From Candidatus Saccharimonadota bacterium (GTDB lineage Bacteria > Patescibacteriota > Gracilibacteria > Absconditabacterales > Absconditicoccaceae), in NCBI GenBank assembly GCA_000503875.1, contig CP006913.1, forward strand, positions 300,001-332,000: a DNA stretch of 32,000 nucleotides, given 5' to 3'. The first letter of the stretch is position 1. Every line of letters begins with the position of its first letter. Below, one piece after another: positions 1 through 32,000 of this stretch. Position numbers and translations under genes: made by a program. The notes below the pieces were generated by a model, which was not told the DNA's origin, did no database searches, and saw only the letters and a list, made by a program, of their open reading frames with translations.

Positions 1-1621
1 GTTTATTCTTTGTAAGATTAACACTCATATCACCAGGTTTTGCACTTTCACCAACAACCATTCCTTCATACATTTCTGAAGCTGGTTGGATAAAAATTAC
101 CCCTCTTTCTTGAAGCTTCCAAATACTATATTTCATACATTTACCCGTTTCTTGACTAATCATTGATCCTGTTGTTCTTCTAGGAATATCTCCTTTATGA
201 GCAGTATAATGAGAGAAAGAACTATACATAATTCATTCTCCTTTGGTAAGAAGTACAAACTTAGATCTAAATCCAAGTAATCATCTTGTTGGTACATCAA
301 ATTGAAGCGTAGTTAGTCCATGATGAGTCATCATATCGGTCATTTGTCCTTTTCTTTTGGCAAGAAGATCGATAATAGTTCAAGACATTGCTTCATTAAC
401 ACTGATAACTACGTGTTCAATTGGTTCCATTTTTTGTCCGTCTTCCATCTTGAATATTACTTGAGGAGCAGAAACTTGAAGTTCAAATCCTTCTCTTCTC
501 ATAGTTTCAATCAAAACAGACAGATGAAGTTCTCATCTTCCTGCAACAGTAAATCTATTTCCTCATTTATCAAAATCGATTTCTAGTCCTACATTTGTTT
601 GAAGTTCTTTTTGAAGTCTTTCCATAATATTTCTAGAAGTTACCATTTTCCCTTCACGTCATGCAAAAGGTGAATCATTAACTAGAAAATCCATTTTTAA
701 TGTTGGTGCATCTACTTTGATATGAGGAAATGGTTCGCATCATTCGACACCAATTGTTTCTCCTACATAGATATTAGCCAATCATGCAATAGTTGCAATA
801 TCTCAACATTGAGCAGTTTGTGTTTCTACTCTTGAAAGTCCAAGGGTAGTATAAAGTTTTGAAATTCTTCCTTTTCTTTTGTTACCTGCATTATCAAATA
901 CGACAACATCTTGTCCTGTACGAACAGTTCATTCATAAATTCTTCAAATACCAAGTCTACCTACAAAATCATCATAACCTAAATTAGCAACTTGCATACG
1001 AAATGGTTTGTCAGAATAATCTGGTGCTTCAGGAACAACTTTTTCTATAAGTTCGAACAAAGGAAAAATATTTCACGTTTTTCTAGCTTCTTCAAGATCT
1101 TTGAGTTCGTTGAATGCATATCCACCTTTTGCACTACAGTAAATAACAGGAAAATCCATTTGTTCATCAGTAGCTCATAGGGTGAAAAACAATTCAAAAA
1201 GCTGATCTACTACCCAATTAGGTCTAGCAGTATCTTTATCAATTTTATTGATAACAACGATTGGATTAATACCAAGTTCCAATGACTTTTTGAGTACAAA
1301 TTTAGTTTGTGGCATAGGTCATTCATAGGCATCAACGATCAAAAGTACGCTATCAACCATTTTGAGAGCTCTTTCTACTTCACTTCCAAAATCTGCATGT
1401 CCTGGAGTATCTATAATATTAATAGTATTTCCATTGTAATGCACAGACGTATTTTTGGAATAAATAGTAATACCTCTTTCTTTTTCTTGGTCATTACTAT
1501 CCATAATTAAAGTCTGATCTTCCATTTGTTTCATGGTTCCTGACTGAGTAAGGAATGCATCAACCAAGGTTGTTTTACCATGATCTACATGGGCAATAAT
1601 TGCTATATTTCTAATAGCCAT
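1..1621 (-). CDS. typA: Translational GTPase TypA/BipA, partial (C-terminal end lies beyond the left edge)
   Basis: The N-terminus [21 protein letters not shown] carries the P-loop, followed by DTPGHADF and NKID GTPase motifs. The minus-strand frame stays open down to position 1 once TGA is read as Gly. Those TGAs sit on conserved Gly residues (SPFA-G-REGK, GR-G-ELHLS, PTR-G-LLGF). The last readable residues, [21 protein letters not shown], match the TypA C-terminal region. Confidence 0.95.
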
Positions 1622-1640
1622 AATAATAGTCTATTGAATA

Positions 1641-1661
1641 AAAAAAACCGCACAAATGCGG
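1641..1661 (-). terminator. Weak terminator-like hairpin just upstream of the typA start (possible leader or attenuator element)
   Basis: The minus strand reads CCGCA-TTTG-TGCGG followed by a T-run (A-run 1641-1647 on plus). The stem is only 5 bp. The element lies 20 nt before the typA ATG. Confidence 0.25.
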
Positions 1662-1854
1662 ATCTATATAAATAATCTGCGTTTTTTTGATAATATACTT
1701 AGTGCGAGTATAAGGAATTGTAGAACAAAAGCAATAGTGATTCAAAAGCAATAGTATTTCATAAATATTACCAAAAATCTTTGGATATTACCTTGATTAA
1801 AAATCAGAATTATATACAACAATTACCGAAAGTTTTATTTTTTATAGATACGAA

Positions 1855-3648
1855 ATGTATCGTACGCATACGTGTTGACAACTTACTTGAAAAAATGCAT
1901 GAGAGGCTATTGTCCTTTCAGGATGGGTAAATAAAGTAAGAAATTTAGGAGGAATGACCTTTATCGATCTTCGTGATAGATATGGGATAACTCAAGTAAC
2001 CTATGATCCAAGCAGACATACGTTTCCTTTGCCAGATCTCAAATCTGAATATGTTGTAAAAATTTCAGGAACCGTGGTTGCTAGACCAGATTCTATGATA
2101 AACAAAGATATGCCCACTGGCGAAATTGAAATTTCGCCAACAGCTATAGAAGTTTTATCTGACTGTAAAGAACTTCCTTTTCCTGTTGATCACGAAGCTC
2201 CTGTAGGTGAAGATATTAGATTGGAATATCGTTATCTCGATCTCAGAAGACAAACGATGAAAGAAAATATTATAGCAAGACACAAAATATTTACCGAAAC
2301 TATTAAATTTTTTGACGAAGAAAATTTTCTTCATATAGAGACGCCAGCATTTGTCAAAAACACACCAGAATGATCGAGAGAATTCGTGGTTCCTGCAAGA
2401 TTTGAACCAGGAAAATTTTTCGTACTTCCTCAATCTCCTCAACAACAAAAGCAAATGCTTATGGTTGCAGGGATGGATAAGTATGTACAAATAGCAAGAT
2501 GTTTTCGTGATGAAGATCCTAGAGGAGACCGTCAACCAGAATTTACGCAAGTAGATTTTGAAATGTCATTTGTAGAGCAACAAGATGTTTTGGATATCAC
2601 CGAAAAATATTTCCTTGCAGTTTCAAAAAATATTTTTCCTCACAAAACTATTGTTCAAGAAAAATTTCCTATTTATACATGGGAACAGATGATGAATGAC
2701 TATGGATCAGATAAACCAGAATTGAGAACTAAGGAATTTACCTTCAAAGATCTGACTGACCGAGCAAAAAAAACAGATTTTAGTTTGTTTCAACAGGCTG
2801 CTGTAGTCAAAGCAATAGCCTTACCAAAAGCATTAAGTAGATCAGAAGCAGATAAATATGAAACATTTGTCAAACAATATGGCTCAAAAGGACTTGCTTG
2901 GCTTTCTATGACAAGTGAAGGTCTCAAAGGGACCGTGGCGAAATTTATCACTCCAGAAGTACTTGCTGAATTGCCAGGTAAATGAGAAGGAGAATGGACA
3001 TTGTTATTCCAGATAGGAGAACGAGAAGATGTAGTAAAATATCTTGGTATGCTTAGGACAAAACTTCTCCAAGATTTCAATGTGCTCAAAGGGAAAGAGA
3101 ACGAAGTAAGTTTTGCTTTTGTAGTAGATTTTCCATTGTTTGAACTAGGAAATGACGGTTCTTTGGGAGCTGTACATCACCCATTTACGAAGCCAAAAGA
3201 CGAAGATATTCCTTTTGTAAAAGCATTAGGAAAAAAACTCCGCGAATGAGGAAATATGACTGACGAAGAAAAGACAAAACTTTTGGCAATCAAAGCTGAC
3301 TGTTATGATCTGATTTTCAATGGAAACGAAGCAGGTGGAGGAAGTATTAGAATCTATGACAAAGAACTTCAACACGCAATTTTTTCACTTTTGGGACTGA
3401 GTGATAAACAAATTCAAGAAAGATTCTGACATTTACTTAAATGTTTTGAATACGGAGTACCGCCTCATTGAGGATGTGCATTCGGTTTGGATAGAATGGT
3501 TATGTTATACCAAAATATGGAAAATATTCGTGAAGTAATTGCCTTTCCAAAGAATCAAAAATATCGTGATCTTATGATCGACGCTCCTGGTCAAATCGAT
3601 GAAAATTTATTGAAGGAACTAGGATTAGCAGTGATTAAAAAAGAATAA
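1855..3648 (+). CDS. aspS: Aspartyl-tRNA synthetase (597 aa when TGA = Gly)
   Basis: The ATG at 1855 gives [44 protein letters not shown], the AspRS N-terminal OB-fold signature. Track ORFs 1954-2373, 2386-2985 and 3001-3249 are one frame joined by TGA. Class II motifs are present: TPE-G-SREFVVPAR, FRDEDPRGDRQPEFTQVD, GGGSIRIY and PPH-G-GCAFGLDRM. The stop is TAA at 3646. Confidence 0.97.
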
Positions 3649-3666
3649 AAAATATTTCTCTCTACC

Positions 3667-3700
3667 AAAAAGACCTCCCAAAATAGGAGGTCTTTCTTTA
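3667..3700. terminator. Bidirectional rho-independent terminator between aspS and the convergent 3698-4159 gene
   Basis: Stem AGACCTCC (3671-3678) pairs with GGAGGTCT (3686-3693) across a 7-nt loop. An A-run precedes it and a T-rich tract follows. Confidence 0.8.
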
Positions 3701-4159
3701 TTCTTTTGGTTTCTTTTTCCATACCGTATGATTCAACGGGGCAAAGATCCCAATACTTAAATATGTTTCGGAGAAGGCATAATTGGTGCCTACCTCAATA
3801 AATGCTGATGGACTAAATCCACCGTTGGAAATAGTATGTTCCCAGCCAATTCCTAGATAACCTTCTTTATCCTTGATATTTTTTGCCAAACAAAGATATA
3901 CATCTTGATTATCTTTGTACATCCATCCATGGAAAGTAGTTACCGAACCATTGAAGTTATAGGCAAGAGCGTGATATCTTTTAGCGGTACTGAAGTTAAT
4001 ATGTGCGAGTAGGGTAGTTGAAACCTCGAAATTTTTCATATCGAAGTTAACGGTTCCAGCTGCAGGGATAAAGCTCATACCAAGATCAAGCTGTTGACTT
4101 TTTACTTGAAAGGTCAGGGCCACAAAAAAGGCCACAAAAAAGGTGATTTTTCTTTTCAT
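3698..4159 (-). CDS. Secreted beta-rich hypothetical protein (small OMP-barrel-like?), 153 aa
   Basis: The ORF is uninterrupted. It has an N-terminal signal peptide (MKRKITFFVAFFVALTFQVKS-QQ) and an alternating hydrophobic/polar pattern typical of beta strands. It contains no TGA codon, and the stop is TAA. Confidence 0.75.
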   Translation of the reverse strand: MKRKITFFVAFFVALTFQVKSQQLDLGMSFIPAAGTVNFDMKNFEVSTTLLAHINFSTAKRYHALAYNFNGSVTTFHGWMYKDNQDVYLCLAKNIKDKEGYLGIGWEHTISNGGFSPSAFIEVGTNYAFSETYLSIGIFAPLNHTVWKKKPKE

Positions 4160-4351
4160 ATATTTGTTTTATTTTTAATTACAATAGATATTTAGACAAA
4201 AAAGTCAAGCATAAACAATATATAGATATTTTATATTTACAGCTACTTATTTTCAATATTATTTTAACTTGACATAAACCATCTTTTGTTTATGTTTTGC
4301 ACACAGGTTTTTTTTCTGTCAATTTAGATTTTATAAGTATCATCTAGTATT

Positions 4352-5518
4352 ATGACAAATATCAATAAAATTAATTCAGAAAATAGTTTAGAAAACAATT
4401 TACCTTGATTAAAAATAGGAAAATTTTCTTCAGAATTACCTATTGTCCAATGAGGAATGGGAGTAGGAATATCAACACATCGTCTTGCTTGAGAAGTAGC
4501 TTTGAATGGTGGAATAGGTACCTTATCTTCTGCGGGATTAGCAAATATTGCTTTATACAAAGATGAATATATCAAGGCTGTTAAGGATGCTCATACAAAA
4601 GATCCTGTTGTATTAACCAAAATTTTTCAGGAACAAACAAATAAAGCAATCAAACAAGAAATAGCAAAAGCAAAAGAAATAGCACAAGGGAAATGACCTA
4701 TTTTTATAAATATTATGGCTGCTGTAAATGGTTTCAAAGGACAAGTATTGGCTGCTTGTGAATGATGAGTAGATGGAATAGTATGTGGAGCATGATTACC
4801 ATTAAACTTACCAGAAATCACTAAGGAGTATCCAGATATTGCCCTTATCCCTATATTGTCCAATTTAAGATGAGTTAGAATATTGATAAATAGATGGCAA
4901 AAGTATAATAAAATTCCTGACGCTATTGTTTTGGAAGATCCTTCAACTGCATGATGACATTTATGAGCAAAAGATATAAATGCAATAAATAATCCAGATG
5001 TTTTATTAGAAAATTCAATTAGAGAGGTTAAAAAGTATCTTGAAGAATCTGGATACAATATACCAATTATTGCTGCGTGAGGAATTGTAAATAAAGAAGA
5101 TATTCTCAAAATGCTAAAATTATGAGCTTCATGAGTTCAATTATGAACTAGATTTCTTGCAAGTGAAGAAAGTTGAGCAAACGATGAATTTAAACAAGCT
5201 ATTGTGGAGAGTACACAAGATAATATAAAAACATATGTATCTAATGCATACCTGCCTGCCAGAGCATTAGACAGTAGTCCTATTTTTGCTACTATGGAAA
5301 ATGTAGATGTACATACGAGAATATGTCTCAAAAATTGTTTAGAATTTTGTGGATATAGAGACGCTAGTCCTGTAACTGCTCAGATGTGTATATTGAGAGA
5401 ATTAATTAGTAGTACAAAGCCATGATCAAAAAAATGATTGAGATTTGTTGGTACTTCAGCAGCAAGAATCCACGAAATTCTTTCTGTAAAGGATATAATG
5501 GAAGGACTTAAAAAGTAA
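4352..5518 (+). CDS. FMN-dependent nitronate monooxygenase / FabK-like enoyl-ACP reductase family protein (NMO TIM barrel), 388 aa
   Basis: The plus frame from ATG 4352 links track ORFs 4502-4696 and 5204-5425 through many TGA codons. Family motifs appear only with TGA = Gly: PIVQ-G-GMGVGIS, LNGGIGTLSSAG, STA-G-GHL-G-A, IIAA-G-GI and L-G-AS-G-VQL-G-TRF. The larger minus-strand ORFs here are antisense shadows. Confidence 0.88.
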
Positions 5519-5543
5519 AGATGCAGACCAATAGATAATTCCC

Positions 5544-5571
5544 TTGCTTATTGCTCCATAGAATGTATAAT
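5544..5571 (+). promoter_or_regulatory. Sigma70-like promoter for csp
   Basis: TTGCTT (5544-5549), a 16-nt spacer, then TATAAT (5566-5571), about 44 nt upstream of the csp ATG. Confidence 0.45.
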
Positions 5572-5614
5572 AAGCACCGAACATTAGTTCAATTTTTATT
5601 ATTTTTAAATTACA

Positions 5615-5818
5615 ATGACTACAGGTACAGTAAAATTTTTCAATGAAGCAAAATGATTTGGTTTTATTAAAGATGACAATAGTGATGAAGAATCATTTGT
5701 TCATATATCTTCATTAAATGGTATGACTATCAAAGAAGGTGATGCAGTAAAATATGATATCACTCCATCTGAAAAAAGAGAAGGAAAAACAGATGCAAAA
5801 AATGTAGAACTAATCTAA
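5615..5818 (+). CDS. csp: Cold-shock protein (CspA family, S1-like CSD), 67 aa
   Basis: MTTGTVKFFNEAK-G-FGFIKDD...FVHISS contains the RNP1 motif K-G-F-G-F, with its first Gly encoded by TGA, and the RNP2-like FVH. The stop is TAA at 5816. The gene is absent from the ORF track because of the TGA. Confidence 0.93.
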
Positions 5819-5839
5819 TTTTACATATCTAGATTTCGA

Positions 5840-5877
5840 AAAATCATCATGGCAGAAATGCAGGGTGATTTTTTTAT
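5840..5877 (+). terminator. Rho-independent terminator after csp
   Basis: AAAATCATC (5840-5848) pairs with GGTGATTTT (5864-5872), including one G-U pair, and a T-run follows to 5877. Confidence 0.65.
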
Positions 5878-5960
5878 TTAGTTTCAGCTTGTATTATTTA
5901 GTATTGAAATATATAGTAATCAAAAACTTATGAATATAATTTAGTTATATAAAAAATAAA

Positions 5961-6221
5961 ATGCGATTCGTTTATATAGTGAGATGTATTGATGGTTCTT
6001 TGTATACAGGGATAAGTACCGACGTAGAACAAAGAGTAAATAATCATAATACGGCTAAAACCTGAGCAAAATATACCAAAAGCAGGCGTCCTGTTACATT
6101 GATTCGGCACAAAAAAGTTCGCAATAGAAACGAAGCATCCAAGCTAGAATTGCAGATCAAAAAAATGCCAAAACAAAAAAAAGAGGAGCTAGTACTAAAG
6201 GCTCCTAAGCGTAAACAATAA
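5961..6221 (+). CDS. GIY-YIG nuclease superfamily protein (UPF0213 / YhbQ-like), 86 aa
   Basis: MRFVYIVRCIDGSLYTGISTDVEQRVNNHNTAKT-G-AKYTKSRRPVTL matches the GIY...YTG, HN and GAKYT(K/R)xRRP signatures of the family. There is one in-frame TGA = Gly. The minus-strand track ORF 5928-6110 is antisense. Confidence 0.88.
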
Positions 6222-6224
6222 GTA

Positions 6225-6425
6225 TTATTTCCTTTTTTTGAGAAATTCTGTTCTCAGGTATACTCCTTTGATTTCAACTAATTCTGGATCATCAGTGAGG
6301 CGAATTTTTTTGATTGCTTCTCCTTTCTTAAAAACCTGTGAACTTCCTTTTACGGCCAGATCTTTGATAGGTTGTACAGTGTCTCCTGCTTGTAAGATAT
6401 TTCCATTACAATCTTTTGTTTCCAT
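6225..6425 (-). CDS. PhnA/YjdM C-terminal-domain-like small protein, 66 aa
   Basis: DCNGNILQAGDTVQPIKDLAVKGSSQVFKKGEAIKKIRL...EFLKK resembles the PhnA C-terminal domain (DSNGNxLxDGDxVxxIKDLKVKGSS...VKNIRL). It is convergent with the GIY-YIG gene. Confidence 0.8.
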   Translation of the reverse strand: METKDCNGNILQAGDTVQPIKDLAVKGSSQVFKKGEAIKKIRLTDDPELVEIKGVYLRTEFLKKRK

Positions 6426-6503
6426 GGTATAGATGATAGAATAAATACTGAGATATATGCTTATCTACCTAGAAGAAGAAATCAAGACATATTTTTAGAT
6501 GTA

Positions 6504-6531
6504 TTGACATTATTGTACGATTGTATATAAA
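6504..6531 (+). promoter_or_regulatory. Sigma70-like promoter for the HD-domain gene
   Basis: TTGACA (6504-6509), a 16-nt spacer, then TATAAA (6526-6531), about 37 nt upstream of ATG 6568. Confidence 0.5.
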
Positions 6532-6567
6532 TAAGAAATAGGATTTTATCAACTATATGCTAGAAAG

Positions 6568-7152
6568 ATGGATGAAGCAAATACATTTGGAAATACGTTT
6601 GAGAAAGCCTTAGAATATGCGCTAGTTAAGCATAAGGGGCAGTATAGAAAATTTTCAAACATTCCCTATCTTTGGCATCCCATAAGTGTGGCGAAAAATG
6701 TTGAACAAAATAAAACTTCAAAAAATTTGGAGTTACTTCTCACAGCAGCTATATTGCATGATACGGTAGAGGATTGTGAAGAAGTTACTATTGAAGAAAT
6801 TGCAAAAATATTTGGATATAAAGTTGCCGCGTTAGTAGATGAATTAACATCAGATAAAGATCAGATTGAAATTATGGGAAAGACCGAATATTTGAAACAG
6901 AAAATGGAAAAGATGTCATCATATGCCTTAGTTTTGAAATTATCTGATCGTCTAGATAATATAATAGATATTGCCCAAAGGCCAAAAGAATTTCAGGAAA
7001 AATACACCAAAGAAACCATAGAAATTATAAAGCATCTGGAATCATGTTGAAGAAAATTAAGTGAAACCCACAAGAAATTAATCCTCAAGATAAAAACATC
7101 TTTTTTCAATCAAAAACTAGTAAAAGATGTAGTAACATTGGAGATGATGTAA
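6568..7152 (+). CDS. HD-domain protein of the RelA/SpoT hydrolase type (stand-alone small alarmone hydrolase-like), 194 aa
   Basis: ALEYALVKHKGQYRK...PYLWHPISVA...AAILHDTVEDCEEVTIEEIAKIFGYKVAALVDELT...LKLSDRLDN matches the HD_4 / SpoT hydrolase domain pattern. One TGA at 7048 is read through, and the stop is TAA at 7150. Confidence 0.85.
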
Positions 7153-7198
7153 ATGGTTTTTAATAATTAAAATGACTTCTAATTATTATCAGTATAAT

Positions 7199-7230
7199 AA
7201 AAAGTTCCAACCAAAATGGTGGAACTTTTT
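7199..7230. terminator. Bidirectional terminator between the HD gene and the convergent 7248-7583 gene
   Basis: AAAAAGTTCCA (7199-7209) pairs perfectly with TGGAACTTTTT (7220-7230), and the A and T runs are part of the arms. Confidence 0.8.
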
Positions 7231-7247
7231 GATAATAGAAAAGTAAA

Positions 7248-7583
7248 TTAGAATATTTCATCAGGATCTATTCCTGTGACATATTTTACAAATCCCCAAA
7301 GACCGCCAATGCAGATCCAATAAATAAGAACAAATTCATCTTCTTTATCAAGCAACGTAGCAAATTTTGGTGTAGTTGCAATTACGAAAATACACGCAGC
7401 AACAATGCCAATCATAAAGAGCATAAACAAATTAAGTCCAATAATGTTAAGTTTTGCATCTTTTTTATTCCTTTTTTTCCCGTTCACAAGGAAAAGAATA
7501 ATGAAAAACAGGAATAATGATAAGCAAGTAAATCCAATTGTCCAAGGGTTTAGTCTTGCAAAATTAATGGTGTTTTCGATCAT
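7248..7583 (-). CDS. Hypothetical small membrane protein (about 3 TM segments), 111 aa
   Basis: The ORF is uninterrupted and has three hydrophobic stretches separated by a KKRNKKD loop. It is flanked by a terminator. No homology was recognised. Confidence 0.65.
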   Translation of the reverse strand: MIENTINFARLNPWTIGFTCLSLFLFFIILFLVNGKKRNKKDAKLNIIGLNLFMLFMIGIVAACIFVIATTPKFATLLDKEDEFVLIYWICIGGLWGFVKYVTGIDPDEIF

Positions 7584-7679
7584 GATAGTATATTTTAGGT
7601 TTCTGTTTTTTTTAATACAAGCATTATATATATTAGATAATAAAAGTCAATCTTAATTAGTCATATAAGAAGAAGATTT

Positions 7680-7707
7680 TTGAATAAAAATATCTTCTGT
7701 CTATACT
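7680..7707 (+). promoter_or_regulatory. Sigma70-like promoter placed so that the repeat-protein mRNA would be leaderless
   Basis: TTGAAT (7680-7685), a 16-nt spacer, then TATACT (7702-7707). The ATG at 7714 begins 7 nt after the -10 element. Confidence 0.4.
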
Positions 7708-7713
7708 TATTTT

Positions 7714-10221
7714 ATGACAGATAAACGCCAATCTATAAATGAATTACTTAATCATCAGTTTCAAGAATTAGGGGCTAATTTATCTGATTGAGAAAAACGG
7801 ACTTTAAATAGTATCTATCAGCAAATCTCTGGTAATTTATTTGTTTCTCTAGAAGGGAGAAAAGGAGTGAAAAAAGATAAAGTCACAGAGATTCTTTCTA
7901 CTGCACTTTGTGATGCTTTGAAAGAGAGGAGTGAGGTAGGTTTAGTGAAGAAAATACAAAACGTTAAGGAAAAAACAAAAAAAGTACTAATGCATGAAAT
8001 ACTTTCGAATGGAAAAGTAAATAGAAGCTGGATGAAAACAGCCACTTTTGATCAAGTAAAACAATATATCAAAGATCAGGGATGGTATGGTAAAGGTACA
8101 TGATGGATGTCAAAAACAGAAGAGGGACTTCAATCTTGAGCTGGAGCTTTTTATCGATCAATTACTAAGGTTGACCGATATAAGAAATTGAAAAAAAAAA
8201 GGAAAGTAGATCTTTTCTGATTTAATGATGGTAAAAACAATGATCGAGGTTGGATGAAAACAGCCACTTTTGATAAAGTAAAGCAATATATTATAGATCA
8301 GGAATGGTATGGTAAAGGTACGGGATGGATAGTAAAACAAAAAAAAGGGAATACTTTTTATAGAATGCTATCTGTAATTTCTCGATATAAAGATCTAACA
8401 AAAGAACAAAAAATAAATTTATTTTGATTTGATGATGGTAAAAACAATGATCGGGGTTGGATGAAAACAGCCACTTTTGATCAAGCAAAACAATATATCA
8501 AAGATCAGGGATGGTATGGTAAAGGTGTGGGATGAATAAAAGAGTATTCATTAGGGAATACTTTTTATAGAATGCTATCTGTAATTTCTCGATATAAAGA
8601 TCTAACAAAAGAACAAAAAATAGATCTTTTTTGATTTGATAATTGAGATGAGAATCGGGGTTGGATGAAAACAGCCACTTTTGATCAAGTAAAACAATAT
8701 ATCAAAGATCAGGGATGGTACGGTAAAGGGGTTTTATGGATAAGTGTTTATTGAAGTGGTTTTTATAATAAACTTAAGAATTTTAATCGGTATGAATTAT
8801 TAACAAAGGAACAAAAGATAGATTTATTCTGATTTAATGCCTGATATGAAGATCGAAACTGGATGAAAACCGCGACTTTTGATCAAGTAAAACAATATAT
8901 AAAGAATCAGTGATGGTCAGGAAAGTGACCTGGTCGGATGCAAACAGAAGAAGGTGAAAAATTATGAGCAAATAAATTTTATAGTAAATTAGTAACATTT
9001 AATCGATATAGCAAATTAAATAAAGAACAAAAAATAGATCTTTTTTGATTTGATAATTGATATGAGGATCGAAGTTGGATGAAAACCGCAACATTTAAAG
9101 AAATCAAACAATATATAAAGAAACAATGATGGTATGAAAAAGGAGCTTGATGGATAGGCGCACAAGAATTAGGAAATTCATTTTGTGGAAGGCTATTTAT
9201 TCTTCCACGATATATAATATTAACAAAAGAACAAAAAATAGATTTATTTTGATTTGATGATGGTAAAAATCATGATTGGGGTTGGATGAAAACCGCGACT
9301 TTTGATCAAGTAAAGCAGTATATTGTAGATCAATGATGGTATGGTAAAGGTACGGGATGAATAATAGAGTATTCATTAGGGAATACATTTTATGGAAAAT
9401 TATCTATTCTTCCACGATATAACAAATTAACAAAAGAACAAAAAATAGATCTTTTTTGATTTGATAGTTGATATGAGAATTGGAATCGAATGAATACAGC
9501 AACCTTTAATGAGGTAAAACAATATATAAAAGATCAATGATGGTATGGTAAAGGTTTTAACTGGATAGCAGAAAAACGATGATGATTTAATCAAAAACTT
9601 ATTAGACTCAAACGATATAAAAAATTAACAAAAGAACAAAAGATAGATCTTTTCTGAAAAACAAAGATATCATACATGATAAAATGAGAAATATGTTATT
9701 TCGATTCTTATCCCGAAAGAAAAATAGCAGTAATTTTCAATAAATTATGAATTGTACCTCAATGGAAAGAATGAGAAAATCTCCATGTATATACTAATGG
9801 ACAAAGGAAACATAGTATAGATTTTAAGATTGGAAATCTTTTTTTTGAATATCATCCAGTACATCGAAGTAAAGAAAAAAAATGATGAAGTTTCGAAAAT
9901 GACGCTAAAGGCAAAAACGACAATATAACTAATCCTTTATATAGGCATATAGATTTACATGTATTTGATTTGCGTGGATCAAAGTTTAATGAAAAAAAAT
10001 GAACATTTATTGAATATAAAAATTGATTCCTGTTAGAATTATATCATCTTATAAAAAACATACCGCAATTAATACAAAGGATTCCTCTAGATAAAAGATA
10101 TATTATGCTTAGTGAAGATAATTTTAAGGTGTTCTATAATCAAGTTGTGAATGAATTGGTAAATTATGATACCAAATCAAAGAATGATAAAGAATTACCA
10201 GATTATCAAAAGGCAGCATAA
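7714..10221 (+). CDS. Orphan 835-aa protein: about 105-aa N-terminal region, eight ~68-aa tandem repeats, and a C-terminal ~185-aa restriction-endonuclease-like (Vsr/DUF559-like) candidate domain
   Basis: A single frame stays open from ATG 7714 to TAA 10219 once roughly 45 TGA codons are read as Gly; it contains no TAA or TAG. The repeat consensus is WMKTATFDQVKQYIKDQGWYGKG...FYxKLxxxxRYxxLTKEQKIDLFGFDxG. The C-terminal segment reads ICYFDSYPERKIAVIFNKLGI...KHSIDFKIGNLFFEYHPVH. Minus-strand track ORFs 8158-8340, 8291-8488 and 9197-9388 are shadows of the repeat. Confidence 0.85.
8029..9656 (+). repeat. Eight in-frame tandem repeats, unit lengths 198-222 nt
   Basis: Unit starts (the TGG of the WMKTATF motif) lie at 8029, 8251, 8458, 8662, 8860, 9076 and 9283, with a degenerate unit at 9487. 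All unit lengths are multiples of 3. Long stretches are identical between units at the DNA level. Confidence 0.95.
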
Positions 10222-10243
10222 AAAAATATTGTTTTCTGAAAAA

Positions 10244-10696
10244 TTATAATTTCTTAATCATAGTTAGTATCGTTACATCTTCTTCTCTATAGGAGTCTTT
10301 TATCTCGAATCCATGTTTCTTGTAAAAATTTCTTGTGAAAAGATATCCAGGATAATCTGGATGTTCATCTAGCGTGAGTAGTTCGATTTTTTTGATTCAT
10401 TGTTCGCTCAATAACGCTTCTGTTTGCTTCATTAACACGCTTCCTATTCATTGATGACGATAAGAGGGAAGAACACCCATCCAATATATTTTTGCTTTAG
10501 ATTTACTTATGTTTTCAAACGTTATAAATCAGACTATTATATCTTTATCTTTGGCTACAAATCACGTTAGGGTTAGTATTTTCTCTTCCGCAAACTCAAT
10601 AGTTTCAGGAGAAAAATAATCAGAAAGAATCTGCATTATATCAATAATGATTGTTTTATCCTTAGATTGCATAGGTAATACTTGTATATTTTCCAT
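10244..10696 (-). CDS. GNAT-family N-acetyltransferase, 150 aa
   Basis: The reverse-strand frame gives MENIQVLPMQSKDK...IYWMGVLPSYRHQ-G-IGSVLMKQTEALL...FYKKHGFEI. The acetyl-CoA motif A (R-x-x-G-x-G) has its first Gly encoded by TGA. There are 4 in-frame TGA codons and the stop is TAA. Confidence 0.85.
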
Positions 10697-10760
10697 ATAT
10701 CGTATTAAAATAATAAATCGACACAGGTATTGTAAGTATTATTCATATAAAATCTAGAAT

Positions 10761-10790
10761 AAAAAAATCACGACCTTCATCGTGATTTTT
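10761..10790 (-). terminator. Rho-independent terminator downstream of ssrA (minus strand)
   Basis: Stem ATCACGA (10767-10773) pairs with TCGTGAT (10780-10786). The A7 run on plus gives a U-run after the hairpin on the minus strand, 31 nt past the tmRNA 3' end. Confidence 0.75.
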
Positions 10791-10820
10791 ATTATCTCAG
10801 AAATTTTTATGTCCATCATT

Positions 10821-11187
10821 TGGAGATGACGGGATTCGAACCCGTGTCTAAAAGGCATAACTAATAATTTCTACCACTATATGTTATCTATAGGCCTATA
10901 ATTTTTCGAGTTATGAGTACAGGCGAGTTTTAGCCGATAGACAGGCGAACATTTCGTCCTCACAACATAATGGTTTCCTTCTTGGTCGACCTGGTACATA
11001 GAAGGAGTCTGTATCCAGGATGGTACATTCAAGAAACGCGCTTACGCAGCGTATGCAGGAACGAGAGCGAAAGCTCTAGCAAGTGTTTTGTTTGCACTTT
11101 TTTTCGATCCGTAATTTACCTCTAGAATCATCGAGGAGTGGCTATCATTAATTATGAAGTCCCTTTATCAAATCCAGAGACATCCCC
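10821..11187 (-). ncRNA. ssrA: tmRNA (SsrA), about 367 nt; the CCA tail is not encoded
   Basis: The 5' end is GGGGATGTCTCTGGATTTGA. The 3' end is ACGGGTTCGAATCCCGTCATCTCCA, comprising a T-arm, an acceptor stem with a G3-U70 pair, and discriminator A. The internal tag ORF GCA AAC AAA ACA CTT GCT AGA GCT TTC GCT CTC GTT CCT GCA TAC GCT GCG TAA (11095 down to 11042) encodes ANKTLARAFALVPAYAA. Confidence 0.93.
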
Positions 11188-11195
11188 ATAAAATT

Positions 11196-11223
11196 ATTAT
11201 ATAGATTTTCTTGGAAAAAACAA
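11196..11223 (-). promoter_or_regulatory. Candidate ssrA promoter
   Basis: On the minus strand, TTGTTT, a 16-nt spacer, then TATAAT, ending 8 nt before the tmRNA 5' G. Confidence 0.35.
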
Positions 11224-11300
11224 TCAAAAACATTTTTTATCCTTTGAATATACGTATAAATTGGCTATAGGTTACATGTTTATTCTATTATTTGTCCTAT

Positions 11301-13028
11301 ATGCAAGATATGTATCATCGAAAAATATTTAGAATTCTATGAACCTTTGTTTTGCTCTTGGCTCTTTTCTTAGGAATTCCTATGCTTATTTATGCAATGG
11401 TGTATGGATTTAGATCGTTTGAATTATTCCATATGATAGGGTATTCAGGATCTTCATTGATGATGGATTTGTTTATGAATATGATTCCTATCATTATGTA
11501 TTCTACTGTTGGATTGATGTGAATATGATTATTGATAGTTGCTATTTTTTTTCAAAAAAAACGAGCGTATAAATTGTTATTAACAATAGTTTGGATTTTC
11601 TGCTTTGGTTCTCTTTTGTTCGTAGTAGTCAAAACATATGCATATATTCCCAAGTTTATTATGAGTGTAATAGCATGAAGTGTTTTAGTCATAGGAGGGT
11701 TTATTTCGTGGTTCTCTTGCTTTTGGGGATATAAACAAAAGAAACTTTTGCCTTCTCTAGTTCCATTATTTACCCGAGGAGTTGCGGTTTTGATTGCATA
11801 TGTGCTCTTATCAGTATTTCCTGATCCAGAAATAATGGTAGATTATACCAATTTTGTTGGTGGAGTAGAGGCTGTAATGTATGCTCCATGGATGATAGAT
11901 AGTAAAGAATTCGTTTTTGCTGGATGATTTTTAGTATTGTTGTGGATTTCTCGTCTAATGATAGGATCCGTTTTATCTTATCAAGAAGTCTTACAAAATC
12001 GTAAATATAACCGAAAATATTTTGGATTATTGGTATTGGGTATAAGTATTGTTTTGTCTATTATCGCTTACATAAAAAAAGATCTTTTTATTGCACCAAA
12101 CTATGATAAAACTCAGTATCAAGATATATTAACCAAAAAATGATATCAAGAGCATATTGCTACATGAGATAATATATACTATCGTCAAAATCAATGGTTA
12201 CTTGGTCATACATGATTTTTGGATAAAATAAATCAGAATCCTTATATTGTCCAAAATTATTTTTCACAGACAGGATTGGTTCAAAGCGGGTTTATTGAAT
12301 TTTGGAAAGAATTTTCTGGAGATTTTCATAAGGAATTTTCTAATATAGCTTTGGTATCTTCTGGTACATATGCAATGATTCGTACAGATGCTTCTTTGTT
12401 TGAAATTATGGGTTTTCCAGAAGAAAAACTCAGAGAAAGAACAACTATAGTGAATGCTGTTGCTACCCAGTTATGTAGGATGAATCAATGCGAAGAATGA
12501 TTTGATTATCGAAAAAATTGGTTCGTGTTCGTAAATAAAAGACTTGAGAGCGGAGCAGGAATTATTTGATCCCTTATTTCTATAGTAACTGTCCAGAAAT
12601 CTCTTTCTGGTGCACAAGAAATGCTTCCATATCTTTCATTTCAGCAAAAACAAGAGTTGCAGTCATTGTTAATTCCTTATGATACATGATATTTATATCA
12701 TAATATGATTGTTCAAGAATATTTTTTTGTCCATGAAATAGGAATAGAAAATAGTAAAAGATTTATGCAAGAACAAAATGTAGCTGCTCCAAAATTTCTT
12801 TTGGATTTGGAATATACTAATTATCTCATTAAAAAACATTTTATGGAAGCCCTTTCTAGACAGCAAAACGAAGATATGTTTGATTATGAAACGAATCAAA
12901 AACTCTCTTATAATATACTAGGAAACTATATTCTCAATGCATTATTGCCAAGAGTTTCTCATGTATACAACCGTTTTGAAAACTTGGAAAATCAAAGATT
13001 GAGACTTTATGAAATGATTCAAAAATAA
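11301..13028 (+). CDS. Hypothetical polytopic membrane protein (about 7 TM segments) with a ~310-aa soluble C-terminal region, 575 aa
   Basis: Track ORFs 11937-12143, 12219-12500 and 12705-13028 share a frame with ATG 11301 and are joined only by TGA codons. The N-terminal half is hydrophobic and the C-terminal half hydrophilic. No family was recognised. Confidence 0.8.
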
Positions 13029-13135
13029 AGAAACCATTTTAATTTATTTTTTAATATAGTAGAATTAAATATTTTTTTAAATTGATTTTTTTAGATAAAA
13101 AAGTATAAAAAAAGCTCAACAAAAAAACAAAAAAT

Positions 13136-13576
13136 ATGGATGACACTATAACTCAAACTAAAAGGGTAGTTATTGTATCAATAGCTAATGAAACAATTTT
13201 GGAAATGGAATATTTTATACATAGAGTTGACTCAAAAGAAAGTCCTCTTGTGTATGCAAATCCGCCAGATATTGAACATTTTGTGTATGAATTACAAATC
13301 CTTCAAATTAAGGGAAAGCAAGGAAATGTAATTGAACCCAAATATTGTGCAGAAATTTTTGAGTTACAAAAGACACTCGATAATAAAACGTATGTTTTAT
13401 ATAACAAAACTCCAATATATAACAGTATTGATGTTCGAGTATTGGTGAGTGTCTATTCTTTATGTTTGGCTGCTAACGTACAAACAGGGGAAATTATTTT
13501 AGGAAATTTTGATTTAAATGAGGTAAGGTGCATGTTGATTTCAAAATATCATTTTGATATTTTGAAAAAGAATTAA
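13136..13576 (+). CDS. Hypothetical protein, 146 aa
   Basis: The ORF is uninterrupted, ends in TAA, and is followed immediately by a strong terminator. No recognisable motif. Confidence 0.65.
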   Translation: MDDTITQTKRVVIVSIANETILEMEYFIHRVDSKESPLVYANPPDIEHFVYELQILQIKGKQGNVIEPKYCAEIFELQKTLDNKTYVLYNKTPIYNSIDVRVLVSVYSLCLAANVQTGEIILGNFDLNEVRCMLISKYHFDILKKN

Positions 13577-13577
13577 T

Positions 13578-13608
13578 AAAAAACCCAGCGAATTTGCTGG
13601 GTTTTTTT
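13578..13608. terminator. Bidirectional rho-independent terminator
   Basis: ACCCAGC (13583-13589) pairs with GCTGGGT (13596-13602). An A-run lies on the left and a T7 run on the right. It sits between convergent genes. Confidence 0.85.
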
Positions 13609-13609
13609 G

Positions 13610-14071
13610 CTACTCAACTTGTCCCATTCTTGGGAAAAAACTGTATATGATATTATAAAATGAGCTTACTACCTTATCTAAACCTTTCTCTTGTCCAACC
13701 ATTTTTTCCGTCAGAATTCCTTCTAGCGTAAACATTTGTTGTTCTACTTGTTTTCCAAGTTTTTGAAAAAGGTCGAAATCTTCATCAGGGTTTTCGTTGA
13801 TATCTCTAAAAGCCCAAAAAAGCTCTTCTTGTGTCTCGAAAAATCTCTGGAAAAGTTGTCCTCACTTAGTTTTACTTAATCCAGCAACTCTTTCTCTTAT
13901 ATAGGTATCAATAATCTGATTTATTTCATCTTCTTTAGCCTTATCTATTCACGTAAAAATTGGACCAAAGACGGGATGTTTTTGGAGATCTGATAGAAAA
14001 GGAATACATTGTTTTTGTTCCTCTAAATTTTTAACAATAGTCAAAATTTGTTCTTGTTCAGCCTGATTCAT
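13610..14071 (-). CDS. Hypothetical protein, 153 aa
   Basis: The minus-strand frame runs from ATG (14071) to TAG (13610) with 3 in-frame TGA codons, giving MNQAEQEQILTIVKNLEEQKQ...FTGIDKAKEDE... The track misses it because of the TGAs. Confidence 0.65.
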
Positions 14072-14160
14072 CTAAATCTCAGTAATAATAAAAATACCCC
14101 AAAGAGGCATCTAACAACGAAATGATAGGATTTCGAAGAAGAAAATCAATCTGATTTAAT

Positions 14161-14187
14161 AAAAAAATCCCCGAAATGCAGAGGATT
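14161..14187 (-). terminator. Rho-independent terminator after the 55-aa ORF (minus strand)
   Basis: The minus strand reads AATCCTC-n8-GGGGATT (one G-U pair) followed by T7. Confidence 0.5.
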
Positions 14188-14354
14188 TATTTAATAAGAT
14201 GTTTACAATCTCTCGGATCATTATCGTGTCTAAGAGATGCATCAATCATTTTTTGTTCTTCAATAACTTTATTTATACGTTTCTTTGCTTTAGAAGAACT
14301 GAAATCGTAAGCAATAAAAGTTAGATTCTCTACGACTGTTTTTTTTGTTTCCAT
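14187..14354 (-). CDS. Small hypothetical protein, 55 aa, immediately downstream of recJ
   Basis: The sequence is METKKTVVENLTFIAYDFSSSKAKKRINKVIEEQKMIDASLRHDNDPRDCKHLIK. It starts 36 nt after the recJ stop and is followed by a terminator. It falls below the 60-aa cutoff of the track. Confidence 0.4.
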   Translation of the reverse strand: METKKTVVENLTFIAYDFSSSKAKKRINKVIEEQKMIDASLRHDNDPRDCKHLIK

Positions 14355-14390
14355 AATTGAATTTTATGTTTTGTTAATTATATCTTTTTT

Positions 14391-16052
14391 TTACGATAAT
14401 TCCATATCAATTCATTCCAAGAAGACTCAGCCATTATAAGTATCTTTTTTTATTTTTCCAACCAAAGAAACATTGTTTGATGTGATGTTAGCTGCATCTT
14501 CACCCTTTCCCCAAAAAAGAGAAGTGATCTTTTCTTCGCCATGCGTAGCATGGATTTTGAGATGTCATTTACCGTTACTTCCCACTTTTTCTACTTTGTT
14601 TACACGAGTATTTTCGAGTAAAAAAGTTGGTTCTTCATTTCATTCTCCAAAAGGAGCGAGTTTATCAATTTTGGAAAGTGATGTAATATCTCGTTCATGT
14701 TGATATAATTTAGTATCTATGGTAATTTCTTTTTTGAGATCTTTTTCTGCGATATGCTTTTCACAGTAATCATTGAAATGAGCAACCAGTTCATCCAGAT
14801 GATCTAAGTTAACAGATAATCCTCCTGCTCATCTATGCCCTCCAAATCTTAGAAGAAGATGACCAGCAGATTTAATCATAGTAATAATATCAAAATAATC
14901 TGGTCCTCTTAAACTAGCAACTGCACTATGTTTTTCACGATCAATTTTCATGATCATAGATGGTTTATTATATTTTTCTGTAAGCCTTCAAGAGACTATC
15001 CCTACAATTCCTTCATGAAACTCTTCACTATAAGCAACAAGAAATTTGTTTTCCAAATTTATAGCTTGTTCAGCGAGTTTAAACATTTGTTCTTGAAGGG
15101 CTCTTCTATCTGTGTTTATTTGTTCTAGATTTTCCAAGTAAGGGATTTGTTTTTCTCCAGAATAGAGGAGTGAATAGAGGCTATCATAAGGAGATGTCAT
15201 TCTTCCTCCTGCATTTATTCTTGGTCCAATTACGTAGCCTATATGATAGGTATCAATAGGTTGTTTGATGTTGAGATATGTCAAAAACCCTCTGAGTGAT
15301 GAAGGAATTTTACTTGATTGATTATTGAGTATTTCCAAACCTCTTTTTACGATAATTCTATTTTCATTAACTAAAGGAACAACGTCGGCAACAGTCCCAA
15401 TAGCAACAACAGGTAAGAAATAATTAAAAATCTGATTTTTTTTATCTTGATTGAATGTACTTCTTGTAAGTAATGCACAAATAAGTTTAAATGCTACACC
15501 AACTCATGCCAATCATTTAAATGGATATTTAGGAGAGACTTGAGGATTGACAACAGCTATAGCTTCGGGAATACTTTCCAAGTCTTGATGATGATCTGTG
15601 ATAATAAGATCGATTCCAATTTTTTTCGCATAAAGAGCTTCTTCAAGCGAAGCAATTCCATTATCAACGGTAACGATAAGATCAATCCCTTTGGATTTCA
15701 TCATATCAAGATGTTGTTTTTTGATTCCATATCATTCTTTGATTCTATCAGGATATTGGATGCTAACATTTTTGTAATCCAAATATTTGGTAATAAATTT
15801 ATATAAAATATAGCTGGAAGTAACCCCATCAACATCATAATCTCCGAAAATCATAATTTTTTGTTTTTGCTTAACAGCAAAAATTATCCTTTCTACAGCT
15901 GCTTCCATATCATTGAGCAAAAAAGGATCTATCCAATAATCTTGAAGTCTTGCTTCCAAAAAAGCATCAATATCTTCGGTAATGTTTCTAATCTTGAGAA
16001 GCCTAGTAAGGAGTTCTTCGCTTGGATTATCATAAAGTACTTTGTAGTTCAT
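14391..16052 (-). CDS. recJ: Single-stranded-DNA-specific exonuclease RecJ (DHH/DHHA1), 553 aa
   Basis: Track ORFs 15732-16052, 15513-15704 and 14988-15338 are one frame joined by TGA. The DHH motifs are present: [41 protein letters not shown] and PFGE-G-NEEPTF. The stop is TAA at 14391. Confidence 0.95.
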
Positions 16053-16196
16053 GTCTAGTATTTTCTATAAATGAGTAATTTCTTTTTCAACAAATCATTG
16101 TAAGTTTTTTATTATCAATTACAACCAAAAACGGTTGCTATTTTATTGTTTTTTGGTATAAGGCTATCACTAAAAAAAACCAAAAATTATAAATGT

Positions 16197-16757
16197 ATGA
16201 AAAAAGAATCTTTTATTAAATTTGCACTACTTCTTTTGTTAGTAGTAGTATTCTGGTTGATGCAGTGGAAATTAATTCCATTTATAAACCTCTATCAAAT
16301 TACTTTTATTCTTGGAATTACTGGTCTTTGGTTTCTTATAAAGCCAATAATTCTGAAAAAACAAGAAGTAATACTCAACAAAATCACAGTAATTTCTATC
16401 TTTGCAATTATTATCTTGTATGAAGTTATACCATTTCTTGTGGTACAATATTCAAAAATTATTCTTGAAGATATATTGGTGTGTGCTTTTGTTTTAGAAA
16501 TGATTTTTCTTTTTGTTGTGACGATTATTATAATTATAGAGCTATCTGATATCGATAATACGGGAAATCCTAGATGGACAAAAGTATCTCGAAAAGAGCT
16601 AGCCTGTACAGTAATCACAACAGTTTCATTTACTACAACAATATTGTTTAGTATATATACATATCACAGTAATCTTATCTATGATATGATGCCATTTACA
16701 GATATCGTTGCAGTATTCTTTGTTATTGTTGGTATCTTTACTTCTAGAAAGAAGTAA
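16197..16757 (+). CDS. Hypothetical polytopic membrane protein, 186 aa
   Basis: The ORF runs from ATG 16197 (MKKESFIKFALLLLLVVVFWL...), which I prefer over the TTG at 16146. It has 5-6 hydrophobic segments and a terminator directly downstream. Confidence 0.7.
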   Translation: MKKESFIKFALLLLLVVVFWLMQWKLIPFINLYQITFILGITGLWFLIKPIILKKQEVILNKITVISIFAIIILYEVIPFLVVQYSKIILEDILVCAFVLEMIFLFVVTIIIIIELSDIDNTGNPRWTKVSRKELACTVITTVSFTTTILFSIYTYHSNLIYDMMPFTDIVAVFFVIVGIFTSRKK

Positions 16758-16766
16758 AAAAGTAAT

Positions 16767-16795
16767 GGTCTCGTGATTTCACGAGACCTTTTTTT
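16767..16795 (+). terminator. Rho-independent terminator
   Basis: GGTCTCGT (16767-16774) pairs with ACGAGACC (16781-16788), followed by T7. Confidence 0.85.
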
Positions 16796-16911
16796 GAAAA
16801 ATAAATTTCAATATTGTCAATGCCAAAAGTAGCCAAGTCCATCAGATTTTTGTCTTTAAAATAAAATTATATATAATAGAAATGTTTTATATTATACGTT
16901 GAAGTTCAGAT

Positions 16912-17781
16912 ATGCACTATCTTACGGTAGATCATTTAGCAAATGCAACACATACTACAAGAAATAAACACAAAGTGTTTGGTTTTTTGCGTGAAATAAA
17001 ATTGTTATTGATATTTGGTGCTATTGCTTTTGTTGGAGTTACGATATTTACCAATGCTCAATTGTTTTTGGCAAGTGTAGAGAGCATATTTTCTCCAAAA
17101 TCAGAATCATCTGTAGAAGCTATCAGACAAGTAATGGAACAAAACAATACAATTTCATCAATTATTGATTATCAACAACAAAAAGAGCAAGAAATTGATC
17201 AGCTTACAGAAAAGTATCAAACAGAAAATGGTAAAATAGCGATTCCGCTTGCCCAAGATATGGAAGAATTATTGGCAGAACAGGTGAAATGATATGATTT
17301 TTCATTCAATACTTTGCCGCCTACCAATAGACTAATTATTCCAAGATTTAATGTAGATGATCCTATTATCATTAGTAAATATACTAATATGAAGGAATTT
17401 ATTTACAAAAATTACAATGAAGAACTCAAAGAATGAGTAGTAAAATACCCAACAACTCCAGAACCAGGTCAATCAGGAAACACATTAATCTTTGGGCATA
17501 CAAGTCAAGAACGATGGAAAGAAAATCCATATGGAATGGCATTTGCTCATATTGCACAGATTGATATGGGAGATATTCTCCAAGTTGTATGGGAAGGACA
17601 ATTATATGAATATAAAGTAGTTGATATTCAAGTAAAATATCCACAACATGTAAATGAAGCATATATGGAATATGCAAATCTTCCCAAAAATTATCTTACG
17701 TTGATGTGATGTTATCCAATAGGAACATCGAAACAAAGAATTTTAGTAATAGCAGAACAAATACAATCAGAAGAAAAATAG
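16912..17781 (+). CDS. Sortase-family transpeptidase with an N-terminal membrane anchor, 289 aa
   Basis: It has a TM segment (LLLIFGAIAFVGVTIF). GNTLIFGHTS carries the catalytic His, LTLM-G-CYPIGT the catalytic Cys (TGA at 17707 immediately precedes the Cys codon), and KQRILVIAE the Arg. There are 3 in-frame TGA codons and the stop is TAG at 17779. Confidence 0.85.
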
Positions 17782-17795
17782 TCTTAGTCCTCTTG

Positions 17796-17835
17796 AAGTT
17801 TCCCCAAGTATCTCTATATACAGGGAAACTTTTTA
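17796..17835 (+). terminator. Rho-independent terminator after the sortase gene
   Basis: AAGTTTCCC (17796-17804) pairs with GGGAAACTT (17823-17831) across an 18-nt loop, followed by a T-run. Confidence 0.6.
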
Positions 17836-17853
17836 TTTAATAATAAATTTCTT

Positions 17854-18672
17854 ATGAAAAAGGTACTAGCAGTTATTGGTATTATTTTGCCTTTTATATT
17901 CGGACTTTTGTGGATAATAAGTTCTGTATTGATACTAGAGATGACAGGTGAACCAACAAGTACGATAATTTCATTGTCATATCTCAAAGTAATATCAATG
18001 ATATGAACAATTGTTTGATTTATAACTTTAATTGTCGGTGTTGTTTATCTTGGAAGAGAAAAATGACTTACTCACAAAGAAATTATGAGTCAATCACGAA
18101 AATTAACGAAGAAAAATGTTTGGAAATATATGTTGGGTGTTGTTTTGGTGTTTTTCTTACAAATACTTCAACAAGAAATATCAGAGCCTAATCAGCCAAT
18201 GACCTTAGCTATCGCTATATTGACAATTCTTTTGGGAATTGCTTATCTTCGAGTAGATTTTTGATTAAAAGGACTTAGTTTGTCTCTTGTCGAAGACAAA
18301 ATAATAAAATCATTGGATATTTTTGTTAGCGCTGAAAAATTTGTTAAATATTTTGTCGCTTATATAATCATTGTAGTATTTTCATTAATCTGAATTATTT
18401 TATTTATCGTTCCAGGTGTTTTTGTTGCATTGAGATTAAATATGGTTCCTTACCTTATTCTATCAAAAAATCTTGGTCCATGGGAAGCTATCAAACAATC
18501 ACGAAAATTAACTAAATGAAAAGTATCCAATCTTTTTGCTTTAAACGTATTGCTTGGGTTTATTAATATTCTTTGATTTGTTGCACTAATTGTTTGATTA
18601 TTTTGGACATTACCATTATTCTATATAGCAAACGCTGTGTTTTACAAAAAATTACTTTCATTCAAAAAATAA
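17854..18672 (+). CDS. Polytopic membrane protein, DUF975-like (tentative), 272 aa
   Basis: The frame from ATG 17854 to TAA 18670 contains about 9 TGA = Gly codons. An internal duplication is visible: SQSRKLTKKNVWKYMLGV in the first half and KQSRKLTK-G-KVSNLFALNVLLGF in the second. The family assignment rests on pattern memory only. Confidence 0.7.
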
Positions 18673-18692
18673 TTCTGAATTTCCTTTCAACG

Positions 18693-18720
18693 ATCCACTG
18701 CTTCGTCAGTGGATTTTTTT
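18693..18720 (+). terminator. Rho-independent terminator, overlapping the hemW stop codon
   Basis: ATCCACTG (18693-18700) pairs with CAGTGGAT (18707-18714), followed by T7. Confidence 0.85.
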
Positions 18721-19966
18721 AAATTTCATTTAATAAATCAGTTATGATCGTGTTGGAAACATCCATTCCTTGGTCAGTCAACAACAATCTATCATCAACA
18801 TCATAAAGCAATCCTTCATCTTTATAGGATTCAATAAGTTCTTTGTGATTTGGTACCAAGAGAGGAATATATTTTTCAAGATTAGTTACTCCCGTATCAG
18901 TTCTAAGTCCCAAGAAAAAAGATTCAATTAAGATATCTTTTTGGGTCATAAATGAGGTTTTGCTCGGATCTATATAATTACCCTTGAAATATTCTACAAG
19001 GTTTGAGGTATTGGTCCAACGAACAGCTTTGGTTGCTGTATCTAATTTTCATAAGCTATCAAAACTATCTAATCCATCTACCTTCATAAACGATGAAGCA
19101 CTAGGTCAAAATCCTATATAATTTTGCATCGTTCGATAGACTCTATTGTGGATACTACTTACTCCAGGTTTGGAGAAATTAGAAGATTCATATCTTTGAT
19201 ATCCGGCGTCTAAAATAATATCTTTGAGATAAGCAAATTCTGTAAAAATATCGTCATCACTCCCATAGTAAGTTCCAGAAATTGCTTGATCAGGAGTTTT
19301 ACTTTTCCACGTAGAACCAGGAAATAATTCCAGAGTATAAAGTGAAAAACTATCTGCGAATTGACTCTTGGCGAAACGGTCAAAAAAATCTATTTTCCCC
19401 GGATCCCAAAGTTGGGCTTCGCCCTTCCTCGTTTCGCCAAACTTTCCAAAGGCGATAAAATCAAAATTAAATACCATATTTTCTTGTTTAATTTCTCTTA
19501 GTCCTCTGATAAAATCAGTCAATCATGCAAAAGTAACAGGTCTTCCTACATCTTGTAAAATTTGATTATCAAAAGTTTGGATACCAAAACTAAATCTCAA
19601 TCTTGGTCGTTTTTTAAAATGCGTATTAAAATATTGAATCAGATTATAAATTTCTTCAGTAGGGTAGGGATTGAGCTCAATATTAAGCTCCATAACTTGG
19701 CTCGTATCAAAATGTTGTCCAAGAAAATCCACGATTCCTGTGAGTTGTTCTGGACTCAATACATTTGGCGTACCACCGCCAAGATAAATCGTGCTAATCT
19801 GTTTATCGACAATATGTGGTGCAGTAATAGAGATTTCTTGATACAATGCTTTGAGATAATCATCCACCATTTTCTCCTTGATTTCTGGATTTAGAAAAAA
19901 ACTATAAAATGAGCAATAGGGGCATTTTTGTGCACAAAAAGGAATATGAAGATATATTGAGATCAC
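18719..19966 (-). CDS. hemW: Radical SAM HemN-like protein (heme chaperone HemW / oxygen-independent coproporphyrinogen oxidase family), 415 aa
   Basis: A GTG start gives MISIYLHIPFCAQKCPYCSFY, carrying the CxxxCxxC radical SAM cluster motif, followed by IYLGGGTPN. Track ORFs 19523-19966, 19106-19522 and 18719-18949 are in one frame joined by TGA. The C-terminal HemN_C-like part reads FFLGLRTDTGV. Confidence 0.9.
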
Positions 19967-20113
19967 AACAAAAAATCAGAAGATAAATATTGTTATATAA
20001 CTAACGAATATCGTAAGGTTTGCAATCCTTTTTTATCTCGATTTTGGTGTTGACAATATAGAGAAAAATAATAGAAAAGAAGAGATAAATAAAACCTAAA
20101 AAAAACCAAAACT

Positions 20114-20911
20114 ATGGAAAATAAAAATATGAAGGTGCCCATAGGGATACCTATAAGTCAAATAAATATAGGAGAACGTCTTTATATTTCAATTAATGAT
20201 ATTCTCTTAGAACAAAAAGATACAGAACAAGGTTTTGAAGTCTGGCTATATATAGGAAAAACAGCATTGCTTCGTCGGCTTACGAGTGATTTAGGAGATC
20301 TTCCTATAGAAAGGAAAGGCCCAGGGATGACGAGTGGTGATTTTTTTATAGACTTTTCCGACATCGGACCAAGAATAGATCTTTATACAAAAGATACTAT
20401 TGAACTAAGTTATTACCTCTCTCCAGTAAAAATTGAATATGCATATGAGGATATTGATGATGGGGAAGGTGATGAAATACAAAAAACTCCTAGTCAAAAA
20501 CCAGGTGAAGATCTATCTTTAAGTATGGATCTTCTTCAACAAGAGATCAAAGGTATGTCTATAGAAGAACTTTATAAAATGGAGGCTTCATACAAAGACT
20601 ACGTAGATGAAATTCGCAATTCGGAGAATGGGGTGGAAAGAAAGTTCTATATGTGGTTATTTGATCAGTTGTGGGTAATGACAGAAAATCAAAGGAGAAT
20701 TTTGGAAAAAAGATTAGCCAAGCCACTAGAAGAATTGACTCCAGCTGAACTCGATCAAAGACTTTCAGAAGCTACATTGAGAGAGGATTATGATACTTGT
20801 TCTCGAATTAGAGATTTGAAACAAACGTATAATGAGAGAATGGAAAAAAAAGATAGTGAAACAGGGTGATTATATCACCCTTTTTTTTGTTATATTGACA
20901 TTAGTAAGTAA
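20114..20911 (+). CDS. Hypothetical acidic protein with a C-terminal UVR-type motif; 251 aa up to the TGA at 20867, 265 aa if TGA is read as Gly
   Basis: The ORF is uninterrupted. LTPAELDQRLSEATLREDYDTCSRIRDLK resembles the UvrB/UvrC UVR motif. Under code 25 the frame continues through the terminator hairpin to TAA at 20909, adding the tail GLYHPFFCYIDISK. Confidence 0.75.
20864..20888 (+). terminator. Rho-independent terminator whose 5' arm contains the TGA at 20867
   Basis: GGGTGAT (20864-20870) pairs with ATCACCC (20874-20880), followed by T8 (20881-20888). Confidence 0.8.
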
Positions 20912-20922
20912 ATAATTATAAG
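20895..20922 (+). promoter_or_regulatory. Sigma70-like promoter for the 20953 gene
   Basis: TTGACA (20895-20900), a 16-nt spacer, then TATAAG (20917-20922), about 30 nt upstream of ATG 20953. Confidence 0.45.
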
Positions 20923-20952
20923 GGAAAAATAAAAAACTAAAAATAAAAATAT

Positions 20953-21537
20953 ATGAAAAAACTATTATGCATCACGGTTTTTTTCTTTTCATATATATGG
21001 GTCTTTGCCCAGACTATGAAAGATAGTGCTTTTGTCTCCGAAGATAATATCCTAGGTTCCAATCAGGTACAGAAAAATCCTGAACTTCAAATAGAAGTTG
21101 GAAATATCGTTGTATACATATCTGAGGGTACTTTTGCTCAGCAAATACAAGATGTTGCCAAGAGAACAGTAACTCCTCCGTATAGTATGACATTTGATTT
21201 AGATTTTTTTGATAAAGCAATTGTAATTTTAGAACAATTATCCAAAGAAAAAAAGGAAGCAAGTTCAGAAATAACAATGCTCAAAATATGGAGAAATCAT
21301 CTTTCTTTTGACGGTAATAAATTATTAAAAGAGGAATACCAACGTTTTTTTCGGCAAACAGAGGAAGATTATGGAATCCCTATTGAATTAATTATTTCGA
21401 CAGAACAATATGAATTACTATGGCTTGGAAAAGTACAAATACAGCTATTGAAAGAATCATATGGTTCTGGTAAAAAAAGGGTAGAAATACCTCAAAATTC
21501 ATATTTTATGATTGCAATGAAACAACCCCTGAATTAG
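20953..21537 (+). CDS. Secreted hypothetical protein, 194 aa
   Basis: The ORF is uninterrupted and has a signal peptide (MKKLLCITVFFFSYIWVFAQT). The TAG stop lies inside a terminator hairpin. It contains no TGA. Confidence 0.7.
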   Translation: MKKLLCITVFFFSYIWVFAQTMKDSAFVSEDNILGSNQVQKNPELQIEVGNIVVYISEGTFAQQIQDVAKRTVTPPYSMTFDLDFFDKAIVILEQLSKEKKEASSEITMLKIWRNHLSFDGNKLLKEEYQRFFRQTEEDYGIPIELIISTEQYELLWLGKVQIQLLKESYGSGKKRVEIPQNSYFMIAMKQPLN

Positions 21538-21552
21538 GGGTTGTTTTCTGTT
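21523..21552. terminator. Terminator shared by convergent genes 20953-21537 and dedA
   Basis: CAACCCCT (21523-21530) pairs with AGGGGTTG (21536-21543), followed by a T-rich tract. The two CDS overlap by 4 nt within it. Confidence 0.75.
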
Positions 21553-22133
21553 GTTTCTTCACTTTTCTTTTTGATTCGTTTTCCAAGGTTAAAATAAATA
21601 TATCTTGTAATAAAGAATAAAATTATACCTCAAATAGTATATCAAGCAATTTGTTGTCGTCAATGCAAAAATGATGTTAATTGTTTCAGGCTAATACTTC
21701 CCAGATATCCTATGCTAAGATAAATAGTTTTTACAAATAAAGAAATAATAAACGAATAAAAAAGAAACCATGTAATAGAAAATTTTCTTGCTCAAGCAAA
21801 AATAAGGGAAGGAGCTGAAAGATAAGGAGTAAATTTAGCAATAAGAAAGTAAATGAACGGAGTTTTATTCAAAGCTTTTGTTAAAAAATGTTTATCTTGG
21901 GAAAAATAAGGGATTTTTTTGAGAAAAGGAAGTTTATTGGAAAATCTTCCTATGCTATACAAAATAATATCTCCTATAATATCTCCCAAAAAAGCTATTA
22001 TAGCAACATATTCTATACGAAGGCCTCATTGAGCAGCAACTCCTGCGCTAACAAATGAAGTGATAGGTCATTCAACAGTAGTGAGGATAAGGAGATATAT
22101 ATAAATATGTTGTTTTAAAATGTTTAAAATCAT
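21534..22133 (-). CDS. dedA: DedA/VTT-family membrane protein, 199 aa
   Basis: The minus-strand frame gives MILNILKQHIYIYLLILTTVE-G-PITSFVSAGVAAQ-G-GL...FLGDIIGDIILYSIGRF, which matches the DedA signature E-G-P...AG...GD...Y..GR. There are 7 in-frame TGA codons and the stop is TAA at 21534. Confidence 0.85.
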
Positions 22134-22191
22134 GTAATATTGTTTTTAATAAACACAAGAATCTGAAGGCACTTAACCTTTATAAAAATAT

Positions 22192-22923
22192 TTATTTTTT
22201 ACTATATTTTTTAGTCTTACTATACTTCTCGATATTATATGGATTGAAAAGAAATACATGTTTCAAAAAGTTGACTGTTCATTGATATCCCAAAATATCT
22301 TTGTACATAAAAAAATCTCTCTTCCAACCATTCCAAAATCACCATTTTTCAGGTTTAAAAGAATTGTTTCCAGAAAAGGGATATCGAACAACTATTTTTT
22401 TATGATTTTGCATATAAGTGTTTATGGCAACTTCCAATTGATATCTTTCAAATTTTTCTTTGAAAATAGTACGTAAATCATCTGCTCTCAACATTCTTTG
22501 TCACGACAAAATCAATTCTCTATAAAGGAGTTTTATATATCGTTTAGCATGGATACGTCTCAAAATTCCCATATCAATTTCAGGATTGTTATACAAACTT
22601 TCTATCAAAGAAGTTACTTCATTGATTTTTATATTTGTTAAATCTGCATCAAAAAGGAAGACATATTCGGTAGTAACTGTTTTAAGTCCTTCTGCAACGG
22701 CATGAGACTTTCCTTTATTTTTGTTATAAGAAACAAGTGAAATATCCTTGTCTTTATTGTTCTTTATAAATGTTTCTACAACGCTTGGACTTGAATCATG
22801 AGATCAATCATTAACTACCACAATTTTATCAAAAAGATCTATCTGAATAAGTTTTTCTAGAACTCACAAAATTCATATTTCCTCATTATAGAAGGGGATA
22901 ATACACGTACAGGTTTTTTTCAT
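22192..22923 (-). CDS. Family 2 glycosyltransferase (polyprenol-phosphate sugar synthase-like), 243 aa
   Basis: CIIPFYNEE...IVVVND-G-SHDSS...FLFDADL carries the DxD motif, followed by LS-G-QRML. There are 6 in-frame TGA codons and the stop is TAA at 22192. The plus-strand track ORF 22258-22476 is antisense. Confidence 0.88.
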
Positions 22924-23035
22924 TAATTACCAAAAATCAATTCTAAAATCTAAATATATTAGGTACTTATCATTAATTATTTCTGCTCCGTTATACAGAT
23001 GTCTTTTGATAAAACAAGAGATCTATCTATGACAA

Positions 23036-23326
23036 CTATCCTTTGACAAAAAATGGAATACCACAAAGAATTACCGTAATAATTATCATATAGGTAATAT
23101 TATAGACAAAATAGGGAAATCCCATCAAGAGAATTCAACAAATTAAGGAAATTATTTTACCCGTTTTTTTTCCATAGATAAAATAGGCAAATCCTATCGT
23201 ACTAATAATAAATGAAGCGATTAATGTTTCTCCAGAAAACATTCCAGAAGAGGCAAGCCCTTGGGCTGCTGTCGCAAGAGTGCCAGATCAAATTCATGCT
23301 GAAGTAAGAAGTGAAGGTACGTCCAT
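23036..23326 (-). CDS. Hypothetical small membrane protein, 96 aa
   Basis: The minus-strand frame from ATG 23326 to TAG 23036 has 3 TGA = Gly codons and gives MDVPSLLTSA-G-I-G-SGTLATAAQGLASSG... with two or three hydrophobic segments. It lies between the phosphoesterase and GT2 genes. Confidence 0.5.
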
Positions 23327-23348
23327 AAATAATCCACGAGATAAAAAA

Positions 23349-24437
23349 TTACTTTGTCGCAGGGGCTTTTTTAAGTGAGATTAGTACAAGCTCACTTTGG
23401 GTTCCAATTCTAATAGGAGCTCACCAGGTACCAATACCTTGAGAAACGAAAGCCGTCATCCCATTTTCACGATAGGTTCAATAGCTATAATCATTTAATA
23501 GAGGAATGATCAATGAAAACGGAAAAAATTGCCCATTATGGGTATGTCCAGCAAGTTCTAAATCAATAGGATATCCCGCTAATTTACTCAACTTTTGAGG
23601 CTGATGAGAAATCAAGATGGTATATGCTTGGTCGCTAGCTATATTACTTTCATCCAAAATCTCAAAAAGTTTTTTACTATTTCGATAGCTTTTATCATCA
23701 ATTCCTACAACCTGGATTCCATCTATATCGACGCTTTGATTTCTCAGGACTTTAATCTTGGTTTTTTCGAAAATTTGCAAAACCGCATCGCTATCTCCCA
23801 TATTATCATGATTTCCTAGTGTTGCATACACTGGCATTTTCAGTTGATTAAACGGCAAAAATGCCTCTACATAGCTAGCTTTTGCGGTATTCATCAAATC
23901 ACCACCAAGTATTACAAAGTCTGGTTTGATTTTTTGGATACGATCAACTATTTTTTGGATATATCAACGATTACGGACAGACTCCACATGCAAATCACTA
24001 ATAAAGACTATGTTATGATCTTTTTTTAAGGCAGGATTTGAAAGAGAAAGTGGCGTAGTTCTTATCGTTACTCCATAATATATTCCAGAACCTACCCAAA
24101 GGACGGACAAGATTATCATAACTATTGGCGGTATTTTATGCCAAAAAGAGATAAGATCTCTTGCTATCAAGAGAGGACTGATCACCCAAAGTGCGTAAAT
24201 AATCCAGAGCAAGACAGCTCAAAGTATCTCAGTACTTTTTCAAAAAAACATATTCATCGAAAAACTCGTTGCCACAATTCCCAGCAATCCGAGGGAGAGG
24301 AGGAGAAGCATTCTCGGTTTCAGATGCACCCCGAAACTCACTCCTCCTCTCCAAACGATCATCAGGAAAATCCCTCGCATAACGAAAAGCGCTATACTAA
24401 TAAACAAGATACGAGAAAAGGGATTGCTACCGTGCAT
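23349..24437 (-). CDS. Membrane-anchored calcineurin-like metallophosphoesterase (YkuE/YaeI-like), 362 aa
   Basis: Track ORFs 24240-24437, 23964-24212 and 23478-23897 are one frame joined by TGA. After the N-terminal TM segments come the motifs ISDLH, GGDL, GNHD, LISHQP and GHTHNGQ, then SQGIGTW-G-APIRIG. The stop is TAA at 23349. Confidence 0.9.
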
Positions 24438-24524
24438 TATCTATGCAAAAAAAATAAATATATCTGTTACTTATAAAAATTAGCTATTCTTGTGCAAGCT
24501 TGATATTATTTTCTCTATCAAAAT

Positions 24525-24553
24525 TTGCTTTTAAAAAATTTTATCCATATAAT
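24525..24553 (+). promoter_or_regulatory. Sigma70-like promoter for the 24582 gene
   Basis: TTGCTT (24525-24530), a 17-nt spacer, then TATAAT (24548-24553), 28 nt upstream of the ATG. Confidence 0.5.
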
Positions 24554-24581
24554 CGAGATCTATTTATTTTTTTTAAACAAA

Positions 24582-25565
24582 ATGGAACAATTAACCCATA
24601 AGAATCACCTAAAGAAAGTAGTAAGAACACCAATTATTGTTTCAGGCAACCAAGAAGCGCTTTCTGATGTATTAGAATATGCTCATAAAAAAGCGAAGAA
24701 ACGTGATATATATGCTGTAAAAGAAGGCAATGCGCTTAATCATACGCATATGTTATCCTACAAAGAACTCAAAGAAATGTTAGCAGAACCAGAAGAAAGA
24801 ATTGACGCCCCACAAGAAAATATTGAAAAGAGTGAAGATCAGACTATTGATGTCTCTTCGAAAAAAGAAAATAAAAATTCAATGAGCTCAAAACTTAATG
24901 TTGTGAAAAGAATTAAAGATTGGAAAGAAGATATTGAAGAATCATTCAAAGAATCTTTGACGGATATGCTTGATGCAAAGATTATCACAAAAGAGCAAAA
25001 AGAAGAAGTAGAAGAATCATTAAAATCTCCTGAAGTAATGGAATCAATCAGGACCTGGATATCAGTTTTTGGATTTTCTACCTTGTATATAGGAGTAAAT
25101 ACCGTAACTGTTACGCCGTTAGCAGGACTTCTTTGAGGTGCTGGGATGTGAGCTATCGCATATTTGCTTCTTTATCTTCTTAAAAGATTTTTAGTAAGCG
25201 GTATCGTTAGTACCGTAGGAAAAAATCTCGAAAGAAAAAATTATATTTCTAATATGTCGATCATTCCTGTCTTAGGAGAACAAATAACATTGATAGAACT
25301 ATATAGAAAATTTCCTCTGGCTGCACAACTTTTTTATGCATCTATGAGAACCAAGAAATTGAGAAAGGAGTATAATGAACATGATGATTCAACAGGAAAG
25401 ACAAATCATCAAAAGGAAATTTTGAGAGAAAAGTGGGAGAAAAAAGTACGAAAAAATGCAGACTGGATCAAAAGAAAGAGTGATGGACTCGTAAAATTTG
25501 AAACAAGTATCGGAAAATTCTTCATTAAATTAAAGGATAATGTCGTAAGCGTTTTCGCAGAATAA
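24582..25565 (+). CDS. Hypothetical membrane protein: charged N-terminal region, central TM hairpin, basic C-terminal region; 327 aa
   Basis: Track ORFs 24525-25136 and 25164-25565 share a frame and are joined by two TGA codons inside a Gly-rich TM segment (PLAGLL-G-GAGM-G-AIAYLLLYLL). ATG 24582 is preferred because the TTG at 24525 is the -35 box. Confidence 0.7.
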
Positions 25566-25574
25566 GAAAGTGAT

Positions 25575-25607
25575 AATGAGTGGTTCTTTTAGAATCACTC
25601 ATTTTTT
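25575..25607 (+). terminator. Rho-independent terminator
   Basis: AATGAGTGGTTC pairs with GAATCACTCATT with one mismatch, followed by T6. Confidence 0.85.
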
Positions 25608-25613
25608 GTATAA

Positions 25614-25639
25614 CAAAAAAAATCCCAATCACTTGGAAT
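25614..25639 (-). terminator. Terminator for the tRNA pair (minus strand)
   Basis: The minus strand reads ATTCCAA-GTGA-TTGGGAT (one G-U pair) followed by a U8 run (A8 at 25614-25621 on plus). Confidence 0.6.
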
Positions 25640-25645
25640 CCTTAA

Positions 25646-25722
25646 TGGAGCGGATGACGGGACTCGAACCCGCAACAGTCTGCTTGGAAGGCAGAAACTC
25701 TAGCCAATTGAGTTACATCCGC
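25646..25722 (-). tRNA. tRNA-Gly, anticodon UCC, CCA encoded
   Basis: The reverse complement GCGGATG-TA-ACTC-AATTGGCTA-GAGT-T-TCTGC-CTTCCAA-GCAGA-CTGTT-GCGGG-TTCGAGT-CCCGT-CATCCGC-T-CCA folds as a 77-nt cloverleaf. The anticodon loop is CT-TCC-AA. Confidence 0.9.
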
Positions 25723-25783
25723 ATTGAATAGTGCGAGGACCAATATATGTATTTATCTCGCAATTTCAAGCCTATTTTTGTAA

Positions 25784-25860
25784 TGGTGGGCCTAGCTGGA
25801 CTTGAACCAGCGACCCAGCGGTTATGAGCCGCTTGCTCTAACCAACTGAGCTATAGACCC
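25784..25860 (-). tRNA. tRNA with CAU anticodon (elongator Met, or Ile2 if lysidine-modified), CCA encoded
   Basis: The reverse complement GGGTCTA-TA-GCTC-AGTTGGTTA-GAGC-A-AGCGG-CTCATAA-CCGCT-GGGTC-GCTGG-TTCAAGT-CCAGC-TAGGCCC-A-CCA folds as a 77-nt cloverleaf. It has a G1-C72 pair and no GGG/CCC anticodon stem, so it is not an initiator tRNA. Confidence 0.88.
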
Positions 25861-25913
25861 AAATACAAAAACAAGTTCGTATATAATAAATTAGACAAAA
25901 AATGCAAGACTTT

Positions 25914-28232
25914 TTAGTGTAAAAAGACTTCAGAGAAATCTATAAGTATCTTAATATCTGCCAAAAGTTCTTCTTTATAAATATTTAATTTTTTAAGTGT
26001 TTTTTCATTTATTTTTTCTATTTTTATAATCATGGATTTGAGTATAGTAAGTTGCTCTGGTTGTGTATATTTTTTGATATTATCAGCAAGTAATTTTATA
26101 AGAATAGCATTATTGCTTTTCATTCTTAAAGAATTGCTATAATCAAGTTGATATCAATATACTATTAAAGCAGCCATTTCCTCCCTTGTAAGATATGTAT
26201 TTGCATCCTGAAAAGTATCAGTAATGATTTCTATATTCTTTGGGTCTTTATTAACTAGTTTTAAACTATGAATCAAAAGTCTAATAGCATCCAATTTTGT
26301 AATAGGTTTCTCTGGATTAATATATATTTTATTGTTATCAAATTTTTCTATAGGAATCAATAAATCGTGTACATATGCCTTAATTATATATGGAGCATAC
26401 CAAGCATTTTTGGAAACATCTGAATATATATTTTGAATATTAAATGTATTATTATGAAGATCTACACTACTTCCCAAAAAATGACTTTTAACAAGTACTT
26501 TTATAAATTCAGAATAACTTGTTGTCTCTTTATTTCCAAAAAATCTTTTTTTTCATAGTTGTTTTCATTGAATAATACAATAATTAAGCAATGTTTCTAC
26601 TTGTTGTTTATAAGTACTATTATTATCATCAAAAGAGATATTGCGATAATCTGTATCCATATACTGACACTGTTCTATCTGTTGTTTTTGGTTTTGATTA
26701 ATAGTAGATAATATAAAGTCTGACGTTGTTTCTATCTCTTTTAAATCAATAAGAGCAGCGGGCATACCAAATGTTTTTTCCAATGCTTTTTGTTGAAGTA
26801 ATAATTTTGGACTTAAAATCAAAGAAGCTGATTCTATTTGACAGGTAATTGCACATCCATCACCATCGTTTTTATTACTATCATCACATTCTTCCATATA
26901 TTCTAATTTTCAATTTCAACAAATACCAGGTTGTTCTGCTTGACAGGTAGCTGTACATCCATCTCAATTTCGTTTATTACCATCATCACATTGTTCTCCC
27001 TGTTCGGTAATTTTGTTTCCACAAATAGGTATAGAAGAAGCGCCTCATCAACCTCATCATCAACTAGGAGATAAAACGATAATCTCTCCAATTTTCTTGC
27101 TAGCAGAAAAAGAAAGAGAACTATTTTCCAATTGGGTTCCTGCGGTATTTCGTTGTACTGGTTGTATTTGATTTGGTAAATTTGATCACCAGCTACTACT
27201 AGAAGCGACAAAATTATCTCAGAAAGGTTTTACTCATCTTCGTGTTCCTGTGGCTGTAGAAGTATCTATAAGATAATTTGTTCAATCATGAGGATTGAAA
27301 ATTTCATTCTCCGTAGTAATCAATCAGGTTGTCATATTTCAATTCTGCCATCAAATAGTTCAGAGTAGGGGATCAGTAGAAAGTCAGAGTTTTAATCATA
27401 CTGGTAATGATATATCAAATTGAATTAGTCCATATCAGGTACTACTTGCAACGATGGTATTTCATATATTATTAAATAGTTTAATACTGTTAAAATAGCT
27501 TCCTAAAACAGTTCTAATACCATTTAAATTATTATTATATGCTGTAGAATTATTAAATACATTTTGTATTCCTGCTTGAACTAAAAATCCATATGATGTA
27601 TTGTTAAAAGAAATGCTATTATTTATTATATTTCTATATCACCCATTAATAAAAATTCAATTCTGACTATTATTAAACGTGATAATATTATTTAGTACGT
27701 TATTATTGGAATTGGTGAGTAATGAAATTCACATACTATTTCAAAATATTTTAGTATCTTTTATAATGGTATTGATTGTAGTTGTAAGCAAAATTCATCT
27801 ATTACTTCAGTATATAGTGGTATTTGATATTGTATTACTATTAGTATTAGAAAAAGAAAGTGCATCAGCCGCATTTCCGTTAATAATCAGATTTTTGATG
27901 ATATTGTAGTTACTTGAAATAGTTATTACTGTAGTTCAATTTCCATTTATAACAGTTCAATCAGTTCCTACCAACGCAGTACAGGGTTGAGTTAGAGAAA
28001 TTCCGGCAAGGTTATAGGTACCTGCTTCAAAATCATATGTAGTATTTCCCGTCCAGAAAGTAGGAATAGTAGAGGGGGTTACTACTATATGATTGCTTTC
28101 TGCAACATTACAAGTATCGCTATATCATAACCATATTGAAGTATTTTCTGTAGAAAAATTCTGGGCAAATGTAATAGAAAAGCTCCCCAAAAAGAACAAT
28201 ATTCCCAAAATAATTTTCTGTTTTTGTTTCAT
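25914..28232 (-). CDS. Large secreted surface protein: signal peptide, parallel beta-helix (PbH1-like) region, poly-Gly linker, two Myxococcus-type Cys-rich repeats, and an SLH-like C-terminal region; 772 aa
   Basis: The ATG at 28232 is in frame (2319 nt) with track ORFs 26565-26897, 26154-26477 and 25914-26123, and the frame holds only TGA, about 32 by my count, with no TAA or TAG. The signal peptide is MKQKQKIILGILFFLGSFSITFAQ. Asn-rich repeats include NIIKNLIINGN and NNSISFNNTSYGF. The Cys-rich repeats are CGNKITEQGEQCDDGNKRN-G-DGCTATCQAE and C-G-N-G-KLEYMEECDDSNKNDGDGCAITCQIE. An SLH-like segment reads DVSKNAWYAPYIIKAYVHDLL...LTREEMAALIV. Track ORF 26903-27211 is in a different frame. Confidence 0.85.
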
Positions 28233-28299
28233 AGAAATCCATCTAATGGATAAAGTATTATATGTATATATGAGAAAGCTTAAACTTTTCAACTAAAAA

Positions 28300-28336
28300 T
28301 AAAAACAGACTCAACAAAAACGAAGAGTCTGTTTAT
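28300..28336 (-). terminator. Terminator after the 28333-28929 gene (minus strand)
   Basis: ACAGACTC (28305-28312) pairs with GAGTCTGT (28325-28332). An A-rich run on the plus side gives a U-run on the minus strand. Confidence 0.7.
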
Positions 28337-28929
28337 AATGCGAAATCATTAGCAATGTGGTATATTCCACCAGTTTGAGGCGGAGTACATGGAGGAGGGC
28401 ATGGTCCTGAAAATCCATTACAATCTATGCTTCCTGAAATGAGATTAAATATATTTGATACGATAATATCACTATCTAAAATAACATTTCCAGAAGGTTT
28501 ATTAATTGTGAGATCATAAAATGGCCAATCAACATAATTATCTATTTCTATATGCTGATCAGTACTTCCATTAAAAATAATATTGGCGTTGTTATCCCAA
28601 ATTATCCAAGGATTGCCTATATAAAGATCCCCAGATATAGATAACGTTTTTCCTGCAGGAAAAGTAATTAAATATCCATAAATAGGATCTATTGATAAGT
28701 GATGGATACTTGTTGAAATATCCAATAAGCATCCCTGAAGGGGATCTGCAGCAGTAAAATAAACATCATCAGTTGGTCCAGGAATGCTTCCTTCTAACCA
28801 GTTAGCTGGATTACTCCAGTTAGTTGATACTGCTCCAGTCCAAGTACGAACAGCCGCAATACTAGTATTATGAAAAAACATCATGCCGATAACCATCGAC
28901 AGGATGATTATCAGATTTAGTTTTTTCAT
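28333..28929 (-). CDS. Secreted hypothetical protein with an adhesin-like N-terminal motif and a Cys/Pro-rich C-terminus, 198 aa
   Basis: The ORF is uninterrupted. The signal peptide is MKKLNLIIILSMVIGMMFFHNTSIAA. It is followed by RTWTGAVSTNWSNPANW...IPGPTDDVYF, and the C-terminus reads CNGFSGPCPPPCTPPQTGG. It has 16 Gly codons and none is TGA. Confidence 0.8.
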   Translation of the reverse strand: MKKLNLIIILSMVIGMMFFHNTSIAAVRTWTGAVSTNWSNPANWLEGSIPGPTDDVYFTAADPLQGCLLDISTSIHHLSIDPIYGYLITFPAGKTLSISGDLYIGNPWIIWDNNANIIFNGSTDQHIEIDNYVDWPFYDLTINKPSGNVILDSDIIVSNIFNLISGSIDCNGFSGPCPPPCTPPQTGGIYHIANDFAL

Positions 28930-29070
28930 TTTTTTGTTTTAGTTTTTATTATTATGAAACATTATAAGAATTAGTCAAGTATTTTCAATTGAAAATTTTC
29001 ATAAAAATTGACGCAAGAAAAAAACTGAATACACTTAGACAAAGGCACATTTTATTTATTATCTCAAAAA

Positions 29071-32000
29071 ATGAAACAGCATTTTCAAAACATTCATTAT
29101 CATGTCAAAAAGGCACATGAACATATTAAAAAACATACAAAGAAAGCACATGAACATCTCAAAAGACATGGGAAATGGTATATATATGGTCATATTTTGG
29201 CTGCTTCTGCTATTTTAAGTATTTTTTTGAATAGCAATAGTAAGTCTGATGCATCTTTTGATAACACTTTGTGTACACAAGATTTTTCTTCAATGAATAT
29301 GACTTTGGAATATGATTATACTGAAGCCAAAAAAAACGTTATGCTTAAAGGAATAAGTTTTGATAAAATTATTTTTCCTGAACTTATTTTGGTAAACAAA
29401 GTAAAACAAATTAAACCAGTACCAAATAAAAATGAACTTAGTACAGATCGTGGTGATTTAGCATCATATATTAATCCAAACAAAGAAGATCCCACAGAAG
29501 AAGAAATAGCAGATTATTTGAGTAATAATAATCTAAATAATTTAATTGATGGAGAAGGTCGAGGAGAAGTTATTTTGGATGTAGAACTTGAAAAAATTGT
29601 TTATGATAACACCAAAAAAGGAGATGTAATAGGTGAATTATTGATTTTTGAAAGAGGAATGAATGCAGATATGTATATTCAATCAGTTGATTCTCTTTGA
29701 TGAAAAGAACTTTGAAAAAAAATATTTCTCAATAGAAAAGATTTGATTTATGCTGGATTTGATGTTGATACGGTAGAAATTGGTACTCCTCAAAAAATGG
29801 GATATTGGAAAGTTGATCTAGAAAAATTAGGTGTTTGAGCTATTAAATTTTTGAGAATATCATCAGAACCAAAAAATAGTGGTCCAGATTTTAAGATCAT
29901 TTGATTAAATACTAAAAAATGTAAACAAAAACAATTAGAACCATTGGAAGTAACTGCTCTTTGTTCTGTTTCGCCAGAAAATACAAGATTTTGGAAAATA
30001 ACTAATCCAAACGATGAAAAAGTAGAATTTACACGGGATATCTATAGATCAACGCAAGGATGAATAAATTCTATGGAAGCAAAAACTGATATTATGATTC
30101 AAGCTTCTCCAACAGAAATTTCAACAGTATTGAGAGTATATTTAAATGGAATTCTTCAAGACATTATTCCAAGTAGTGAAGAAAAATGTCCAATAATTCA
30201 ACCAGAAATACCATTGGAATTAGAACCAATCTGTTCTTCAGATCCAGAAAGTCATAGAGTATGGAAAGTAAAGAACAATAACGCACAACAAGTAGAATTT
30301 AAATGGAATATACCACAGACTACATCATGTAAAGGAAATAAAATTCTTTTATGTCATGTGCCTCCCGGAAATCCAACAAATGAACATGAAATATGTATTG
30401 CTAAACCAGCGGTTGCTGCGCATTTGGCAAAGGGATCGTATGAAGGATTATGTCAAAATTCTATAAATCAATCAAATATTATTGTATGATGAGAAACATC
30501 AGTTGTATTTACAACACCAGTTATTGATAATCCAGAAATGTTAAGCATTTCTATTGATAATATTGAACAGGATGCTTCACTTAGTACAACAGATCTTTGT
30601 CCAAAACAACCAGTTAATGATTATACTATTTCAGTTACAACAGACAAACAAGAAATTTTTCCATGAGAAGAATTAGTTTATACTATTCAATACGATAACA
30701 TTGGACCAGAGCTTATGCAATCATGAACAATAGAACTCGGTTTTGATGAGAATTTTGAATATATGCCAAATGAAAATTCTGAAATAATTATTTCAAATAA
30801 CAAAATTATTTTACCAACAATGTTAGGAAATAGTTCAAACAAAATAGAAATTAAATGAAAAATGAAAGTAAATATTAATACTGATTCAGAATCTTTATTT
30901 AAAGCAATTATTTCGGCGGATCGTGACATAAACAAAGATAATAATATAGTAACGACCACAACAAAAATAAAAAATTTAGAACCACTCGAGTTAAGTTCTT
31001 TGTGTTCAGATAATCCATCTGCAGTGAGAGCTTGGAGAATTCAAAATCCGAATCCAATAGATGTTCCAGTTGATATTTATGTGCAAGATGAATTCTCTGC
31101 ATCAGTAATTGCAAAAGCAAACGAGCACACCTATGTAAAAACAAATACTTTTAGTACTGTAGATTGAATAAATATTGTATCATTACGATATAATGGACAA
31201 AAACAAATAGAAAATTCTAGTGAAAATGTTTCTTGTCCAAAACCTATTTCTGATTTAGCCGTAGAAAATGTAAATGTAGAAATGGTTTCAGAAGATATGT
31301 TTGTAGCACAAATTACTTTTGCAAATCTAGGTCCAAATTTATCTAGTGATATTTTAATTGATGTTGCTGTATCTGATGCTATGTTTGTTGTAGAAAATTC
31401 AATTCAACCAGAACTACAGGAAACATTGAACGTAATGGAAATAGATGAAACCTATATATTGTCTATTACGTGAGCATTGATCTCATGAGAAGCACAAATC
31501 GCAGTTACAATAAACGGTCAAACAATTGATCCAAATGTATATAACAATAATTCACAATCAACTATTTCTAGTAGTAATTATGTAGTGCCAGAAGAACCTA
31601 TCAATGAAGAAGAAAATCAAGAACATGACGCTCCTACTGAAGAACCAGAAAATATTCAATGATATGAACTCGGTGAACAAGTAGATCTTGATCAACAAAT
31701 TAAAGAGGATGAATATACAGAAGATATGATTGGTTTAGGCTGTCATTATACAGACGAAGAATATGAAAAAATAAAATTCCAAGATGTTATAAATCATCGA
31801 TCAAAACCATATGTAGAGCTTTTACGTATTAATTGTATTGTGAAAGGAAGAGAAGTAAATACTTTTGTTACTGATGACTATATAAAAAGAGGAGAAGCAA
31901 TTAAAGTAGCTATTAAATTATGGTGAATAGATAACGATTGGAAAGTTAAATCTGATAAATATATATACCTTGGAGATACTCCTATGGCTGATGTAAATAA
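29071..32000 (+). CDS. Very large surface protein, N-terminal part only (continues past the right edge): His-rich cytoplasmic tail, TM anchor, three Cys-bounded modules, DUF11/CARDB-like repeats, and an SLH-like segment
   Basis: Track ORFs 29071-29700, 30073-30489, 30862-31167, 31282-31473 and 31726-31926 are all in one frame (position mod 3 = 1) and are joined only by TGA codons. The frame is still open at 32000. The TM segment is WYIYGHILAASAILSIFL. DUF11-like segments include DYTISVTTDKQEIFP-G-EELVYTIQYDNIGPE and DLAVENVNVEMVSEDMFVAQITFANLGPN. Confidence 0.88.

What the first reader, a model, noticed from the sequence alone, without database searches (positions are those of the whole stretch)
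7714..10221. Orphan 835-aa protein: eight tandem ~68-aa repeats fused to a restriction-endonuclease-like C-terminal domain (candidate modular nucleic-acid-binding nuclease)
With TGA read as Gly, one continuous frame encodes three parts. (a) A ~105-aa N-terminal region. (b) Eight tandem units with consensus WMKTATFDQVKQYIKDQGWYGKG - variable 12-20 aa - FYxKLxxxxRYxxLTKEQKIDLFGFDxGxxxRx. (c) A C-terminal ~185 aa reading GEICYFDSYPERKIAVIFNKLGIVPQWKEGENLHVYTNGQRKHSIDFKIGNLFFEYHPVHR. Part (c) shows the pattern S-x-x-E...L...GI, then x-DF-x-I, then hydrophobic-E-x-H...H. From memory this is the layout of PD-(D/E)xK folds of the Vsr/DUF559 kind. Each repeat looks like a small helical module with two blocks that differ between units: the stretch after GKG, and the stretch after FGF. 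I do not recognise the repeat as any named family. A tandem array of diversified helical modules attached to a nuclease-like domain is the architectural logic of modular DNA-recognition nucleases. It could therefore be a homing or selfish nuclease, a defence effector, or a new DNA/RNA-targeting scaffold. The functional reading is inference only.
Basis: partly seen in the sequence, partly recalled or inferred. Interest (0 to 1): 0.8.

Follow-up and report, generated by a model that had tools for sequence, protein, structure and literature searches.

The report
Repeat-array protein with Vsr-like nuclease domain
A real gene of an uncultured Absconditabacteria (SR1) bacterium encodes eight diversified helical repeats fused to a previously unannotated nuclease domain that resembles phage homing endonucleases, so it is probably a long-target, site-specific DNA-cutting enzyme from a rare family also found in tiny archaea.

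Summary
Window 7714-10221(+) is one 835-codon frame with 34 TGA codons, and TGA is Gly in this organism. It encodes a 105-aa N-terminal region, eight tandem 66-74-aa repeats and a ~187-aa C-terminal domain.

The protein is not a strict orphan. An exhaustive HMMER search found about 50 distant relatives, among them Woesearchaeota and Nanoarchaeota MAGs. All share the C-terminal domain, with the signature FDSxPER...NLH...SIDF...EYHP.

No Pfam, NCBIfam, PHROGs or PADLOC model covers this domain. Three lines tie it to the Vsr-like (EDxHD) PD-(D/E)xK nucleases of phage homing endonucleases:
- An AlphaFold model built with those relatives (pLDDT 81, core above 90) gives an alpha-beta-beta-beta-alpha-beta core. 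It places invariant E668, D703 and E712-x-H714 at the canonical catalytic positions.
- The best Foldseek matches are phage homing endonucleases, but they are marginal (best E 0.027).
- A profile-profile comparison aligns the three motifs in register (62%, E 8e-5).

Relatives carry the same domain behind unrelated arrays, including seven canonical HTH units. The arrays therefore look like interchangeable DNA-recognition modules. The repeats are all-helical and match no known family.

The most likely function is a free-standing, homing-endonuclease-like, site-specific DNase. Neither nuclease activity nor the substrate has been shown.

The parts
7714..10221 (+). Complete ORF: 835 codons plus a TAA stop, read with genetic code 25 (34 TGA = Gly).
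   Evidence: Searches give the frame. One search gives TGA=Gly from the BipA alignment. One search shows TGA alternating with GGN codons in the repeat columns. One search shows the same protein on record as P0001, mistranslated with TGA=Trp.
7714..8028 (+). N-terminal region, aa 1-105. It is hydrophilic, and I see no signal-peptide-like hydrophobic stretch on reading it. No family was found.
   Evidence: One search gives only a sub-threshold DUF5513 hit. One search found no relatives apart from P0002, which is the same gene called with table 11. I noted a short motif shared with P0011 and P0039 (K..TE.I..L) by eye only.
8029..9657 (+). Array of eight tandem helical repeats. Nucleotide ranges: R1 8029-8250, R2 8251-8457, R3 8458-8661, R4 8662-8859, R5 8860-9075, R6 9076-9282, R7 9283-9486, R8 9487-9657. 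R8 lacks the linker.
   Evidence: define the repeats. In the AF2 model R7 and R8 are all-helical, about five helices per unit, with pLDDT of about 60-88. Conserved blocks have pN 0.10 against pS 0.53; variable blocks have pN 0.44 against pS 0.49. hhalign to the ~68-aa repeats of relatives gives 81% probability, E 1.3e-5.
9658..10218 (+). C-terminal domain, aa 649-835. This is the part shared by the whole family.
   Evidence: Nearly all hits match query residues 650-755. One search gives the 47-sequence alignment A2. One search gives pLDDT mostly above 90 for this domain.
9667..9963 (+). Predicted nuclease core, aa 652-750. Order of elements: beta-hairpin, helix alpha1, strands beta1 to beta3, helix alpha2, strand beta4.
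   Evidence: Secondary structure comes from the AF2 model (model residue n = protein residue 523+n). hhalign against phage Vsr-like homing endonucleases covers alpha1 to beta3 (62%, E 7.8e-5). The top Foldseek BFVD hits are homing endonucleases, endonuclease I and restriction enzymes.
9706..9717 (+). Codons S665-Y-P-E668 (S-x-x-E at the start of helix alpha1). S665 and E668 are invariant.
   Evidence: One search shows the invariance. One search aligns the motif to S-x-G-E of the phage enzymes. The E corresponds to Vsr E25 and I-Bth0305I E170 as described in PMC3239194; that correspondence is my inference.
9784..9786 (+). Codon H691 (in N-L-H on strand beta1), invariant.
9820..9822 (+). Codon D703 (in S-I-D-F on strand beta2). 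It is conserved in at least 90% of members and is the presumed metal ligand.
   Evidence: aligned to the invariant D of F-D-F in the phage enzymes.
9847..9855 (+). Codons E712-Y-H714 at the end of strand beta3. Both E and H are invariant. This is the (D/E)-x-K position of PD-(D/E)xK enzymes, with His in place of Lys.
   Evidence: aligned to I-E-Y-D of the phage enzymes.
10006..10185 (+). C-terminal helical subdomain, aa 765-824. It has a conserved F and a Y-D motif and may mediate dimerisation.
   Evidence: One search gives helices 242-301 of the model. One search gives F804 and D819 at 90% or more. The role is inferred.
10213..10218 (+). Terminal Ala-Ala codons (...QKAA). This C-terminus recurs across the family.
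   Evidence: 15 of 47 distinct members end in -AA, against about 0.13 expected from the 5.2% Ala content.

Best explanation
The gene encodes a cytoplasmic, site-specific DNA endonuclease built like a homing endonuclease: a recognition array followed by a single catalytic domain.

Catalytic domain (aa ~650-835). It is a divergent, so far unannotated branch of the Vsr-like ('EDxHD') PD-(D/E)xK nucleases. By analogy with that fold, D703 and E712 would hold Mg2+. E668 on the first helix would assist. H714 (in the Lys position) or H691 would activate or position the water.

Recognition array. The eight ~68-aa helical modules would lie along the DNA. A conserved aromatic core and the conserved Lys/Gln-rich first and last helices would give a constant scaffold and backbone contacts. 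The diversified second and third helices and the linker would give each module its own local preference. Eight modules would specify a long target. That would explain how a nuclease can sit in a genome without a partner methylase.

Cleavage and biology. One active site means nicking, or a double-strand break if the C-terminal helical subdomain dimerises. The gene most likely behaves as a free-standing selfish (homing-type) nuclease gene, or as a defence nuclease gene, that moves horizontally.

What is shown: the gene, the genetic code, the repeats and their selection pattern, the family, the conserved residues, and the predicted fold.

What is inferred: DNA as substrate, catalysis, modular read-out, dimerisation, and the biological role.
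For: Gene and code.

Selection: conserved blocks have pN/pS of about 0.19 and variable blocks about 0.9, at the same synonymous divergence.

Family: 54 hits at E<=1e-3 among 1.84 billion representatives. Almost all hits match aa 650-755, which lies at the C-terminus of proteins of 150-1065 aa.

Conserved residues: S665, E668, H691, F704, E712 and H714 are invariant. D664, R669, E686, N689 and D703 are at 90% or more.

Fold: the AF2 model has mean pLDDT 81, with the C-domain mostly above 90. Its topology is beta-hairpin, alpha, beta, beta, beta, alpha, beta. E668 lies on alpha1, D703 on beta2, and E712/H714 at the end of beta3.

Structural neighbours: the BFVD list is led by a phage homing endonuclease (SEP9_070; E 0.027, prob 0.95). 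It is filled with endonuclease I, Holliday-junction resolvase, restriction enzymes and VSR homing endonucleases.

Sequence link: hhalign of the family against SEP9_070 alone gives 28%, E 6e-4. Against 11 phage relatives it gives 62%, E 7.8e-5, with S..E, DF and IEY in register. SEP9_070 is also the top-ranked of all six-frame ORFs of that phage when searched with the family HMM.

DNA as substrate: in relatives the same domain follows seven canonical HTH units. P0034 scores MerR_1 54.7 bits and HTH_23 48.4 bits, and P0017 scores MerR_1 30.3 bits. At least four other unrelated arrays occur in the family.

Mobility-like pattern: the family is rare and patchy across Woesearchaeota, Nanoarchaeota, Absconditabacteria and unnamed lineages. 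Neighbours are different housekeeping genes each time, with no conserved partner.
Against: - No structural match reaches significance. The best Foldseek PDB hit has E 0.6 and the best BFVD hit has E 0.027. The query was a multi-domain model built from the Trp-for-Gly mistranslation.
- hhalign reaches only 62% against the phage enzymes and 0.3% against E. coli Vsr.
- No Pfam, NCBIfam, PHROGs or PADLOC model hits any of the 47 members consistently.
- The His that acts in Vsr and I-Bth0305I (17-18 residues after the Asp) has no counterpart at that spacing. The final Asp of EDxHD was not identified either.
- The target's own repeats have no demonstrated relation to any DNA-binding fold. The F-93 winged-helix similarity is below threshold, and the AF2 model shows no wing. 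They are not detectably related to the HTH repeats of relatives.
- Vsr-like domains can be catalytically dead RNA binders, as reported for FASTKD4 (PMC11879112).
- No intron, intein, transposase, integrase or viral contig is associated with the family.
- A presence/absence polymorphism could not be tested, because synteny with the nearest genome ends after AspRS.
Confidence: 0.55

Rival explanations
1. An RNA-targeting protein that is a prokaryotic analogue of the organellar FASTK/RAP, OPR-RAP and HPR-RAP proteins. On this reading the helical repeat array binds a specific RNA. The Vsr-like domain then either cleaves that RNA or merely clamps it, in RNA processing or stabilisation.
For: The layout (helical repeat array followed by a C-terminal Vsr-like domain) is exactly that of FASTK-family proteins. 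Their RAP/FAST region resembles Vsr and I-Bth0305I (PMC11879112, read). The target's repeats are all-helical and show no DNA-binding signature. The neighbours are housekeeping genes, including a tmRNA gene, AspRS and TypA.
Against: The Pfam RAP and FAST models do not hit the protein. Relatives carry arrays of canonical double-stranded-DNA-binding HTH modules in front of the same domain. The acidic and His residues are invariant, whereas FASTKD4 appears catalytically inert (PMC11879112). The closest profile and structure matches are DNA homing endonucleases.
Confidence: 0.15
2. A non-catalytic DNA-binding or regulatory protein. The nuclease fold would be kept only as a DNA-binding or oligomerisation module, and the array would act as a chromosomal architectural or repressor protein.
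For: Inactive PD-(D/E)xK and Vsr-like domains are known, FASTKD4 being one reported example (PMC11879112). Lys is replaced by His in the (D/E)xK motif. There is no methylase or immunity gene nearby.
Against: E668, D703, E712, H714, H691 and S665 are invariant or nearly so across members only 25-45% identical overall. That pattern is typical of an active site rather than a binding surface. The family is too rare and patchy for a core regulator.
Confidence: 0.12
3. A toxin-like or defence effector whose repeats are protein-binding or envelope-binding sensor modules rather than nucleic-acid readers. The nuclease would then be unleashed non-specifically when a ligand is bound.
For: Arrays of several unrelated repeat types are swapped in front of one effector domain, as in many defence and toxin systems. 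One relative (P0009) sums to 28.2 bits on the pseudomurein-binding repeat model PMBR, just above its cut-off of 24.9. The recurrent C-terminal -AA could be a degron that keeps a dangerous protein scarce.
Against: No single stretch of P0009 passes on its own for PMBR, and the target itself does not hit PMBR at E<=1. I see no signal-peptide-like hydrophobic stretch at the N-terminus. PADLOC models do not match. No conserved partner genes were seen. The HTH arrays in relatives are DNA readers.
Confidence: 0.1
4. An assembly or gene-calling artefact, for example a chimeric or mis-collapsed repeat region read in a spurious frame.
For: The gene is on record from one contig of one sample only. It contains 34 TGA codons, and repeats are hard to assemble.
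Against: TGA=Gly holds for the whole window. The units differ at 8-26% of nucleotides even in their conserved blocks, and they show a clear purifying-selection signature. The C-terminal domain has about 50 independent relatives, and the closest (P0003, 38% identity) has the same repeat-plus-domain layout.
Confidence: 0.03

Closest known systems
EDxHD (Vsr-like) homing endonucleases, with I-Bth0305I as prototype (PMC3239194), and the phage 'treble-clef + Vsr-like' endonucleases such as Staphylococcus phage SEP9 gp070 and Twort IepB
   Same: Both have N-terminal DNA-recognition modules followed by one C-terminal Vsr-type PD-(D/E)xK nuclease domain. The S-x-x-E, D-F and I-E-Y motifs align in register. 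SEP9_070 is the best structural match. Many of these genes are free-standing. I-Bth0305I is reported to read a long target (PMC3239194).
   Different: In the window's family the E-x-H-P motif replaces E-Y-D-G-x-Q-H. The Vsr-type His and the final Asp were not found at the expected spacing. There is no treble-clef zinc finger and there are no NUMOD motifs. Recognition is by eight ~68-aa helical repeats of an undescribed type. The hosts are Absconditabacteria and DPANN archaea, not phages, and no relative was found in IMG/VR. There is no intron or intein.
E. coli Vsr and the Pfam Vsr / DUF559 families
   Same: The predicted core topology is the same, and the order of the acidic residues (Glu on helix 1, Asp on a strand) is the same.
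   Different: No Pfam hit was obtained. hhalign to Vsr gives 0.3%. There is no zinc site. Vsr is a single-domain mismatch nickase without an array.
FASTK / RAP-domain proteins and the OPR-RAP and HPR-RAP proteins of organelles
   Same: The design is the same: a long helical repeat array followed by a C-terminal Vsr-like domain (PMC11879112).
   Different: Those proteins are eukaryotic and organellar. From my own knowledge, their repeats are about 37-38 aa. They bind RNA, and the domain appears to be inactive in FASTKD4. The RAP and FAST Pfam models do not hit this protein.
TAL effectors and TALE-like proteins (BurrH/Bat, MOrTL), and engineered TALENs
   Same: Both are tandem, near-identical helical modules in which variation is confined to defined positions. 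When fused to a nuclease, the result is a modular site-specific cutter.
   Different: TALE units are 33-35 aa with two variable residues and read one base each (my own knowledge). The units here are 66-74 aa with three variable blocks, and no sequence similarity was found. Natural TALEs carry no nuclease. The read-out rule here is entirely unknown.
SSV1 F-93 winged-helix protein (PDB 1tbx; Pfam PF22194)
   Same: This is the only sequence-level resemblance found for the repeat. Profile positions 2-52 align to the recognition helix, wing and C-terminal helix of F-93 (E 0.0075). The summed Pfam score is 22.7 bits.
   Different: The score is below the Pfam cut-off of 28 bits. The first two helices of a winged helix are missing. 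The AF2 model shows short helices where the wing would be.

Membership tests
PD-(D/E)xK nuclease superfamily | Core alpha-beta-beta-beta-alpha-beta fold | tested here: met
   The AF2 model with a 54-row alignment has C-domain pLDDT mostly above 90. Elements in model numbering are H143-154, E167-170, E178-183, E186-189, H204-213 and E224-227. This is a prediction, not a solved structure.
PD-(D/E)xK nuclease superfamily | Asp on the second core strand and (D/E)-x-K on the third, conserved across the family | tested here: met
   D703 lies on beta2 and is conserved at 90% or more. E712-x-H714 lies at the end of beta3 and is invariant. Lys is replaced by His, so this is a variant motif.
PD-(D/E)xK nuclease superfamily | Significant structural similarity to solved members | tested here: inconclusive
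   Foldseek against PDB gives nothing at E<=1e-3. The weak hits include cap-snatching endonucleases and PvuRTs1I. In BFVD the best hit is E 0.027 with prob 0.95, and the list is dominated by endonucleases. The query could not be cut down to the domain.
Vsr-like / EDxHD homing endonucleases | Profile-level sequence similarity of the catalytic domain | tested here: inconclusive
   hhalign of A2 against 11 phage members gives 61.6%, E 7.8e-5, over 55 columns with the motifs in register. Against SEP9_070 alone it gives 28%. Against E. coli Vsr it gives 0.3%.
Vsr-like / EDxHD homing endonucleases | Composite motif E...D...x...H...D (Vsr E25, D51, H64/H69, D97; I-Bth0305I E170, D196, N208, H213, D222; PMC3239194) | tested here: not met
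   The E (E668) and the first D (D703) are present. The invariant His (H714) lies 11 residues after the Asp rather than 17-18. The Q-H of the phage enzymes has no counterpart. No conserved final Asp was identified.
Vsr-like / EDxHD homing endonucleases | Residence in a group I intron or an intein, or a free-standing gene in a phage genome | tested here: not met
   Rfam finds only a tmRNA and two tRNAs in the window. The gene lies between cellular genes. No relatives were found in IMG/VR with the patterns used.
Pfam Vsr (PF03852) / DUF559 (PF04480) / RAP (PF08373) (accessions from memory) | A match to the curated model | tested here: not met
   No such hit was obtained for the target at E<=1, or for any of the 47 family members at E<=10.
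TALE-like modular DNA-binding repeats | 33-35-aa two-helix units with a two-residue variable di-residue, one base per unit | tested here: not met
   The units are 66-74 aa with about five helices and three variable blocks. No Pfam hit was obtained. The read-out rule cannot be tested with these tools.
Winged-helix (F-93-like) DNA-binding domain | A match above the curated threshold, and a helix-turn-helix plus beta-wing fold | tested here: not met
   The score is 22.7 bits against a cut-off of 28. The PDB profile hit has E 0.0075. No strands appear in the AF2 repeats.
Type II restriction-modification system | A cognate DNA methyltransferase gene adjacent to the nuclease gene | tested here: not met
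   No DNA methyltransferase lies next to the gene in the window or in four relatives' contigs.
Known anti-phage defence systems (PADLOC) | A match to a defence-system protein model | tested here: not met
   Searches give only scattered hits with E>=0.0019.

The most novel reading that the evidence does not exclude
The ~68-aa units, and the other array types fused to the same nuclease in relatives, may be a natural and previously unrecognised system of modular, recombinable DNA-reading blocks. Each unit would read a short fixed stretch of DNA through its variable helices, so that target specificity could be rewired by shuffling units. That would be a new programmable protein scaffold already coupled to its own nuclease. 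It would have evolved in the small genomes of CPR bacteria and DPANN archaea.
Probability: 0.15. Interest if true: 0.9.

Novelty: new variant of a known kind. Interest (0 to 1): 0.62.

Why it matters
If the reading is right, four points follow.
- It defines a nuclease-domain family that is missing from Pfam, NCBIfam, PHROGs and PADLOC. The family has a clear signature (FDSxPER, NLH, SIDF, EYHP), so these proteins could be annotated.
- It shows that homing-endonuclease-type architecture (recognition modules plus a Vsr-like cutter) exists outside phages and introns, in Absconditabacteria and DPANN archaea. Little is known about mobile elements and defence in those lineages.
- One catalytic domain is combined with at least five unrelated tandem arrays, canonical HTH arrays among them. 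That is a natural experiment in modular target recognition and a possible source of new long-target nickases or nucleases.
- It is a concrete case where reading TGA as stop or as Trp hides or corrupts a gene. The public record of this protein carries 34 wrong Trp residues.

Tried and rejected
- Family libraries. Pfam, NCBIfam, PHROGs and PADLOC scans of the whole protein, one repeat, the N-terminus and the C-terminus gave nothing above threshold.
- Word-indexed protein searches. The full protein found only itself. The C-domain and the A2 profile found nothing. That tool misses this family; the exhaustive search was needed.
- Contig scans with the protein or its repeats. Genome, viral and metagenome collections gave no relatives. 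With a tighter C-domain alignment, metagenomes gave 7 short loci and viral contigs gave none.
- PDB sequence searches. The C-domain alone hit ROBO1 Ig domains at E 5e-4. I rejected this as chance because it did not recur with the family profile. The repeat profiles gave only the weak F-93 hit, or nothing.
- Single-sequence AF2 of the C-domain gave pLDDT 34 and was discarded.
- Winged-helix reading of the repeat: rejected (below threshold, and no wing in the model).
- Homology between the target-type repeats and the HTH repeats of relatives: rejected (hhalign below 1%).
- Pseudomurein-binding repeat (PMBR): rejected. One relative shows a summed hit only, and the target shows no hit.
- Genomic island at the neighbouring tmRNA gene. 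No direct repeat of the tmRNA 3' end and no integrase were found.
- Group I/II intron association: none.
- Tandem DNA arrays in the window that could be a binding site: none.
- Synteny test for insertion against the nearest genome, Ca. Absconditabacteria STD2_163. TypA-AspRS is conserved, but the downstream region is unrelated, so the test was uninformative.
- Promoter and terminator scans near the gene were no better than shuffled sequence for promoters, and the terminator-like hits inside the repeats are repeat sequence.
Full report
**1. The observation**

Window 7714-10221(+) is a single frame of 835 sense codons with no TAA or TAG and with 34 TGA codons. The whole window needs TGA as a sense codon to give long ORFs. 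I tested which amino acid TGA encodes rather than assuming it. In the TypA/BipA gene (window 2-1630, minus strand), 10 of the 13 TGA codons that can be aligned to E. coli BipA (PDB 5a9v) sit on Gly and none sit on Trp. Within the repeats of the protein itself, TGA alternates with GGN codons in five alignment columns. The code is therefore table 25.

AspRS and TypA are 84% and 95% identical to those of a Candidatus Absconditabacteria MAG. The contig comes from a sediment metagenome (SRR944699, PRJNA167727).

The protein has three parts: a 105-aa N-terminal region, eight tandem units (aa 106-648, each 66-74 aa, the last lacking its linker), and a 187-aa C-terminal part. TRF detects the array at periods of 207 and 414 nt.

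**2. The gene is real, not a collapsed repeat**

Between units, the proportion of synonymous differences averages 0.53 in the conserved blocks and 0.49 in the variable blocks. Non-synonymous differences average 0.10 in the conserved blocks and 0.44 in the variable blocks. The units are therefore old. Their conserved halves are under purifying selection, and three blocks are free to vary or are driven to vary: after GKG, in the helix after FY, and in the linker after FGF. Units share variable blocks in a mosaic way (units 2 and 3; 3 and 7; 6 and 7), which suggests exchange between units.

The only public record of the protein (P0001) is the same sequence translated with TGA=Trp. It therefore carries 34 wrong residues.

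**3. Not an orphan**

Word-indexed searches found only the protein itself. An exhaustive phmmer run against 1.84 billion cluster representatives gave 54 hits at E<=1e-3 and 25 at E<=1e-10. Almost all of them match aa 650-755. That stretch is the start of a domain lying at the C-terminus of proteins of 150-1065 aa.

In a 47-sequence alignment (A2) S665, E668, H691, F704, E712 and H714 are invariant. F663, D664, R669, E686, N689, D703 and P715 are at 90% or more. The resulting signature is FDSxPER...EGxNLHV.TNG...SIDF....IEYHP.

The named sources are Woesearchaeota and Nanoarchaeota MAGs. The remaining sources are unnamed metagenome contigs, one of them with archaeal ribosomal and prefoldin genes. 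Every source that names these proteins calls them hypothetical, apart from one stray label.

No Pfam, PHROGs or PADLOC model hits the domain consistently in any member, and NCBIfam, scanned on the target only, gave nothing.

**4. What the C-terminal domain is**

A single-sequence AlphaFold run was useless (pLDDT 34). A second run used a 54-row alignment of the target's last two repeats plus the C-domain together with relatives. It gave mean pLDDT 81, with most of the C-domain above 90.

The predicted order of elements is beta-hairpin, helix, three strands, helix, strand, then a helical subdomain. This is the alpha-beta-beta-beta-alpha-beta core of PD-(D/E)xK nucleases. E668 lies on the first helix, D703 on the second strand, and E712-x-H714 at the end of the third strand. 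These are the canonical catalytic positions, with His where Lys usually sits.

- Foldseek against PDB gave nothing significant. The weak hits included viral cap-snatching endonucleases and PvuRTs1I.
- Foldseek against BFVD also gave nothing at E<=1e-3. However, the list is led by a phage homing endonuclease (W5RV99, E 0.027, prob 0.95). It is filled with endonuclease I, Holliday-junction resolvase, 'restriction enzyme', 'VSR homing endonuclease' and giant-virus treble-clef proteins.

I located W5RV99 as gene SEP9_070 of Staphylococcus phage SEP9. I then collected ten diverse phage relatives by tblastn. They share a treble-clef Cys motif followed by S-x-G-E, F-D-F, I-E-Y-D-G-x-Q-H and D-x-x-K. 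This is the Vsr-like 'EDxHD' pattern described for I-Bth0305I (PMC3239194).

- hhalign of my family alignment against SEP9_070 alone gives 28% (E 6e-4).
- Against the 11-sequence phage alignment it gives 62% (E 7.8e-5), with the S..E, DF and IEY motifs in register.
- SEP9_070 is also the best of all six-frame ORFs of that phage when searched with the family HMM, although it scores only 5.8 bits.
- Against E. coli Vsr alone the comparison fails (0.3%).

My reading is that the domain is a divergent branch of the Vsr-like PD-(D/E)xK nucleases. It is closest to the phage homing-endonuclease type but has its own active-site variant: E-x-H-P, no Q-H, no identified final Asp and no zinc finger. I put about 0.8 on the fold assignment. 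Catalytic activity is inferred from the invariance of the acidic and His residues.

**5. What the repeats are**

In the model, each unit is a bundle of about five helices (pLDDT about 60-88). The first helix (TFDQVKQYIK) and the last (TKEQKIDLF) are conserved, as are the aromatic residues W1, F7, Y13, W19, F36, Y46 and F58. The short second helix, the third helix and the linker carry the variation.

No library model matches the repeat. The only resemblance is a sub-threshold match to the recognition-helix-plus-wing part of the SSV1 F-93 winged helix (22.7 bits against a cut-off of 28; PDB profile E 0.0075). The model does not support this, because it shows no strands there.

Many relatives carry ~68-aa repeats of the form DWS.F.TIDDW..EY..HPEW.GKS......G..FY.AF..W......L...IFP. 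These are homologous to the target's units (hhalign 81%, E 1.3e-5, in register). Unit numbers range from 1 to about 8.

**6. The key architectural evidence**

The same C-terminal domain follows at least five unrelated kinds of tandem array. One kind is unmistakably DNA-binding. Woesearchaeal P0034 has seven HTH units (MerR_1 54.7 bits, HTH_23 48.4 bits, HTH_17, HTH_28 and Sigma70_r4_2, all above their cut-offs). P0017 has three HTH units. Another kind gives a strong summed WHIM1 match (98.9 bits, P0054).

The HTH units are not detectably related to the target-type units. The arrays have therefore been exchanged as cassettes. This is the best argument that the arrays are interchangeable nucleic-acid recognition parts and that DNA is the substrate.

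**7. Context**

- In the window the gene is free-standing. A small membrane-protein ORF (7248-7583, minus strand) lies upstream, and a GNAT acetyltransferase gene (10244-10696, minus strand) lies convergent downstream.
- A tmRNA gene sits at 10820-11187.
- No intron, integrase, transposase or methyltransferase is nearby, and no repeat of the tmRNA end was found.
- In four relatives the neighbours are different and mostly housekeeping genes.
- No relatives were found on IMG/VR viral contigs.
- The family is rare and phylogenetically patchy, which fits horizontal spread but does not prove it.
- A direct test for insertion polymorphism failed because synteny with the nearest genome ends just after AspRS.

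**8. Mechanism proposed**

The array docks along DNA and selects a long site. The Vsr-like domain hydrolyses one strand with a metal held by D703 and E712, or both strands if the C-terminal helical subdomain dimerises as I-Bth0305I does. A long target would let the enzyme exist without a protecting methylase.

Rival readings are given separately with their tests: an RNA-directed analogue of FASTK/RAP proteins (PMC11879112), an inactive DNA-binding protein, and a ligand-sensing effector.

**9. Novelty and verdict**

The general design (recognition modules plus a Vsr-like cutter) is known from EDxHD homing endonucleases. New here are three things:
- the nuclease subfamily, which is absent from all four libraries searched and has a variant motif;
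- the ~68-aa repeat type;
- the cassette-like exchange of arrays, and the hosts (Absconditabacteria and DPANN archaea).

I class it as a new variant of a known kind, of moderate to high interest. The functional claims are still inferential.

Noticed in passing
window 10213-10218 (protein C-terminus ...QKAA) and relatives P0003-P0055: 15 of 47 distinct family members end in Ala-Ala, and 22 of 47 end in Ala. Ala makes up 5.2% of residues, so about 0.13 Ala-Ala endings are expected. Bacterial and archaeal members both show it. It may be an ssrA-like degron or a partner-binding tail. The archaeal cases are unexplained, because (from my own knowledge) archaea lack tmRNA.
   Followed up: partly
window 10820-11187 (-): A tmRNA gene (Rfam 85.5 bits) lies two genes downstream of the finding. 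ARAGORN gives the tag peptide ARAFALVPAYAA, which also ends in -AA. No repeat of its 3' end and no integrase were found, so there is no evidence of an island.
   Followed up: partly
protein record P0001 (ENA contig k127_980329) and P0002: The public protein record of this gene is translated with TGA=Trp and so has 34 wrong residues. A second record (P0002, 78 aa) is the same gene called with table 11 and truncated at the first TGA.
   Followed up: yes
relatives P0007 and P0026: Both partial relatives end in LSLIHI. That is the translation of the Nextera adapter CTGTCTCTTATACACATC, so adapter read-through is present in public protein sets (the adapter identity is from my own knowledge).
   Followed up: no
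window 25914-28292 (-): A 792-aa ORF with 32 TGA codons. It has Asn-rich beta-helix-like repeats, then Cys-rich 'C..G..EQCDDGN...DGC' repeats and a C-terminal region. It is probably a surface protein.
   Followed up: no
window 29005-32000 (+), runs off the window: An ORF of more than 998 aa with repeated 'LEPLE..LCS..PE..R.W.I.NPN...V.F' modules. It is probably a large surface or adhesin-like protein.
   Followed up: no
L002 259-9939 (Woesearchaeota contig JAHWHH010000094.1, upstream of relative P0034): Seventeen consecutive same-strand ORFs lie directly upstream of the relative's gene and almost none has a Pfam hit. The main exception is a 322-aa protein with many faint HTH hits. This may be an integrated element.
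   Followed up: no
L003 6695-11827 (Tara marine archaeal contig, relative P0004): The relative sits in a same-strand block: a 43-aa RHH protein, a 722-aa unknown, P0004, then a 428-aa unknown. The block lies between housekeeping genes and is conserved on the three contigs shown. It may be an operon or a small island.
   Followed up: no
window 1-3648 versus L020 7971-11794: The divergent gene pair TypA-AspRS is syntenic with Ca. Absconditabacteria MAG STD2_163 (95% and 84% protein identity). Everything downstream differs, so gene order in this lineage changes quickly.
   Followed up: yes
relative P0054 (1065 aa; L006 10001-13198): Ten ~73-aa repeats give a strong summed match to the eukaryotic chromatin motif WHIM1 (98.9 bits, with 4 stretches passing alone). 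They sit in front of the same nuclease-like domain, in a bacterial-looking context.
   Followed up: no
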